Shown here: positions 1-64,000 of the stretch, piece after piece
Position numbering within the stretch: the first letter of the stretch is position 1
How the letters are laid out: each line of letters begins with the position of its first letter
Source of the DNA: a virus
Taxonomy: Duplodnaviria; Caudoviricetes
Direction: 5' to 3' (one strand)
IMG/VR virus record: IMGVR_UViG_2595698521_000001
Span: 29,840 to 93,839 of that record
DNA length: 64,000 bases
Made by a program: the position numbers and the translations under genes
The notes under the pieces: model-generated
What the model was told of the DNA's origin: nothing
What the model saw: the letters and a program-made list of their open reading frames with translations, nothing else
Databases searched by the model: none

Positions 1-1659
1 AAGTAACGGGTCTTGTGAGAAGTGAGTAAGTATGCGCATTTCCAAGTTGGAAAAGTCATGTGCGGTCATATCAATTTCTTCTTTAGCGTCACCAGGTACT
101 ACGAATGCATCCCTAATTTCGTATCTCTTCCAAAAATCATATTCCGCTTTTTCTTCCTTGTATATCGCCCACGCACTTCTAAATGCTTCTTCATTATCAA
201 ACCATTCTCGTTGCGGTTCTTTTACATCCTCAATCGGACGTGGCAAGTTCTGCAAGTTAGGTTCTGAAGATGATAAACGTCCGGAAGTAGTTCCGGTTTG
301 GTTGAATGAACAATGAATACGTCCATCAGAATAAACCTGCTCTGCAAGTCCTTCCATGTAAGTAGAGCGAAGTTTTTCAAGACGTTTGTATCTTAATACT
401 AATCGTACAAATTCCTGACCTTCTTTCTTCTTCTTACTCTTCTTATAGTTACGCTTCAGTATCTCATCTAATTCATCACTACCCGTTTTAGGTTGTCCGG
501 TTTTTTCGGAAACAGCTCCCATAGGGAATTTATATGATGCTTCAATTAGATGTTTATTACCTGCGGGTTCATATCCAATGATTTTATTCTTGTTGTTCTT
601 TTCTTTCCACTTTAATTCCCCTTTACGTGGACCAGTTTTATAAACTCCCTGCTCCCCAGTTTTCGGGTCAATAATTGGCTCATATATCTTTTCATATATC
701 GGTTTTTGTTTTTCCCAACCGAATAATAACTCTGCAAGTTGTTGTCCACTCGTAATACTAAACTCTAATCCTACTAATTCGAATATCTTATATTCCAAGT
801 CGGCAAGGTCTTTCTCCGCCATTTTCGCCATTCGTTTTAGACGTTCAAAATCAACGGGAACACCTCTGCGCTCCATATTGAATAGAACTCGTAAGTAAGG
901 CATTTGACGTTTAAAGAAGTAAGGCATAATCTTCTCATCTTCTAAAGCGTCCATGATATCAACATAGATTTTCCAAGTCCAATAAGTATCATCCATTGCG
1001 TAAGGTGACATTATGTATTGGTCAACTAATGTTGCATCCCCTTTATACGTCTTCTTATAACCAAATTCTACTTTTACTGAATCCGGAATAGTTAGAAGTA
1101 AATCTTTGAAGTGTGTTTGATGATACCCATAATAACGTTCTGTAATCTCCTTCAATCCGATTAAGTTGTTTTCATCTATATTCCAAACAGCTATCATCGT
1201 ATCGAACAAGTCATTCGTTTTAACCTCGATATCAACATTGGCTAATGCGTGTAACTCGGCTTTTAAGTTATGTCCTACAATCCGAATATCTGTCCTAGCA
1301 AAGACTCTTCTCATTAAGCGTTTGAACAGCCACATTGGAATCTGTTCTCTGTTCGAGTTTACCCAACTTCCAACGGGTACGTAATAGTTGTTATCTTTTC
1401 CCCACGAAAATGATACTCCGACTAATTCCGATTCCCCTTTGTACTGCATGCGTAAACTACTGAACTCGGTATCAAATGCAAATTCTTCTACCTTCATTAG
1501 CTTTTTGTAGAGTCTGCGGAATTCTAGTTCATTAGTAACTGTTATTCCTTTATAGTGTTCCGACTTCACACGGGTTTTTCTTTTCTTATCCGTTACTCGG
1601 TCAACAAAGGCTAGTACGTTCTCCGCAATTCTTAACTTATCTTCTTTTGTTTGCGCCAA
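1..1659 (-). CDS. polA: Family A DNA polymerase (3'-5' exonuclease plus start of polymerase domain), truncated by the window edge
   Basis: Hand translation from TTG at 1659 (RBS GGAGG) gives ExoI-like FAFDTEF, then TGTTSGRLSSSEPNLQNLP and motif A HDFSNLEMRILTHFSQD. It is absent from the ORF track because there is no stop codon in the window. Confidence 0.93.
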   Translation of the reverse strand, partial: MAQTKEDKLRIAENVLAFVDRVTDKKRKTRVKSEHYKGITVTNELEFRRLYKKLMKVEEFAFDTEFSSLRMQYKGESELVGVSFSWGKDNNYYVPVGSWVNSNREQIPMWLFKRLMRRVFARTDIRIVGHNLKAELHALANVDIEVKTNDLFDTMIAVWNIDENNLIGLKEITERYYGYHQTHFKDLLLTIPDSVKVEFGYKKTYKGDATLVDQYIMSPYAMDDTYWTWKIYVDIMDALEDEKIMPYFFKRQMPYLRVLFNMERRGVPVDFERLKRMAKMAEKDLADLEYKIFELVGLEFSITSGQQLAELLFGWEKQKPIYEKIYEPIIDPKTGEQGVYKTGPRKGELKWKEKNNKNKIIGYEPAGNKHLIEASYKFPMGAVSEKTGQPKTGSDELDEILKRNYKKSKKKKEGQEFVRLVLRYKRLEKLRSTYMEGLAEQVYSDGRIHCSFNQTGTTSGRLSSSEPNLQNLPRPIEDVKEPQREWFDNEEAFRSAWAIYKEEKAEYDFWKRYEIRDAFVVPGDAKEEIDMTAHDFSNLEMRILTHFSQDPLL

Positions 1660-1777
1660 CTCGCTTCCTCCATTTCCTCTGATTTCCTCTACAAGTAAAA
1701 TCATACATCAGAATGACATATCCGTCAACGTTTTTTAACATGAAAAAATCCTGCACCGTAAAGTACAGGACTTCTTT

Positions 1778-2095
1778 TTAATTTACAGATTCAGCAAAGG
1801 TTTTTCCTTCAGTGAACTTAATTTTATTGTGTGCAGGTTTGGTAGATTTCTCACCATTCTGCGGGTTACGATGCACACGTGCAGGAATTTCACGTAATGC
1901 GAATGAACCGAATCCTACTAATGTAAGTTTTGCGCGAATATCTTTCTTCCCTTCGGGTTGCTCATCTGCATGAGATTCAAGCAAACCGATAATACCGATC
2001 AATACATCATCAATAATCTTTTCAGATTCCTTTTTAGTACGTCCGCTATCAGCAACGATTTGACGTGCTAAATCCTCTTTACTAAGTTGTTTCAT
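1778..2095 (-). CDS. hup: HU/IHF-family histone-like DNA-binding protein
   Basis: LTLVGFGSFALREIPARVHRNPQNGE...IKFTEGK is the HU signature. Confidence 0.9.
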   Translation of the reverse strand: MKQLSKEDLARQIVADSGRTKKESEKIIDDVLIGIIGLLESHADEQPEGKKDIRAKLTLVGFGSFALREIPARVHRNPQNGEKSTKPAHNKIKFTEGKTFAESVN

Positions 2096-2096
2096 A

Positions 2097-2348
2097 TTAT
2101 TCACCGTCACTTTCTAACTCAATGATGATTTTAGTAACTGCTCCCTGTGAAGCGTGACATAATGCCATTGCTTGCTCGATAGTACGATTAGAAAACTTCT
2201 TGTTATCTAATTTAACAGAGAACGTGTTACCTTCGTTCTTTACTACTTTGTTAACTTCTTTTTCTGCTACTTTATTTTCAACCGGATTTGCTTCGATTGT
2301 TTTTGGAGTAGCTTTCTTTACTGCTCGTGCCATAATGCATTCCTCCAA
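2097..2348 (-). CDS. Hypothetical protein
   Basis: In-operon ORF with an RBS and a Lys-rich N-terminus. Confidence 0.6.
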   Translation of the reverse strand: MEECIMARAVKKATPKTIEANPVENKVAEKEVNKVVKNEGNTFSVKLDNKKFSNRTIEQAMALCHASQGAVTKIIIELESDGE

Positions 2349-2387
2349 TTTAATAAACTATGTAAAGGGGATTTCTCCCCTTATGTA

Positions 2388-3275
2388 TTACTTACGTTTA
2401 AATACTGATTTCTTTTTCTTAGATGCTACTGTTTTCTTAGCAGGAGCTTTTGATGATTTAGATTTAGAACCGATTTTTCTACGTGGACGTTCTTCTTCCT
2501 CTTCGTCCTCATCTTCATCTTCGTCTTCCTCATCATCGTCATCGTCCTCTTCATCATCAAGGGACATTGTGCTACCTAAATCATCATCGTCTTCGTCATC
2601 ATCTTCTTCTCCGTCTTCATCATCACGACCTGTATCCTGTCCTTCTAATTCAACATCGTCAAAGATTTGTGATTCAACGATTTCATATAATGATTCCATT
2701 TCACCGTCAAAGTGATTACGCACTTCTTCCGGAAGTTGTGCAAGTAGCTGTTTGATTTCCTTTTCAGTAAGACGAATCTTTTTATCATTTTCTAATTCGT
2801 AGGAAGTAGTTGCTTGCTTCCCAGTCTTAGACATTAACCATAAGTACTTAGTCAATCCTTTACGTTGAGATTTACGAGCGTATTTCCCGATATCACTAGA
2901 ACCACGGACTAATAATTTAACACGGTCTTTAACTTTCTTTTTATTACCTGTCTTCTTATTGTCCTTGTATTCATCAACTTCGAATGTTCGTCTATCGACT
3001 ACTAACCAAGCTCCTTTATATGACGGGTTATCCCCTCTATCGCACTCCGGACAGTTATCTCCGGAACAAGTAATGTTATCCCATCCCTTACCACTCTTGA
3101 TAGAATGTTCGTGGAATAAAATTGGCTCTTCAGTAAGGAAGATTACAGGTACATCCTCGTCCCCGTCTTTTAAGAACATGCGGAAAATCTTACCTTGTCT
3201 TCTTGCACGTTCCTTTTCACGTTTTGTTTCTTCCTCTTTGTGTGCGCTGAAACCTCTTCGTTTAAATACTGACAT
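2388..3275 (-). CDS. gp32-like single-stranded DNA-binding protein
   Basis: H...C-x4-CPxC zinc motif, long Asp/Glu tract, and position in the replication cluster. Confidence 0.7.
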   Translation of the reverse strand: MSVFKRRGFSAHKEEETKREKERARRQGKIFRMFLKDGDEDVPVIFLTEEPILFHEHSIKSGKGWDNITCSGDNCPECDRGDNPSYKGAWLVVDRRTFEVDEYKDNKKTGNKKKVKDRVKLLVRGSSDIGKYARKSQRKGLTKYLWLMSKTGKQATTSYELENDKKIRLTEKEIKQLLAQLPEEVRNHFDGEMESLYEIVESQIFDDVELEGQDTGRDDEDGEEDDDEDDDDLGSTMSLDDEEDDDDDEEDEDEDEDEEEEERPRRKIGSKSKSSKAPAKKTVASKKKKSVFKRK

Positions 3276-3380
3276 ATTATTTTCCCCCTGCTGACTCTTA
3301 TTGAGTCGATTAATTTGATGTAGCTGATTGCTACGCTTTTTATTATATAATTACACTTTTACAAAGTCAACTTTTAATTT

Positions 3381-3719
3381 TTATATGGTAAAAGTGGGTT
3401 CAATACGCTCAACACTAATTTTAGACCATTGTTTGCTAATGTCTAATGTAGAAACTCCTAATGCCATTAAAGATGACTTCAGAGTGTTTAATGCTTCCGT
3501 CATAACTTCCACATCGTTTCCTTCAATTCGCTCATCGTACCAAGTCATCGGTACAGTAACGAAAAACGGAGTACGGGAAGTATTCTCCCCTATCGTTGTA
3601 AGTCCTGCTCCTACATTTACAAAGAACTGTCCTTTAACCGGAGTATTAGAAATCTCCATACTAACTTGGTCTAATCTTACTCTTCTTTTATTTGATTTCT
3701 TACCGTATTGTCTTCTCAT
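3381..3719 (-). CDS. Hypothetical protein
   Basis: Overlaps the primase stop codon (ATGA coupling). Confidence 0.65.
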   Translation of the reverse strand: MRRQYGKKSNKRRVRLDQVSMEISNTPVKGQFFVNVGAGLTTIGENTSRTPFFVTVPMTWYDERIEGNDVEVMTEALNTLKSSLMALGVSTLDISKQWSKISVERIEPTFTI

Positions 3720-4771
3720 AATCTGCGCAACTTCTTTCTCCCGTATCGGGTTTTATTTTTTAACATCTTATCCACTTGTTTCTTAGTCATACCTTCGGGG
3801 TCTTTCTGTCCTTCCGGATATTCCGTATCAAAACAAATGAAGTCATCTTTCAGAATCTCATACGCTACTTCTTTACCTACTCTTCCGGCTTTATCGTTAT
3901 CATGCATAAAGATGACACGCTTAACTCCTAATTGATGCAGGATTTCTGCTTGCGTAGAATACCCTGTTTTCTTATCCATACTCATTTTGGCAACTATGAT
4001 GGAAAGTACATTAGTGTATCCCAGTTGTTTTAACCATTGTCTATCTAATGTTCCCTCTACTATGATTGCGGTATTATCTTCCGAATAAAATTCATGACTT
4101 CCGTAAAGAACTTCACCGATTGGGAAATTGTCGTATATGTAGTACTTAGGTTGATTCCCGTATACTTCTTTATACTTCCTATTAACTTTCCCGCTTTTCG
4201 TTTTCTCATTCAATACAGCACGTCCGATAATACCTGCTAATGCTCCGTCCGGATGGAATACTGGAATTGTGATTCTCTTCCGGATTCTGTCCCACCCCAT
4301 CATAGCTTCTTTTACAATTTGCTTTGTGTATCCCCGCTTAAATATGTAGGGATGAGTTTCTTTCCCGCTTCTGAATGGAGCTAATTTCGTGCGTGGAAGT
4401 TCAAAACGTTTTCCTTCTTCCTGCTTCGCTTCTTCGATATCTTCATACCGTCTTAGCTTTTCTTCGCTATCAAAAGTACTTCTAAAGTCCACATTGAACT
4501 TTTCCTCAATTTCGCTCATAGCGTCATGGAATTCTAATCCTTTTACGTATCCGTATAATTTAGGAAGACTAAAGCGTTCTTCGCATGCATAACACTGACC
4601 GTAAATTCCTCCCTCTCCGTCCATAACAATTCCGGCTGAAGGAGAATTCTCACCGTGGAAGGGACAACAAAACATGTAGTTTATCCCTTTTCGTCCACTG
4701 TGTCTTTTTACTTTATCTAAAGCTAAGTCATGTTTTAGAATCTCTTCCAATTCATGTTCTGCCAACTTCAT
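3716..4771 (-). CDS. dnaG: DNA primase (CHC2 zinc finger plus Toprim)
   Basis: CCPFHGENSPS, CYAC, IIVEGTLD, HDNDKAG and KDP motifs. Confidence 0.93.
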   Translation of the reverse strand: MKLAEHELEEILKHDLALDKVKRHSGRKGINYMFCCPFHGENSPSAGIVMDGEGGIYGQCYACEERFSLPKLYGYVKGLEFHDAMSEIEEKFNVDFRSTFDSEEKLRRYEDIEEAKQEEGKRFELPRTKLAPFRSGKETHPYIFKRGYTKQIVKEAMMGWDRIRKRITIPVFHPDGALAGIIGRAVLNEKTKSGKVNRKYKEVYGNQPKYYIYDNFPIGEVLYGSHEFYSEDNTAIIVEGTLDRQWLKQLGYTNVLSIIVAKMSMDKKTGYSTQAEILHQLGVKRVIFMHDNDKAGRVGKEVAYEILKDDFICFDTEYPEGQKDPEGMTKKQVDKMLKNKTRYGRKKLRRL

Positions 4772-4782
4772 AAAAGATCACC

Positions 4783-5274
4783 TTACTCTGCTTCGAAATA
4801 TTTTGTAGTTATCGCAATTGATAACTTCATAGGATTCTTTAAATCATCCCGTAACCATGATTGCATCTTCTCATCTCTAAGTAATGTTTTAATCGCTTCT
4901 AGCGGGTGGTCATCGTAAACATCTCCAATGCGCATTATAATTCCCGCAGGAAGTCTTACCTTATGTCCTAATCCGTGTCCTTCTACTAATACAAACTTTC
5001 CATCAACGAATTTAGGCTCTACATCTATTACATGTCCATCTTCATAAATACGTTGAATGTGTAGAACTTTGATGTCCTTTGTCATTTGAACTACCGCATG
5101 AAGTACACTTTGTTCGCTGAAGATTTCCGTGAAGAATGTTGCTTTCCCGCTTCCATCATCAAATGTATGCTCCTTACAAATTACATGCGTAAACTTTTGC
5201 TCTCCAATCTTTGCCACAATAATCGCTCCTTTTTCACTTTTAACAAGTGTTTTATATGGTAAAAGTAGAATCAT
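4783..5274 (-). CDS. Hypothetical protein
   Basis: ORF downstream of a TTGACA..TACAAT promoter; the start codon is uncertain. Confidence 0.55.
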   Translation of the reverse strand: MILLLPYKTLVKSEKGAIIVAKIGEQKFTHVICKEHTFDDGSGKATFFTEIFSEQSVLHAVVQMTKDIKVLHIQRIYEDGHVIDVEPKFVDGKFVLVEGHGLGHKVRLPAGIIMRIGDVYDDHPLEAIKTLLRDEKMQSWLRDDLKNPMKLSIAITTKYFEAE

Positions 5275-5319
5275 AGGGTTATTGTAACTCTACAATTCTA
5301 CTTTTGTCAATTTGCTGTA

Positions 5320-6591
5320 TTATGCTATTTCTTGTACCCCACTTGGTAGTTCTGTTTCTTCATCATCGTCATCATCCGGCTTATTATCTCCACCTTCAGA
5401 ATAGATAGTATCGTACTTCATTTTGTCGAAGTCCCAGTTCATATAAATAGCATGAGAAATATCACCCTCACGGACTTTTAGGAACTTCAGTTTAATCTCT
5501 TTGTCCGCTTTCATTTCTTGGTCTTGTTCTAATGCCATAATAACGTCACAGTCTGCCGCAATTGCTTTAGCGAATGCGATAGCTCCTAATGACGCTTTCT
5601 CTTCTTTAATTTGCGTAGATACGTAGATTGGAAGCTTCTTGACTAATGCTAAACTATGTAATGCTCGCCATACACGAACATGTGACTTCCAATCGTCCTC
5701 ATCACTCGCATCATCAGATAGTAAGTAAGCACCATCGACAAATACGATATCCGGTTTATGTTGGTCAATCTTAGCTGATACTTGCGTAACTCCTGCTGTA
5801 GCTTGTTCCACGATTAAATTCGTATCCGTGTCACCTTCCATTTTAGCTAAGTACGCTTTATAACGTTTCTCTTCTTCCTTCGTAAGTCGTCCATCTCGGA
5901 AACGTGTATACGACAATTTACACCAAATAGCATCAATACGTCTAATAATCATCTTCGTACTCATCTCGGTAGTGAAGAATAGAACTTTGTATCCTTGCTT
6001 CGCCATGTAAACTGCTTGTATTAACTCAAACCACGTTTTCCCCGTTCCGGTATATCCTAACAGGGTAATTAGTTCCCCGCCATTATATCCCTTCAGTGTG
6101 TAGTCGAGTCTATCAATTCCCGATGGAATCCCAGTCATACCACCCATGTTCTTTCGGGTTTCATAATCATTCCAACGTTGTTCGGTGTTCTTTGTAACTT
6201 CCTGTCTATCCGTTAAAATGATGTCCTGCTCAATCTTAGAAATTACCTGCTGTATGATTTTGTAGGCTTCATCCGTTTCTAAGTTGTCGATAAGTTCCGT
6301 TGCTTCGTCCATTCCATCTACTAATGTATTATGTTTCCGTTTATTCCGGATTTCATCGCAGTAGTAGCGCAAACCTTCGGGAGCATCAGAAAGTTTTAAG
6401 TGTGGATGTTTCTTCTTAAATACTTCTAATGACGGAACTTTACCATACTTAGTTTGATGGTTTGTTATAAAACGAAATGCTTTTCGATTACGTCCCGTAA
6501 AGAAACGAGGTGTAATCTGCATATCGTTAACCACAATAAGATCACCGGTTTCAATAATCTTAGAAATCAATTGAGTTTCAATATTGCTCAT
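5320..6591 (-). CDS. dnaB: Replicative DnaB-like helicase
   Basis: TGIPSGIDRLD, Walker A GYTGTGKT, FFTTEMS and IVFVDG. Confidence 0.92.
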   Translation of the reverse strand: MSNIETQLISKIIETGDLIVVNDMQITPRFFTGRNRKAFRFITNHQTKYGKVPSLEVFKKKHPHLKLSDAPEGLRYYCDEIRNKRKHNTLVDGMDEATELIDNLETDEAYKIIQQVISKIEQDIILTDRQEVTKNTEQRWNDYETRKNMGGMTGIPSGIDRLDYTLKGYNGGELITLLGYTGTGKTWFELIQAVYMAKQGYKVLFFTTEMSTKMIIRRIDAIWCKLSYTRFRDGRLTKEEEKRYKAYLAKMEGDTDTNLIVEQATAGVTQVSAKIDQHKPDIVFVDGAYLLSDDASDEDDWKSHVRVWRALHSLALVKKLPIYVSTQIKEEKASLGAIAFAKAIAADCDVIMALEQDQEMKADKEIKLKFLKVREGDISHAIYMNWDFDKMKYDTIYSEGGDNKPDDDDDEETELPSGVQEIA

Positions 6592-7022
6592 TTAAGTACC
6601 CTCCAAATATCATCTATGTGCATGAAATGTTTAGATGATGCAATGCTAATTAGTGTATCGTCTGCTGTAAAGAAATAATGATATGGAAAGTCACCGATAT
6701 AATCCGTACTTCGCACAACTACTATTCTTGTATACGGGATAAACTCTGCATTCAAGAAATTCTCCAATGATTCAATATCCGTATACTGTCTAGTTACTAA
6801 TACAATACTTACATCTTGCTTCCAAACCGCATTTAACGTTTTAATGAATTCCGATTTTATCTTGCGTTTGAATAGTAATTGTTCTTCATTTAAAAAGAAC
6901 TTCATTAAGTTTCCCCGAAAAGTAGACTCTTCAGCTTCAAACATTAAAGAGTCGATATCGAAACCGATGTATGGAGCGCATCGGTTCGAAATATTTCCTC
7001 CCATCATACAATCACTCCCCAA
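6588..7022 (-). CDS. Hypothetical protein, possible HAD-like fold
   Basis: IGFDID near the N-terminus and IVLVTR; coupled to dnaB. Confidence 0.45.
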   Translation of the reverse strand: MGSDCMMGGNISNRCAPYIGFDIDSLMFEAEESTFRGNLMKFFLNEEQLLFKRKIKSEFIKTLNAVWKQDVSIVLVTRQYTDIESLENFLNAEFIPYTRIVVVRSTDYIGDFPYHYFFTADDTLISIASSKHFMHIDDIWRVLK

Positions 7023-7647
7023 ATAGTAATTTAATGCTCTTCTTCTGCCTTGTTACAGAAGTTCTATTATCTTCTTCCGTGTATTTAAGTTTAACAAAGT
7101 TTCCTTTAATAAGAGAAGATATAGATTTACCATATTGCTCATAAAGTCCATCCTTTGTATCAAGTGGAAGGTTTGTACATATGATTGTTGACGTGCCTTT
7201 TGTATCTCTGTATCGCAGTAACTCTTCTAATAAAGTTACATTGAATAGTTTCTCGGAAAATGTTTCTTTACCTACTTCATCTATTACTAAGAATTCCGCA
7301 TCATATATTTTCTGTATCTTCTCCCGTGCATCTTCGTCACGATTGGACTTAAACTTTAAATCTATTAAGCTTTGCAACGTGATTAAGAATGAGGAATAAC
7401 GATAGCGATAAGCTTCTTTCACGATAATAGCAGAAAGGTATGTTTTCCCGCTCCCGTTTGAGCCATACATAATTAAACTTTGTCCATCGGCTAACATTTC
7501 CGGAAAGTTATTAATGAAGTTTTTAACCAACTTCTTCTTACTTGCATCAATAGGATACTGTTCTAATGTAGCATCGAAATAATCACGTGGAACACCTCGA
7601 TATGCTAAATTCTCTTTTGATAACTTGCTACGTTTTGGACGACTCAT
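7012..7647 (-). CDS. DnaC/IstB-like AAA+ helicase loader
   Basis: GSNGSGKT, FLVIDEVGKE and TIICTN. Confidence 0.88.
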   Translation of the reverse strand: MSRPKRSKLSKENLAYRGVPRDYFDATLEQYPIDASKKKLVKNFINNFPEMLADGQSLIMYGSNGSGKTYLSAIIVKEAYRYRYSSFLITLQSLIDLKFKSNRDEDAREKIQKIYDAEFLVIDEVGKETFSEKLFNVTLLEELLRYRDTKGTSTIICTNLPLDTKDGLYEQYGKSISSLIKGNFVKLKYTEEDNRTSVTRQKKSIKLLFGE

Positions 7648-8246
7648 AGGAAAATGTCCCCTCCTGTACTTTCTACTTTCTTCGTTTTAATCTTTTTGCG
7701 CTTAATCGTTTTCTTCGGTTTTGCTCCCAGTTCGAGCGCATCATCATTTTTCGGCTTTTCGCTTGCTTCTGCTATCCACTCACGATTGCGTTTAGGAGCA
7801 TTCTTTGTTTTGTACTCTCCCGCTTTCCATAGTTGCGTATTTTGGTAGATTGATTGCAACCATCCTTTGGATATAATCCATACTCCGACTGTTCGTGTAT
7901 CTGTAATATCTTGACCACTATCAAACACGAAATCTATCATATCCTTCAAGTTGCTCCATCCCATGTTATCTAAGACGGATTTAATAATTGCATAATCACG
8001 AGCGTAATTAGTTTGGATATAACGAGAACCCTGTTCCTCGAACTTCATTACAAAGTACTGATACCAGTCCTTGTGGTCGAACTCATGAAATTCTCCCTCA
8101 TCAAGTCGAGCTTGGAACTTCTCCTTATTCTTTTGGTTTGCTGTTTTCTTTTCCGCTTTCTTTTTAGGTTGCATACGTTGAGCGGAAAAATCCACAATAT
8201 CTTTCTTGTCGAATAGGTTTACAACTTTTGAACGGTCTGGACGCAT
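7644..8246 (-). CDS. Hypothetical protein, possible replication initiator partner
   Basis: Translationally coupled upstream of the DnaC-like gene; the function is inferred from position only. Confidence 0.5.
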   Translation of the reverse strand: MRPDRSKVVNLFDKKDIVDFSAQRMQPKKKAEKKTANQKNKEKFQARLDEGEFHEFDHKDWYQYFVMKFEEQGSRYIQTNYARDYAIIKSVLDNMGWSNLKDMIDFVFDSGQDITDTRTVGVWIISKGWLQSIYQNTQLWKAGEYKTKNAPKRNREWIAEASEKPKNDDALELGAKPKKTIKRKKIKTKKVESTGGDIFL

Positions 8247-8266
8247 TGCTTTACACCTCGTATATG

Positions 8267-8455
8267 TTATTTATTTTTAAGATTAATTAATGTTGGTTTT
8301 CGGATTTCTCCTATGTTTGTTTCTCCTTGATACACCATTGTTTGCTTCTCCCCGCAGACTGCACAATGCATAAGTTTTCGTAAATAGTACTTATCGACAA
8401 TTGTTGTATGTCCGCATCCTTTTTCACATTTGTATACATGAAAAATTTGCTCCAA
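8267..8455 (-). CDS. Small zinc-ribbon protein
   Basis: CxxxC...CxxC, downstream of a sigma-A promoter (TTTACA-N17-TATACT). Confidence 0.55.
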   Translation of the reverse strand: MEQIFHVYKCEKGCGHTTIVDKYYLRKLMHCAVCGEKQTMVYQGETNIGEIRKPTLINLKNK

Positions 8456-8598
8456 TTTAATCCCTCATTTCATTAGATTTTTGGTGCAATGATTCTTGCA
8501 AAAAGAAGTATAACACTAAAAATGAAAATCTGTAAAGTCGCTAAAATAACAGGTTTTCGCACCATATAAAAAGGAGCGGAAATCCGCTCTCTTCTTAG

Positions 8599-9333
8599 TT
8601 ATTTGTATACTTTGTATGTGATTGAATATCTAAAATCGAATCCGTTGCCGGATAAGAATGGCTTGATTTGCACAATGTCTTCTGCGTTCTTATCTGCTAA
8701 GAATTCATTTGCTTCATGTTCCGTGTCACAGTCCTTTACTCGTAACGTGGGTTTAGCTATTTTGCCTATAATTGTTCCTTCCTGCTTCTTCTGCTCCACA
8801 TCAATTGGAGAACCTTCCGCAACGAAAAGATGGTGAGTCATAGCAAAATCAAATAACTGTCTATGCATTTTAATAATAGCTTCTCCATAGTCCTTTTGAG
8901 ATGACCACTTTCCTCCTAAGTCCTCCCAGTACATTGCACTTCCTCGCTCTACGTAGTTAAAACGTGGGTCAAGGATTGGACGTGAAATTATCCCCTTTTC
9001 ATTACCGTATGCATATAAGTGCTGAAGTTGTGCTTCTACTCCTTCCCATATAGTATTAAAGCTATTACCTGTCATTCCAAGCTCTAATACCCCCATTCCA
9101 CAATAATTATGTTGCTCCGGCTTTACTGCTGTCCCATCCGCAAACTTAAACCATCCTGTTTCAATGATAGATTGGCAGAATGCTATATCCCCTCGAATAC
9201 TATAAAGCTTACCCAATTCAATAAAGGCTACTGCAATCTCTACATCAAAATCCGGATTATTACGTTTTACAAAGTCCGCTAAAATTTGTGGCTCTTTAAT
9301 CATTGCATTTCCCATTATCATTACTGTTTCCAT
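8599..9333 (-). CDS. Glucosaminidase (GH73-like) domain protein
   Basis: AFCQSIIETGW, HNYCGMG, GVEAQLQHLYAY and LGGKWS..DYG. Confidence 0.8.
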   Translation of the reverse strand: METVMIMGNAMIKEPQILADFVKRNNPDFDVEIAVAFIELGKLYSIRGDIAFCQSIIETGWFKFADGTAVKPEQHNYCGMGVLELGMTGNSFNTIWEGVEAQLQHLYAYGNEKGIISRPILDPRFNYVERGSAMYWEDLGGKWSSQKDYGEAIIKMHRQLFDFAMTHHLFVAEGSPIDVEQKKQEGTIIGKIAKPTLRVKDCDTEHEANEFLADKNAEDIVQIKPFLSGNGFDFRYSITYKVYK

Positions 9334-9346
9334 ATTAATTCCTCCC

Positions 9347-9631
9347 TTATTCGTATCCTACAATTGTAGTTTGTGTTACTGGCTTTATTTCTCTTTCAGT
9401 ATACCCATATCCGCTACATATGTCACAAGGCTTATAGTCTCTTCCTTCTTGGTATACCCATCCACTGTCCGGAAGTCCTGTAGGGTACTTATTATATGTA
9501 GTATAAGTTTCCCCTTCCCCTTTACATTTAGGACATTCATATTGACGTAGACCTTGTACATATGCGACTAAATCCTCTAAAGTAATATTTCCGTAAGTTG
9601 CAAGTAGTCGTTTGGCTTCTTTAATTTTCAT
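9347..9631 (-). CDS. DnaJ-type zinc-finger small protein
   Basis: CPKCKGEG...CDICSGYG. Confidence 0.7.
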   Translation of the reverse strand: MKIKEAKRLLATYGNITLEDLVAYVQGLRQYECPKCKGEGETYTTYNKYPTGLPDSGWVYQEGRDYKPCDICSGYGYTEREIKPVTQTTIVGYE

Positions 9632-9678
9632 AATGTCACCCCATTATAATAAGCAGAGGATTAATCCCCTGCTCATTT

Positions 9679-10062
9679 CTATTCTTCTACCATTTCAAAG
9701 ACTGCTTCTGATTGAGCTTCAATTTCTGCATTGACTAACTTATGCATCTTCTCATACTCATCTTGGATTACCTTCTCATCATCCGGAACATTTCGCATAA
9801 TGTAAACGTCCAAACGTGCTGATTGGTAGTTATCCATATTAAGAGTAACACCCAATCCGGAAGCTATCGTTGCAAATCCCGCAGGTGGAACTTTTCCCGT
9901 ACTATTCGGAATGATTCCATCCATTAAAGGAGGTTTTGCACCTGGTATTTCAACTTGGTTAACTGTTTTTCCTGCTTCTTTAATATCTACTTTTTTAGTA
10001 ACTCTTTTCCCTTCAAGGGCTTTCTTTGCAGAGTTAGCTTTTTTCACTTTACGTACTGCCAT
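9679..10062 (-). CDS. Hypothetical protein
   Basis: Strong RBS (AAGGAG) and in-operon position. Confidence 0.65.
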   Translation of the reverse strand: MAVRKVKKANSAKKALEGKRVTKKVDIKEAGKTVNQVEIPGAKPPLMDGIIPNSTGKVPPAGFATIASGLGVTLNMDNYQSARLDVYIMRNVPDDEKVIQDEYEKMHKLVNAEIEAQSEAVFEMVEE

Positions 10063-10075
10063 AACAGTTCACTCC

Positions 10076-10618
10076 TTATTTAGTTGTTGCTTTCTTACGT
10101 GTAGCTTTCTTCTTAGTTGCTTTCTTTTTCGGTTTTTCTTCAACCGCTTCTTTTTGATCACCGGAAGTTTCGATTTCTACTCCCTCGGAAGTTTCTTCTT
10201 CGTTAACACTGATTCCATCTCCGGAAAGGTTAACTACTAATTTATCTCCCGCTTTCATGTTAGCACGAATTGAATCTATGTCAATTCCGTCTTCTGAAGC
10301 AGGTAATCCCATACCTACACGAGTGATAATTTGCATAAACTCGGTATCTTCCAAAACTTTCTCCGGAAAATCAAGATTATGCTCAATATGGTTTTTAACG
10401 TATGCTTCTTTACGTGCTAAATCCCATTTCTTCATTAATTCAAATTGTAAGTCGTCTTTCGGGAATGAAACTTTAACCGGAGTTGTTCCGTTTGTCATTC
10501 CGATAGAAACAGCATTAGCTCCTTCATTGAATGTAAACATTTGATATTCTGTTTCATCCAAACCAAAACGATTAATCATAACTTCAGTTGCAATGTCTAA
10601 CATTTGATTCTCTGCCAT
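10076..10618 (-). CDS. Hypothetical protein with a KKAT-repeat basic tail
   Basis: C-terminal KKKATKKKATRKKATTK. Confidence 0.65.
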   Translation of the reverse strand: MAENQMLDIATEVMINRFGLDETEYQMFTFNEGANAVSIGMTNGTTPVKVSFPKDDLQFELMKKWDLARKEAYVKNHIEHNLDFPEKVLEDTEFMQIITRVGMGLPASEDGIDIDSIRANMKAGDKLVVNLSGDGISVNEEETSEGVEIETSGDQKEAVEEKPKKKATKKKATRKKATTK

Positions 10619-10639
10619 TATAGTTTCCCCATTTCTACT

Positions 10640-10834
10640 TTACTTAGTTTTATATTTATTTTCTAAAGCTTCGATTGTATCACTATCAATTAATAGGTAT
10701 CTACTTCTCTCCGCTTCTGTAACCATATCTTTGTAATGCTTTTGACTTACAGTTGCTACATCTCCGGCTTTGCCTACTTTTTCAAGAGCTTTCCAAAGTT
10801 TAAATGCAACTAGTTCCCAGTTAGTAGTTTTCAT
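10640..10834 (-). CDS. Hypothetical protein
   Basis: TAATG coupling to the upstream gene. Confidence 0.6.
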   Translation of the reverse strand: MKTTNWELVAFKLWKALEKVGKAGDVATVSQKHYKDMVTEAERSRYLLIDSDTIEALENKYKTK

Positions 10835-11157
10835 TACTTACCCTCATTTCTCGCAATTGAAGCATTAGCCCAAAATACAGCATTGTCGATATGTTTTAGT
10901 GCTTCTATAAATTCAACACTCCACTCCGGACAAAGCTCTGTAAGCTTCAAAGCAAACTCTTTCCCTGCTTCACGAATTTCACCGTATTTCTCCGGTTGTC
11001 CTTCTTTTGGCGGGTGGTAAGTAAATCTATTTTCAATAATGTTGCGTGTACTAGCTTTTGGGTCAAATCTAAATGTATCATCAGCGATAAGACCTACTGT
11101 AGTGCTTTTTGCGTTTAATGTGTATACTCCATCCTTTTCCATAGTACTAACCTCCAT
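10834..11157 (-). CDS. Acb2/Tad1-hairpin-like protein (candidate immune-signal sponge)
   Basis: NRFTYHPPKEGQPEKY..IRE..KEFAL.L.ELCP...AL.HIDNAVFWANASIARN matches, from memory, the Acb2/Tad1 hairpin family pattern. Confidence 0.6.
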   Translation of the reverse strand: MEVSTMEKDGVYTLNAKSTTVGLIADDTFRFDPKASTRNIIENRFTYHPPKEGQPEKYGEIREAGKEFALKLTELCPEWSVEFIEALKHIDNAVFWANASIARNEGK

Positions 11158-11482
11158 ATTTTGCGTTAATTGTTTCTAATGCTTCCCAAATCTTTTCCGA
11201 AAAGTCGGTGCTTGCGATAGACCATCCTTGACGGATATTACATTCTTTAGCAACTGCGCAATACGCTTCAATTTGCTCCATAGAATATAATCGTTTGCTA
11301 CCGTTACGGAAAATAGCGGGCGGTGTTACTCCGCTACTCTCCCATTTACGGATAGTTTGAGCATCACGAGGGAAGCCCATTTCTGTTAATTCGCTGACTA
11401 ATCTACTAATCGGATATAACACAACTTCCTCCCCGTTAATGTTATATACTCGACCATCCTCTTTTAAAGGCATAAATATCAC
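11147..11482 (-). CDS. MerR-like HTH DNA-binding protein
   Basis: QTIRKWESSG..PP..RNGSKRLYSMEQI. Confidence 0.75.
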   Translation of the reverse strand: MIFMPLKEDGRVYNINGEEVVLYPISRLVSELTEMGFPRDAQTIRKWESSGVTPPAIFRNGSKRLYSMEQIEAYCAVAKECNIRQGWSIASTDFSEKIWEALETINAKYGG

Positions 11483-12054
11483 TCCTGTTCTTGTTGTAGC
11501 TTCTTATCATCAATGTACGCCATTGCATAATTTATGTTGATATCGCATAATTCCTCAAATTCATTCATTGGAATTACTTCGCTTGTAACTAACTGCTCAA
11601 TTGCGCTCTCATCAATTACCTCAATCTTTTCTAATAGATGTGGAGCATGTTCTGCTAAAACATCCAATACCTGCTCGTCCGTAACGTCTGAAGCAATAAC
11701 TTCTTTGTTACTCACTACTTTTTTAAGTAGCTTTTTCTTTTTAAGGTAGGCTTTCGCTCTTTCCTCATTTAAAGTAATTTTCTTACGTGCTTGTCTTTGC
11801 AGGTGAATTTTGTTCCCTTCACTATCAACCGTAGTAAATAGGAAGTGTCCGCTTGTATCCGGCTTGAACGTTTTCTCCATGAAAGTTCCTAATTCATTCT
11901 TTAGTTCTGTTTCACGTCCGCCTAAAAGTTTCAATTGTTGTTTTACACGGTATAGTTCTAATTGCTTGTTCTGCATTTCTGCTACATCAATCTTATCTTC
12001 CTTTTTCTTTTTAGACGTTCCCAGTTTAATTTTCTTGCGCTTGATTACTGCCAT
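11479..12054 (-). CDS. Hypothetical coiled-coil protein
   Basis: Start MAVIKRKK follows the RBS GGAGG; first gene after the promoter near 12125. Confidence 0.65.
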   Translation of the reverse strand: MAVIKRKKIKLGTSKKKKEDKIDVAEMQNKQLELYRVKQQLKLLGGRETELKNELGTFMEKTFKPDTSGHFLFTTVDSEGNKIHLQRQARKKITLNEERAKAYLKKKKLLKKVVSNKEVIASDVTDEQVLDVLAEHAPHLLEKIEVIDESAIEQLVTSEVIPMNEFEELCDININYAMAYIDDKKLQQEQE

Positions 12055-12108
12055 GTTTTTCGTCCCCTCCGAAAAGTTACTTTGTATTAGTAACAATAGA
12101 TTATCATT

Positions 12109-12456
12109 TTAGTTGGTAAAAGTCAAATCATTAATTGGTAATAGTTTTGTGTTTTTGTACGGGTTTCCGAACGTTTCATTCCAATGCTCTTTAGAACAAA
12201 AGTGAAGTTGTCCGTCATATTGGATAATTTCAAACTTGTCTTTGCTAAGATATCCAAGTACCGTTTCGTTCTTTCCTTCTATCATTCCAATAGTAACGAA
12301 TACATGGTTACTAATCTCTTCCGGCAACATTTCTTGACCGAACTCATATACAATTCGATTTATGTCTCGAATCTCTCCTTCTTCCTGTAAAACGAATTGT
12401 ACTCTTTCTGCAATTTTTTCTAAGTATGGTTTCATAATTTCTTGTTTGATTTTCAT
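12109..12456 (-). CDS. Hypothetical protein
   Basis: RBS GGAGGT before MKIKQ. Confidence 0.6.
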   Translation of the reverse strand: MKIKQEIMKPYLEKIAERVQFVLQEEGEIRDINRIVYEFGQEMLPEEISNHVFVTIGMIEGKNETVLGYLSKDKFEIIQYDGQLHFCSKEHWNETFGNPYKNTKLLPINDLTFTN

Positions 12457-12484
12457 TAAAATTACCTCCAATTTTTATACCTGC

Positions 12485-12535
12485 TCAGTATATATTATAT
12501 ATAATTATTATTTATTATTTATAAAGATATACTGA
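12485..12535. repeat. AT-rich element, copy 1 (TCAGTATATATTATATATA...ATATACTGA)
   Basis: The 19-bp core is identical to copies at 33056-33108, 52055-52100 and 63905-63951. Confidence 0.8.
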
Positions 12536-12539
12536 CAGC

Positions 12540-14165
12540 CTACTTTTTAAATTTTCCCCATCCTCTTCTTGGTTGTTTCTTAGTTGGGAGTTTTAGTTCT
12601 TCACCTATTACAGTGAACTTTCTAGTTTTGTAAACTTTGTCTCTTTTCTTCCCGTGATTCTTAGCAACGGAAACATGCGGGAAACGATAGTCATATATCT
12701 TACAATCAGACTTTCCAGTTTTGGTTCTACGACATCTACCGATAGCTTGAATAGTATCTTTCTCATTTGCAACTGTAGACGCTAAGAAACCACGTTCCCA
12801 CGCTTTAACGTTTGTCCCTTCCGTAGCGATTGAATACGTAGCGATTGTAATTAATACTTCTTTATCCTCCGCTCGTTTCTTCATTACTTCTTTAGGAGTT
12901 TTTGAATCTCCATAATACAACTGAATTTGCTCTGCGGGAACACCACGTTTAATTAGTGTTTCTTCTATTACTCTACAATGTTCTTTTTCGTGCGTGAATA
13001 CAATGCAAGACTTACCTTGTTTGTATTCCGCTATTACATCAGTAGTTAGCATTCTGTTAAATCTATCGTTGAAAGAAATTACTTTGCGCACTTCACTAAT
13101 AGTAACGTTCTTAGGATGCACTTTCTTTTTAAATTGGTCAAATATGTCTTCCCCGAAAACTTCCTCAACCTCTTCTTCAGAGAACGGATCACCTTCCATC
13201 ATGCGGTTATATAGTTCATCGTCCCATCCACCGCTATTGTGGAGAATGTCTGATATCTCTGAACGGTACTTTTTCATAACTTCATAGTGTCGCTTGTATT
13301 CCCATTCCATCGGTACGTTTTTAATAACTATTGTTGCCGGAAGAATATCCTCATCATCTTTATCTTCTATGAATTCGAATACTTTCTTTCCGAAATGATG
13401 ATATAGAACTTTTTCAAGTCCATCAGTTCTCATTGCAGTAGCAGTTAACCCTATTTTGAATCGTGCAGGGAAATAGCTTAATGCTTTATAAATGTTAGCG
13501 ACTGAATGGTGAAACTCATCAACTATTATCATGCCGAAGAAGTCTTTAATCTTATCAATCTTTTCCGGAGATAATCGGGACAATGTTTGTATAGTCGTAA
13601 CAGTTATTTGTTTCCCGAATCTGAAGTCTTTACCTTTTATCAATCCGACTTCTTTCGGTTTCATTCCGAAAATAACTTTAGCGTCCTGCGTCCAACCATC
13701 AACTAAGTCATCTTTATGTACAATGACTAATGCTCTTTGTGAGAATTTGCGGGCTAAGTACAGTCCTAATATTGATTTTCCTTTACCCGTTGGTAAAATA
13801 ATTACTCCATTCTCATCTTTGTCTTCCAAATATGCTTTCAAGTATGCTTCAGACGCTTGTTTTTGGGTATCACGCAATTCTATCCGCAATTTCGGATATT
13901 CTACTCCATAATTGATTAACCGCTCATCTGACGTAACTTCATAAGGGAAAGGTATCGTGTAACTTCTTGGAACTAATACTCTTCCTCCAATACCTTCTTC
14001 ATAGTACTGAATATAAGGTGGTATCTTGCCTACCCCATATCTACTATGACGTTTAGCACTTTTATATGCGGGATTATCAAATGTTAGGTCTTCTTTAATT
14101 GCCACTAATTCATCCTCGGTACAGTTAGATATAATTTTTACTCCGCTAAGTTCTACTTTTATCAA
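12540..14165 (-). CDS. Superfamily 2 DExH helicase
   Basis: LPTGKGKS, IIVDEFHH, GLTAT, ATEGTN and QAIGRCRR; likely TTG start at 14165 after AAGGAGG. Confidence 0.92.
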   Translation of the reverse strand: MIKVELSGVKIISNCTEDELVAIKEDLTFDNPAYKSAKRHSRYGVGKIPPYIQYYEEGIGGRVLVPRSYTIPFPYEVTSDERLINYGVEYPKLRIELRDTQKQASEAYLKAYLEDKDENGVIILPTGKGKSILGLYLARKFSQRALVIVHKDDLVDGWTQDAKVIFGMKPKEVGLIKGKDFRFGKQITVTTIQTLSRLSPEKIDKIKDFFGMIIVDEFHHSVANIYKALSYFPARFKIGLTATAMRTDGLEKVLYHHFGKKVFEFIEDKDDEDILPATIVIKNVPMEWEYKRHYEVMKKYRSEISDILHNSGGWDDELYNRMMEGDPFSEEEVEEVFGEDIFDQFKKKVHPKNVTISEVRKVISFNDRFNRMLTTDVIAEYKQGKSCIVFTHEKEHCRVIEETLIKRGVPAEQIQLYYGDSKTPKEVMKKRAEDKEVLITIATYSIATEGTNVKAWERGFLASTVANEKDTIQAIGRCRRTKTGKSDCKIYDYRFPHVSVAKNHGKKRDKVYKTRKFTVIGEELKLPTKKQPRRGWGKFKK

Positions 14166-14340
14166 GTAAAATCCCTCCTTATAATAACTATTACCAATTG
14201 TACCGTAATTTGGGCAAAAGGAAAAGCCTACTCTATTGAGTAGACTTGTCATTGTGTATGTCGATTACTATTCTAGCGACTACGATAAATAGGACTATGA
14301 TATTTGCGATTTGAATATTCATTTCCATAGTTTAACCTAT

Positions 14341-14568
14341 TTACTTTTGGTCGTCCTTGAACCATTTATTTTCTGTTGTTGGGTCATTGACTAAACCGAA
14401 ATAAGTAGCTAAGACTAGAACTGAATCGACTAGTGCAAGAATTTCCCCGCGAATTTGTTCTGTTATCTCTATGCCGAACAAATGAAGAGCTAATTGTGCA
14501 ACAAGGATTATTTGTGCTGTGATAGCCATTAGCAATCCTTTGTTTCTGAAACGAGCTTTATTAAACAT
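14341..14568 (-). CDS. Holin
   Basis: Two hydrophobic segments, RFRNK N-terminus and GLVNDPTT motif; lies in the lysis cassette. Confidence 0.8.
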   Translation of the reverse strand: MFNKARFRNKGLLMAITAQIILVAQLALHLFGIEITEQIRGEILALVDSVLVLATYFGLVNDPTTENKWFKDDQK

Positions 14569-14569
14569 A

Positions 14570-14830
14570 TTAATTCGCCCCTCCCAATTTGTTATTAATC
14601 GAAGCAATATCCTTTTGGATACCGTCAATACTTGTAGTCATTTCTTGAATAACTGCAATGTACTTTTCTTCTCTCTCGATGTATTTATCTTCACGAGCCT
14701 TTGATTCCGCTAAATACGAGTCTTCCCTTTGGCGTGAAGATTTTTGTTGCTCCCTGCTGTCCCAAATGACGTAAACAACAAGGGCTACGAATAGCCCATA
14801 CTGCTTCGCAATCTCGAATAAGAATTCCAT
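14570..14830 (-). CDS. BhlA/UviB-like holin
   Basis: QYGLFVALVVYVIWDSRE..REDKY: an N-terminal TM segment followed by a coiled coil. Confidence 0.75.
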   Translation of the reverse strand: MEFLFEIAKQYGLFVALVVYVIWDSREQQKSSRQREDSYLAESKAREDKYIEREEKYIAVIQEMTTSIDGIQKDIASINNKLGGAN

Positions 14831-14848
14831 CCCGACACCTCGCTCCCC

Positions 14849-15562
14849 CTATTTAGTGAAAGCAGAGATAAAAGTATCGCTGTAGCCTTTTGCTTTAAGT
14901 TCTGCAACTAAAGCTTCAGCATTGCTTTTATCTTTGTAAGATGCAACTACTACACGGTAGAATACTTCACCTTCTCCACCGCCAGTTGTTGGTGGTTGTA
15001 CAACTTGCTTACGTGTTAAGCCCATTGCGTCTGCGATACCTTCAGCATATGCATGAGACATTTCACGAACGAATGCTTCATTTTTAAGCAAGTTAGAATC
15101 AGCAGTATCAATGAATGCCATCTCAGTTAAAACAGCGTCCATTGCAGTTTCACGTAAAACGTGTAAGTCCTGCTTCTTCATACCACGGTCACGTAATCCG
15201 TATTTGTTCAATACTGGAACTACTTTCGCATGGATTTTCTTTTGTTTCTGTGCGCCTGTTGAAGCGTCAGAAAGTCCGCTATAGATAAAGTCTTCATATC
15301 CTGTTCCACCACCGGAGTTGATGTGAGCAGAGAAGAAGAAGTCCACTCCTAAACGGTTAGCTTGGTTTGTTCGGTCTGATAATGTAGGGAACACGTCACT
15401 AGTACGAGTCATCGTAATTTCAATACCGTCAAAGTTAGCTAGTAAGTAGTCACGAACTTGGAATCCGATGTTTAATGTTAATACTTTTTCAAGTAAACCA
15501 TTTCCTACTGCACCGGAATCTGTTCCACCATGACCTGGATCAATTAGCAATTTTTTAACCAT
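14849..15562 (-). CDS. Endolysin: N-acetylmuramoyl-L-alanine amidase (Amidase_3) plus SPOR domain
   Basis: IDPGHGG.DSGA, LEK, SAHINSGGG.G.E, LTEMAFID and C-terminal YRVVVASYKDKSNA. Confidence 0.93.
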   Translation of the reverse strand: MVKKLLIDPGHGGTDSGAVGNGLLEKVLTLNIGFQVRDYLLANFDGIEITMTRTSDVFPTLSDRTNQANRLGVDFFFSAHINSGGGTGYEDFIYSGLSDASTGAQKQKKIHAKVVPVLNKYGLRDRGMKKQDLHVLRETAMDAVLTEMAFIDTADSNLLKNEAFVREMSHAYAEGIADAMGLTRKQVVQPPTTGGGEGEVFYRVVVASYKDKSNAEALVAELKAKGYSDTFISAFTK

Positions 15563-15664
15563 TATAATTCCTCCCTCTTTTGTATTCCCTATTATGATAC
15601 TGGAAAACATTGCAGATTTCTACACTCTTGACAAAATAAAAGGACACGCAAGGTGTCCAATTCA

Positions 15665-15970
15665 TTAAATATTTGTCGCTTCGCAAAATTCCGGATGCTT
15701 TTCCTTTAAATATACGTAGCATTGTTTTAGATGGTTTACATCTTCGTCACTCACCGTAGCAGAGCAGAAGTACTTCTCATAGTCCAGTGGTGAAACATTT
15801 ACCTTTCTCATCTCTAAAGGAGTGCTTCCATTCTTTCGTGCGTTCTCATCAACATAACCACCTAATGTAATGATTACAATATGACGGTTAAAGTCGATTT
15901 GCATATTTGATACTTTCCAGTAATGGACGTTTACTCCGTAACTAGTTTCCATTTCATTTTTTAATGCCAT
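15665..15970 (-). CDS. Hypothetical protein next to the tail fibre
   Basis: Starts 2 bp after the fibre stop codon. Confidence 0.6.
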   Translation of the reverse strand: MALKNEMETSYGVNVHYWKVSNMQIDFNRHIVIITLGGYVDENARKNGSTPLEMRKVNVSPLDYEKYFCSATVSDEDVNHLKQCYVYLKEKHPEFCEATNI

Positions 15971-15972
15971 GC

Positions 15973-18900
15973 TTAATTGCTCCCTTCTAATTTAGCTAAT
16001 CTTTCTAGTACTTCAGCTAATGTATTCTTTAATTCCGCATTTTCTGTTTCAAGTGCGTCAATTCTTTCTTCTTGCGCTTCAGTTTTTTCGATGTTGTGTT
16101 TTGTACCGGAAGCAACAAGGGAAGCGAATGAGTAGATATCTACCGATGGGTTCGTATCAAATGTTTCTCCATCCTTATCTAATACGAAGAATGGTAGTTC
16201 ATCTGCCATCGTTCCTAACTTCATTTCGTTCTCGCTGTTTTCTCGGTCTGTGTAGTGGTAAGTGTAAATGCTTAGGTCTTTCAGAGCATTATAACCCATT
16301 TCATCATCGTACACTTGGATATCGCCCTTAATCTTTCTATCAGACGCTTGAATCCATCCCGCAGAAGTGTATCCTTTGTAGAACTTGAAGTCATTCGTCC
16401 CTACAAATCCATAACCCGAACGTGGATAAGGCATAATTGTAGGCTCTTTACCTTCAGTTCCCACACCATTACTGTTAAATGTAATGTAGTTATCATACAC
16501 AACGTTATTAATCATGAAGTCTAAAGAGTTACCTTGCATACGATGCGTAGTGTTCTCTTTCTCACGACCAATCCATACTTGACCTTCCATCGAAATTTTC
16601 CCGAAATCATTTCCGTAGTTGATAACAAGACCGGGACCATATGTTGTTCCTACCATAGCACGTTTACCGCCTAAAGTAGTTAAGTCATACGTTCCTCTTA
16701 CTTCCCATGAACCCCAGTGAGATTTAAGAGTTACAGGGTCGCCCGCATAAGATAAGATTCCGTCATCTCGTAATTGCAGGTATTTTCCGGATTTAGTATT
16801 GGTAATGTAAGCATCACTTGCTCCTACTCCCATTAACATACTCTTATCGGTAGTTCCACCTCTAATGTAGTTACCCCAAACTGTTCCGTTGTCTTGGAAT
16901 TGTATAGAGTTACCTACATCCCAATCTTGTGCGTTTACAGATTTCGAAGGGACTAATGAAATTGCTTGCGTAGAAGGGTCATTCCATAATGTCCATGACT
17001 TCTTATTCTGTACTTTAGAAATTAACGGATAAGCATGATTAACTGTAAGACTTCCCGTGAAAGTATCACCTTTTACGAATGCATAAACGCTATCGTGGTT
17101 GTGATTTGCTTCTGCTTTAGATGTTTTCAATCCTTCAGCAGTATCAAATACTCGCTTCAATGCGTTTGCAGTTGGTGCTTGTGTTACCGATGTACTATTT
17201 GAAGCATCCGTTAACTGTACAATACCCGGATTTCCTGTTGCCGCAGTCGGTAAGTTCTGCCATGTATTATCATTTCGTAAGAAGCGATATCCGTTTGCAG
17301 TCTCCGTATTCGGAACATGGTTTCCGTGAGAAGCTTTCGCATAAACTGTATCATGATTGTGGTCACTTCTTGCTACTTGTGTAGCACTACCATTTCCTCC
17401 GAAGTTTACGGATAGAGTTGTATCTGTTCCGATGTTACTTCCACCTAATAATCCTGCTCCGGAATTAATTTTTACATTGTATCCGGCATATTTAGCAGAA
17501 AGGTTTGTTCCTCCCTCACTAATATTACCTGGTACAAGTAAGTTACCCGAACGGTTAAATACCATTTCTTTTCTATCTTCCCATGCAGTATTAACATTTG
17601 CTAAGAAATAGATATCAGCATCCGCAGTTACAAACATATTTTCAGCAGAGGTAGCTACGTTAGGAGCAACAGTAGCAAGCGCACCTTCACCTGCTCCGAT
17701 GATTACTGGACCGCCACCTTCGATTACTAATTTCATTCCGTATTGGTCTGCATCAGAAGCTTGTATTACTTTACGTTTATACCATTTAGTTGCTCCTGTA
17801 GCATCTTGATACGATTTGTTAATAGATATTCCCGCATCCTGCATAGTTAGGTCGCCCGTCATTGTGTCTCCTGCACGAGTAACTTGTTTTGCTAATTCAG
17901 TAGCAAGGATTTCATCATCCGTAAGTCTCTTCCATGCGCTCCATGAAGTTCTATTCCAAGCAGAGCGTACAAATACTTGAGCACCTGTATGTGAAGTGTA
18001 GCGTTGGAATAAGTGTCTATCTTCACTAGTATTTCTGTATACTTCTAATGTACCGTAAGGGTAACAGTTAGGTGGTGTAGAAGCGTGTCGAGTACCTGTA
18101 GCATCAGAAACGTTATAGTTACCTGTAGTAATAATTGCGTTCCAATCACTTTGTACAGTAGTACTTGCAGTTTGTTCTCGGACTATATTCCACCCCGCAT
18201 GAATTACATCCCACGTATTGTCGATTTTTACAGGACCATTAATATTAACTCCGTTTTTAAAATCTTTACCGTAGTTAAGGTGGAGTTTGTCTTCCCCAGT
18301 AGTTGGCATACCTACTACTGCTCGTTTGTCCCAAACTAGTAAATCTTGCCCTCCGTTTGTTCTCCACTGTCCCCAATCTTTATGAATGCTTGGTTTATCT
18401 GCATGGTCTTTAAAAGTCTTCGTGTCTACTACTTCATCAAGGAAAGCTAGTTTTCTTTTCGCATTCCATGTTGCACCATCAAATGCTCCTTGTTGTAAAT
18501 ATACTCCCTCTTGTGACTTATCAAGTAAGAGCATGTTTATTTTCCCGCCCGATTGGTCTTGGTAAGTAGAGAATACCATTGCATCTGCATACGGACTATT
18601 TGCTACGTTGTTTAATCCCGTAAATAGGAATTGTACTTCTTTATACTTAGTAGGAGCGGTAGCACCAAACTGGGTAGGAGTAGTAGTTCTTACATCTCCC
18701 GCTTGTACACTATAGATTGTGTTACCACTTGCAGTATAAGCAGTATCATGATTATGGTTTAATGATGCTTTGTTGTTTAGTGCTGATTGTAGTCCAGTGA
18801 TATTGTCGATAGTATGCGCATGACTATTATCAGCAATTTCTACTGTACCGTCTGTTTGGATAACTAAATCTCTTCCGCTCTTAATACCACCCAATACTGA

Positions 18901-20352
18901 AGCAGTAGCAATTGGAAGTGAGTAGTTACTTAATCCGGCAAGTTTATTCTTTTCAGCAGTTGTATAATCATTTGTTGAAAGTCCTTTACCTGCAACTTTA
19001 TCCACTTTGTTATCAAGTGAAGTCATGATTGCGCCTACTGCTGATTCATTGTTTCCTAATTGCTCGGTAATCTCCTTAATCGTGTTAAGAAGCTCTTGAT
19101 TCATACCTAAAACTTCATTGATTTTCGTATCAGTTTCCGTTTTAGAATATGTTGTACTTCTGTCCGCTTTTGCATTCCAAGCTGTTCTTTCCGCAGAAGT
19201 TATATGACGTACATTGTCGTCAGTGTGTACCTTAATTTTTCGATCAACCTCTGCCGAAGTTTCAAGTGGAGTCCATGCTTGCCAAGCTTTAGTATCTCCA
19301 TTGTATGTGCGAATTTGAATCGTATCTTTCGCTTTCTCATGGTAGATTTGGAAGTTTCGGTGTTCTGAATCCATAAACGTAATAACTTCCCCGAATGGAG
19401 AAGGGAATCCAGTTTCTTGTCCACCTAATGCTTGGAAGCTAATCCCTTGCGGATACGTAGTAATAGAATCTGCTCCGTTCTTCCCAGTAATCATAGGTCT
19501 AATACCATTAGTTACAGTTAGTTTCCCCGTAATAGTACTATCTCCCGTTTTAGGTATAGAAGCGTTCTTTGCGTTTGTTTCCGCTTGGTTTGCTTTTGAT
19601 TGCGCACCTTCCGGAGTTTCTTTCGCATTCCATGCTGTACGCTCTGCTGAAGTAACGTGTTTTACTGTATCACTGTTATGTGTGTTAAATTTCTTTAACA
19701 CGTCATTTACTGCTCCAACCATAGTTCCTTTTTCGTCAGTCATTAAATCAGATAACAAACCATTATAGCGGTTAATGATATCAACAACTTCGATTTGAGA
19801 AGCTGTATCTTCATAAGTACTTGGTGTAACTGTTAGACTTCCCGCTGTTCCCGCAATTTTACATAGTTCAATGTAATTACCGCTAACAGGTTTTGTTGTA
19901 GTAAGTGTGTATGTAAGCTGAATTCTTCGGCTCGATTCTTCACCTATACGTGGGTCTAAAATGTTGTTTACTTCCTCATTAGTAGTATGAGTATTTCCGT
20001 CTTTCTTAATTTTAGAACCCGCAGTAATTTCTATCTCATTTGTCGCTACATAAACAGTATTCCCCGTTGCTACTGTTAGGACAACATTTTCAATATTGAT
20101 AATGTCACCATTAACAACTACTGTTTTGTCTTTAACTGTTAAGCTTGCTCCGCTAACAGTCATAGTGCCACCTTTTAAAGCTCTGTCTCCGAATGATGCT
20201 CTAGTTACAGCTCGGATTTTTTCTAATGCTATTTTCTGCATTTCGTTTAGCTCTACTTCGAGTAAATGTCCGTCTTGTCCGAATTTTACTTGCGTAAAAG
20301 CTTTCTCTTTCTTGAACTTATCCGGTACAGAAAAGTCAACCGTGTGTGGCAT
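15973..20352 (-). CDS. Tail fibre with C-terminal S74 intramolecular chaperone
   Basis: 1459 aa; ELNEMQ anchor region, HxH repeats, duplicated H(V/I)TSAERTAWNAK, and SDRKIKGDI followed by a coiled coil. Confidence 0.88.
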   Translation of the reverse strand: MPHTVDFSVPDKFKKEKAFTQVKFGQDGHLLEVELNEMQKIALEKIRAVTRASFGDRALKGGTMTVSGASLTVKDKTVVVNGDIINIENVVLTVATGNTVYVATNEIEITAGSKIKKDGNTHTTNEEVNNILDPRIGEESSRRIQLTYTLTTTKPVSGNYIELCKIAGTAGSLTVTPSTYEDTASQIEVVDIINRYNGLLSDLMTDEKGTMVGAVNDVLKKFNTHNSDTVKHVTSAERTAWNAKETPEGAQSKANQAETNAKNASIPKTGDSTITGKLTVTNGIRPMITGKNGADSITTYPQGISFQALGGQETGFPSPFGEVITFMDSEHRNFQIYHEKAKDTIQIRTYNGDTKAWQAWTPLETSAEVDRKIKVHTDDNVRHITSAERTAWNAKADRSTTYSKTETDTKINEVLGMNQELLNTIKEITEQLGNNESAVGAIMTSLDNKVDKVAGKGLSTNDYTTAEKNKLAGLSNYSLPIATASVLGGIKSGRDLVIQTDGTVEIADNSHAHTIDNITGLQSALNNKASLNHNHDTAYTASGNTIYSVQAGDVRTTTPTQFGATAPTKYKEVQFLFTGLNNVANSPYADAMVFSTYQDQSGGKINMLLLDKSQEGVYLQQGAFDGATWNAKRKLAFLDEVVDTKTFKDHADKPSIHKDWGQWRTNGGQDLLVWDKRAVVGMPTTGEDKLHLNYGKDFKNGVNINGPVKIDNTWDVIHAGWNIVREQTASTTVQSDWNAIITTGNYNVSDATGTRHASTPPNCYPYGTLEVYRNTSEDRHLFQRYTSHTGAQVFVRSAWNRTSWSAWKRLTDDEILATELAKQVTRAGDTMTGDLTMQDAGISINKSYQDATGATKWYKRKVIQASDADQYGMKLVIEGGGPVIIGAGEGALATVAPNVATSAENMFVTADADIYFLANVNTAWEDRKEMVFNRSGNLLVPGNISEGGTNLSAKYAGYNVKINSGAGLLGGSNIGTDTTLSVNFGGNGSATQVARSDHNHDTVYAKASHGNHVPNTETANGYRFLRNDNTWQNLPTAATGNPGIVQLTDASNSTSVTQAPTANALKRVFDTAEGLKTSKAEANHNHDSVYAFVKGDTFTGSLTVNHAYPLISKVQNKKSWTLWNDPSTQAISLVPSKSVNAQDWDVGNSIQFQDNGTVWGNYIRGGTTDKSMLMGVGASDAYITNTKSGKYLQLRDDGILSYAGDPVTLKSHWGSWEVRGTYDLTTLGGKRAMVGTTYGPGLVINYGNDFGKISMEGQVWIGREKENTTHRMQGNSLDFMINNVVYDNYITFNSNGVGTEGKEPTIMPYPRSGYGFVGTNDFKFYKGYTSAGWIQASDRKIKGDIQVYDDEMGYNALKDLSIYTYHYTDRENSENEMKLGTMADELPFFVLDKDGETFDTNPSVDIYSFASLVASGTKHNIEKTEAQEERIDALETENAELKNTLAEVLERLAKLEGSN

Positions 20353-20417
20353 AATATCACTCCTTTATTGGTAAAAGTAAAAAGAAAAGGTAAAAGACAA
20401 AGCTTTTACCATATTAA

Positions 20418-21062
20418 TTAGAATGTGAATCGTAATGTACGAGTGATTTCCATTCCACTAGTTTTGAAGATTACACCGTGAGTTTTACGGTTAATCATAT
20501 GTCCACTTCCTAAAACATCGACTTTACAGTCAGCTCCACCACCGAAGATTCCGAACTCACGTAAATATCCGTTTGCTTCAGTAGATAGGAAAGTTACTTT
20601 AATTTGAATGCGGTTTGTAACAGTAGAAACAACTGCGTTAGCGCCATCAATGAAAGAGATATCCGATAGTTGGATAGCTTTTCGGAAGAATGGAGTAGCT
20701 AATGCCTTGTCAGTTACGTTTGGTGCAGGTGGGTTTGCATCGTCCCATGTACTTTGTCCGCTTCCTACTTCCCATTGCAAAGCTCCTTGATAACCTGTGT
20801 GACGTTTAATTAGTGCCGCAATTAATTTACTCGCTTCATTTACTACTGTGTTGTAACCTACTGGAAGCTCTAATACATCTCCCGCTTTTGCGTTCACTGT
20901 AATATCTTCCGTAACTTTGTAGATTCCGTCTTTTACGAATTTAATAGTGTCAGTGATTTGTCCGATAAATTTCGGTTTCATAGAATCCTCATCCACTAAA
21001 TGCAATCCGCTTACCTCGTTATCTACTGCTTTCTTTTCCATTTCATCATAATATACTGCCAT
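20418..21062 (-). CDS. Baseplate/tail-fibre attachment protein
   Basis: NTVVN...EANGYLREFGIFGG pattern; lies between wedge and fibre. Confidence 0.65.
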   Translation of the reverse strand: MAVYYDEMEKKAVDNEVSGLHLVDEDSMKPKFIGQITDTIKFVKDGIYKVTEDITVNAKAGDVLELPVGYNTVVNEASKLIAALIKRHTGYQGALQWEVGSGQSTWDDANPPAPNVTDKALATPFFRKAIQLSDISFIDGANAVVSTVTNRIQIKVTFLSTEANGYLREFGIFGGGADCKVDVLGSGHMINRKTHGVIFKTSGMEITRTLRFTF

Positions 21063-21075
21063 TGTTTATTCCTCC

Positions 21076-22200
21076 TTATAATTGGGTAATTTTTGTTGGT
21101 ATACTTAATCTTAATGTGTTTAGGCGTTTTGTTTCTGAATTCAATGAGTGAGTCCAGTCTAACATTACACCTTCTGAATCTTCTGCGATTTTCTGCGTAT
21201 AAACATCCTCGTCAGTCATTGCAACTATTTCTTCTACTGTATCGGAATTTCTATCCATATTATATGTCTCTTCTACCACGTCACGCAAGACTTCAATAAC
21301 TTCTTCTACAGCAGATTTTACATCAAAGTCCTCATCACCATCATCCAAAGCTACTTGTTCGCTATGTGAATCCCCGAAATTAGGTAATGAATAGTTATCT
21401 TCCATGCCATCATCAACGAATAGTTGGTCAAGGTATTCGATTACCGTATCTTTCGTATAATCCTTTAGCTCCGTGTCAATTATAGTCATGATTTCCTTAT
21501 CAACTTCTTCTTTAATAGCTTGGAAAGCGTAAGTTTCATTATCATACGTTTTGACTTCTTCATAGTGGTAAGAATCATCGAACCTACTTCTATCTTCATT
21601 GTACTTATCTTCGTAGTACAAGATGATACTTGGAAATAGCTCATGGTTTACTGGTCGGAACTTCTCCGCTTGTTTACTAAATAACTCTAGTTTCTGCGCA
21701 ATTTTGTCCTCCCCAGTACCTTCATTAACATCAATCGTAATTACAATACGGTTTCGGTCTTTTACAGTACCGTCCGGATTATATGTACGGTTTTTCCACA
21801 CTACATTAGTAGTTGCTTCTTTACTGTAAATTTGACGTGCTAAGTAATCAAATACAGCCGAAGTTCCTTTTAATTTATACAAAGTCGGTACTAATTTTAA
21901 TAATCCCCTTTGTTCAATTTCAGTCATTTCATAAGGAATATCAAAACCGATTTGTCTAAATAAGTGCGGTAAGAATTCCGGTGGACATTTATCTATGTCA
22001 TATAGGTTAAAATGTCCATCAATCTTTTCCCGCATAAAGTCCAATCCCGTACCAACTACTTGCATGAATCGTTTCAGTGGTAACGGGTCGGGCTTAATCT
22101 TGGAATCTTCTTCTTTATAGATGTTAGGGAGAAGGTTATACAACTCTTCCCCCATTGATTTCTTATTTTTTCTATTGGACACCTTGAATTCCTCCTTCAA
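21076..22200 (-). CDS. Baseplate wedge protein (P2 gpI-like) with acidic C-terminus
   Basis: LYNLLPNIYK..D, DKCPPEFLPHL and LYKLKGT. Confidence 0.82.
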   Translation of the reverse strand: MKEEFKVSNRKNKKSMGEELYNLLPNIYKEEDSKIKPDPLPLKRFMQVVGTGLDFMREKIDGHFNLYDIDKCPPEFLPHLFRQIGFDIPYEMTEIEQRGLLKLVPTLYKLKGTSAVFDYLARQIYSKEATTNVVWKNRTYNPDGTVKDRNRIVITIDVNEGTGEDKIAQKLELFSKQAEKFRPVNHELFPSIILYYEDKYNEDRSRFDDSYHYEEVKTYDNETYAFQAIKEEVDKEIMTIIDTELKDYTKDTVIEYLDQLFVDDGMEDNYSLPNFGDSHSEQVALDDGDEDFDVKSAVEEVIEVLRDVVEETYNMDRNSDTVEEIVAMTDEDVYTQKIAEDSEGVMLDWTHSLNSETKRLNTLRLSIPTKITQL

Positions 22201-23602
22201 CGGTGATATTCACATTTCTTAGCTTCGGAAGCTCATTGAATGCAGAAGCAATATCACCTGTCGGAGAACTGATCACCACGTTACGAATACCAGGTACAAA
22301 GAATGTGCGCTGAATAACTTTTGATAGGTAGATAGTTTCTCCTAATTCAAAGTTTCTTGGATGTAGGTACGTAAGCAACTCCGCTTGCAACTCTTCTTTC
22401 ACATCTGAAGCAACAAAACCATCATGTAAGAAAATCTTTAAACTCATATCGAACTCTTTGTACATACAAGTGTATACGTTCAATTTTGAGTTAACTACAC
22501 GAACACGGTTTAATTCCTCTGCTACCTTGTCGATTAAAGCTTGCGGTGCAGGTGTGTACTCATCAGTAGCTATGTAAAGATTTACGTTATTGTCTTTATC
22601 AAACGTTTCTTTACAAATAGCTCTACTTACACCGGAAATTGTTTCCGCAATATCTGCATGGTCTTGAACGGTTACTGCTTTACCTAAAGTACGATTATAC
22701 TTAGGTGCAACTTCTCGTGCATGTTCTACTGTTTCCGAATCTTCTCCACCGACTGCTTCCTCTTCATTCGTTACTGATTGGATGCTACTAATTGAAGTAT
22801 CGTATAAGAAGTTAATTTTACCGGGTGCTAAATTCCCTTTGTTTCCTCCACCATGTCGGTATGAAGCAAAAATGTTTACATCCAATGGTGGTTTCATTCC
22901 CGCAACTCCCGAACCGAAAATGATAGTCGTGTAATTATCTTCATCAATTTCAGTCATAAAGTGGCGGTCTGTTTGTTGGGATTCTAGTAAATTATCTACT
23001 AGTTTCCAAGTGTAATCTTTCCCGTTTTCGTTCGTAACTACTAACAATGTATCTTCTAATACTTCCGCACTTTCTAGGCGGTATCGTTGGTCGGGTTGGT
23101 TAGTACCTTTTCCGACTAATTCACGTATTTCGGATTCTCCTTGCGTAGCTGTTACAGTTCCCTCCATTACTCCCTCCGGAAGTACCAAAGGTGCGTCAAT
23201 CTCGAAAATGATTGGCTCTCCTAAATCGGGATTTGTACTTACTTTTGCTCTTTGCGGTACTACTACATATTGGTCTTTTCGGAATGCTTCTTTCGTGAAT
23301 TTTAGCGTAACAACGGAAGCACTTTGTTTTTTAGGCTCATACCCTAAGAACTTACAGCCTAAAAGAATAGCTCTTTTCGTCGTTGCAGTATGAAGGAAGT
23401 TTTCGTTAACACCTTTATCTTGGTAGTATCCTAAAACATGTAGTCCGTAAGACAATGCTTGCAGAATTACGATACCTTGGTCAGATTCGGACATATCCGT
23501 CCATTCCGGAGTTAAAGAAGGAATCATTCCTTTCATCATCTGAAAGAATCCTTCATAATCCTTTGTAACGTAATCAATAGGTAATTGTTTTACTTCACTC
23601 AT
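22172..23602 (-). CDS. Baseplate J/gp47 wedge protein
   Basis: DY..KDYE, PEWTD..ESDQG, IIFGSGVAG..P, GGEDSE and AVT..D. Confidence 0.9.
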   Translation of the reverse strand: MSEVKQLPIDYVTKDYEGFFQMMKGMIPSLTPEWTDMSESDQGIVILQALSYGLHVLGYYQDKGVNENFLHTATTKRAILLGCKFLGYEPKKQSASVVTLKFTKEAFRKDQYVVVPQRAKVSTNPDLGEPIIFEIDAPLVLPEGVMEGTVTATQGESEIRELVGKGTNQPDQRYRLESAEVLEDTLLVVTNENGKDYTWKLVDNLLESQQTDRHFMTEIDEDNYTTIIFGSGVAGMKPPLDVNIFASYRHGGGNKGNLAPGKINFLYDTSISSIQSVTNEEEAVGGEDSETVEHAREVAPKYNRTLGKAVTVQDHADIAETISGVSRAICKETFDKDNNVNLYIATDEYTPAPQALIDKVAEELNRVRVVNSKLNVYTCMYKEFDMSLKIFLHDGFVASDVKEELQAELLTYLHPRNFELGETIYLSKVIQRTFFVPGIRNVVISSPTGDIASAFNELPKLRNVNITVEGGIQGVQ

Positions 23603-23614
23603 TTATCCCACCTC

Positions 23615-24013
23615 CTATTGTGGTAAAACTACTGGAATCTTAAATGTTTCTGTTCTTTGGAATTTAATGATTTTAGCTTCTACCTCAATATACATTGTAC
23701 TGTCTTCCGTTGGAGATGTGTATACTTTTACATTTAATACTTCGATTCTATCCTCGTATCTCATTAACGCTTGTTTTATTTTATGACCTAAGATAGCCAT
23801 ATCCGTAATATCTCCATTTACTTCAAACATATGATGCTTTAATTCTGTCCCGAATTCTCCGTTATAAATTCGTTCTCCTACCGTAGTAAAAACGATTTGT
23901 CTCATTGATTCCTCAATGCGGGAAAAATCATCATATGATAGTTTGGAAGTTGCTACACCTCCACTAGCTCCAAAACGGAAAGGGAATGATATCCCTTTGT
24001 ATTGTTCTGCCAT
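23615..24013 (-). CDS. gp25/GPW sheath initiator
   Basis: GISFPF, I..T..GERIYN.EFG and YEDRI. Confidence 0.9.
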   Translation of the reverse strand: MAEQYKGISFPFRFGASGGVATSKLSYDDFSRIEESMRQIVFTTVGERIYNGEFGTELKHHMFEVNGDITDMAILGHKIKQALMRYEDRIEVLNVKVYTSPTEDSTMYIEVEAKIIKFQRTETFKIPVVLPQ

Positions 24014-24026
24014 TCATATTCACTCC

Positions 24027-24266
24027 CTAATAGAATTGTCCCATCCAAACGGGTTTATCTAGCTCTCCCATCTCAAAGAAGATGTACACCCATTCTCCGG
24101 CTTTTGGTGGTGTCCCTGCAAATTGCGGAGGTAGGCAAGCTCTCGCCCATCCTAATTCATTTCCGTTGAATAGGTAGGGACTCTTTACTAATAATCTTTT
24201 CTTATTTTCGGGGTCTGCGTCATTAACTACTTGTGCTAAATAATTCCCGTAAACTTTCCCTGCCAT
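24027..24266 (-). CDS. gp5/gpV-like OB-fold-only spike base
   Basis: YG.Y.AQVVNDADPE...RL.V, WARAC and PKAGEWV.IFFE.G..DKPVW.G; the protein ends there. Confidence 0.8.
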   Translation of the reverse strand: MAGKVYGNYLAQVVNDADPENKKRLLVKSPYLFNGNELGWARACLPPQFAGTPPKAGEWVYIFFEMGELDKPVWMGQFY

Positions 24267-24276
24267 AGTATCCCTC

Positions 24277-24774
24277 CTACTTTAGTAAATGACCTGGTAT
24301 TTTATAAACTTCTCCTACAGATACATACCAATATTTCGTGTTTCCTTGTACTACGGGTTGTTTTCCGTTGTATGGATACCATTCTCGGTATGCAGTAGCA
24401 GATTTACAGAATCGTTCCGAAATGTTCCATGCAGTATCCCCACGAGTGACTGTATAAACTTTTTCCGCTTTATTAGTCGTATTACCCGTTGGTCTATCTA
24501 CATCAGATTTTTCTTGTGGAACTCCATTTGATACGGTTTTCTCTACCTCTAATGATGTAGTTAGTCCATCCGTCAAATTGAATTTATGCGTTACTTTCTT
24601 TACTCGGTAATTCCCATCGAATACAGCTCCCGTACCTATTACTCGATATACGTCATTTGGTCTATATCCTACGTTTGGGATTACTTCCATTGTTCCCTCT
24701 TGGACAAAGTTCTCTTTCTCCGCAAAATCCTTGTCTTTCTTAGAAGACGCTCGGAATACATAAGCTTGTGCCAT
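24277..24774 (-). CDS. Hub C-terminal barrel plus LysM protein
   Basis: FDGNYRVKKVTHKF...GLTTSLE resembles the gpD C-terminus, followed by the LysM motif YTVTRGDTAWNIS. Confidence 0.7.
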   Translation of the reverse strand: MAQAYVFRASSKKDKDFAEKENFVQEGTMEVIPNVGYRPNDVYRVIGTGAVFDGNYRVKKVTHKFNLTDGLTTSLEVEKTVSNGVPQEKSDVDRPTGNTTNKAEKVYTVTRGDTAWNISERFCKSATAYREWYPYNGKQPVVQGNTKYWYVSVGEVYKIPGHLLK

Positions 24775-25514
24775 TAGTAATCCCCTCCATCATCTCCACC
24801 ATCATCCCAGTCAGAGCCAGTGTCAGTATCGTCATCTTCAGCATCCATTACTTCTAGCTCACTAAATACCGGATTAAATGATTTGATTGCTTTATTTCCT
24901 ACTTTGTATCCTAATGTTTCAAGCGGGAAATCTTTTAGTGACTTCTTCCCGAAATAATACTTTCCGGAAGGTGTGCGGAAGAAGTTCCATCCCATTTCTT
25001 TTGCCTTACGTTGACAGAACTCAATTACGTTCTCATTATTTACTGGGATATGTGGTAAAACTGTATAAGTATTATCCACTTCAGAATCAGCACGTAACCA
25101 TCTGAACCAGTTATTAATCATGAACGTTAATGTTTGGTTTGTAGCGGTATAGCTCATTCTCCCACGTAACGGGTCAAAGTCTCCTGCAATACCGGATACA
25201 ATTAAAGTAGGAACTCCGGAGTCCGGATATTCTGCTTCAACACCACTAATCTTTCCATCGAAAACACGTCTAATATCTCCACGGTGTCCTAATGTAATAC
25301 TTAGTGAAGCGCCTTTTACGATGATATCCGCATCACTCCAAAAGTTATCAATGTCATTCACTTTAACTTTTGCAATTCCGGATTTTAAATCATCCGTTTC
25401 TTCTACTTCTATTTCTTCAATGTTCTGTTTCATCTTTGCGGTAATTTCTTTTCCCGCAATCCAAATATCCATTACCGGATTAATAATTACGTCTTGGTGT
25501 AATCGTTTAGACAT
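24774..25514 (-). CDS. Baseplate hub (gpD/gp27-like), N-terminal part
   Basis: IEVEE.DD, LGH......FDGKI.GVE..YP.SG.PTL and FCQRKAKEMGWNF. Confidence 0.75.
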   Translation of the reverse strand: MSKRLHQDVIINPVMDIWIAGKEITAKMKQNIEEIEVEETDDLKSGIAKVKVNDIDNFWSDADIIVKGASLSITLGHRGDIRRVFDGKISGVEAEYPDSGVPTLIVSGIAGDFDPLRGRMSYTATNQTLTFMINNWFRWLRADSEVDNTYTVLPHIPVNNENVIEFCQRKAKEMGWNFFRTPSGKYYFGKKSLKDFPLETLGYKVGNKAIKSFNPVFSELEVMDAEDDDTDTGSDWDDGGDDGGDY

Positions 25515-25803
25515 TGTACATCACCCTTTGTGGAAGAGGAACAACAATTTGATCACCGGGCTTTACATCGAATGGAGTATTGTAGTTTGGATTTGCGTCC
25601 AATAGTACCCATTCTAATTGCTCGTCCCCGTATAGACTTTTTGCAATTAAGTCTAATCTATCTCCTTGTTGAATCTCAATAATGAAATCCTCTTTTGCTT
25701 CCGAAAATTGTCTTTCTCGTAGCGGGTCTAAGAACATAATTTCCGGATTATTTACGTCTTGGAAAACGTAAGCACCTTCGAATCTGCTGTGTCGGAAAAT
25801 CAT
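25507..25803 (-). CDS. LysM/gpX-like baseplate protein
   Basis: GDRLDLIA..LYGD..L.W.L.DANP...PGD.I.VP. Confidence 0.85.
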   Translation of the reverse strand: MIFRHSRFEGAYVFQDVNNPEIMFLDPLRERQFSEAKEDFIIEIQQGDRLDLIAKSLYGDEQLEWVLLDANPNYNTPFDVKPGDQIVVPLPQRVMYNV

Positions 25804-25814
25804 TCTATCCCTCC

Positions 25815-26258
25815 TTAATAGTAAGTATCTTTAATCAGCGCAATTGTTACAGAAATAGTTGCTTCAGTTGGCTGTAATTCCGGTGAAAATGCTGTATACT
25901 TCGCTTCTACGTTAGTAATATAGCAATCTGAAACGAACCATCCATATGCAAATACTGCTTTTCTCGGATGCTGTACATCTGCTCTATTATTTTGAGAAGG
26001 TAAGTAGCTTTCTAAGTGCCATACCCATTTCTTCGTTATTCCGTCTTCGACTTTATCATTTACATAGATGTCAAAAGTTACGTTTCTTCGTTCTGCACCT
26101 GCGTACACAAAAAGCGGATAAGTCATATACGGTGTTTTAATCTCGTTAAAAGTAACCGCATGAGTATCTGTAAAAGTAGTAGGATTGTATAAGAATTTTA
26201 ATCCTCCTAAACTCGCTTTCGATGCAACGTGACGTGGTACTAATTGCATAGCATTCAC
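25815..26258 (-). CDS. Tail tube initiator (CIS tube N-terminal-like)
   Basis: FLYNP motif, ITNVEAKYTAF...L.P..A.ISV, and position after the tape measure. Confidence 0.7.
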   Translation of the reverse strand: MNAMQLVPRHVASKASLGGLKFLYNPTTFTDTHAVTFNEIKTPYMTYPLFVYAGAERRNVTFDIYVNDKVEDGITKKWVWHLESYLPSQNNRADVQHPRKAVFAYGWFVSDCYITNVEAKYTAFSPELQPTEATISVTIALIKDTYY

Positions 26259-26329
26259 TCCTTTCTTACCTAATTATAGTTTACTTCTCATATAAAAAGA
26301 AGGTGGAACATTACGCTCCACCTGTCTTC

Positions 26330-29300
26330 TTAGTATTGGTCAATCATTTGTGTGAATGTTAACTTGCTTTTCCCATTTCTTCTACGTTCTTCACGTAACA
26401 AGCGTTGTAATTCTTTCAAGATGTATTTCGCTTGGCGTTTTACATCTGCCATGCTTGTTCCTGCCATTGATTCCGGCAATTGTACAGTGAAGTTGCTAAT
26501 GTTAATGCTGTTATCTTCGTTTACAGGAGTAGATGAAGCTTGCTGTCTTCCTCCTGCTTGTTGTGGTCTTGTTTGGTTGAAGTTCACACCTAACTTCTGT
26601 CTTGCTACTTCTAATAATTCTGCACCGCGGGCTTTCTTCGTAGTCGGGATAATTACTTCTTCCCCGTCTTCTCCGACAACTCCCATATGAGGTTTGTCGA
26701 TGACTCCACCTTCAGCATACATTTTCAGTCCTGCCATTAATCCAAACATAGAATCAACTTGTGGGTCTGACATTTCAGTTGATTTACGGAAGATGTCTTT
26801 TTGCTTCTCGTTGTGCTGTCCTCCGTTTGGAACAAGTCCGAATCCTAGCATGCTTGCAGTATCATGTAATAGGTTAGAAGCATATCCACGCATATTACCG
26901 GAAAGTGGAATGATTGCTTCGGGACCTGCTTCCCCGATTACCCCGAATGTAGGAGCGTTGACGATTCCCCCACGTGCTTTCTTACTTCCTCCCCCTAATG
27001 CACTACTTAAAGCTCCTCCGACAATAGGGATATTAGATGCTAAATCAGCAAGTTTTCCTTTCGCCCAGTCTACTGCTTCCCCTACTTTGGTCGTGATTCC
27101 TTCCCAAAGTGCTTGACCAATATCCATTGCGATTTCTCCTGCTGTTTCAACTAATGTGAGTAAACATTCTCCGGCAAATTTAACAACTTCCTTGAATGTA
27201 TCCCATCCGTGTTCTTTTACCCAATCCCATGCTTGACCAAGTTTCTCCTTGATGGATTCATACAATTGGATAGCAGTTTCTTTACCGTGGTTCTTAATCC
27301 AGTTCCATGCAGTTTTTGCCGCATTAACGATTGCGTCCCAGTTAGTAAAGATTGTTACGATAATATCCCATGCCATTAACGCCCATCCAAGAATCGGAAT
27401 TGCTCGGAATCCTAACATGAATACTTTCGGAATTCCTTTAGTAACTACTCCACCGATTCCTCGAACCATTCCTCCCCCTGCTCTAGTTCCGGCACTTGCC
27501 GCACCTGTTACGACTCCCCCGAAAATACGAGTTGCAGAGATTCCGGCACGAGCGGTAGTTGTTACTGCACGTCCTAGTGAACGTCCTGCACGTCCTCCTA
27601 CACGTCCTGCTGTGTTTTCAATACCTGTGAATAAGGTATTCCATCTAGCATTAGCTCTTGCTTGACGTTGCATGTTTCTTCCTAAGTTACGTCCTGCTCT
27701 TGTTCCCGCTTGTCCTGCTTGTGTTTCTACTGGACGGAATAATGCTCCACCGGATATTCTGTTCATTCCGGATTTAAAAGCATTAGTGAATCGGTTTCCG
27801 GCACGTCTACCGGATTGTTGAGCTTGGTTTTCGTAGCTTCGGAATATCATACCTCCGGACATTCTATTCATTCCTGCTTTGAAAGCATTCGTAAATCTAT
27901 TTCCGGAGCGTTGTCCTGCTCCTTGTGCTTGTGCTTCAAATCCACGGAAAGCTTGACCTGCGGTGATTCTATTCATTCCTCGTTTAAAGGCATTCGTGAA
28001 TCTATTCCCCGCTTGTTGTCCTCCCGTTTGCGCTTGTCGAATTACACCTGCTGTATTTAGTCGTCCTGCAACGAATCGTACAGTTTGGGTAATTGGTCTA
28101 GTTACTGCTGAAGCTCCACGTCCTACCGCTTGTCCTGCACGTGAACCACGAACAGCATTTACTCCCATTCCTAATCCTTGTGCGGTATTTCGTCCTACTT
28201 GTCTTACTCCTGCGCCCACTTGACGGAATGGTGCAGAAATCATACTTCCGGCAGGTTGAACGATGTTACGACCTAATGCAGAAGTCGCTTGTCGTGTAGC
28301 TCGTCTTGCAGTAACAGTTGCTCTACGGAATGGTGAAGCATTGTTTTGTACACGAGTATCATTGCTACGTGGATTTAGAAGACCACCTTGACGTAATACA
28401 TTTCTTCTACGTCCGTTGTTGTCGTAAGTGTCATACGCTTGTCCGAATAATGCACGACTAATTCTACCTTGTCGTCTTTGGTACATTGCTTGTCCGCTTT
28501 GTGTACGTCCACCTGCACTTACTCCACGTTCTAAATCTCTTCTTCCTTGCTCTGTTCTTGCTCTTCCTCTGATTCTGTCCGCTTCTTCGTTGTTTACTCG
28601 TGTTCCAACTCCACGTCCCATCAATCTACCTAATAATCCTCCGCTTCTTTGTTGCGCTCTTGATAGGCTTCGTTGGTCACGTTGACGTTGACGCTCTACA
28701 CGTCCCATTGGAGGCATCATTGGTAATGGAACCATTGTTGGACGAGCCGGACCATGCATTGCTGAAGTTTGTGTTGGTGTTGCAGTTGGTGTATGTCCAC
28801 TTGCCATAGGTACACGGTTTCCGTTTCTATCATTCAATAGTACAGAATGCGCTCCTACAACTCCTGCTCCACCTGTTCCTCCTGCACCGGGTCTTCCGTT
28901 AGCTCCAATTACTCCTGCTCCCGTAGTTCCTAATGCTCCACGCATTGCACCTGCTCCACGGACAGCTTGTGTTGCTCCGGAAATTGCTCCCCCGATACTT
29001 CTAAACTTCCCTGCTACTTTATTCAATGGACTAAATAACGTTTTAAGAATCTTGAATCCTGCTAACATTGCTACAGCGTATCCAATTGCTTTCCCTACGT
29101 CATACCATCCATCTTTCATTCCCGTCATTTTTCCGATTGCTTCACCGAAGTTTTTAGCGTCCCCGCTTCCTCCGAATAACTTACTAAATCCGTTAAAGAT
29201 ACTTGTTAGTACTTTGTCGATATTCTGTAATTGGTTATACATCTTATCCCAAACTTCAACAACAAATTCTTTCCCGATTTTTAGTGCGTCACCGAATCCA

Positions 29301-31540
29301 TCTTTAAATCCTTTCCAAAAACGTTCTACTTTTCCGCTTACGTCTGCTAAAGTAGTAGCTACTCCTTCAAGACCTAAAGCTTTAATAACGTCTTTTTGTT
29401 GGGAAGTAAAGTTTACGGATTCTTTTCCGAAGTCTCGGATAGTATTCCATGCAATCATGCCGACTGTTTGGATTTTAGCGAATCCTTTTTCTACTCCGTC
29501 TAAACTTTGAACGTACTTGTTCACTTCTTCCGTTCCCATAGGTTTCTTGAATAGGTCACTTGCTTTCGTCCAAGCTCCTACCATTCTTCCCACGGTAGCG
29601 TCCATAAGATCACCGAATCCTAGCCAGTTATTTTTATATGCAAGGAATCCGACTGTTAATCCAGTCATTAACGGATTTATTCTCGCAATCTGTAATAACA
29701 ATGCAGGAATCATACGAATCATAGAATAGAGTAATGGAATTGTAGAAAGTAAGGTTTGCGGGAATCTAGCAAATGCTACAACCATGCCTTGGAAGTTACG
29801 TTGTGCCATTAATGCTTGTGCAGAAAGTACTCCCAATCCTCCGTGTGACATTGCTCTTAATCCTAAACTTGCTCCCTCAATTACTCCTTTGAATCTAAGA
29901 AGTACTCCCGTTAATAAGAAAATTGGACCGAGTGATGCCGCAACTCCTAAAGCGATTGCCGTGAATCCGGAAGCGAATGCAGTTAATTTAGGGTGACTAG
30001 CTAAGAATCCATCTACCGCTTGTGCCGCACCTTTAATTGAATCTGCTATAGACTTAATAACTCCGTCTATACTTCCCCATGCGGTTAATCCAATACTTCC
30101 GATACTCGTGAACATTTCCCCGATACTATCCATAGAACCACGGTTTAGTGCTTCGTCTACTCTGTCCATTGCATCAGCGTATTTATTTGCTCCGTCCGTC
30201 AATTCTTTGTATTGTTGCGGATTTCCGAGTACTTCATCCAATGCTCCTTGCGCACCTTTAAAGTTACTCTTCTTCTTACCGCCATCTCGAATTTCGGAGT
30301 TTGCCGCATAGTACATATCCCATGCTTTTGCATCCGTTACACCTAATTGCTCACGAATGTCTCGAACGTCACTCATTGCTTTCTGTATATCCGTTTGGAA
30401 TACTTCTTTAAATTGCAACGCTCTTTCCGCATTAAATTTCACGTTTTCCATCGACTTATTGGAGTTCATATTATAGGCGTGTCCAAAGGCATTACCTATT
30501 TCTTGATAGTTTCCTCCCTTATCAGCCCAATGCTCTTGAATAGCTCGGTCAAAACCGGGTGCTTGTGAGTTTGGAGCTAAAGTCATGGCTTGGAATTTAT
30601 TCTGCGCTTCTTGCATTTTATTCATCAATGTCCCTAATGCAGTAACAGCTATTGCAATAGGTGCAGTTGCGAATTGTGTTAATGCCATCCCCGACATTTG
30701 GAGAGTCATAGCAAATTGCGCTACTTTCATCTTAGTCTCCATGTAGGTATTCCCTAATCCAACCATCATCTTTCCGGTTTTATCAATGGAGTTATAAGCC
30801 ATTTGCGTTGCTCTTTGTACATCTGCAAACATAGCTCCCGTAAACATATTCCGCATTTCTGCGCCTAATGTTTGTGGCATACGCATCATTTGCTCACGTC
30901 CATTGAAATTAAATAACTGCATTCCGTTGGTACGTGCTATTACTTGTGCAGAATTCACACTTCGTAACTGATTCTCGTATGCTTGCAATGCTCTTTGAGC
31001 TACCGCAATTTCTCTTGTAAATTGTGCGCTATTTGGTGCATTGTTCATTCCCTTGATTGCTTGCTTAGTATGTTTGATTCTGTCTTCTAAATCACGCATT
31101 TGTACGTTTAGGGCATTGTACGCTCTTCCGTCTGCCATATCTCGTTGCATTTGCGTCATTCCGAATCCCATATTTCCTAAGACTCGTTGGACACGTGTAA
31201 TTTCGTTATACATTCGACTTAAATTACCTGTCGCTTGCATAGAATTCATTGCACTACCAAACTGTGCCGCAGAATATGTAGCTCGTACTAATCTATCGGA
31301 AACATGGTTAAGCGCATTTCCCATATCACCCATAGCAACTCGCATATCTTGGAACTGTCTTCGGTATTCCCCATAACGTCCAAAGCTGTTATGTAGTCCT
31401 CCGCTCATTGCGTTGTATTGCTCTGTTGTTGCTCTTGCTTCTGCCCGCAATCTTTCTAAATCCCGAATAATCGGGTCAACGTTTCGGGTTACGTTTTCGA
31501 CTAAATCTAGTCGTACTCCTAATCCCAAGCTATTAAACAA
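26330..31540 (-). CDS. Tape measure protein
   Basis: 1736 aa with helical and TM segments, W-periodic repeats and two GG....GE(A/D)G.E.IIP motifs. Confidence 0.92.
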   Translation of the reverse strand: MFNSLGLGVRLDLVENVTRNVDPIIRDLERLRAEARATTEQYNAMSGGLHNSFGRYGEYRRQFQDMRVAMGDMGNALNHVSDRLVRATYSAAQFGSAMNSMQATGNLSRMYNEITRVQRVLGNMGFGMTQMQRDMADGRAYNALNVQMRDLEDRIKHTKQAIKGMNNAPNSAQFTREIAVAQRALQAYENQLRSVNSAQVIARTNGMQLFNFNGREQMMRMPQTLGAEMRNMFTGAMFADVQRATQMAYNSIDKTGKMMVGLGNTYMETKMKVAQFAMTLQMSGMALTQFATAPIAIAVTALGTLMNKMQEAQNKFQAMTLAPNSQAPGFDRAIQEHWADKGGNYQEIGNAFGHAYNMNSNKSMENVKFNAERALQFKEVFQTDIQKAMSDVRDIREQLGVTDAKAWDMYYAANSEIRDGGKKKSNFKGAQGALDEVLGNPQQYKELTDGANKYADAMDRVDEALNRGSMDSIGEMFTSIGSIGLTAWGSIDGVIKSIADSIKGAAQAVDGFLASHPKLTAFASGFTAIALGVAASLGPIFLLTGVLLRFKGVIEGASLGLRAMSHGGLGVLSAQALMAQRNFQGMVVAFARFPQTLLSTIPLLYSMIRMIPALLLQIARINPLMTGLTVGFLAYKNNWLGFGDLMDATVGRMVGAWTKASDLFKKPMGTEEVNKYVQSLDGVEKGFAKIQTVGMIAWNTIRDFGKESVNFTSQQKDVIKALGLEGVATTLADVSGKVERFWKGFKDGFGDALKIGKEFVVEVWDKMYNQLQNIDKVLTSIFNGFSKLFGGSGDAKNFGEAIGKMTGMKDGWYDVGKAIGYAVAMLAGFKILKTLFSPLNKVAGKFRSIGGAISGATQAVRGAGAMRGALGTTGAGVIGANGRPGAGGTGGAGVVGAHSVLLNDRNGNRVPMASGHTPTATPTQTSAMHGPARPTMVPLPMMPPMGRVERQRQRDQRSLSRAQQRSGGLLGRLMGRGVGTRVNNEEADRIRGRARTEQGRRDLERGVSAGGRTQSGQAMYQRRQGRISRALFGQAYDTYDNNGRRRNVLRQGGLLNPRSNDTRVQNNASPFRRATVTARRATRQATSALGRNIVQPAGSMISAPFRQVGAGVRQVGRNTAQGLGMGVNAVRGSRAGQAVGRGASAVTRPITQTVRFVAGRLNTAGVIRQAQTGGQQAGNRFTNAFKRGMNRITAGQAFRGFEAQAQGAGQRSGNRFTNAFKAGMNRMSGGMIFRSYENQAQQSGRRAGNRFTNAFKSGMNRISGGALFRPVETQAGQAGTRAGRNLGRNMQRQARANARWNTLFTGIENTAGRVGGRAGRSLGRAVTTTARAGISATRIFGGVVTGAASAGTRAGGGMVRGIGGVVTKGIPKVFMLGFRAIPILGWALMAWDIIVTIFTNWDAIVNAAKTAWNWIKNHGKETAIQLYESIKEKLGQAWDWVKEHGWDTFKEVVKFAGECLLTLVETAGEIAMDIGQALWEGITTKVGEAVDWAKGKLADLASNIPIVGGALSSALGGGSKKARGGIVNAPTFGVIGEAGPEAIIPLSGNMRGYASNLLHDTASMLGFGLVPNGGQHNEKQKDIFRKSTEMSDPQVDSMFGLMAGLKMYAEGGVIDKPHMGVVGEDGEEVIIPTTKKARGAELLEVARQKLGVNFNQTRPQQAGGRQQASSTPVNEDNSINISNFTVQLPESMAGTSMADVKRQAKYILKELQRLLREERRRNGKSKLTFTQMIDQY

Positions 31541-31558
31541 AACGATTCACCTCTCTTT

Positions 31559-31735
31559 TTATTCTTCTCCCCCACCGTTCGCTTCGTTTTGTAGCTTGAT
31601 ATGCTCGTTAATCATTTCCACGTATCTTTTCCTCTTACTACGAGAAAGAGCAAGGATACAATCCTCGCTCCAATGGTAATTAAATGCTATTATATGAGTT
31701 TCAACCGTGAGCGTATCAAGCTTCGTTACTCCCCC
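31559..31735 (-). CDS. DUF6760-like C-terminal extension of the tail chaperone (likely reached by -1 frameshift)
   Basis: E.HIIAFNYHWSEDCILAL.R.KRKRYVE; lies in the -1 frame at the GGGGG run. Confidence 0.65.
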   Translation of the reverse strand, partial: GGVTKLDTLTVETHIIAFNYHWSEDCILALSRSKRKRYVEMINEHIKLQNEANGGGEE

Positions 31736-32499
31736 AGTAATGTTGTTGGTGGAATTGGTTGTTTGTGTTCGTGTCCGCATGATGGACAAATTGCTTGCGG
31801 TGATAAATCCGGACCGATTTCTTGTTTCGCCATTTGTTGAGCGATAAACTTACGGTCACGTTTTGACATTCCTTTGAAAGTATCCGGTGAACAATGTCCA
31901 TATCCTTTAATACCTTCAGTAATGAAACTAAGCATAACTGACATTGCTGTACTTTCGTTAATAAAGTATTGTGGGAATACTTTCTCTTGTGCGTAACCGT
32001 TCGGTAATGAGATAGTCATTTCCTTGCAGTACGTTCCTTCATCGTTCTTTACCCCTCTAGGAAGCTCGAACGTCCACTCTTTTTTCTCATCATGAGCTAA
32101 ATAAGTGATTGGAATAGAATCGACATCAACATTCATATCCATTTTAGCTTCACACTTCGGACAAACACCTGTCCATTCGATATTGTCTCCCATTGTTACT
32201 TTGTAGTTCATTAACATTAAGAAGTCTCTGTCCGGTGCAGTTAATGATTTAATAACGCCACGGTCAATGTTCTTCTTCTCAACGCTCCCGATACGTTCCA
32301 CAACTCCGTGTAATGCTTCAGTAACTACTTTTGCATAGTTCTGACGTACATTTTTCTCCGCAATTGCTTCCTCAACGTAACCGTCCATCTCTGTTAACTT
32401 AGCTGTTTTATGGAATACTCCATTGATTGTCGTACCTACTGGTAATTCAAACTCATCTGCTTCTAATACTTCTTTAAGTGTTGGCTTATTACTTGGCAT
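31726..32499 (-). CDS. Tail assembly chaperone (T4 gp26-like, two CPxC motifs)
   Basis: FELP.G twice, CPKC and CPSC; lies between tube and tape measure. Confidence 0.78.
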   Translation of the reverse strand: MPSNKPTLKEVLEADEFELPVGTTINGVFHKTAKLTEMDGYVEEAIAEKNVRQNYAKVVTEALHGVVERIGSVEKKNIDRGVIKSLTAPDRDFLMLMNYKVTMGDNIEWTGVCPKCEAKMDMNVDVDSIPITYLAHDEKKEWTFELPRGVKNDEGTYCKEMTISLPNGYAQEKVFPQYFINESTAMSVMLSFITEGIKGYGHCSPDTFKGMSKRDRKFIAQQMAKQEIGPDLSPQAICPSCGHEHKQPIPPTTLLGE

Positions 32500-32565
32500 G
32501 TTAAATTCCTCCTTAATTATTCTACCATCATTATAATATCACGGGATTTCGGTGTCCACCAATAT

Positions 32566-33054
32566 TTACACTGGGAGGTAATCTACTCCACTAAAAGTAA
32601 CAACAATCGTGTTAATTGCTACCGCAGAACTTTGCGCATCAAGATCACCTTCTTGGAATGACGTAATCATAGCATTCAATAAACGTGTGTGACGTACCAC
32701 TGTGCGGTTATCTCTGTCTTTAAGGTAAATGTCTATTGTATACGTGTTATGCATCCCTGCGCCTAATCTCGTGAATTGTGACGCATATGCTGAAGGGAAT
32801 TCTAAACTATCTGTTACTCCGTGCGTCATTGTAATAGGTTCATAGTTTACATCGGACGGAATTTTATCCGGTACTCCGTTGTTTCCACCTTCTTTATACT
32901 CTACAAAGTTTATTGTAGATTTTACTCCCGTTACTTTTTGGAATCCCGTTCTATAAATCTGTTTCCCTCTTCCGGAAAAAACTACTTCAAAGTTAAATCC
33001 TCTAACTGGGTCATAATGTCCTGTATTCGCTCGGAATCTATTCATCATTTTCAC
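32566..33054 (-). CDS. Tail tube protein 2 (T4 gp19-like)
   Basis: DP.RGFNF.V, GFQKVTG, EYKEGG and DLDAQSS.VAI. Confidence 0.88.
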   Translation of the reverse strand: MKMMNRFRANTGHYDPVRGFNFEVVFSGRGKQIYRTGFQKVTGVKSTINFVEYKEGGNNGVPDKIPSDVNYEPITMTHGVTDSLEFPSAYASQFTRLGAGMHNTYTIDIYLKDRDNRTVVRHTRLLNAMITSFQEGDLDAQSSAVAINTIVVTFSGVDYLPV

Positions 33055-33055
33055 C

Positions 33056-33108
33056 TCGGTATATTTAATAATAATAAATAAAGTACATATATATATAATA
33101 TATACTGA
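33056..33108. repeat. AT-rich element, copy 2 (inverted)
   Basis: Contains TATATATAATATATACTGA. Confidence 0.8.
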
Positions 33109-33161
33109 AGAACCTTATTTACCATAGAAAAAAGAGAGGAATTTCTCCCTCTCCTTTAGTG

Positions 33162-33710
33162 TTATTTTTCAACTGTTCCTGCTACTCCACCAGTGTTAGA
33201 ACCTTTTAGTAACTTGATTCCTTCATGCTGTACTACCATCTTCTCAACTGCTACGTTGTTAGATTTAGCATCGAAGTCCCCAGTTTCATAGTCAGAAATC
33301 CAAGCTTCACGCATTTCCCATGCTTTAACACCTTGTCGTCCACGGTCTAAAAGCTCAATTTTCACTGTGCATTTATGTCCGTCATCATTTGGTGCTTTAG
33401 TAACTTGTTGATAAATCCAATCGAACATGTCGCCATCTTCTGACATCCCACGTTCGAATGTGATAGGGTCATTTTTCAATAGACCCGGTAATTTATGAGG
33501 TGATAACTGTCTGTCGCCACCTTCACGGTATTCGATTACGTCAGTTTTTAACTTTAATCCCGTAATCTTTTGGAATCCTGCTTTCGCAAAGATTTTCTTA
33601 CCCGTAATAGTAACTAAGAAGTTAAAGTTACGGTAAGGGTCGTGGCGGTCAGTTGAAGCAAAAGATTGACCGCTATCTGCGTGTACGTTCATGAATAGTT
33701 TTTTCAACAT
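33162..33710 (-). CDS. Major tail tube protein (T4 gp19-like)
   Basis: DPYRNFNF, AGFQKITGL, IEYREGG, KLPG and FDAKSN.VAVE. Confidence 0.92.
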   Translation of the reverse strand: MLKKLFMNVHADSGQSFASTDRHDPYRNFNFLVTITGKKIFAKAGFQKITGLKLKTDVIEYREGGDRQLSPHKLPGLLKNDPITFERGMSEDGDMFDWIYQQVTKAPNDDGHKCTVKIELLDRGRQGVKAWEMREAWISDYETGDFDAKSNNVAVEKMVVQHEGIKLLKGSNTGGVAGTVEK

Positions 33711-33729
33711 ATCCTATTTCCCTCCCCTA

Positions 33730-35175
33730 TTATTTACGTAAGCTTTGGCGGTAAACTAAGAATTCACTTGGTTTTTGAGTTGCAATACCCCAATCCGCAA
33801 AAGTACGTCCGTTTTGGATGTCTTCGATTGTAGTAGTTTCAGAGTTACAAATGAAGTAGAATGCTTCTGCTTCTGTTGTTCCTCGTAAACCACCTGCTTG
33901 CCATAATCCACGTAGGAATTCTTCGCCAGTAGCTTGAATCTTCTCGAATAATTTCTCATCATTCGGTTCAAAGATAGCCCAACGAGTACTTTGTGTAAGT
34001 GACTTACGCACGTACTGCATTGTTACTGTATCCGGAATGTATTTGTGGTCACTATTCACATCAGAGTTTCTAGCACCCCAAATTACAATTCCTTCTCCGC
34101 TAAATGCACGGATAACGTTAATTCCCGCAGGGTTTAGTAAGTCGTGTTCTGCATCATTTACAGAGTACTCAACTTCTAATGCTCCACGTAATTTAGCTTC
34201 TAATCCTGCCGGAGCTTTCCATACGCCACGTTCTGCAAGAGTTCTCGCAAATACACCTGCGATATGTCCACTTGGAGGAACGAATTTAGTTGGAGTTTTA
34301 CCTACTCCGATTGGGTCACTAATTTTCACCCACGGGTAGTAAACACCTGCTGTTTTTGCAGAAAGATTTGCTTCTTCACGTTTGAACGCTAAAGCAGTTT
34401 CCGGAGTACGTCCGAATGGAGTTTCAATGATAGCGTAAGCGTCATTACGATTAGCAACGTAATCTTGAAGACCTTTTACTACAGCAGTATCAGTAACACC
34501 CGGAATAGAAACAAAGTTTACATCAATGTTGTTCAATGAGTATAATCCTGTTCCTTTCGCTTCGTCACCGATGTAATCCGCAGTAGTAATTCCTACGTAT
34601 CCATCTTTACCTCCCGCAAGTTTGAATACTCCTTTTTCAACTACGCCCTCATCGTCTACTACAGTAGCTTTGACGAACTTAGAAGTAGAATTCAACTTGT
34701 CCTCGATAGTAAGTAAGCTTACTCCCGAAGTTTTTTCTTTTACAACACCGTTTTCTAACACAATAACATCGAATAACGCACGGTCAACGTTTGCGATTTC
34801 AACGCTTAATTTGTCCCCGTAAGAACCTTCAGATAAAGCGTCAAAGATTAAGAATGGTGCATCTTGCGCTCCTAAAGTTACAGAAGACTTAGTTGCGTCC
34901 GGCTTACCATTAGTAGTTTTAACTACACGTGTGATGTAAGCACGAGTACCACCATTTTCAAAGAATCCTCGTACAGAGTAAGCAAGGTAAGAATACTTTA
35001 CGTAGCTACCAAACTTCTCTACGAATTGAGTCCAACTAGTTACTAAAGTCGCTTTGCCAATAACTCCACGCTCTGTAACACCAACGAATGAAGCAGTTGT
35101 TGTAGCAACACCTTCTACTGGTGGAGCTGTTGGAACTTCCACATTATAAATACCAGGGTGCAATAATTCTGCCAT
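33730..35175 (-). CDS. Contractile tail sheath
   Basis: HPGIY.VE, GFFENGG, YYPW, VPPSGHIAG, GVWKAPAG, WGAR and FEPND. Confidence 0.95.
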   Translation of the reverse strand: MAELLHPGIYNVEVPTAPPVEGVATTTASFVGVTERGVIGKATLVTSWTQFVEKFGSYVKYSYLAYSVRGFFENGGTRAYITRVVKTTNGKPDATKSSVTLGAQDAPFLIFDALSEGSYGDKLSVEIANVDRALFDVIVLENGVVKEKTSGVSLLTIEDKLNSTSKFVKATVVDDEGVVEKGVFKLAGGKDGYVGITTADYIGDEAKGTGLYSLNNIDVNFVSIPGVTDTAVVKGLQDYVANRNDAYAIIETPFGRTPETALAFKREEANLSAKTAGVYYPWVKISDPIGVGKTPTKFVPPSGHIAGVFARTLAERGVWKAPAGLEAKLRGALEVEYSVNDAEHDLLNPAGINVIRAFSGEGIVIWGARNSDVNSDHKYIPDTVTMQYVRKSLTQSTRWAIFEPNDEKLFEKIQATGEEFLRGLWQAGGLRGTTEAEAFYFICNSETTTIEDIQNGRTFADWGIATQKPSEFLVYRQSLRK

Positions 35176-35190
35176 TTTTATTCCCTCCTA

Positions 35191-35367
35191 TTAGCTTAAT
35201 GATAATACTAGAATATAATCTAGTTCAATATAACGTTGCATTTCCGGAGCGTTATATTGGTCATTTGTGATTGTTTTCTTTTCTTTATCGAAAAGATAGA
35301 TTGCCGGCTCTTGTGGTACGTTAATCACAAGGGGCTGATTTAATCGGTTTTTGATAACAATAGCCAT
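35191..35367 (-). CDS. Small hypothetical protein (58 aa, not in the ORF track)
   Basis: MAIVIKNRLNQPLVIN..., RBS AAGGAGG, fills the gap before the sheath gene. Confidence 0.7.
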   Translation of the reverse strand: MAIVIKNRLNQPLVINVPQEPAIYLFDKEKKTITNDQYNAPEMQRYIELDYILVLSLS

Positions 35368-35982
35368 CTAAATTCCCTCCTTAAACTTACCTTCATTTAA
35401 AATAATATCATGAGTTATGGAATGTGTAACCCTATCATAGACATCTAATTGAAAATCTACTTTATAAATTAGTGAATCGTTGAATTCCCTTTTCCCTTCT
35501 TTTGTTTCCCCGAAGTCCTTATACTGCGCTCCCCATACTCTAGCACCTTGATATTCTACGGGATATAATTGTCCCTTTACTAACAATTCCGCTCTTCTTA
35601 GCGGTAATCGTCTACGAATGTGCTGAAGTATCTTCACACCGTCTTGTTGGAATTCATAGTACAGTCGGATATTGTACATTACGCTCCACGGTTCGGGAGC
35701 TTGTCTTCTATCGACTGCAATTAACTTACCTTCTGCGTCAAAAACATGATTGTCTTCAACATCATCAGTAAGTAGTCGGGAATAGTCGGGGAAAGGCGTA
35801 TCTCTGAAGAACACTATTTTAGGCAGTACCTTCTCTTCGACATCTAAATCGGGGTTAAAGTAGTGAACGGGTACTTCTTCCCCATTTATGATAAGACCTG
35901 TTAACTTTTGCATGAATGCTAAGTCTAGTTCTTCCTCGGTAAGTATAAACTCCTTTTTAACACCCGGAATTATTTCCGTCAT
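35368..35982 (-). CDS. Tail terminator/completion protein (Pvc16-like)
   Basis: Position upstream of the sheath gene; P.P..V.Y.I pattern. Confidence 0.55.
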   Translation of the reverse strand: MTEIIPGVKKEFILTEEELDLAFMQKLTGLIINGEEVPVHYFNPDLDVEEKVLPKIVFFRDTPFPDYSRLLTDDVEDNHVFDAEGKLIAVDRRQAPEPWSVMYNIRLYYEFQQDGVKILQHIRRRLPLRRAELLVKGQLYPVEYQGARVWGAQYKDFGETKEGKREFNDSLIYKVDFQLDVYDRVTHSITHDIILNEGKFKEGI

Positions 35983-36461
35983 TTAAGATCACCTTCAATT
36001 ATAGCAAGTAAACGTTGCGATACCTCTTCCATAATCTCGTGTTCCATCATAGCCCACGATTTGTGGAATGGCATACGTGCAGGTTGCTTACTTGTCCCGA
36101 ACTCGATAAAGTCTGCTAACTCCTGCATGGATAGACCTGTATCGGTAGTTCCTCCATCTACTCCGATGAATACCATAATTCCGTCCCCTCTATCTTCCTC
36201 ATAAACGAGTTTAATAGAATCAACGAATTTATGTGTTCTGATTAGAATACGAGAATCATATCCTTCAGAAACTTTGTCTGCTAAATATTCATCGTCTAAT
36301 GCGGGCATATCTATTTCTTGTCCTTCAATCATTTCACGGATTTTCTCCGCAATCTTTTGACCGACACTTCGGATTACGTCATCGTATTCCGGTTCATTGT
36401 CTTTTAGGTTGTGCAGGATTTGAGCGAATTTGTCCCAATCCCCATATAATTCACTCGTCAT
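35979..36461 (-). CDS. Neck/tail-completion protein (HK97 gp10-like)
   Basis: A.FIEFGTSKQPARMPF. Confidence 0.75.
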   Translation of the reverse strand: MTSELYGDWDKFAQILHNLKDNEPEYDDVIRSVGQKIAEKIREMIEGQEIDMPALDDEYLADKVSEGYDSRILIRTHKFVDSIKLVYEEDRGDGIMVFIGVDGGTTDTGLSMQELADFIEFGTSKQPARMPFHKSWAMMEHEIMEEVSQRLLAIIEGDLK

Positions 36462-36901
36462 TTTCCTGCACTTCCTTTTATATCGACAACTTTTATTTTC
36501 GTGAAGATTTTGTTATCCGAGAACTGTACTTTACCATTGTTAGCTATGATATTGTACTTCTTCGTTAATCCGTCCCTATCGGTGACGGTTATGATATCTT
36601 TATCATTCACGTAATGAATACCTGCATCCCGCAATTCCTTAGTTACAAGTGTAATTTCTGCTTCTTCCTTATCCTCTTTCCCCGTCATATCCCCGTCTTC
36701 CTTGATTGGAGACTGTTTGAAAGAACCATGAAATTGTACTTTGTTATCATAGTCATATTTCTTCTGTCTCACTTCTCGGTAAACTGGGTGTACGGAAGTG
36801 GGGTCACTTACGAATGGTACATAGAACATTGGTTGTCCAAAATATTCTACCCATGCATCATGAAAGGAATCGGAAATTTCATCTATTTCATCCTGTCTCA
36901 T
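36458..36901 (-). CDS. Head closure/stopper-like protein
   Basis: Position in the neck module; beta-rich sequence. Confidence 0.55.
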   Translation of the reverse strand: MRQDEIDEISDSFHDAWVEYFGQPMFYVPFVSDPTSVHPVYREVRQKKYDYDNKVQFHGSFKQSPIKEDGDMTGKEDKEEAEITLVTKELRDAGIHYVNDKDIITVTDRDGLTKKYNIIANNGKVQFSDNKIFTKIKVVDIKGSAGK

Positions 36902-36911
36902 GGAATCCCTC

Positions 36912-37712
36912 CTAACTTACTGGTAGAGTACGAATTTTAACTTCACTGTACCCGAATAGTCCGTTAGCATCTCTTGCAACAATACAGATATAGTACTCTT
37001 TGTCCGGCTCTAAATTCTCTACCCTATGTTTCGTGCGGTGGATATTCGTATTTGCTACTACAGACATTTTCTTGTTCTGAATTACCTGTGTAGCGTACTC
37101 GTCAACTATTGGCGTATCCTGCACGTATAAATCATATCGGGCAAAAATTCCGCTTTGAACGTTAAATTTAGTCCAATCAAGATTTACTGAAGAAGAAGTA
37201 ATACCGCTTGCTTTTAATTCGACACTAGGAGCTATTGCTCTATCATAGTTAGATTTTCTAAAGTAGTTATTCTTGGATACTTGCTCATAAGTATTAACTT
37301 CACCTAATGCTCCGAAAATACTTTCCTCGAATTGTTTTACAGAACTTCTATACTCTGATTCTAGTTGTTGGATTAATGCTAAGTAATGGTCGAATCTTAC
37401 GTTCTTCTTCAGTTCCGCACCTTCCGCAGAAAGTGGATAGAATGGAGCTGTACTTGTTGCTAGTCGCCAATAGATTTCCTTACGACTTAACATCAATACA
37501 AAGTCCATTTCATTTGCCGGAATTGTCTCGATTGTGTACTTAGAATTGTGAGCCGGAGCTTTTGAGCTAAGAATAGCCCATAAGTCCTCATCAGTAAATT
37601 TGTATGCGGGGTCGGTTTCAGTATCCGGAGATTTCAAAACAACACTTGCACGGAAATAATTTATTAACTGCTTCTGCTGTTCTGTAAATTCTCTTTGAAC
37701 TTCTTCAGCCAT
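36912..37712 (-). CDS. Head-tail adaptor with C-terminal FN3 domain
   Basis: FTDEDL helical N-terminus; ITSSSVNLDW...VENLEPDKEYYICIVA is the FN3 signature. Confidence 0.7.
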   Translation of the reverse strand: MAEEVQREFTEQQKQLINYFRASVVLKSPDTETDPAYKFTDEDLWAILSSKAPAHNSKYTIETIPANEMDFVLMLSRKEIYWRLATSTAPFYPLSAEGAELKKNVRFDHYLALIQQLESEYRSSVKQFEESIFGALGEVNTYEQVSKNNYFRKSNYDRAIAPSVELKASGITSSSVNLDWTKFNVQSGIFARYDLYVQDTPIVDEYATQVIQNKKMSVVANTNIHRTKHRVENLEPDKEYYICIVARDANGLFGYSEVKIRTLPVS

Positions 37713-37733
37713 ATTAATTCCCCCTTACGCTAA

Positions 37734-38033
37734 TTAGATAGCGTCAATATGTCCTGCATTTTTAAGAATTTCTTTAACGTTTGCAGGTACGTTTGTTTGT
37801 ACTCCCGCTTTTAGGTTGTACCATTGGTCACCAATATAGGTACGAATATCACGGTTTGGAAGAACTCGCACTTGCGGTTGTTCTTTTGGAGCTTGTTTTT
37901 CGACTTTAAGAACTTTAACCTCTTCTTTAGCAGGTTTCACTTCTTCTTTTTTAGTCTCAACAACTTCCTCCGCTTTAACTTCCTCTTTTACAACTTCTTC
38001 TTTTTCTTTCTTTGCAGATTTACGTAATGACAT
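37734..38033 (-). CDS. Hypothetical head-module protein
   Basis: E/K-rich N-terminus, RBS GGAGG. Confidence 0.6.
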   Translation of the reverse strand: MSLRKSAKKEKEEVVKEEVKAEEVVETKKEEVKPAKEEVKVLKVEKQAPKEQPQVRVLPNRDIRTYIGDQWYNLKAGVQTNVPANVKEILKNAGHIDAI

Positions 38034-38098
38034 AAGATTACCTCCTAAATGTTTTTAATCAACAAAAGGGGAAGACTGCGCTTCCCCTTCAATTGTTA

Positions 38099-38233
38099 CT
38101 ATGCAGGTGCATTGACCTTCTTCTCCAACTCCGTAATGCGCTTCTCCAAAGTATTAATATGGTCAGCTACTTTTTTCGGGTTGTTTTGGATGTAAAGAAT
38201 ATCTGTTACATCTAATGGCTTTTGAGTTGCCAT
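38099..38233 (-). CDS. Small coiled-coil protein (44 aa, not in the ORF track)
   Basis: MATQKPLDV...LEKRITELEKK, RBS GGAGGTG, directly after the capsid gene. Confidence 0.7.
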   Translation of the reverse strand: MATQKPLDVTDILYIQNNPKKVADHINTLEKRITELEKKVNAPA

Positions 38234-38252
38234 AATTGATCACCTCCGTTTA

Positions 38253-39326
38253 TTATGCAGTTTCGATAACTACACCACGGTCTTCATTCAGCATGCCAGT
38301 TCCCCAAATTGCGTACCAAGCTAATGCATGTTCACGTCCGAAGTCAGTTACTCCGTTATCACGTAACTCTACAGGAAGAGCTACTGCATAACCGTAAGTA
38401 TTTTCTCCGAAGATTACTGATTTGAATACGTCAACTTGGTTCGAGTTAACACCTTTTTTAAGGTTGTTGTCGAATGCGTAAGTTTCGTCATCAGCAGGTG
38501 CGGCACCGTTTGTCATGATTGTTGTTTCGATGAAACGAACATCATCAATACGTCCGATTTCGCCCGTGAATAATTGTTCCGGAGCGCCATACTTAGATGC
38601 TTCAATCCAAGCAGGGTCATCACGTAATGTACGAGATTGGTGAGGATGTACGAAACATACATAGTAGCTACCTTCGAATTTTGGAGCATTTGCAGTAGCT
38701 AAAATTTCAACAGCGTCTTTGATAGTTGCAACTGATAAAATGTGTTCTGCTGTAATATCTTTACGAGCAGTAATTTTAGCAGAAGTACTGTTTGGACGAG
38801 CGAAAATTGTGTTTGTTACACCTGCAAGAACTGTATCACGTAATTCACAATCAATAGTAGTTGCAACGTCACGAGCAAGTAACGTAGAAGCATCTTCCAT
38901 GATGTTTGTGAATGAAGCTTTTAATGCTAATTCAGATACAGCAATAGCGTTACCACGTTCGCCAACACGGATTTCTTTCATTGTGCTTGAAAGAGCTTGT
39001 GTTTGCATGCGTTTACCCTCTGTTAACGCACCGCCACGCTTTAAGTTGTTGTAAGTCATCATTTGAATAGATAGACCTGGTTGAACTCCTAATTCCTCTT
39101 TCTCTTGTGCGAACTGAAGGAACTTCAGAATCGGCATTGCTTTGAATTGAATTTCTTTAGAATAAACAGCACGTACATGGTTTTCTAACTTGACAGCATC
39201 ACCGCCATCAGTAGATGTACCAGTTGCAACTGTTACTGTATTCATTTGTGAAGCATCAGCGAAAACGTTTTGGAATAAAACGTTTAAGAATGAGAAACGG
39301 TTTTTCTTTTGTTTAGCCATTGTCAT
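38253..39326 (-). CDS. Major capsid protein (N4-gp56 family)
   Basis: LTEG, YVCFVHP....LR.D..W...KY.....LFTGEIG.I..VRFIET and D.GR...AWY. Confidence 0.92.
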   Translation of the reverse strand: MTMAKQKKNRFSFLNVLFQNVFADASQMNTVTVATGTSTDGGDAVKLENHVRAVYSKEIQFKAMPILKFLQFAQEKEELGVQPGLSIQMMTYNNLKRGGALTEGKRMQTQALSSTMKEIRVGERGNAIAVSELALKASFTNIMEDASTLLARDVATTIDCELRDTVLAGVTNTIFARPNSTSAKITARKDITAEHILSVATIKDAVEILATANAPKFEGSYYVCFVHPHQSRTLRDDPAWIEASKYGAPEQLFTGEIGRIDDVRFIETTIMTNGAAPADDETYAFDNNLKKGVNSNQVDVFKSVIFGENTYGYAVALPVELRDNGVTDFGREHALAWYAIWGTGMLNEDRGVVIETA

Positions 39327-39352
39327 TGTTATATCCTCCTAAGTGATTTGGT

Positions 39353-40150
39353 TTAGTTTTTAAATAGTCCCGAAACTTTTCTCCACTCTGCATATTCAGC
39401 CGGAGTCATTTTAGAAACGTCCTGCGCTGTTACTTGTTGGAATTGACCTTGTAACATTTGTGCAGATGGATTAGCAGGTGGGATATGTACATTACCTACT
39501 GCTTGATTAGCAATTTCAGCGTAACGAGCTTTTGCAGTTTCGAATGAAGCATCAATTTCTTCCGGTGTGTTACCTGTAACTAATTCCGGAATAATAGCTC
39601 CGTTTGCTCCCGCAATTTTCTCTTTACGGTAAGAATCCGCTTTGATTTGCGCAACATCCGTATTGTACTTAGCTTCCCAGTCAGCTACTTGTTGTTGTAA
39701 CGTAGTAACCTGTGCAGAAAGTTCGGCATTTTGTACTGTACTAGCTTTACCCGATTTAGCTCCCTCTTTAAGAGTTGCATTTTCAGCTTTAAGCTTTTCG
39801 TTCTCGGCAGTTAGTTCAGCAATTGTTTTATCACGTTCACCTACTACTAAAACATAGTTGTTTTTGTCCTGTTTTAGTTTTTCGATTTCCGGATAAAGTT
39901 TCGCTTTTTCCTCTTTACGAGCATTAGCGATTAATTCCTCATAGTTCACTGTACCCGAAGGTGCAGGTGGTGTATTTGGATTAGCAGGTGGTGTTTGCGT
40001 ACCTCCTGTTGGTGGCGTAGCAGGTGGTGTAGTTGGTTCTTCAGCGTGTACCGTCATGAACATTCCTTCTAAGAATGTTTTAATAGTTAATTTCTGTGGA
40101 CGGAATTTATTTAGCATAGTAGTTGTCATTTTAAAATTCTCCCTTTTCAT
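39353..40150 (-). CDS. Capsid scaffolding protein
   Basis: Pro-rich N-terminus, R.EEK.KLY, coiled coil, LV.G.T.EEI..S and MTPAEYAEWR; upstream of the capsid gene. Confidence 0.82.
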   Translation of the reverse strand: MKRENFKMTTTMLNKFRPQKLTIKTFLEGMFMTVHAEEPTTPPATPPTGGTQTPPANPNTPPAPSGTVNYEELIANARKEEKAKLYPEIEKLKQDKNNYVLVVGERDKTIAELTAENEKLKAENATLKEGAKSGKASTVQNAELSAQVTTLQQQVADWEAKYNTDVAQIKADSYRKEKIAGANGAIIPELVTGNTPEEIDASFETAKARYAEIANQAVGNVHIPPANPSAQMLQGQFQQVTAQDVSKMTPAEYAEWRKVSGLFKN

Positions 40151-40163
40151 GGTTTAGTTTTGA

Positions 40164-40316
40164 TTACTTGTTCCAACCCTTTTTAACAACTTTTTTAGTT
40201 GGTAAAAGTTTACCCGGAGTTGCGTGTGGGTTAGTTTTAACTGTTTTTCCTTTTAGTCCTTTTGGAAGACCAACAGTTTGATTCCCTTGTCCGTGGAATA
40301 AATCTTTTTCAGCCAT
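40164..40316 (-). CDS. Small basic protein (50 aa, not in the ORF track)
   Basis: MAEKDLFHGQGNQTVGLPKG...KKGWNK, RBS AAGGAGG. Confidence 0.7.
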   Translation of the reverse strand: MAEKDLFHGQGNQTVGLPKGLKGKTVKTNPHATPGKLLPTKKVVKKGWNK

Positions 40317-40453
40317 TTGGGATTCCTCCTTTTATTAGGATTTTGTATCACCTATTTCATATTATAACGAATAATACCGTATGCACAAGTACACTGACAA
40401 TAAAAAAGACCGAATTTTTATATTCGGTCTAGGTTTTCGGTACTTCTACCATG

Positions 40454-42073
40454 TTATTTCTTTGGTTCGGGGCTATTTGTGAATCCTGCATTAATTTCTT
40501 TCGTATTTCCGTCTGCATTAGTTCCAACTGGTTTTTCTCCTAATGTAGAAGGTGCGTTACCCATCATTGGAGTAGGTGGAGCATATTTCTGCGCAATCTT
40601 AGCTTGTCCTTCAGCAAGTTCAAGTTGCTTATTAACGTCTTCCAATCCGTATACTGAAGGATTTTCCTCACGTTCTTTATCAATAGCTTCCATCTTGCCT
40701 TGAATATTGCTCTTATTAAGACGTTTCATTGCTCCCTCACGGTTTTCTAATCCCATGCGCATTTCTGATTCAATTTCTTGTAATTCTAATACTCCGTCTT
40801 TCGGTAGAATTGACTCGAAATGTACCTCGTTATAGAAGAAGTCTTTCTTCTGAATAGAATCCGGAATAGTAATCATCTTTTCCGCTAATCCAATGTACAG
40901 AATTAATTTGTTGATATACTCAATTGCTTCTTTAGATATCGCCTGTTTAATACGTACACGTTCTAAAATCGGCATTAGTGAAATCTGTAATGCTACTCCA
41001 CTTGTATTAGATATTGATAAGTCTCCACCCAATACTCCTTCCGGCATATTCCCGACTTCAAACATTGCCCGCTTAATATCGTCAATATAACTTTGTGCCG
41101 CAATAAGATCACCGTCTAATTTCAAGTTCTCAATTCTTGCGTCTTTCGGTAATCCTCCCCATACTTTGTTAGCTCCACGTTCTAAATTACCAACTCTCGC
41201 TCCGAAAACTGCTGTAATAGGAGAAGAATGATAGTCGATAATTTCCGATACGTCCGATTTCTTTAAGTTGTATTCCATGTTTAAAGGAATTACATCGTCA
41301 ATATCTCCGACACCGTAGTTCTTTCCTTGTACTGGGAAGTTTTTAATTTGCTTGAACGGTAATAACTTGTATTTGTTAGGGAATTTATTTAGCATCTTTT
41401 CTCCTTCCCAAATCTCAACCGTTTCTTCCGTCCATATTTGTTTATAGATTACGTTCTTCACACCTGTAGCGAATCCAAACGTATTCTTTTCCTCTTTTTT
41501 GATAGGATACATGATTGAAAGTTTCTTAATTCGCTTTCTATCGTGGTATTCATCAAATTCCGGAAATACGATACTTGGCGGTAATACTAAAATATGAATC
41601 TTTCCGTTTGGATACTCACCAAACGGGTCATGGAATTCCGGATTTGGCTTTCCTGCTAAAGTAACAGGTTCATAGCGTACTTGAATCCATGCATCACCTG
41701 CAATTGATTTAGATTGTCCCATCTCAATACAAGTTTCAATCTTACTATTCTCTCCCCATACTCTATTAATAAAGTACAGTGGTGATTGTTCTTCCGGCAA
41801 TTTCTCCATTTCCGGCTTCATCTTCACTTGGAATCCTTTACCCAACTCGAATGAAACGAATTTATCTACAAATGCACGTGCATAGTTTACTGTTACTTCC
41901 GGTTTTCCAGTATCCTCTACACCTTCCCAATGGAAACCTTCATAGAAGTTCCAGTTCGCTTGAATCTTTCCCAGTCGAGCTACTTCAGAAGCAGGTAATT
42001 TAATACCTAATGTCTGAAGAATTGCGTTGTGAATGTTCTGCGGTGTTAACTTGTTATTCATATCATATGCCAT
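40454..42073 (-). CDS. Portal protein (SPP1 gp6-like)
   Basis: NWNFYEG.HW, VNYARAFVDK, YG.GDI and NTSGVAL; follows TerL. Confidence 0.9.
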   Translation of the reverse strand: MAYDMNNKLTPQNIHNAILQTLGIKLPASEVARLGKIQANWNFYEGFHWEGVEDTGKPEVTVNYARAFVDKFVSFELGKGFQVKMKPEMEKLPEEQSPLYFINRVWGENSKIETCIEMGQSKSIAGDAWIQVRYEPVTLAGKPNPEFHDPFGEYPNGKIHILVLPPSIVFPEFDEYHDRKRIKKLSIMYPIKKEEKNTFGFATGVKNVIYKQIWTEETVEIWEGEKMLNKFPNKYKLLPFKQIKNFPVQGKNYGVGDIDDVIPLNMEYNLKKSDVSEIIDYHSSPITAVFGARVGNLERGANKVWGGLPKDARIENLKLDGDLIAAQSYIDDIKRAMFEVGNMPEGVLGGDLSISNTSGVALQISLMPILERVRIKQAISKEAIEYINKLILYIGLAEKMITIPDSIQKKDFFYNEVHFESILPKDGVLELQEIESEMRMGLENREGAMKRLNKSNIQGKMEAIDKEREENPSVYGLEDVNKQLELAEGQAKIAQKYAPPTPMMGNAPSTLGEKPVGTNADGNTKEINAGFTNSPEPKK

Positions 42074-42086
42074 AATAATTTCCTCC

Positions 42087-43667
42087 CTATGCTCTTCGTC
42101 TTCTTGCAGTTATGTTATTTCTAGAATTGTAGAATGAAGTTTGTTGTTTCTTCATTTGGTGAATCGGGTTTTCTTCAACTATTGGTTTACTTACAAAATC
42201 ACCTTTTGCTCCGAATACAGCCAGTGCCGCACTATCACAATAGTCATCGTGCGCTCCACGTTCGGCAGGGTGAGAAACTACCATGTGTTGTCCACTGTAT
42301 GTTTTTTGTAAGTCTATGTGCTGTTTTAAGAACTTAGTATATTCCCTTGTTTTCGAGAATTCTTCACCCGCAGGGAATGATACACGTTTAGCTCTAATTT
42401 CAGCGTCATAGTGTTTGTATAAATCACTCTTACTTGGTGTACCGAATACATACGGGATAACTTCGCAGTCAACATTTGCGCTAACTCGGTCATACATCGG
42501 AGAACCTACTCCGGTAGCATCCATTACAATACGCATAATATTGTACTCTTTCAAGATATCCATAATTTCATAGTATTGTGTATTGTAGTCATCACCTTGT
42601 AACTCAATGATGTTTTTAATCTTCGTTTTATATGCGTAGTAATCCGGTACTTCTAAATCTTTTGATTGCTCAATAAGTACTGGGTTTTCTACATCTACCT
42701 CGGCAATAGTAACAACTGTACTATCCGAACTTTTCCCTAAATCAATTCCGACTGTATGAACGTTTTTGTGGTCATACGGTACAATTTCAAGTGTCGTATC
42801 TCCCAGTTTCTCAAACTTTTCGGGGTCAACGAACATACCACGTTCAAGAATCCATTTAAGGTTATATGACATTTGGAATTCATCTGAATCTTCTCCTAAA
42901 CGTGCTTTTTCACCTTCTATGTACTTCGCATATTTAGGATTATATTTAACTACTACTTCCCAATTGTACTCGAAATGCGTTTGTCTTGCTTTTCCTTCTA
43001 AATACGCAAGTTTATTACGTTCGATAGAATGATAGAAGAATCCTTTATTGACCGTAGGTGTACCGATCAAAATTTTAGTTGCATTATAGAACGCACCCAT
43101 TGGAGAAATAGATTTTGAGTATTTAAAGTTACCTACGTCCTGCGCTTCATCGACAATGATAATATGATAAGATTTACCCTCGATATTACTTCCTTCAGAA
43201 GCGGACATACATGTAATAATACTTCCGTTTGTTAAAGAAATATTCTGTCCGTTGTTCGTATCGAATCCTACCATAATGTCGGGGTCATTCATTACTTCCT
43301 CCGCAGATTTACTGCTCATACGTTGCTTCATACGTGAGAATGAAATTTGCGCTTGGTGTAATGCAGGAGCGAATACACCGATTAAAATTCCGTTTTTGAA
43401 TTGCTGTAAACGTTGGTCATCAGCGAACATTGGCATATTTGCTAAAACGGGCAATAGGATAGCTAATCCACCTACAGTTGTAGAGATTACTTCCGATTTC
43501 CCCGATTGTCGGGACTGTAAACCTGTTATTTCGTCCCCTGTGTTATCTATTACAGAGCGGATAATACGTTTCGAGAATTGTTCTTGGTACGGGAAGAACT
43601 TAATACCGGAATACGCTTGGCAGAATAGAAAGGCTTTCTCTACTAATTGCGAAGTTGGTATTCTCAT
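42087..43667 (-). CDS. terL: Terminase large subunit
   Basis: PYQ, SRQSGKSE, IIVDEAQD, GTP, GIDLGK..D.TV and HDDYCDS. Confidence 0.95.
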   Translation of the reverse strand: MRIPTSQLVEKAFLFCQAYSGIKFFPYQEQFSKRIIRSVIDNTGDEITGLQSRQSGKSEVISTTVGGLAILLPVLANMPMFADDQRLQQFKNGILIGVFAPALHQAQISFSRMKQRMSSKSAEEVMNDPDIMVGFDTNNGQNISLTNGSIITCMSASEGSNIEGKSYHIIIVDEAQDVGNFKYSKSISPMGAFYNATKILIGTPTVNKGFFYHSIERNKLAYLEGKARQTHFEYNWEVVVKYNPKYAKYIEGEKARLGEDSDEFQMSYNLKWILERGMFVDPEKFEKLGDTTLEIVPYDHKNVHTVGIDLGKSSDSTVVTIAEVDVENPVLIEQSKDLEVPDYYAYKTKIKNIIELQGDDYNTQYYEIMDILKEYNIMRIVMDATGVGSPMYDRVSANVDCEVIPYVFGTPSKSDLYKHYDAEIRAKRVSFPAGEEFSKTREYTKFLKQHIDLQKTYSGQHMVVSHPAERGAHDDYCDSAALAVFGAKGDFVSKPIVEENPIHQMKKQQTSFYNSRNNITARRRRA

Positions 43668-43669
43668 AG

Positions 43670-43993
43670 TTAACCTCTCGTCTTAGGTCTTCTACTTTGT
43701 TTAGTAGTTCGGTATTGTGAAACTTTTGGTTTTCCCGTTTTCCCGCTTCTGTATAAATTCTTCTCATCTCGTGGCGCACGTTTACCCGTTGTTCCACTCT
43801 TTCGTGTTGTTACTTTTGGTACACTTGGTTTCTTTTGCTTTTTAGGCTTTGTCGTAGTTTTTGATGTAGTTGATTTTTTCGGTTGTGCTTTTGGTTTGTC
43901 AGAACCTAGATATCCTCTTCCGTGGCAAGTGTAGCAAACACCACCGAATCTAGTTCCTGTTCCATTACATTTAGGACACTTTTGTTTTGCCAT
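43670..43993 (-). CDS. Highly basic protein with a CxxCxGxG zinc finger
   Basis: CPKCNGTG..CYTCHGRG followed by a K/R/T-rich tail. Confidence 0.7.
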   Translation of the reverse strand: MAKQKCPKCNGTGTRFGGVCYTCHGRGYLGSDKPKAQPKKSTTSKTTTKPKKQKKPSVPKVTTRKSGTTGKRAPRDEKNLYRSGKTGKPKVSQYRTTKQSRRPKTRG

Positions 43994-44064
43994 GATTCCT
44001 TCCTCCTTTAAACAATAAAAAATGCGGACAAGAAATTAATCCTATCCGCATTTTACCACATATA

Positions 44065-44448
44065 TTATTGTTTGTCGGGAGTAGTTTCTCCACTTTTACC
44101 GTCTATATTCTTAGAAAGCATCATCATAGCCTTTGTTAATCCAGTAAGGAAATCGTCTAATTGCTTTCTATGAACAAGAACTTCCTTACATCCCATATCA
44201 GAAATGCCATGATGGAATTCTCTTATAGCAGGTAATACTTTATTTACTATCGCATCTCTTTTGTACTGCTCTGCTTTCATGTATTTCATTAAATCCGCTA
44301 ATTCTTCGGTTGCCATGTTGAGCCAATCATAATCGTCCATTGGGTCAAGGTACTGTCCGTACTTCTTAAATCCAAACTCATCTTGCTTAACCGCTACTTC
44401 AGTCATTTCTTCCATAACTACTTTCGTGAAAGGTGCTTTAATCTCCAA
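44065..44448 (-). CDS. Possible all-alpha (MazG-like) nucleotide pyrophosphohydrolase
   Basis: GFKKYG..L...DWL....EELAD..KY. Confidence 0.4.
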   Translation of the reverse strand: MEIKAPFTKVVMEEMTEVAVKQDEFGFKKYGQYLDPMDDYDWLNMATEELADLMKYMKAEQYKRDAIVNKVLPAIREFHHGISDMGCKEVLVHRKQLDDFLTGLTKAMMMLSKNIDGKSGETTPDKQ

Positions 44449-44496
44449 AATAATTCCTCCTACGTAATTATTACCCTATGTTGCATATAACTTCCC

Positions 44497-44802
44497 CTAT
44501 AAATCCGTCTGCGTAGAAGTATCCACCATTTCCGGCAGGAATGGTTCAGGCGGTAGGGGGACGCTGAAAATTACTTCAGCTTGGTCGAAGATTTCTCTTC
44601 TTGCTTCTAATTGAGCAAGTGTTTGTCTCAATGCAATAGTAGGCGTAGCATTTGCTTTCTCACCAACATTTTCTTTGAATCCCTGCTCTTCAAGAATAGA
44701 AATAGCTCTCGTAACAGCGTCAATCTGCTTTTTTAGGTATAAATACCCGTCCAAGACGTTTTTAAAGAAACTCTCCGGTGGAGTTACTGTTGTTTCTGCC
44801 AT
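44497..44802 (-). CDS. Hypothetical protein
   Basis: In-operon ORF with an RBS. Confidence 0.6.
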   Translation of the reverse strand: MAETTVTPPESFFKNVLDGYLYLKKQIDAVTRAISILEEQGFKENVGEKANATPTIALRQTLAQLEARREIFDQAEVIFSVPLPPEPFLPEMVDTSTQTDL

Positions 44803-45200
44803 GCTTCTCCCTCCCTTCTATATATTTCTATCATAACAGGTCGGATAGTTTTTGCCACCACTCCTTCCCGTAAATTATTGTACGTAAATTCTCCCGTTTC
44901 TTTAAACTTAGCAAACTTTGAAACTGCTACTTCAGTTTCATAGTAAAATGGCATTGGCGCTTTTCCCTCTTCTTCATGAACTAACATTAACGTTGATTTT
45001 ACACTCTTTAACTGCAATTCTATCATTTTCTTCGTCATATCTAATACCTGTTCCCATGTCCAGTTTGGATGTATTAAGTGACTTGCACTTCCAGTACCGC
45101 GAATTTGATCACCAGGAACAAAAATCTCAAACGGGCGAACTTTAATTTCTCCACCCGTTGGTAATTTAACAACCATTTCAAAATCCCATGACTTATTCAT
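44784..45200 (-). CDS. Hypothetical protein
   Basis: TAATG coupling to the ligase gene. Confidence 0.6.
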   Translation of the reverse strand: MNKSWDFEMVVKLPTGGEIKVRPFEIFVPGDQIRGTGSASHLIHPNWTWEQVLDMTKKMIELQLKSVKSTLMLVHEEEGKAPMPFYYETEVAVSKFAKFKETGEFTYNNLREGVVAKTIRPVMIEIYRREGEAWQKQQ

Positions 45201-46759
45201 TAGTCTTCTTCCTTTCTAATGTGAGCGTTAAATGTACATTGTTCAAAATTCTTGTCATCTCTCCACTGTTTAAATCGTGGGTGACGTAGACTACCTGTTT
45301 CTTTATCTATTATCCCGTTTGCTAATACTTCTAGTACTCTTCTTTCTTTAATGTACTTTTCTCCGTTTTGTTTCAAGTCTTCCATTGTCTGCTCATTTAA
45401 TCCTTTGCACGTTCCCACATGTTGCAACCAATATGGTTTTTTATCTATCCATATTGCAGAATTGTCATCGAATGCTTGGTCTTCATAACCGTCATTAACT
45501 AAATCATGATATTCTTCGTCCGTCATTTTCTTGATTACAGCGAAATCAATTCCTCCGCACCATCCCATTGCATAAGGTTTTGATACAGGTGTTCCAATTT
45601 CTAATACATCGTATGGAATCTTCTCACCTTCTTCAAGAATTATGATGCTGTTATTCTCGTCCGGATATTCCCAAAATCTCCACTCTTCAATACGTTCCTC
45701 TTCCCACAACTTACCTTCATATTTTTTAGTCGGTAATGTAAGGTTAGTTATGATTACGTCCCACGTTTCTTTCTCTTTTGCTTTTATGAGATTCTTTGTT
45801 TTCTTCTGCTCATAAATAGTCATGAGATTTTTAATCATGATTCCCTCCTTACCTTTTTCGGTAAGTTCAAGGAACAGTTTATAAAAATTATCCTCATAGA
45901 TAATACAATGCTTTCCGAATTCATTCATTACATCAAGCTCGGCTTCATAACCTAACGTTAATAAGTCTCTTAGCTTCCCGAATGTTTTTCTAGGCATGTA
46001 CATTTCATGGAATTTGATGTACTCTCTACCGTAAACTTCCCATATCTCCAATATTGCTTTCATGAGGTAATATTTTCGCTTCCATAATGGCATAGCTTGA
46101 ATATTAATACCTTTATAGTAAAGAATGTCGAATGCATAGAAACTAATAAATCCATTTTCAAATTGGTACTGTACTGCATTTGCAGGTAGGCTTCCCATTA
46201 CGGATTGTACGTGCATAGAATCAGTTCCATAATCGAACTCACCATCTAATACTGTTCCCGCTAAATTCGGAACTACGGAATCCCGTATATGCGGTACACA
46301 ATCGGAATTCTCTCCCCACCAATCAGTTCTTTTAATAATGTTACGACTAAAGTTACGGTTTGATTCCGTACCCATATGTAATAATCCTCTATGTCCGTCT
46401 AATTTCAGCTCCGCAACATCATGTACACCTTGCTCTTGGTCGAAATACTCATCGTTCTCGAATCCACCCATCGGTTCAAGGAATAGGACAGAACGGTCAC
46501 GCTTTAAATCTTCCATGTAACTTGTATAACTTGCGTCCATATACTTTGGAGCAGGATTTTCAGAAATAACTTTCCCCGCTTCATTAAGAATATGCACACC
46601 TTCCCAATTTAAAGTGCGCACTTCTTTTCCTTTTGCATTTGTAGTTACTTCGAATAAACCGTTATTGTTATTCGATATTAGTGTTACTTTGTTTTTCGTT
46701 TGAGCTTTAACTTCGGTTTTCTTTTTATTTTTAACTTTGGCTTTTCTTTTGATTGACAT
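45200..46759 (-). CDS. lig: ATP-dependent DNA ligase
   Basis: ELKLDGHR (motif I), VLDGE, FDIL, EGIMIK, K.K and SLRHPRF..WRDDK. Confidence 0.92.
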   Translation of the reverse strand: MSIKRKAKVKNKKKTEVKAQTKNKVTLISNNNNGLFEVTTNAKGKEVRTLNWEGVHILNEAGKVISENPAPKYMDASYTSYMEDLKRDRSVLFLEPMGGFENDEYFDQEQGVHDVAELKLDGHRGLLHMGTESNRNFSRNIIKRTDWWGENSDCVPHIRDSVVPNLAGTVLDGEFDYGTDSMHVQSVMGSLPANAVQYQFENGFISFYAFDILYYKGINIQAMPLWKRKYYLMKAILEIWEVYGREYIKFHEMYMPRKTFGKLRDLLTLGYEAELDVMNEFGKHCIIYEDNFYKLFLELTEKGKEGIMIKNLMTIYEQKKTKNLIKAKEKETWDVIITNLTLPTKKYEGKLWEEERIEEWRFWEYPDENNSIIILEEGEKIPYDVLEIGTPVSKPYAMGWCGGIDFAVIKKMTDEEYHDLVNDGYEDQAFDDNSAIWIDKKPYWLQHVGTCKGLNEQTMEDLKQNGEKYIKERRVLEVLANGIIDKETGSLRHPRFKQWRDDKNFEQCTFNAHIRKEED

Positions 46760-47259
46760 TTTTCCTCACCCGCTCCTTCGATATCTTTTACAATCCAGTC
46801 CACTATACGTGCATATGATATTAAATCTCTATAGATGTATTGGTTTAGTTCTTTGTCCGCAAAATCTACAGCAATACCATTAGGTTTCCCGAATACGGAG
46901 TATCCATTTCCGGCACTTCCTCCATTATGACCTAATAACTTAGCTCTTTCTATCGCTTTCTTGCGTCCTTCTTTTCTGTATACATCTCTAATTGTTATTA
47001 CGTTGTTCCGGAATCTCCATTCAATGAGCTTCTGCATATCCTTCTCATCATCGAACTTTCTAATATCCGGCTTTTCGTTGCGCTCAATCACCCGTGCAAT
47101 GATTTCATCTTGCGTTGGGAATCGTGCAGGTGGGAAGACTTCTTTGTGTTCTACCTTCTTTTCTACTTTAACGGTCTTCTTTATCCGTTTTATTTTCAAT
47201 AATAACAGCTCCTTTAGTTGGTATAAGTACATTTTATCATTGGTAAAAGTAGCGGTCAA
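46684..47259 (-). CDS. Hypothetical protein
   Basis: ORF after the promoter near 47260; the start codon is uncertain. Confidence 0.55.
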   Translation of the reverse strand: MTATFTNDKMYLYQLKELLLLKIKRIKKTVKVEKKVEHKEVFPPARFPTQDEIIARVIERNEKPDIRKFDDEKDMQKLIEWRFRNNVITIRDVYRKEGRKKAIERAKLLGHNGGSAGNGYSVFGKPNGIAVDFADKELNQYIYRDLISYARIVDWIVKDIEGAGEEKCQSKEKPKLKIKRKPKLKLKRKTK

Positions 47260-47286
47260 ATCAAGAAAAGACGGTATCTCTACCGT

Positions 47287-47772
47287 CTAAATGTATTCTG
47301 CTACTATTATTTTGTGACTGTCTTTCGGACCTTGTTTCCCGTATGAGTAAAGCATTAGTTTGTCGCTAATATCCGGAATAAAGTAAGTATCTGCTTCCGG
47401 AAATGTACCTTGTACGTGTGTAATTATGAATCGGTTCGCTAAGTTCTCGAACATTTTATAGATTTCAGCTCCACCCATTATATAAACATCTTCTTCAAAG
47501 CGGAATAACTTGAACAGCTCTTCCATATCATGAGCTATTTCACAACCTTCTGCTTCAAACTCTTTATTTCGAGTCAGAATGATGTTTCTTCTGTCCGGTA
47601 ATGGTTTCCCTATCGACTCGTAGGTTTTACGTCCCATGACTACCGTATTCCCCGTGGTGATTCTTCGGAATTCTTTCATATCACTAGGGATATTCCATAG
47701 TAACTTATTGTCCTTCCCTATCTCCCCGTTTCTCCCTATCGCTACAATTATCGCAATGTTCATTGTCGCCAT
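47287..47772 (-). CDS. dfrA: Dihydrofolate reductase
   Basis: [41 protein letters not shown] and DTYF. Confidence 0.96.
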   Translation of the reverse strand: MATMNIAIIVAIGRNGEIGKDNKLLWNIPSDMKEFRRITTGNTVVMGRKTYESIGKPLPDRRNIILTRNKEFEAEGCEIAHDMEELFKLFRFEEDVYIMGGAEIYKMFENLANRFIITHVQGTFPEADTYFIPDISDKLMLYSYGKQGPKDSHKIIVAEYI

Positions 47773-48364
47773 CTTCCTTTCCCCTTTTGTCGTAAACACG
47801 TATCAAAATAATGAATCCTACTAAAACTATCAACGTATTCGTTATGTTCTGTGCCATTACAGAACTAGGATAGAAATAAAAGAATATATCTGCCATCCCA
47901 AATAATACTACCGTAAACATGTAAACTAGTATGAAATCTATGAACGTTATCATGCACTCACTCCCTTTTCGGTGTAAATAAGATGGTAACATAAGCGCTC
48001 AATATAATCATCCCTGTATGTATTCCAAATGACTTTGCCGCATTTCCCCATGAAGTAAGTAGTTTAGCTCTGCGTACCCAATCTAGTATCCCCTCCCCTA
48101 CGTAATAAGCACATAGGGAAGAAATTGCTAGAATCATAATTATTGTTGCGATACGAATTACTTTTTCCATTTGTCATCAACCTCGAATCGTTCTTGGATA
48201 AAGTAGTTGTATAAAATTGCGCATGTAATAGCTATTACGTAAGGTAATGCACTATTGTCCCGAATATTTATCTCTAATGCTAACCAATAAATAAACATCA
48301 TTGCGGGCATTACTCCGATAACTAATAGTAGTTTTGTTATAGGTTGTACTTTCTTCTTATTCAT
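47705..48364 (-). CDS. Three small overlapping membrane-protein ORFs (47705-47992, 47958-48170, 48158-48364)
   Basis: Each has two hydrophobic segments; they lie between thyA and DHFR. Confidence 0.6.
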
Positions 48365-49311
48365 TTACCAACACTCACTTTCCCTTTAATAGTTGGGTGC
48401 GGGTCGTAACCATCAATTACGAAATTATCCATTGTGAAATCATCAATGCTTGCTACATGACCAACAATCTTCAGCTCCGGTAAAACTTTAGTAATTCGTC
48501 TTGTCTGTTCCTGTACTTGCGGTATATGATTCTTGTAAATATGAGCGTCACCGATTGTGTGAATGAAGTCTCCTACTTCCAGTCCGCACAAATGCGCAAT
48601 AATATGTGTAAGTAATGCGTATGAAGCAATGTTAAATGGAATTCCTAAGAATACGTCACCGCTTCGTTGGTACAATTGGCAACTTAGCTTTCCATCAACT
48701 GATACGTAAAACTGGAATAGAGTGTGACAAGGCGGTAGTGCCATATCATCTAAGTCAGCAGGATTCCAAGCAGACACAATATGTCTGCGTCCGTAAGGGT
48801 CTTTCATAATAGATTCTATTACATTAGCTATTTGGTCAATCGTTTCTTTCTGTCCTCGTATCATATCGACAACTTCACCATCACTACATTCCGTAGGTTC
48901 TTCATCCCAAACATTTACCTTAGTCCAACTTCTCCATTGTTTCCCGTAAATCGGACCGAGTTCTCCAAGATCACCTACATCTATTCCGTTTAGAATGCAG
49001 TATTCGAATCTCTCTTCTGACATAGTAGAATCCGGATACTTCGTTTTGTGCCATCTATAAGCATCTGCATCCCATATGTGAATGTTGTTATCTACTAATT
49101 CCTTTATGTTTGTATTTCCGGATAAGAACCATAATAATTCTCCGGCAATTAATCGGAAAGGAACACGTTTAGTTGTCATAAGTGGGAATCCTTGTGAAAG
49201 GTCGTATCTCATTTGGTATCCGAATATCCCTATCGTTCCTGTACCTGTTCTGTCCGGTCTTTCTTCCCCGTTTTTCATTACTGATTCACATAAATCTAAA
49301 TACTGTTTCAT
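48361..49311 (-). CDS. thyA: Thymidylate synthase
   Basis: [42 protein letters not shown] and GDAHIY. Confidence 0.97.
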
Positions 49312-49763
49312 TAGTCGTTTACCTCCACGTATTTTATGAATGCTACAGGATATAATCCGTCACTTCTATGATGTCGCATATTGTACTCCCAACAGTTTAC
49401 TTCCCAACCGCCTAATGTCATGTTGTTGTACTCGTCCGAATCAACTATCTGCTGTTTAAAGTGAGGTTGTCTATCATCACCATATTTGTGTTCCATTTCT
49501 ATAGGGATATTGACTTTATTTAGTACTGCTTTCTTCCCTAGCTTGTCGGTACTTCCTGTATATAGTTTGTACTCAACTGATACTGTACCATTCTGTGCTA
49601 ACATCTTTCCGAATGCTTCGAAATCCATTTCTATTTCAGCAATTACTAATCCGGAAAGTACATCTTCAAATTGTAAGAAGACTGTCTCTCCATCACCACT
49701 ATTTATTACTGACTGTCTTAGTTTCCCAACTGCTTGCATTCTCTTTCCTACTGTCTTAGCCAC
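49311..49763 (-). CDS. Hypothetical protein
   Basis: Coupled to thyA. Confidence 0.6.
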
Positions 49764-49819
49764 TTCGTTTCCCCGCTTTCTGTCAAAATTAAGAGGAAGC
49801 TTTCGCTCCCTCTCCCTGT

Positions 49820-50143
49820 TTACTTATGCTCTTTACCACACACGGTACAATAGTTTGTTCCACGTTCTAGTTTCTGCGTAAGTTTTCCGCAACAATGCTT
49901 TTCTCCGAATCTATTGTATAGAGTTTGGAATGCCTGTTGTTTCCCCTCGTCACTTACTAAGGCTTTATGGATTTCTATGTAGCATTCTTCTTGACAGGTT
50001 GCTTTGCATCCAACTGGACACGTCATCGTTGGGTCGCCATCATAGTATCTTTTTAAGAAGTCTTTAACTTTTTTGGAGCTGATTTTCTTCTTTTCTATAG
50101 AAGTCTTCAGCTCCTTTTCAATTTTGTCTTCTGACTTAGCCAT
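49820..50143 (-). CDS. Cys-rich hypothetical protein
   Basis: CPVGC..C...C and CCG...YCTVCG. Confidence 0.6.
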   Translation of the reverse strand: MAKSEDKIEKELKTSIEKKKISSKKVKDFLKRYYDGDPTMTCPVGCKATCQEECYIEIHKALVSDEGKQQAFQTLYNRFGEKHCCGKLTQKLERGTNYCTVCGKEHK

Positions 50144-50226
50144 AGCTTCGGAAAGGATAGAATACTCATCCTCCGCAATTATACTTGTTGGAGAAGAAGA
50201 AAGGAGGGTTGAACCCTTCTTCTCGC

Positions 50227-51264
50227 TTACTCCCCCTCTTCTTCGTCTAACTCGATGTCTCCGTTTTCTACTCCTTCGACAATACGAGCGATTAACGCTT
50301 GCTTCTTACCTTTAGTAGACATTCCGTGTTCTGATAAGATATCAGCTAGTTCATCTACTTCCATATCATTTAATCCTAATTGTTCCGCAAGGTCTTCAGA
50401 CTCTTCTTCTTCGTCCTCGTCCTCACCATCCCATTCAGTTAGGAACTGCTCAATAGCATCTTCTTTCTTCTTAGCTGTTACCTTGATGTCGAACTCTTTC
50501 GCTAATGCTTTGATTTCTTTTAGGTTTAGGTCTTGCAGGTCAACCGTCACTTCTTCTTCGTCCTCATCTTCGTAAGTGATAGTTGTTGCTGATTCTTCTG
50601 TTTCTTCCTCTTCAGTTTCCTCTTCCTCTTCTTCACCAAGATTTTCTTCGATGAATTCGATTAGGCGCTCTTTGTATGCTGAAGCTTTTTCAGTTTTCTT
50701 CTTCTTAGGTGCTTCTTCATCTAAGTTTTCCGCAATGAAGTCTTTTAATTCCGCAACTGACATTTCTTCAAGGTCAACGCCTTCTTCATCGTCTTCCTCT
50801 TCTTCTTCTGTTTCTTCTGCATCTTCTTCTTCCTCTTCAGCAGAATCATCATTTACATCATCAGCATCTTCATTTTCTTCCTCATCCTCTTCACCTGCTT
50901 CTTCAAGGATAAGAGCAATTAATTCAGCTTTCTTCGGTTTAGAACCTAATTCCGAGATATCAACTTCTAATTCTTTCGCAAGCTTTTTAAGTTTAGGAAT
51001 AGTTAATGTTTCAATATCAACTTCCTTACCTTCGAACTCAATCATAACAACATCCGTTTCAACTTCTTCCGCAACTTCTTCCTTTGCAGGAGCTTTTTTA
51101 GCTGAAGACTTCACTTCTGATTTAACAACTTCATCAACGCTTGGTGCTGTACCTGCTAATGCGAATAACTGCTCTGCTAAATGTAAGTGGCTAGTTCCGA
51201 TTGATTTGAACTCCCCTGCGATTACCTCGATTAATTCTTTTGATACTTTAATTTCGTTTGCCAT
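50227..51264 (-). CDS. Very acidic protein with four SAP/Rho-N-like helix-extension-helix modules
   Basis: LTIPKLKKLAKEL, MSVAELKDF, LNLKEIKALAKEF and MEVDELADILSEHGMSTKGKKQALIARI, separated by E/D tracts. Confidence 0.72.
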   Translation of the reverse strand: MANEIKVSKELIEVIAGEFKSIGTSHLHLAEQLFALAGTAPSVDEVVKSEVKSSAKKAPAKEEVAEEVETDVVMIEFEGKEVDIETLTIPKLKKLAKELEVDISELGSKPKKAELIALILEEAGEEDEEENEDADDVNDDSAEEEEEDAEETEEEEEDDEEGVDLEEMSVAELKDFIAENLDEEAPKKKKTEKASAYKERLIEFIEENLGEEEEEETEEEETEESATTITYEDEDEEEVTVDLQDLNLKEIKALAKEFDIKVTAKKKEDAIEQFLTEWDGEDEDEEEESEDLAEQLGLNDMEVDELADILSEHGMSTKGKKQALIARIVEGVENGDIELDEEEGE

Positions 51265-51307
51265 TTGTAATTCCTCCAATAGTTTTTTATAGTTTTTATT
51301 TTATAGG

Positions 51308-51454
51308 AAGCAGTTGCGTTCCACGGGCAAGGACTTCCACATCCTTAACCTTGAAACATAACTAGTTGGTTTGTATTCCCTCATCTATCGTGTGAAAAAC
51401 AGAAAGGAAGATATTAGCGGAAGATTTCTCTTCCCCGTGAAACGCAACTTGCTT
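51308..51454 (-). ncRNA. Candidate structured leader RNA
   Basis: ~20-bp closing stem, internal GGAAGA-GAAA-UCUUCC hairpin, and an upstream TTGACA-N17-TAAACT promoter. Confidence 0.55.
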
Positions 51455-51522
51455 TTATCGGTAGAACTTAACTTTCTAACGTAAGTTTATCATTCATGGA
51501 AAGTGGTGTCAATCCTTTATTT

Positions 51523-52050
51523 TTACGACTTTTCAGACCATGCTTTACGTATAGCTTCAACGTGGGATACTAATTCCCTTATTACTTTAACACCTGTCTC
51601 ATCCTTCACTCTAAGCTTTTCTAATGAAAGGATATTGTGAATCTCGTTGACGCTGTTATTGACTCTTTCTATCTTAGCAAGAATATCCACATAGTCAATC
51701 ATATGATTTTTAACTTCGTGCATACCGTATGAATGTCCATCTTCCCACGCAATTATATAGAAGTCTTCCACTAAAGGAGTAAGTGGGTTAATACCTAATT
51801 CCTCGTACATGTTGCGCTTGAACTCATCTATTTCTAATGCTTGCTTCTTTCTTCTAAGTTGAGTCTTCTTATTTGCTAATTCCTTTTTACGGTCTTCAGC
51901 TTCTTTTGCTTCCCTGCGCTTTTGTTCCAATTCTTTCTTTGCGATACCTTCATGAACTTCTAATGACTTTAATTCCTCATCTATTGCACTAATGGAATCC
52001 AACTTCTTTTCCGGCTCTTTTTTAGCTGATTTTTTAACCATTTTTAGCAC
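51523..52050 (-). CDS. Hypothetical coiled-coil protein
   Basis: K/E-rich coil followed by AWEDGHSYG. Confidence 0.6.
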   Translation of the reverse strand: MLKMVKKSAKKEPEKKLDSISAIDEELKSLEVHEGIAKKELEQKRREAKEAEDRKKELANKKTQLRRKKQALEIDEFKRNMYEELGINPLTPLVEDFYIIAWEDGHSYGMHEVKNHMIDYVDILAKIERVNNSVNEIHNILSLEKLRVKDETGVKVIRELVSHVEAIRKAWSEKS

Positions 52051-52054
52051 CCTT

Positions 52055-52100
52055 TCAGTATATATTATATATATTACTTATTATTTAAAAGATATAGCGA
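52055..52100. repeat. AT-rich element, copy 3
   Basis: Contains TCAGTATATATTATATATA. Confidence 0.8.
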
Positions 52101-52216
52101 ATCATACCTAGAACAAGATCACCGAATAATGCGATTAGGGATAGAAGTGCAGTTATGATAAACCACACTCTATTCTCCTTCTCTTCTTTAGCTTTCATTA
52201 CTTCATAGTTCCACAT
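52085..52216 (-). CDS. Small membrane protein (43 aa, not in the ORF track)
   Basis: MWNYEVMK...VWFIITALLSLIALFG; overlaps the upstream stop codon. Confidence 0.55.
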   Translation of the reverse strand: MWNYEVMKAKEEKENRVWFIITALLSLIALFGDLVLGMIRYIF

Positions 52217-53214
52217 CATTTCTTTAGTCCTCGCTCCAATACTTTTCCGGCTTGTACTTCCACCTCTAAGCGTTGGTCGAACGGTAAAGACTGACTTGCA
52301 TGTGTCATAGCGTTAACCACGTGGAACAGGCTATCTCCGTACTCTGAATTTAGACTTGATTTAAGCGTGTCTTCAAATTTCTTCGAGTACTTTTCTTTCT
52401 TCGCTAATTCCTCAATCATCTTCATAGGGTTATCAATACGTACATCTTTTGAGCGGGCGAATTTATCAACTACTTCGTCACCGATTTGCATAGCTTTTCC
52501 GATAGCAGTTGCAACTCGTCCCTCCATTTCATTCTGCGTAAGGTGGATATGACGTTGCATCATTAAGCTTTCCCCATTAATTCTGCTCACCATTCCGTTC
52601 TCACATACAAGACGATAGATACATGAATCAATTCGTAAAGAACTTGCTCCTACCTCACTGTTAGTAATGTGTACTCCTACAAATACATCGTCACGGTTTT
52701 GTAGACTTCCGATATTGACGTTTAACTGCGGGAATAACAACCGTACATTGAAATGTGTAGGTGATAAGTCAAAGTTACTAATTCGTACAGCAGAACCTCT
52801 ATCCAGTACGTTATCTAGCATATTAAATACGAAACTATTATCAAGCTGTACGTATTTATCAGAAAGTAGACCACGTAACTCTCTTCCTTTAGTACGTAAC
52901 ATCCAATCTTTATCTTCCGGCTGTTCTCGTAACCAATAATTTATATTCTCCGCTAATAACTGCGGGCTTTGTTCCATTAACTTCTTAGCATATTTAACAG
53001 GTACTCCAAGACGTGTCGCTAATTGACCTAAAGCGTAATCGTTCGGGTTCAGGTTATTAATTAATGTAGATGGCATAAACTTATCTTCCGCAATTGCTCC
53101 CGTGCTTGTCATAGTTAAAGCTTTAGGATTCATAGTAAAGTCTTGCTTACCAATATCATCATTTTGGACAACTTCAATTACGTCCGTCCATTTTCTTTCC
53201 CCACGTAGATTCAT
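52216..53214 (-). CDS. DUF932-family protein
   Basis: RGLLSDKY..LDN, G.HITNSEVG.SSL, YRLVCENG and L.HVVNAMT. Confidence 0.8.
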   Translation of the reverse strand: MNLRGERKWTDVIEVVQNDDIGKQDFTMNPKALTMTSTGAIAEDKFMPSTLINNLNPNDYALGQLATRLGVPVKYAKKLMEQSPQLLAENINYWLREQPEDKDWMLRTKGRELRGLLSDKYVQLDNSFVFNMLDNVLDRGSAVRISNFDLSPTHFNVRLLFPQLNVNIGSLQNRDDVFVGVHITNSEVGASSLRIDSCIYRLVCENGMVSRINGESLMMQRHIHLTQNEMEGRVATAIGKAMQIGDEVVDKFARSKDVRIDNPMKMIEELAKKEKYSKKFEDTLKSSLNSEYGDSLFHVVNAMTHASQSLPFDQRLEVEVQAGKVLERGLKK

Positions 53215-53373
53215 ATTTTATTCCTCCTAGTTATGTTGGTGTGTTGCTTACGAGATTCATATTACAGCATTAGTTGGTAATAGTCAAATTGTTAGTTGGT
53301 AGAAGTAAAGTGGACCGATTTTTATACCTGATAAAAGTTAAATTACATTACCATCATATCCTTAAAAATGGAC

Positions 53374-53457
53374 AAAGAAAAAGAACGTCCTGTGCGGGGA
53401 CGCTCTGATTCTAAAAAGATAACAACATATTATTTAATAGTATAGCTTTCGCTACCC
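53374..53457 (-). ncRNA. Putative small RNA, unit 3
   Basis: 5' GGGUAGC-GAAA-GCUAUACUA, a variable middle, then terminator AGAGCGUCC..GGACGUUCU plus U tract. Confidence 0.6.
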
Positions 53458-53494
53458 AACAATTACTATACTACTAATTTATATCCGGTTATCA

Positions 53495-53570
53495 GAGAGA
53501 AAGAGTCCATTTTGTGAACTCTAACTTTAAGTGTAGGAATGTGTTTGTTTTAGTATGGATTGCTCCACCC
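53495..53570 (-). ncRNA. Putative small RNA, unit 2
   Basis: 5' GGGUGGA-GCAA-UCCAUACUA, promoter TTGCTC-N17-TAGAAT, and hairpin AGAGUUCA..UGGACUCU plus UUCUCU. Confidence 0.6.
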
Positions 53571-53594
53571 GAAATGTATTCTACTATAAATGCA

Positions 53595-53680
53595 GAAAAA
53601 GAGCAACCATCCCTGTAATGGTTACTCAATTCCTACGAAAACAAAAGGTTTATTTTATTTTAGTATGGCTTTCGCCACCC
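53595..53680 (-). ncRNA. Putative small RNA, unit 1
   Basis: 5' GGGUGGC-GAAA-GCCAUACUA, promoter TTTACA-N17-TAAACT, and terminator GAGUAACCAU..AUGGUUGCUC plus UUUUU. Confidence 0.65.
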
Positions 53681-53689
53681 ACGTATAGT

Positions 53690-54013
53690 TTACTTGATGC
53701 TGTTCTTTTTGTAAAGGTAATCAATATATCCGATGATGTTCTGAATCTTATTAGCTAACATAAACACGCTACCTAATTTAACTCGCTCATCTTCAGTAAA
53801 TGTTAACACTTTACTTTTAACAAGGTTCGCTCCTGTAACATCCACTTCATTTAGATGTGCTGTTAATAGTGTACGATATCCACGTAATTCACCGACATTT
53901 TTCCCTTCAAAGAAAGTCGCTACTTCAAAGAAAGGCATATCAATCAGTTCTTTTGTAGACTCTACAGCCAACTTCATATCCGATTGCGCTTGCTTCAGTT
54001 CTTCTTTATTCAT
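53690..54013 (-). CDS. Hypothetical helical protein immediately upstream of the sRNA array
   Basis: RBS AGGAGGT; its stop codon lies 10 nt before unit 1. Confidence 0.7.
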   Translation of the reverse strand: MNKEELKQAQSDMKLAVESTKELIDMPFFEVATFFEGKNVGELRGYRTLLTAHLNEVDVTGANLVKSKVLTFTEDERVKLGSVFMLANKIQNIIGYIDYLYKKNSIK

Positions 54014-54094
54014 TTTGTTACCTCCTACGTTAATTATTACTCACTCTTACAAATTGAAAAATATACTCGTTCCTTAATATACACGGGTTTTCGG

Positions 54095-54641
54095 TTAGTG
54101 TAAAGTTTCTTCTTCAGCTACAACTCTAAAAATACCATTCTCTACTACTATTGCGTATTTTAAATTAGAAACATTCACTACACTATTCTCCGGTACTTGA
54201 AACTCACCATCGAACTGTGTATGTGCAATATAAGCTAACACACTTTCTAATGCATTAGCTCTTATTGTCTCTGTATTGCGTTCCTGCTCCAAACGTTTTA
54301 CCTGGTCTTCCAACATCTTTATCTTCATATTAATAATGCTATCGTGGAAGCTCATCTTTTATATCCTCTACCGCAATAACATACTCATCTATTTCTTCAT
54401 AAGTAACAAGCTTTGTATTTTTCGGCATCCCTTCCATTATTAATTGATTAGGGATTCTTATTTCTCTTTGTGGGTTAGAATTAGCGATAATGCCAATAAT
54501 AGCAAGAGCATTTTCATAATTTTCCTCCGCTTTCTGTCTAGCTCTCTTTTCCTCTGCAATTCTTTCACGTAATGCCTTGGATTCACTTTCCCACATTTCA
54601 GACGGGTGTTTATACATGTTCATTTCTCCTTTGCGCAACAT
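54095..54641 (-). CDS. Two tandem paralogous small proteins (54095-54355, 54339-54641)
   Basis: Both have a coiled coil, then (N)AL..(I/V)...IA, then E(F/I).(V/I)P. Confidence 0.55.
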
Positions 54642-55033
54642 ATTTCATCGTGCGTGAATTTAATAGAAGGATTCTCTGCCGCAATTCTTTGCATAGCTCT
54701 AAATAGTTCCCAAAACATAGAGTCATGTTCCTTACCATCTTCAGCAAGGCGTTTCCAAAAAGGAATATAGCAATGCTGAATATGATGAGTTAGTTCATGA
54801 AGTCCTTCACGAATTAATACCGATTCATCATATTGATCACCGTTTTCGTCACGGTCATATATAACAATAAGTCTTTTATTTACATAGTATCTTGCCCAAT
54901 AATCTTCGCTATGTCCCCAAAACTCTAAATGAAAATCTCCTATATCGGAAATCTTTAAGAGTTTGTTGTATAGCTCCTGTTCCGTCATGCTGTTTTCAAC
55001 CCTTTCCGAATAATTGTTTCTCCTTATCTTCAA
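54620..55033 (-). CDS. Zincin-like metallopeptidase domain protein
   Basis: LHELTHH...EHDSMFW (HExxH plus H..F). Confidence 0.7.
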   Translation of the reverse strand: MKIRRNNYSERVENSMTEQELYNKLLKISDIGDFHLEFWGHSEDYWARYYVNKRLIVIYDRDENGDQYDESVLIREGLHELTHHIQHCYIPFWKRLAEDGKEHDSMFWELFRAMQRIAAENPSIKFTHDEICCAKEK

Positions 55034-55352
55034 TAAACTTTTCTATTATAGATATAGCTCTATCCTGCGTTTTACCACACTGTATTGATTCGGGCGTTAC
55101 TTGTTCCAATAAACTCATTACTTTCTCCAACTTACTTAATGGTACATGAACCATAACTTCCTGCTTCAGTTCGTGCGGTTGCATTTTAAAGTAGCTACAT
55201 AATTTAGCTTCATAATCCATAGGAATTGTTTTAGGGTCTTCTAACCACATTATAAACTCGTCCCTTTCAACTCCTAAATGTCTAGCTTGTACTTGCGCTG
55301 TAATTCCTCTTGCATCACCGAATTGTCTTGCTCGTGCTTCTAATAGATACAT
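54996..55352 (-). CDS. Possible Cro/C1-type HTH protein
   Basis: ARHLGVER..FIMWLE...P......KLCSYF; it has its own promoter. Confidence 0.5.
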   Translation of the reverse strand: MYLLEARARQFGDARGITAQVQARHLGVERDEFIMWLEDPKTIPMDYEAKLCSYFKMQPHELKQEVMVHVPLSKLEKVMSLLEQVTPESIQCGKTQDRAISIIEKFIEDKEKQLFGKG

Positions 55353-55448
55353 ACAAACAGCTCCTTTTGATTTGTTAATGCAATTGTACTTTTATCAAGT
55401 AAAAATGTCAATTTAACGTAATAAAAGCAGGATTTCTCCTGCTCTTAC

Positions 55449-58052
55449 CTACTTCTCTTTATATTCATCAATGATTGCTTTTACATTACTCTGCTGTATT
55501 GATGCGAATACCATGAAGTGGTCGATTGCTTCCTCCGTTGTAAGTAACATACTACTGAATGCAGTAGATTCCATACCGTTATGGAGAAATCTTATTTTAT
55601 AGTTAATCCCAAACTCCCCACTAGTAACGTCCCCGTCCTTTAGTGAGATATTATTAATACCTGTAATGATACATGGAGTTAGACTTCCATCATATACGTG
55701 TACTGCTTTATCTCCAATACCTAAACGCATAGCGAACGTAATGCTACGCTCTACTTTCTTAGGTGTTTCTTGTAGGTGAACACCTCTATGTCCATGTTCT
55801 TTCTCCGCTTCACGTATTTTCTCATACTCATGACGTATATCCGTGCGTACACCAACTTTTAGAATCTCATTCATAACCCCTACGATTTCTTTTCTTTTTT
55901 CACTCATTACCGCATTCCCTCCGCTCTTTTGCGCATACGCTCTAAATCTTCATGAAACTGTTCCATTGTCATTAACTCTGAATCTCGTGGATAGCATTGA
56001 TTACTCGTTCTAAGATTCCTTGCGCAATATACTATCCTACCGTTATCAAACTCTACTCTATCTAAACTGATAATAGATACTGGGACATAGCCGATAAAGT
56101 TTCCCCTATCGTCCCCGTGTGAATACATTAATATGTCCCCTCTATTATAAGTTTCAATAGTAACTTTACCTTCTTCGGGCTTTATCTTCCTATTTATGTT
56201 ACGGAAATTAAATATGTTGCGGATTTTCTCCATCATCTTAATCTTCCTACCCTTCTTCCCATAATCGTATACGGACTTACCTGCTGTTTCATGTGCATTT
56301 CAAGCAACTTCTTTTGATATGGTAATAAGTCTTTAGTTGCCATCTCCATAAACTGCTTCCGGAATTCTTCCTTTCCTTCCTTAGTAGGAGGTGGGACAAC
56401 GCAATTTTTATACTTATTCATCTGCGCTTACCTCTTCCCCTGCGACTGTTAACGAACTTATGGAACTCTTTACGCTCCTTTTGACGCTCCCGCTCAATTT
56501 CTGCACGGGTTTTAGGTGTCACTTCCTGAATTAGCTCCTTATCCATCTGCATAGCTATGTCCTGCATCATTTTAGCCATTGGGGACATTGCACTAAAGGA
56601 ATCTAATACGATTACTGCACCTTTAGATAATCCTTCAAATCCTTCTTGTAATCTCTTACTCATTTCATTCGTTCTTTCCAATGCTTCCTCAAACCACTTT
56701 TCGTTTTCAGTTCTTAGATTCATTTCGATATCTGATACCTCGATTAATTGATCACCATTGTTGTTCTGCATTAATTGTAATAACCCAGTATCAAACGTAA
56801 GATTCTTTCTTAATTGGTTAGGTACTACCGCTACTACTTTACTTCCTTCATGTCTTTCCATAGTTCTTTCCTCACTTTCTCAACTGATAGTACTCCATTT
56901 CCCCGTATACCTTCAATTACTTTATTCATTTCTAGTTGCATATCGTTGCATCTCTTCATGTGTGCCAGGTAATTTATATGTTGCTGATACGTTCTTACAA
57001 CTGTATGAGGTACGTCAAATTGCTCCAAACCGCTTACAGACGTAGCTATAATGGAATAATCGTGATAACGTCCTTTCAACTCAATACGATTGATAAGAGC
57101 AGGGACAAACGCAAACGTCCCTTTACCCTTTTCAATGAATACTAACTCCCCAACTGCGAATTTATAATGGTTATTACCATCCGATAGGTTAATAGCATCG
57201 ACTAATGTGTTCACTTTAATTCCTCCGCTCTTCTTTTGAAATCATCCATAGTAATAATAGCAGTTGCAGGAACTTTGATTACCTTATTACGCTTCCCTTC
57301 AGCTTGTGATATGTGAGCGACAAAAGGCATCTTTCTGTCCTTCTCAAAATCCAACTTCTCTACCTTATATAAACGATAGTTATTAGGTATTAACCTGTTT
57401 TCCAGTAATACAATATCCCCTTCAGTAACCGGCATTATTCAATTTCCCCTTTCTTACGTGCTTGCGCTTCTGCTCCACCGTCATTCACGTGATAAGATTG
57501 GAATTTAGGCTTATCTTCCCCACGTTTGAACATTTCTTCACGCTCGGCTTTGCGTTCCTCTTTCTTTTTTCTCTTCCCTTTTGGTTTAATACCTAATTTC
57601 TCATCCACTTCAGCAGGTGTTAAATCATCCTCTTCTTCCGGAATTTCGTCCTCTCCCATTACCCAAATATCTTCCGCTCCACCTTCCGAATACATATCCA
57701 ATAAGTTATGCTTAAACTCATTTACAAATCCTTCCAGTGTATATAGTTCGTTTTCAGTTACACAAAATGAATCACGGTCAATATTTCTTTCTGCGTCACG
57801 TCTTTTTTGTAAGTCGCTACGAGTATCTTTAGGCTTACCGACATATCTTACAATGTATCTCGCTTTAAATCCGTTCATCTCCGGCAAATTACCTTCAATT
57901 ACATCTTCATCTTTATACGTAGGTACGATTTCACGCAAGGCTTTCACGATTACACGAGACATAACGATTAGATTACCTTCCGCATCCTTTCTCACGTATA
58001 ATAATTTCGTTCCGTTTTCCCAAAGTGTTACCTCTTTTTTCATTGTTCCCAT
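55449..58052 (-). CDS. Operon of seven coupled small hypothetical genes (55449-55907, 55907-56236, 56233-56421, 56418-56861, 56834-57214, 57211-57435, 57435-58052)
   Basis: Overlapping start and stop codons; several begin with G(D/E)-hydrophobic strand, SH3/KOW-like motifs. Confidence 0.65.
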
Positions 58053-59100
58053 TTTCGTTCCCCTTTTCTACATTATTTAGTGTTCCCGACCCGTTCCCGA
58101 TGATGGCGAATAGACCCTACTTTACCCAAAACTTCAAAAATCGGCTGTTGCTAGGCACGGTTTTTCGGGTGTATTTCCCAATTAAGGGTGGGTAGGGTTT
58201 TTTCTAGGTCGTGGGGTAATTGGATTTTGTATCGGCATCCCCTCCCCCTAGTTAACGTCCCCACTATGTCCCACGGAATGGCTCGGCATGAGTAGGAGCA
58301 GAGCGGGCGGGCGTGTCGGGTGGTGCGCTCGGCTCGGTGTGCGTGTGGTGCGTGTGCGCTGTGCGTGGTGTGCATGGGCGCATGGCATGGAGCAGAGCAG
58401 TCATTCTTTATTTATTTCTTGAACAAAATCATTTGCATATATTATATAGAACAGACCTTATATTAATGCTCCCCTATATGATATGTATATGCGCTGTAAC
58501 TACTCATATTGTACATAATTAGTTGGTAATAGTCAAATCATATATTGGTAATAGTAGAACCCACCCACCTTTCCGTATATAAGGCGGTTTAATACCGGGG
58601 CTATAATAAGGGGCTATATAGAAGGGCTTATATGCACCCACCTATTCGAATCGTATATAAGGCGGATATAGTACCCGTTATATGGCTTCCCTATATGGCG
58701 TTCCCTACTAAGTCCCTATATACACCTTTCATTCCGGTTTCCTTTGCGCATTAATCTTTCACCCACCGTTCCACTCTGCACCTTCGCTTATATAACACCC
58801 GTATATAACGTTCCCGTATATACCTTTTTCTTTTCCCGAATCGTTTCCTCTGCACCGACCTGTTTTTCTCCGAATTTGAGGCTTCCTTTTGAGTACCATA
58901 GAAGCAGTCCCACCTAATGCTGTTTACTGGGCGGGATTACTGGGCGCACCTTTGTATACTGTTCCCTCGGATTGTCCCATGATTCTCTCTGCACCGCAGT
59001 TCCCTTTTTATTGAACTAAGAAAAGATCACCTTAGAACGTTATTAATTTCTGCGGTCATAGAAACCTAAAACGCAAATAAAAAAGGAAGGGAATTAATCC
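58053..59100. other. 1-kb non-coding block with a GC-rich strand-biased tract and phased TATAT repeats (candidate terminus/pac site or origin)
   Basis: No credible ORF; composition differs sharply from the rest of the window. Confidence 0.5.
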
Positions 59101-59104
59101 CCTC

Positions 59105-59413
59105 CTATATTGATGTTTCTATATAACCTTTTACTTCCCATTTGTATATTGTCGGTACTTGTTCTTTAACCTCTTCCATATATTCCGTCGCTTTTTTAAT
59201 CGCTGTTTCTTCCGGCATTAAAGTTACCAATGGGACAAAGTTCTCATATACTAATTCGATTTCCCATTCTGCTAATGAATCACCTCTACGCTTATTCCAA
59301 TCTTCTATTGCATAGTCTATGAATTCTGCCGGATTTACTTTTCCCGCTTTCTTCATTTGCTCTATCATTAATAGGAAGAACTTACACGCTAACATTTTAG
59401 GATTTCTAATCAT
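59105..59413 (-). CDS. Hypothetical early protein
   Basis: RBS GGAGG before MIRNPK; followed by a terminator. Confidence 0.6.
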   Translation of the reverse strand: MIRNPKMLACKFFLLMIEQMKKAGKVNPAEFIDYAIEDWNKRRGDSLAEWEIELVYENFVPLVTLMPEETAIKKATEYMEEVKEQVPTIYKWEVKGYIETSI

Positions 59414-59469
59414 TCTCTTTTCCCTCCGGATTTTAGATAATAGTTGGAGCAGGTTTCCCCGCTCCGTTT

Positions 59470-59814
59470 TTACTTCGCACATTCTACAATGTCGTTACAT
59501 GTTTTTCCTTCGACTTCTAAAACGTTATAAAAGAATTTGATATCCTTTATATTTTCCGATGGAAGGTTTTCTATTAGCTTTTCTATTATCTCTTTTATGT
59601 TCGGGTGGTTTTTCGCTTCCGCTTCAACTTTCCGGAAATTGTTTGTTATCTCCAAAATCCCTAGTGCATCAGTAACGGTTAACGTTTGATTGAATACTAC
59701 TTCAAAGGCTTCCAAGAATTCATTCTCCTTGTCCAAGTCCTCCACGGGTAATAGGTGAAATCCTATCATTCCTAGTACAGCGTGTTCCGTTGTGCTTAGT
59801 GATTTAATGTTCAT
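59470..59814 (-). CDS. Hypothetical early protein
   Basis: Promoter, hairpin/boxA leader and AAGGAG RBS. Confidence 0.7.
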   Translation of the reverse strand: MNIKSLSTTEHAVLGMIGFHLLPVEDLDKENEFLEAFEVVFNQTLTVTDALGILEITNNFRKVEAEAKNHPNIKEIIEKLIENLPSENIKDIKFFYNVLEVEGKTCNDIVECAK

Positions 59815-59914
59815 AATAAAATCGCTCCTTTATATTTAGTTATCAATGTTCATCGGGAAATTATCCCTACAACAAATATATCATTTTAGTTGGTAATAGT
59901 AAAGAAAAACATAT

Positions 59915-59930
59915 TGTTTCATGTGAAACA
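59915..59930. promoter_or_regulatory. parS: parS site (Spo0J/ParB binding)
   Basis: TGTTTCATGTGAAACA, one mismatch to the B. subtilis consensus TGTTNCACGTGAAACA. Confidence 0.8.
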
Positions 59931-60032
59931 TTAATAGTTTAGTTGGTAGAAGTAGAATTGCTACTTACTTTAAGTTAGTTACTAACTGATCAATAGTGGA
60001 CTAATAGACAAAATAAAAAAGACTAGGTTTCC

Positions 60033-60641
60033 CTAGTCTTCTTGTGGTGACATCTTATCAAAATCTAATGTCCATCTTTCATTTATCATTATCCATCCTT
60101 TTAACTGTTCATTTAGCTTGTATAACTCGTTATTCATGATTGTATATTCTGTTCCTCTTTCATCCGTGTATATCTTCTGTCCTTGCTCGTTTGTGCGTTC
60201 TGCTATGACTTCTATTAGTAGTCCCTTGATAGGTTTAGGAATTCGTTTCACAAGTACAGCAGAAGGATTAAAAGACTCTTCCTCTATCTCTTGTATGTCG
60301 TATCCTAGTAACGCATGGTTTTGTAATTGATTCGCTTTTACTTCTAAATCATTCCATAGCATTTCATAAAATCTTACTTGCTGTTCTTCCGTCAATTTCT
60401 CGTATTGCTCCCATGCGCTATTATAAGTCATTTTAGCGATTCTTCTTTGTGTTGTATCGCTAAGTTGGTGCTTTACGATTAGCGGTTTAATTTCGCTGTA
60501 AATTTCGTTAAAGAAGAAATGCTTTAATCCTTGTTTACTCTCCACGATATGCGGGTGTTTTCCTCCATGCTTCAAATACAGTTGCATGATTTTTTCTCCT
60601 ACAAAACATCCGTGGTCAAAGTCAGTTAAATTAAATCTCAT
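60033..60641 (-). CDS. Hypothetical early protein
   Basis: Start MRFNLTDF after AGGGAG; promoter and boxA leader upstream. Confidence 0.7.
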   Translation of the reverse strand: MRFNLTDFDHGCFVGEKIMQLYLKHGGKHPHIVESKQGLKHFFFNEIYSEIKPLIVKHQLSDTTQRRIAKMTYNSAWEQYEKLTEEQQVRFYEMLWNDLEVKANQLQNHALLGYDIQEIEEESFNPSAVLVKRIPKPIKGLLIEVIAERTNEQGQKIYTDERGTEYTIMNNELYKLNEQLKGWIMINERWTLDFDKMSPQED

Positions 60642-60774
60642 AATAAAACAGCTCCCTTTTATATAGTTGTCAATGTTCGTGCGGAACGTTATCCGCATTA
60701 ATAATGTATCATTTTAGTTGGTAAAAGTAAAGTGGTAAGTTGATAAAAGTTCATTTAATGCAAAGAAAAAGCAC

Positions 60775-60977
60775 TCATCTATTTTGAGTGCCTTTGAAAA
60801 GTAATGTGTATGAGATTGTGAAAATTAATAATCCACCTAATAAAGTTAGTCCTGCGTTTAGCACGATTACCACCTCCCTTATTTAATGATGTAGTGACTA
60901 AGCAACCAAATCATTATACATGAAGACGTAATTCCAATCAACCAAGTCCAGTACATATCCTCTGTCTCTTTACTCAT
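60775..60977 (-). CDS. Two tiny single-TM peptides (60879-60977, 32 aa; 60775-60864, 29 aa), not in the ORF track
   Basis: MSKETEDMYWTWLIGITSSCIMIWLLSHYIIK and (GTG)LNAGLTLLGGLLIFTISYTLLFKGTQNR, each with an RBS. Confidence 0.55.
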
Positions 60978-61312
60978 ACTAATGCCAACTCTCCTTTCCG
61001 CTTATATTTCCGGCTTTTAGATTTATCAAATTCCTCTACCGCATTATGTATAGAGCAGTAGTAATGAAGTGCCAAATGTTTTAGGAAGTCCATTACATGT
61101 ACACCCTCTTCTAAACTATATACTTCTGCTCTTATTCTCGCCTTGTCTCTTGCGTCAAATTCTTCCGCAACCGTATAGAGGAATTCATAGTTATTTACCA
61201 CTACCGTTTTGCTTCCGCTACCGTCCAGTTTCTTCAAAAAGAACCACCACTTCTCTTCCTTCGGGATGTTGCTACCCATCTTGAAGAACATTACCTGCAT
61301 AAACTCGTCCAT
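60974..61312 (-). CDS. Hypothetical early protein
   Basis: RBS GGTGA; in a cassette. Confidence 0.6.
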   Translation of the reverse strand: MDEFMQVMFFKMGSNIPKEEKWWFFLKKLDGSGSKTVVVNNYEFLYTVAEEFDARDKARIRAEVYSLEEGVHVMDFLKHLALHYYCSIHNAVEEFDKSKSRKYKRKGELALV

Positions 61313-61382
61313 AAAAGATCACCATTCTTCCGTTGATTTTATTCACATTAAAAAGACCGGGGATTTCTCCCCGCTCCTTCTC

Positions 61383-61694
61383 TTATCCTGCTATGTAATC
61401 CGCTCGGTGTAAATCAGCGTAATAACATTTTGCTAAGTAGTGGATAAAGTGCATGCAATCCCCGTTTTTAAAATCTATTCTCACAAGCATTTCTTTAATC
61501 TTCGCTTGTTCATGTTTGGGTGCGCTCTTCATGATTTCTAGAAACTCTTTGTTGTTAACTTCCTGTAAAACGTTATCCCCGAAAATTTCGTCCGGCTCAC
61601 GTTTCTTATATTGGAAAGTCCAAATAGTTTCCGTGTATCCTTTTTCCTCCCATAGTGTATCAATCCAGTCAGAAAAGTTTTGTTGTTCGTGCAT
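61383..61694 (-). CDS. Hypothetical early protein
   Basis: Promoter TTTACT-N16-TATAAT and boxA leader. Confidence 0.7.
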   Translation of the reverse strand: MHEQQNFSDWIDTLWEEKGYTETIWTFQYKKREPDEIFGDNVLQEVNNKEFLEIMKSAPKHEQAKIKEMLVRIDFKNGDCMHFIHYLAKCYYADLHRADYIAG

Positions 61695-61795
61695 AGCTCA
61701 CACGCTCCTTATATTTTATTTTCAATGTACAATCGGGAACATTTTCCCTACTTCTTATTATACGGATTACTTGGTAAAAGTAAAGAAAAACTTTA

Positions 61796-61811
61796 TGTTT
61801 CACGTGAAACT
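61796..61811. promoter_or_regulatory. parS: parS site
   Basis: TGTTTCACGTGAAACT, 15/16 match to the consensus. Confidence 0.8.
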
Positions 61812-61942
61812 TTATGTTTTTAGTTGGTAAAAGTCCAAAAGAAAAGCGTACAAGCTGTTTAAGGCTCATACGCTCCATCTAAGGGAAATTTAATAGTGAA
61901 TCTATAGTAAAGTGTTTAACACTCTGCTATCGCTCTTATAGG

Positions 61943-62374
61943 CTATTGTGTGACTTCCTGCTCTTCCTTCTCAAATACTAAGATGTCCGCTTTATTCAGA
62001 ATTTGAAAACTTTCTCCCGCTGTTTTCTCGTAGCGTTCCACGTTCTCCGGTTCTGCGTTGCGTCTGATTTTAAGGTTTGCTTCCTCCCAGTGGAAGTAAT
62101 GCTTTCCGTCTGTGGATTCTAAATTGTGAATCATAGCAAGGAATAAATCATACTGACTATAGCTTACATACACGCTCGTAAACGATTCAAAACATTTTAG
62201 TGTAATTTCTCTCACTACTGTTTTGTACTTCGCTGTAATCGTTATAACTTCCACTCCGGCTTTTGTCTCGCTGTCTTGGACGTTTACTTGTGTAAGCTCC
62301 ATCTTTCTTGTAAGAGTGTTTAGAAGTCGCTCCATGTAAGTTGGATAGTTTTCGAATAATGTCATTTGTGACAC
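61943..62374 (-). CDS. Hypothetical early protein
   Basis: Promoter and boxA leader; GTG start. Confidence 0.65.
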   Translation of the reverse strand: MSQMTLFENYPTYMERLLNTLTRKMELTQVNVQDSETKAGVEVITITAKYKTVVREITLKCFESFTSVYVSYSQYDLFLAMIHNLESTDGKHYFHWEEANLKIRRNAEPENVERYEKTAGESFQILNKADILVFEKEEQEVTQ

Positions 62375-62621
62375 GCTCCCTTTTCATATTTGGTTTTCAA
62401 TGATTACGGGTAACTTGTTCCCGTACTTAAATTATAAGGGATAGGAATATTCTTGTAAACATAATTTTCTCAATATTTATATTTTTAGTTGGTAATAGTA
62501 AAATGGTTAATTGGTAAAAGTGGCGAAATCCGGATCATAAGAATTTTACTACTTACTTTTTGTTAGTTACTTCCTGATCAATAGTGAGTATCTGTTTTTG
62601 GACAAATAAAAAAGGAAGCTC

Positions 62622-63332
62622 TTAGGCTTCCTGTTTTGCTTTCTCTTTTGTAGCGATATAAAACTTGCAAGGGAATGTTTTCTTCCCGTACTTGATAACT
62701 TTTGTTTCTGTGTTGAATGTATCAACTTTCATTTGTACAATCGAATCGTCTGTAACATCTAAAAGCGTTACAAGGTTTTCGTCACTGTATAGTGCTAAGA
62801 ATTGTGAAACATCGTTCGGACGTTCTTCTATGAATGCAAATACTTTATATGGGTTGCTAATAAGGTGCTTAGGTAGCTCCTTAATGCTTTCCATTGCTAA
62901 ATGGTTGTAAGTAGTTGTTCCGTTCTTCATAACATCGTCAAGGAATTCTCCTTGTTCTTCCGGCTCTTCTTTCTCCGGTTTCTTTGGAGCTGACGCAACT
63001 TTCTTTTTCTGTTTCGGCTTCTCTTCCTCTTCGTCTTCCTTGTGAATCGGTTTAGGAGCGGAAACTTTAGTCTTTCCTTTTTCAGTGTTACGTTTACGCA
63101 TTTTAGGTTTTACGCTGTTCTCTACTAATTCAAGTTCTCCTTGTACTTCTCCGTTTGCTTTCGCTTCTTTCTCTTTCAACTTAATTTGAGCGTCAATTAA
63201 ATTCGCTTTAAGTCGAGCAGGTTTTTGTGCGCTGTCCTGTAGACGTGCATGCATTTCCTTCAGCTCTTCAAGAGTGAACGTTGCGAAATCCTCCGGTGAA
63301 ATAGATAAGATAGCTTTGATAGTTTTAGACAT
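62622..63332 (-). CDS. Hypothetical early protein with a K/E-rich linker
   Basis: AAGGAG RBS and boxA leader. Confidence 0.7.
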   Translation of the reverse strand: MSKTIKAILSISPEDFATFTLEELKEMHARLQDSAQKPARLKANLIDAQIKLKEKEAKANGEVQGELELVENSVKPKMRKRNTEKGKTKVSAPKPIHKEDEEEEKPKQKKKVASAPKKPEKEEPEEQGEFLDDVMKNGTTTYNHLAMESIKELPKHLISNPYKVFAFIEERPNDVSQFLALYSDENLVTLLDVTDDSIVQMKVDTFNTETKVIKYGKKTFPCKFYIATKEKAKQEA

Positions 63333-63556
63333 AATAAAATCTCTCCTTTGGGTTATATGTAATTTTCAATGTGCTTTTTCCTGTCCCTCATTGGGATAAC
63401 TCAATATTAATTGATAAAAGTTTAAATTGCAAGCATTATTTTAAAAGTTTTCGACAAAATTACTTGGTAAAAGTGAAATTGCAACAAAGGAAACTGTCCC
63501 TATAATGAAGAAACATACAACAAGGGAAAAATTTAATAGTGAAGGAGCTGTTCTGC

Positions 63557-63856
63557 ATGTTTAAAAAACTTTGGTCAAAGGTGAAAAAATTCTTTACGGT
63601 GGAGCAGGAGCAGGAGAAGACGGAAACGATTGAAAGCGAACGTTATGAGGACATTGTGAGAACGTCTATTTTTGATTCTGTGATTGCTCAACTAAATGAA
63701 AAGGCAAACAGTCCAAAAGAAGAACAGGAGCAGACAGAGAACAAAATAGAGCATACAAGTTATAGTCCTAAAGTGTGGACGTGGAAAGAGTGGAAGGAAT
63801 ACAACAAAGAGCAAAGAGAACTATTCGACAAAATAAGACAGACAAAACTCGCATAA
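63557..63856 (+). CDS. Hypothetical protein; the only credible plus-strand gene
   Basis: RBS GAAGGAG and divergent promoter TTGCAA-N16-TATAAT; amphipathic N-terminus MFKKLWSKVKKFF. Confidence 0.7.
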   Translation: MFKKLWSKVKKFFTVEQEQEKTETIESERYEDIVRTSIFDSVIAQLNEKANSPKEEQEQTENKIEHTSYSPKVWTWKEWKEYNKEQRELFDKIRQTKLA

Positions 63857-63904
63857 TTCGACAAAGGAAAACTTGACAACTAAATTACTAAAAGAATGCC
63901 GATT

Positions 63905-63951
63905 TCAGTATATAATAAATAATTAAAAGAACTATATATAATATATACTGA
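63905..63951. repeat. AT-rich element, copy 4 (inverted)
   Basis: Contains TATATATAATATATACTGA with TCAGTATAT at the other end. Confidence 0.8.
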
Positions 63952-64000
63952 ACACCTTTTATTTTAGTTGGTAAAAGTGCATGAAAAAAGACCTGTATTT

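What the first reader, a model, noticed from the sequence alone, without database searches (positions are those of the whole stretch)
53374..53720. Tandem array of three self-contained small RNA genes sharing a covarying 5' GNRA hairpin
Seen: three 20-nt repeats at 53438-53457, 53551-53570 and 53661-53680 (periods 113 and 110 nt). On the minus strand they read GGGUAGC-GAAA-GCUAUACUA, GGGUGGA-GCAA-UCCAUACUA and GGGUGGC-GAAA-GCCAUACUA. The stems differ only by compensatory pair changes, the loops stay GNRA, and the GG...ACUA flanks are invariant. Each repeat starts 6-7 nt after a -10 hexamer (TAAACT, TAGAAT, TATAGT); two also have a -35 at 17 bp. Each is followed by an A-rich linker, an unrelated ~30-nt middle, and its own terminator hairpin with a U tract. 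There is no ORF. Inference: ~76-86-nt RNAs with a constant protein-binding handle and a variable guide or decoy segment, i.e. a possible phage RNA-guided silencing, antitoxin-mimic or anti-defence system. The flanking 107-aa ORF and the DUF932 protein are candidate partners. The middles of units 1 and 2 also have an 8-nt complementarity (GUAGGAAU/AUUCCUAC). I do not recognise this as CRISPR, TIGR or ToxI.
Basis: partly seen in the sequence, partly recalled or inferred. Interest (0 to 1): 0.85.

Follow-up and report, generated by a model that had tools for sequence, protein, structure and literature searches.

The report
Three sibling small RNAs in phage
An uncultivated 94-kb phage carries three neighbouring mini-genes for short non-coding RNAs that share only a small hairpin at their start; the pattern is real and matches no described RNA family, but its function and expression remain untested.

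Summary
The minus strand carries three copies of a 20-nt module (53661-53680, 53551-53570, 53438-53457). Each reads GG, a 5-bp stem, a GNRA loop, then ACUA. These are the only copies in the whole 93.8-kb virus record. Each sits 6-7 nt after a TAnnnT hexamer and 48-53 nt before its own intrinsic terminator.

Only the module is conserved: 75-90% identity, against 52-67% for the rest of each unit, which is the random level. All five variable columns are two compensated stem pairs plus the N of GNRA. A conserved G-U pair marks the minus-strand RNA as the folded species.

I found no Rfam match, no tRNA and no ORF. No copy turned up in IMG/VR scans, 18 related virus records, 88 loci, or phage and plasmid BLAST.

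Best reading (0.45): three separately made, stable sibling sRNAs of about 77-88 nt, with a selected 5' protein-binding or protective handle and a free variable middle.

Rivals are nut-like gated terminator cassettes, a CRISPR-repeat mimic (unit B's handle ends in the Cas13a motif ACUAAAAC) and a relic. Function, partner protein and expression are untested. The DNA of the closest relatives could not be fetched.

The parts
53687..53715 (-). Promoter-like site of unit A (TTTACA-17-TAAACT), inside the 3' end of the 107-aa ORF
   Evidence: 9 of 12 matches. Consensus match only, and such matches are no commoner here than in shuffles.
53661..53680 (-). Handle A: GG, stem GUGGC/GCCAU, loop GAAA, then ACUA
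   Evidence: -7.5 kcal/mol on the minus strand, -4.7 on the plus strand.
53628..53660 (-). Variable middle of unit A, A/U-rich. It is predicted to fold back on its own A-rich linker.
   Evidence: No phage target.
53593..53627 (-). Terminator A: 11-bp stem, 5-nt loop, U tract. It also ends the upstream 107-aa operon.
   Evidence: -15.0 kcal/mol.
53578..53583 (-). -10-like hexamer TAGAAT of unit B, 7 nt before GGG; weak -35 TTGCTC at 53601-53606
   Evidence: Read. It did not pass the scan.
53551..53570 (-). Handle B: GG, stem GUGGA/UCCAU, loop GCAA, then ACUA; followed by AAAC
53523..53550 (-). Variable middle of unit B
   Evidence: In the relative from run X1 the sequence beyond 53546 does not fit the window (table 7).
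53494..53522 (-). Terminator B: 8-bp stem with an interrupted U tract; the weakest of the three
   Evidence: -8.1 kcal/mol.
53465..53470 (-). -10-like hexamer TATAGT of unit C, 7 nt before GGG; no -35
   Evidence: Read. It did not pass the scan.
53438..53457 (-). Handle C: GG, stem GUAGC/GCUAU, loop GAAA, then ACUA
53407..53437 (-). Variable middle of unit C
53374..53406 (-). Terminator C: 9-bp stem, 7-nt loop, U tract
   Evidence: -13.0 kcal/mol.
53418..53493 (-). Imperfect 28-nt palindrome around handle C. In a read-through RNA it would replace the handle hairpin with a 13-bp stem.
   Evidence: (I1).: -23.7 against -10.4 +/- 2.5 kcal/mol, 0 of 500 shuffles. 2 of 100 shuffles of the whole region hold a window as stable.
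53259..53287 (-). Context: the DUF932 gene's own promoter (TTGACT-17-TAATAT), carrying the phage's TACCAACTAA motif twice. The gene therefore does not need the array for transcription.
53690..54013 (-). Context: upstream 107-aa ORF; its stop codon lies 9 nt before handle A
52216..53214 (-). Context: downstream DUF932 gene

Best explanation
The array is three paralogous ('sibling') small non-coding RNA genes of an uncultivated ~94-kb myovirus. Its host is probably in the Bacillales.

Each unit is transcribed on the minus strand from its own weak vegetative-type promoter. Transcription starts at or next to the conserved GGG and stops at the unit's own intrinsic terminator. The products would be RNAs of about 88, 77 and 84 nt.

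The only part under selection is the 5'-terminal module: two G, a 5-bp stem closed by a conserved G-U pair, a GNRA tetraloop, then ACUA.

I propose the module does two jobs. As a hairpin within 2 nt of the 5' end, it shields the RNA from 5'-end-dependent decay. Together with the 3' terminator hairpin, that would make a very stable RNA. It is also the recognition site for one shared protein, which reads the invariant lower stem and flanks but only the shape of the upper stem.

The 25-33-nt A/U-rich middle is free to differ. It is the working end, acting by base pairing or as a decoy.

Shown: the repeats, the fold, the compensated changes, the strand, the terminators, and the lack of coding capacity or any known family.

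Inferred: transcription starts, separate transcripts, stability, a protein partner, and action in trans.
For: - Three copies and no others in the 93.8-kb genome.
- Hairpins and terminators are predicted in each unit. Unit fold z-scores are -4.66, -2.93 and -3.08.
- Terminator-like sites: 4 in the 1.5-kb region against 0.7 +/- 0.7 in shuffles.
- Handle identity is 75-90%. Upstream 40 nt, middle and terminator are 52-67%, which equals the random level of 57 +/- 5%.
- The 5 variable handle columns are positions 5/14, 7/12 and loop N, and every stem cell pairs. My rough count puts such a layout at about 8e-5 under free drift. This is a crude model, not a test.
- The stem has 5 pairs on the minus strand and 4 on the plus strand because of the conserved G-U pair. 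The U tracts are on the minus strand only.
- A TAnnnT hexamer sits 6-7 nt before each GGG.
- DUF932 has its own promoter after terminator C, so the units are not its leader.
- The phage's early region is built from short promoter-to-terminator units, so stand-alone mini-units fit its style.
- No ORF, tRNA or Rfam family.
Against: - There are no expression data of any kind.
- Promoters B and C are a -10 hexamer only. They fail the consensus scan, and promoter-like matches in this DNA are no more frequent than in shuffles.
- With three sequences the covariation shuffle control is weak: 49 of 500 shuffles do as well.
- The handle was not found in 18 related virus records, and DUF932 genes of distant relatives have no array in the five upstream regions printed. 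Conservation beyond one lineage is therefore unshown.
- No target of the middles appears in the phage above a shuffled null.
- No partner protein was identified.
- Known sibling sRNAs usually share their seed, not a 5' hairpin (recalled).
- The palindrome around unit C suggests that read-through RNA or a DNA-binding regulator matters too.
Confidence: 0.45

Rival explanations
1. Cis-acting gated terminators. Each unit would be a promoter, a nut-like site and a terminator. The GNRA hairpin plus the A-rich box after it would be bound in the nascent RNA by a phage or host antitermination factor, as lambda N binds boxB. RNA polymerase would then read through terminators A, B and C into DUF932 and the genes beyond. 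Without the factor, only short abortive RNAs are made. A simpler version is a triple terminator that insulates the upstream early operon, with the hairpin serving as a processing or pause site.
For: - The hairpin has a 5-bp stem and a GNRA loop, the shape recalled for boxB.
- It always lies between a promoter-like site and a terminator 48-53 nt downstream.
- The variable middle need not be conserved under this model.
- Handle A lies 9 nt after the stop codon of the 107-aa ORF, so terminator A ends that operon anyway.
- The same phage has five early leaders with a 5' hairpin followed by CATTGANAAY. There are 6 matches in the window against 1.56 expected, and 0 of 100 shuffles reach 6. The handle's CAUACUAAAAY looks loosely like that box.
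- The palindrome around unit C only matters in read-through RNA.
Against: - DUF932 has its own promoter of the phage's standard type directly after terminator C, so read-through is not needed.
- No N-like or other antiterminator was recognised.
- The fixed 6-7-nt distance from the -10 hexamer puts the hairpin at the very 5' end. That matters for a stable RNA, not for a nut site.
- The three handles are far more alike than the five leader hairpins are to each other.
Confidence: 0.22
2. CRISPR-repeat mimic (an RNA anti-CRISPR of the Racr or Cracr kind). The handle would copy the repeat of the host's CRISPR system, and the three RNAs would be ready-made, non-targeting crRNA look-alikes that soak up the Cas effector. 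The layout is closest to type VI-A: a repeat hairpin, then ACUAAAAC, then a spacer-length stretch.
For: - Unit B reads hairpin + ACUAAAAC, unit A reads ACUAAAAU, and 24-29 variable nt follow.
- The Leptotrichia Cas13a crRNA printed in a paper is a 5' flank, a hairpin, ACUAAAAC, then a 28-nt spacer (passages).
- ACUAAAAC in papers is mostly Cas13a crRNA (listing).
- VI-A uses the repeat-then-guide order, and an overexpressed non-targeting crRNA cut Cas13b phage defence about 1000-fold (passages).
- Phage solitary repeat units and multi-unit Cracr arrays are known (passage; section 7).
- Selection on stem shape plus the 3' flank is what repeat recognition would give.
Against: - The resemblance is 8 nt of A-rich sequence, and I picked it from memory among many repeat types.
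- Unit C reads ACUAUUAA.
- The loop is 4 nt, against 9 in that crRNA.
- No Rfam CRISPR-DR family matches.
- No matching repeat was found in phage or plasmid records.
- The endolysin is nearest to those of Geobacillus-group phages. From recall, Cas13a is not typical of such hosts.
- Neighbouring genes have no recognised Acr or Aca family.
Confidence: 0.1
3. No RNA function. The repeats would be a DNA-level site (operator, iteron or recombination site) or decaying copies of a duplicated promoter-terminator cassette that happen to keep a hairpin.
For: - The core is a DNA palindrome (TGGC-N4-GCCA and variants).
- A larger palindrome surrounds unit C.
- The phage is full of short promoter-to-terminator cassettes that could lose their ORF.
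- The element is absent from the more distant relatives.
Against: - A dimeric DNA-binding protein would keep its half-site bases. It would not change both halves in step, as seen here.
- The conserved G-U pair makes the stem strand-specific.
- The rest of each unit has drifted to the random level while the handle has not, which argues for selection on the handle.
- The 110-113-nt spacing is unlike iterons (recalled).
Confidence: 0.13

Closest known systems
Phage RNA anti-CRISPRs (Racr solitary repeat units) and Cracr arrays
   Same: Small non-coding RNAs encoded by phages outside any cas locus, sometimes several in a row, built from a structured constant part plus a short variable part (passage; section 7).
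   Different: Those were found by sequence likeness to a known CRISPR repeat or CreA/CreR RNA. No such likeness could be shown here. Cracr arrays look like CRISPR arrays, whereas here each unit has its own -10 hexamer and terminator and the period is 110-113 nt. SRUs were reported for all CRISPR types except VI.
Cas13a (type VI-A) crRNA
   Same: The order 5' hairpin, ACUAAAAC, then about 28 variable nt. Unit B has the exact 8-mer and unit A differs in its last base.
   Different: A tetraloop instead of a 9-nt loop, a different stem and 5' flank, a terminator hairpin at the 3' end, a deviating unit C, and no cas13 or array nearby.
Lambda-type nut sites (boxB hairpin bound by N); recalled
   Same: A phage RNA hairpin with a 5-bp stem and a GNRA-type loop, placed between a promoter and a terminator.
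   Different: No boxA of the usual kind, no N-like protein recognised, the hairpin lies at the extreme 5' end, there are three copies in tandem, and the downstream gene has its own promoter.
Tandem sibling sRNAs such as Listeria LhrC1-4; recalled
   Same: Several paralogous sRNA genes side by side, each with its own promoter and terminator and about 80-110 nt long.
   Different: Known siblings are alike over most of their length and share the seed. Here only the 5' hairpin module is shared and the rest is at the random level.
ToxI-type antitoxin RNA arrays (type III toxin-antitoxin); recalled
   Same: Tandem RNA repeats in a phage-defence setting.
   Different: ToxI repeats are complete 36-nt units, head to tail, under one promoter, next to a ToxN gene. 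Here only 20 nt repeat, with terminators in between and no ToxN-like neighbour.

Membership tests
Any Rfam family (release 15) | Score at or above the family's gathering threshold | tested here: not met
   0 matches at gathering thresholds in the whole window. The best sub-threshold matches are terminator look-alikes: sbrA 18.9 bits against 45, ctRNA_pT181 19.1 against 56.
CRISPR array | Regular full-length repeats separated by spacers of similar length, without terminators between them, usually next to cas genes | tested here: not met
   Only 20 nt repeat, the periods are 113 and 110 nt, and a terminator lies in every interval. No Cas effector family was seen among the proteins scanned. One Cas4-domain exonuclease PHROG hit lies far away.
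Racr / Cracr (phage crRNA mimics) | Sequence or structure likeness to the CRISPR repeat of the host's system | not testable with these tools
   The host is unknown. Partial checks were negative: no Rfam CRISPR-DR match and only chance BLAST hits in phages and plasmids.
Racr / Cracr (phage crRNA mimics) | Encoded on a mobile element outside a cas locus and expressed as a small RNA | tested here: inconclusive
   The location is met: a virus record with no cas locus seen. Expression is only predicted from -10 hexamers and terminators.
Type VI-A crRNA | Repeat hairpin followed by the conserved 3' flank (ACUAAAAC in the Leptotrichia example), then the guide | tested here: inconclusive
   The flank is exact in 1 of 3 units, off by one base in 1 of 3 and off by four in 1 of 3. 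Loop length and stem differ.
ToxI-like type III antitoxin | Head-to-tail repeats of the whole RNA unit upstream of a ToxN-type endoribonuclease gene | tested here: not met
   Units are alike only in the 20-nt handle. The neighbours are DUF932 and an ORFan.
Lambda-type nut / boxB antitermination site | GNRA-fold hairpin in nascent RNA upstream of a terminator | tested here: met
   A 5-bp stem with GAAA, GCAA or GAAA loops lies 48-53 nt before each terminator. This is a shape match only.
Lambda-type nut / boxB antitermination site | A cognate antiterminator protein and read-through of the terminators | not testable with these tools
   No family hit among the early proteins. Read-through needs RNA data.
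Sibling sRNAs | Two or more paralogous sRNA genes with their own promoters and terminators | tested here: inconclusive
   Terminators are met in 3 of 3 units. A promoter passes the scan in 1 of 3, and only a -10 hexamer is present in 2 of 3. No transcripts are known.

The most novel reading that the evidence does not exclude
The three RNAs are ready-made crRNA look-alikes for a type VI-A-like (Cas13a) or other host CRISPR effector. Each would be made from its own promoter in mature form (hairpin, ACUAAAAY flank, spacer-length tail) and capped by a terminator. Together they would flood the effector with non-targeting guides. This would be the first RNA anti-CRISPR for the one CRISPR type in which the Racr survey found none. 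It would also be a new architecture, with separate mini-genes instead of a repeat array.
Probability: 0.08. Interest if true: 0.85.

Novelty: new variant of a known kind. Interest (0 to 1): 0.5.

Why it matters
Phage small RNAs are few and mostly known from model phages. Here a sequence pattern alone gives fair evidence of selection on an RNA structure in an uncultivated phage. The design is a shared 5' hairpin handle with free middles, one promoter and one terminator per unit. Neither known sibling sRNAs nor known phage crRNA mimics are built this way.

If the handle is a protein-binding site, the partner (host or phage) could be fished out with a 20-nt bait. If it mimics a CRISPR repeat, it extends RNA anti-CRISPRs to a new type. 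If it is a nut-like site, it would be a rare case of hairpin-dependent antitermination in a phage of Gram-positive bacteria.

The value is limited for now. The element is known from one lineage only, and there is no expression evidence.

Tried and rejected
Relatives:
- BLAST of the 2.2-kb region against isolated phages found nothing.
- DUF932 has 31 homologues. One is 92% identical on a 94,820-base contig and eighteen are 46-55% identical.
- The search for related loci with the DUF932 alignment gave only distant loci. IMG/VR gave 19 loci at 34% or less. Metagenomes gave 36, the best being 49% on a 1.1-kb contig. Genomes gave 16, all Eremiobacterota-type MAGs at 27-33%.
- The major capsid protein gave 46 IMG/VR loci. 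Of the 18 records I searched whole, 9 hold DUF932. None holds the handle; the best E-value outside the own genome is 0.17.
- The five upstream regions I printed show a different gene and a single terminator. A script scan for GNRA hairpins upstream of DUF932 in 9 loci found nothing repeated.
- The covariance model run over 88 further loci gave 2 hits at E = 2.9, in an unrelated AT-rich repeat.

Pattern scans of IMG/VR:
- The strict handle gave 14 stretches, all single, coding-like, with no stem or context.
- The two-copy pattern gave 3 stretches, none relevant.
- The looser handle gave 42 matches. 7 could form the stem and 0 had a promoter or terminator context.

Sequencing runs:
- One DNA run was listed (X1, word share 0.08) and no RNA holder was listed.
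- Laid at 80% likeness, five short contigs fit.
- One 151-nt contig lies on 53546-53682 with 4 other letters and 1 gap. The tool places only two of these differences (53577 T>A, and a T put in behind 53652). The other three are near the contig ends and may lie in handles A or B, so I cannot say whether the handles are unchanged.
- That contig's first 10 letters do not fit beyond 53546.
- 53329-53523 had no cover. That is no evidence either way.

Targets:
- BLAST of the middles against the genome gave a best antisense match of 13 nt at E = 0.024.
- Duplex energies against 136 start regions were best at -18.2, -15.4 and -18.8 kcal/mol. Shuffled nulls were -17.7 +/- 2.1, -17.6 +/- 2.1 and -18.1 +/- 1.8. 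I rejected these as evidence.
- The array against phages at E up to 10 gave 6 records, all at E = 4.
- The pairing of A's middle with B's handle is -11.7 against -7.0 +/- 2.2; 14 of 500 shuffles do as well, without correction for choice. I take it as weak.
- Seed-type 8-mers complementary to the handle flank are no commoner on the mRNA strand than on the other strand.

Partners:
- Pfam and PHROGs on the neighbours and early proteins gave nothing beyond DUF932, a SAP domain and ORFans.
- The Atlas model of the 107-aa protein matches only unnamed helical proteins and parts of unrelated families.
- The larger ORFs are replication, nucleotide metabolism and virion proteins.
- I did not fold any protein or run complex prediction.

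Other ideas dropped:
- preQ1-I riboswitch. The loop is too short for the pseudoknot and Rfam is silent.
- Type I toxin-antitoxin. There is no small hydrophobic ORF.
- tracrRNA-like anti-repeat. Only 8 free nt are available, and the idea was recalled, not tested.
- A single-subunit RNA polymerase promoter. The spacing is not constant.

Earlier notes of this scan: a sequence look-up and a relatives look-up returned nothing.

Papers: I saw only the passages, listings and sections named in the report. Supplementary tables of the Racr and Cracr papers, which list candidate loci, were not open to me and might hold a related element.
Full report
WHAT IS THERE

The window is the right-hand 64 kb of a 93,839-base IMG/VR virus record that CheckV rates complete. 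All ORFs of 250 aa or more lie on the minus strand. The record encodes a large terminase, portal, major head protein, tail sheath and baseplate. It also encodes DNA polymerase A, RecA, ribonucleotide reductase, helicases and primase. It is therefore a myovirus-type phage.

It has no close isolate. The region finds nothing by BLAST. The DUF932, ligase and capsid proteins find only relatives under 60% identity. The endolysin is nearest (42-51%) to those of Geobacillus, Parageobacillus, Caldibacillus and Weizmannia phages. The host is probably in the Bacillales.

A 475-nt gap without a plausible ORF lies between the 107-aa ORF (53690-54013) and the DUF932 gene (52216-53214).

THE OBSERVATION

On the minus strand the gap holds GGGUGGCGAAAGCCAUACUA (53680-53661), GGGUGGAGCAAUCCAUACUA (53570-53551) and GGGUAGCGAAAGCUAUACUA (53457-53438). 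The start-to-start spacings are 110 and 113 nt.

The degenerate pattern has these 3 exact matches in the window. 0 of 100 shuffles reach the observed count of 4, which includes one 3-mismatch match at 9499. With up to 2 mismatches there is no further match in the whole genome.

Each copy folds as two unpaired G, a 5-bp stem (G-U, U-A, R-Y, G-C, M-K) and a GNRA loop, followed by ACUA.

Each is followed 48-53 nt later by a terminator-like hairpin with a U tract. The stems are 11, 8 and 9 pairs, with energies of -15.0, -8.1 and -13.0 kcal/mol. The 1.5-kb region has 4 such sites against 0.7 +/- 0.7 expected.

A TAnnnT hexamer lies 6, 7 and 7 nt before each GGG. Only the first has a -35 good enough for the consensus scan.

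From GGG to the end of the U tract the units measure 88, 77 and 84 nt.

IS IT MORE THAN CHANCE OR DRIFT?

The handles are 75-90% identical. The 40 nt upstream, the middles and the terminators are 52-67% identical after optimal alignment. That is the level of random 31-mers of this composition, 57 +/- 5%. The units are therefore old copies, or independent builds, in which only the handle has been held.

All five variable handle columns are accounted for. Positions 5/14 change G-C to A-U. Positions 7/12 change C-G to A-U. Position 9 is the free N of GNRA.

The tool's shuffle control is weak with three sequences: 49 of 500 shuffles do as well. My own rough count considers where five changes could fall and whether partners change in the same copy to the pairing base. 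It gives about 8e-5. I offer that as an order of magnitude only.

The conserved G-U pair gives a 5-bp stem on the minus strand but only 4 bp on the plus strand. The energies are -7.5, -5.4 and -5.5 on the minus strand against -4.7, -2.6 and -2.7 kcal/mol on the plus strand. The U tracts are on the minus strand. The folded species is therefore a minus-strand RNA, not a DNA palindrome read by a dimeric protein.

WHAT IT IS NOT

- No Rfam family reaches threshold in the window. Permissive scans give only terminator look-alikes.
- There is no tRNA.
- It is not a CRISPR array. Only 20 nt repeat, the period is 110-113 nt, and a terminator lies in every interval.
- It is not ToxI-like, for the same reason and for lack of a ToxN neighbour.
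- It is not the leader of DUF932. After terminator C comes a promoter of the phage's own standard type, TTGACT-17-TAATAT, with two copies of TACCAACTAA.

That motif accompanies at least eight promoter regions in the early region. It is absent from the three units.

The early region is in general a chain of short promoter-to-terminator units. Mini-units without an ORF therefore fit the phage's building style.

RELATIVES

This is the weak point of the case.

DUF932 has a 92%-identical homologue on a 94,820-base contig and eighteen more at 46-55%. The 107-aa protein has just two homologues, at 78% and 54%.

The collections I could scan hold only distant DUF932 loci. Capsid relatives gave 46 IMG/VR loci. 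In the 18 records I searched whole, 9 hold DUF932. The five upstream regions I printed show another gene and one terminator. The covariance model of the handle finds nothing there or in 88 other loci.

Three pattern scans of IMG/VR gave only chance matches.

One DNA run (coded X1, an anaerobic digester metagenome) holds a close relative as short contigs. One contig spans 53546-53682 with 4 substitutions and 1 insertion. Two of these are placed outside the handles and three are unplaced. Beyond 53546 its sequence departs from the window.

The array therefore exists in at least one near relative. Nothing can be said about compensated changes there. The element looks like an innovation of this lineage.

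HOW IT MOST LIKELY WORKS

I favour three separately made sibling sRNAs (0.45). A hairpin within two nucleotides of the 5' end and a terminator hairpin at the 3' end are the classic recipe for a long-lived RNA in Bacillus-type hosts, where decay starts from the 5' end. This is established knowledge of 5' stem-loop stabilisers, recalled.

A mere stabiliser need not keep GG, the G-U pair and ACUA invariant while the upper stem changes in step. That pattern is what a protein that reads the base of the stem and its flanks would impose.

The single-stranded A/U-rich middle would then be the variable working part. I found no target for it in the phage. Host targets cannot be examined without the host.

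RIVALS

(a) Gated terminators (0.22). The hairpin has the shape of a boxB (recalled) and always lies between a promoter-like site and a terminator. The phage has five early leaders with a 5' hairpin followed by CATTGANAAY, so hairpin-plus-box sites are part of its repertoire. A 28-nt palindrome around unit C is significant on its own: -23.7 against -10.4 +/- 2.5 kcal/mol, and 0 of 500 shuffles do as well. 2 of 100 region-wide shuffles hold a window as stable. It would remodel the handle only in read-through RNA. Against this rival, DUF932 has its own promoter and no antiterminator is recognisable.

(b) CRISPR-repeat mimic (0.10). Unit B's handle ends in ACUAAAAC and unit A's in ACUAAAAU, followed by 24-29 variable nt. 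A published Cas13a crRNA reads 5' flank, hairpin, ACUAAAAC, 28-nt spacer. Phage repeat mimics and multi-unit Cracr arrays exist. The Racr survey found solitary repeat units for every CRISPR type except VI. A non-targeting crRNA given in trans cut Cas13b defence about 1000-fold. But the likeness is eight A-rich bases that I recalled from among many repeat types, unit C deviates, the loop differs, and I could not search host repeats.

(c) Relic or DNA site (0.13). This is argued against by the selective retention of the handle and its strand-specific pair.

VERDICT

The finding is a real and fairly well-defined candidate RNA family with evidence of selection on structure. It has no known relatives, no expression data and no demonstrated function.

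It is a new variant within the known kind 'phage small RNAs'.

I score interest at 0.5. It would rise sharply if the close relatives show covariation or if a host repeat matches.

Noticed in passing
window 47231-47286, 53259-53310, 58508-58558, 59875-59960, 60711-60790, 62431-62530, 63470-63500, 63950-63990 (minus strand): A motif ACTTTTACCAACTAA / CTATTACCAACTAA, often in two copies, lies in or next to the -35 and spacer of most early promoters. It looks like a shared operator or a phage-specific promoter element. It is absent from the three small units.
   Followed up: partly
window 59839-59848, 60666-60675, 61718-61727, 62393-62402, 63362-63371 (minus strand): CATTGANAAY follows a short variable 5' hairpin in five early leaders. 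There are 6 matches in the window against 1.56 expected, and 0 of 100 shuffles reach 6. It may be a boxA-like antitermination box.
   Followed up: partly
G000 10327-12600 (minus strand; outside the window, locus L188): A 757-aa protein matches PHROG 887, 'queuine tRNA-ribosyltransferase', at E = 1.9e-151 with no Pfam hit. From recall, such DpdA/Tgt-like enzymes put 7-deazaguanine into phage DNA, so this genome may be base-modified.
   Followed up: no
window 53418-53493: A 28-nt imperfect palindrome (outer arms GATAAC...GTTATC) encloses the -10 hexamer and handle of unit C. It is far more stable than shuffles. It could be an operator or an RNase III-type stem in read-through RNA.
   Followed up: partly
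window 54620-55033 and 54996-55352 (minus strand): The 137-aa ORF carries an HELTH (HExxH) motif, and the overlapping 118-aa ORF looks like a helix-turn-helix protein by eye. They may be an ImmA/IrrE-like protease-regulator pair. Neither has a Pfam or PHROG hit.
   Followed up: no
window 58053-58758: A 706-nt stretch without an ORF holds a C/A-rich, nearly T-free tract and many TATA(T)-type short repeats.
   Followed up: no
window 60780-60980 (minus strand): Two very small ORFs with ribosome-binding sites encode hydrophobic peptides of about 30 aa each, read by eye. My 45-aa ORF cut-off missed them.
   Followed up: no
window 54095-54355 and 54339-54641 (minus strand): The 86-aa and 100-aa ORFs upstream of the 107-aa ORF look like paralogues of each other by eye. 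I did not align them.
   Followed up: no
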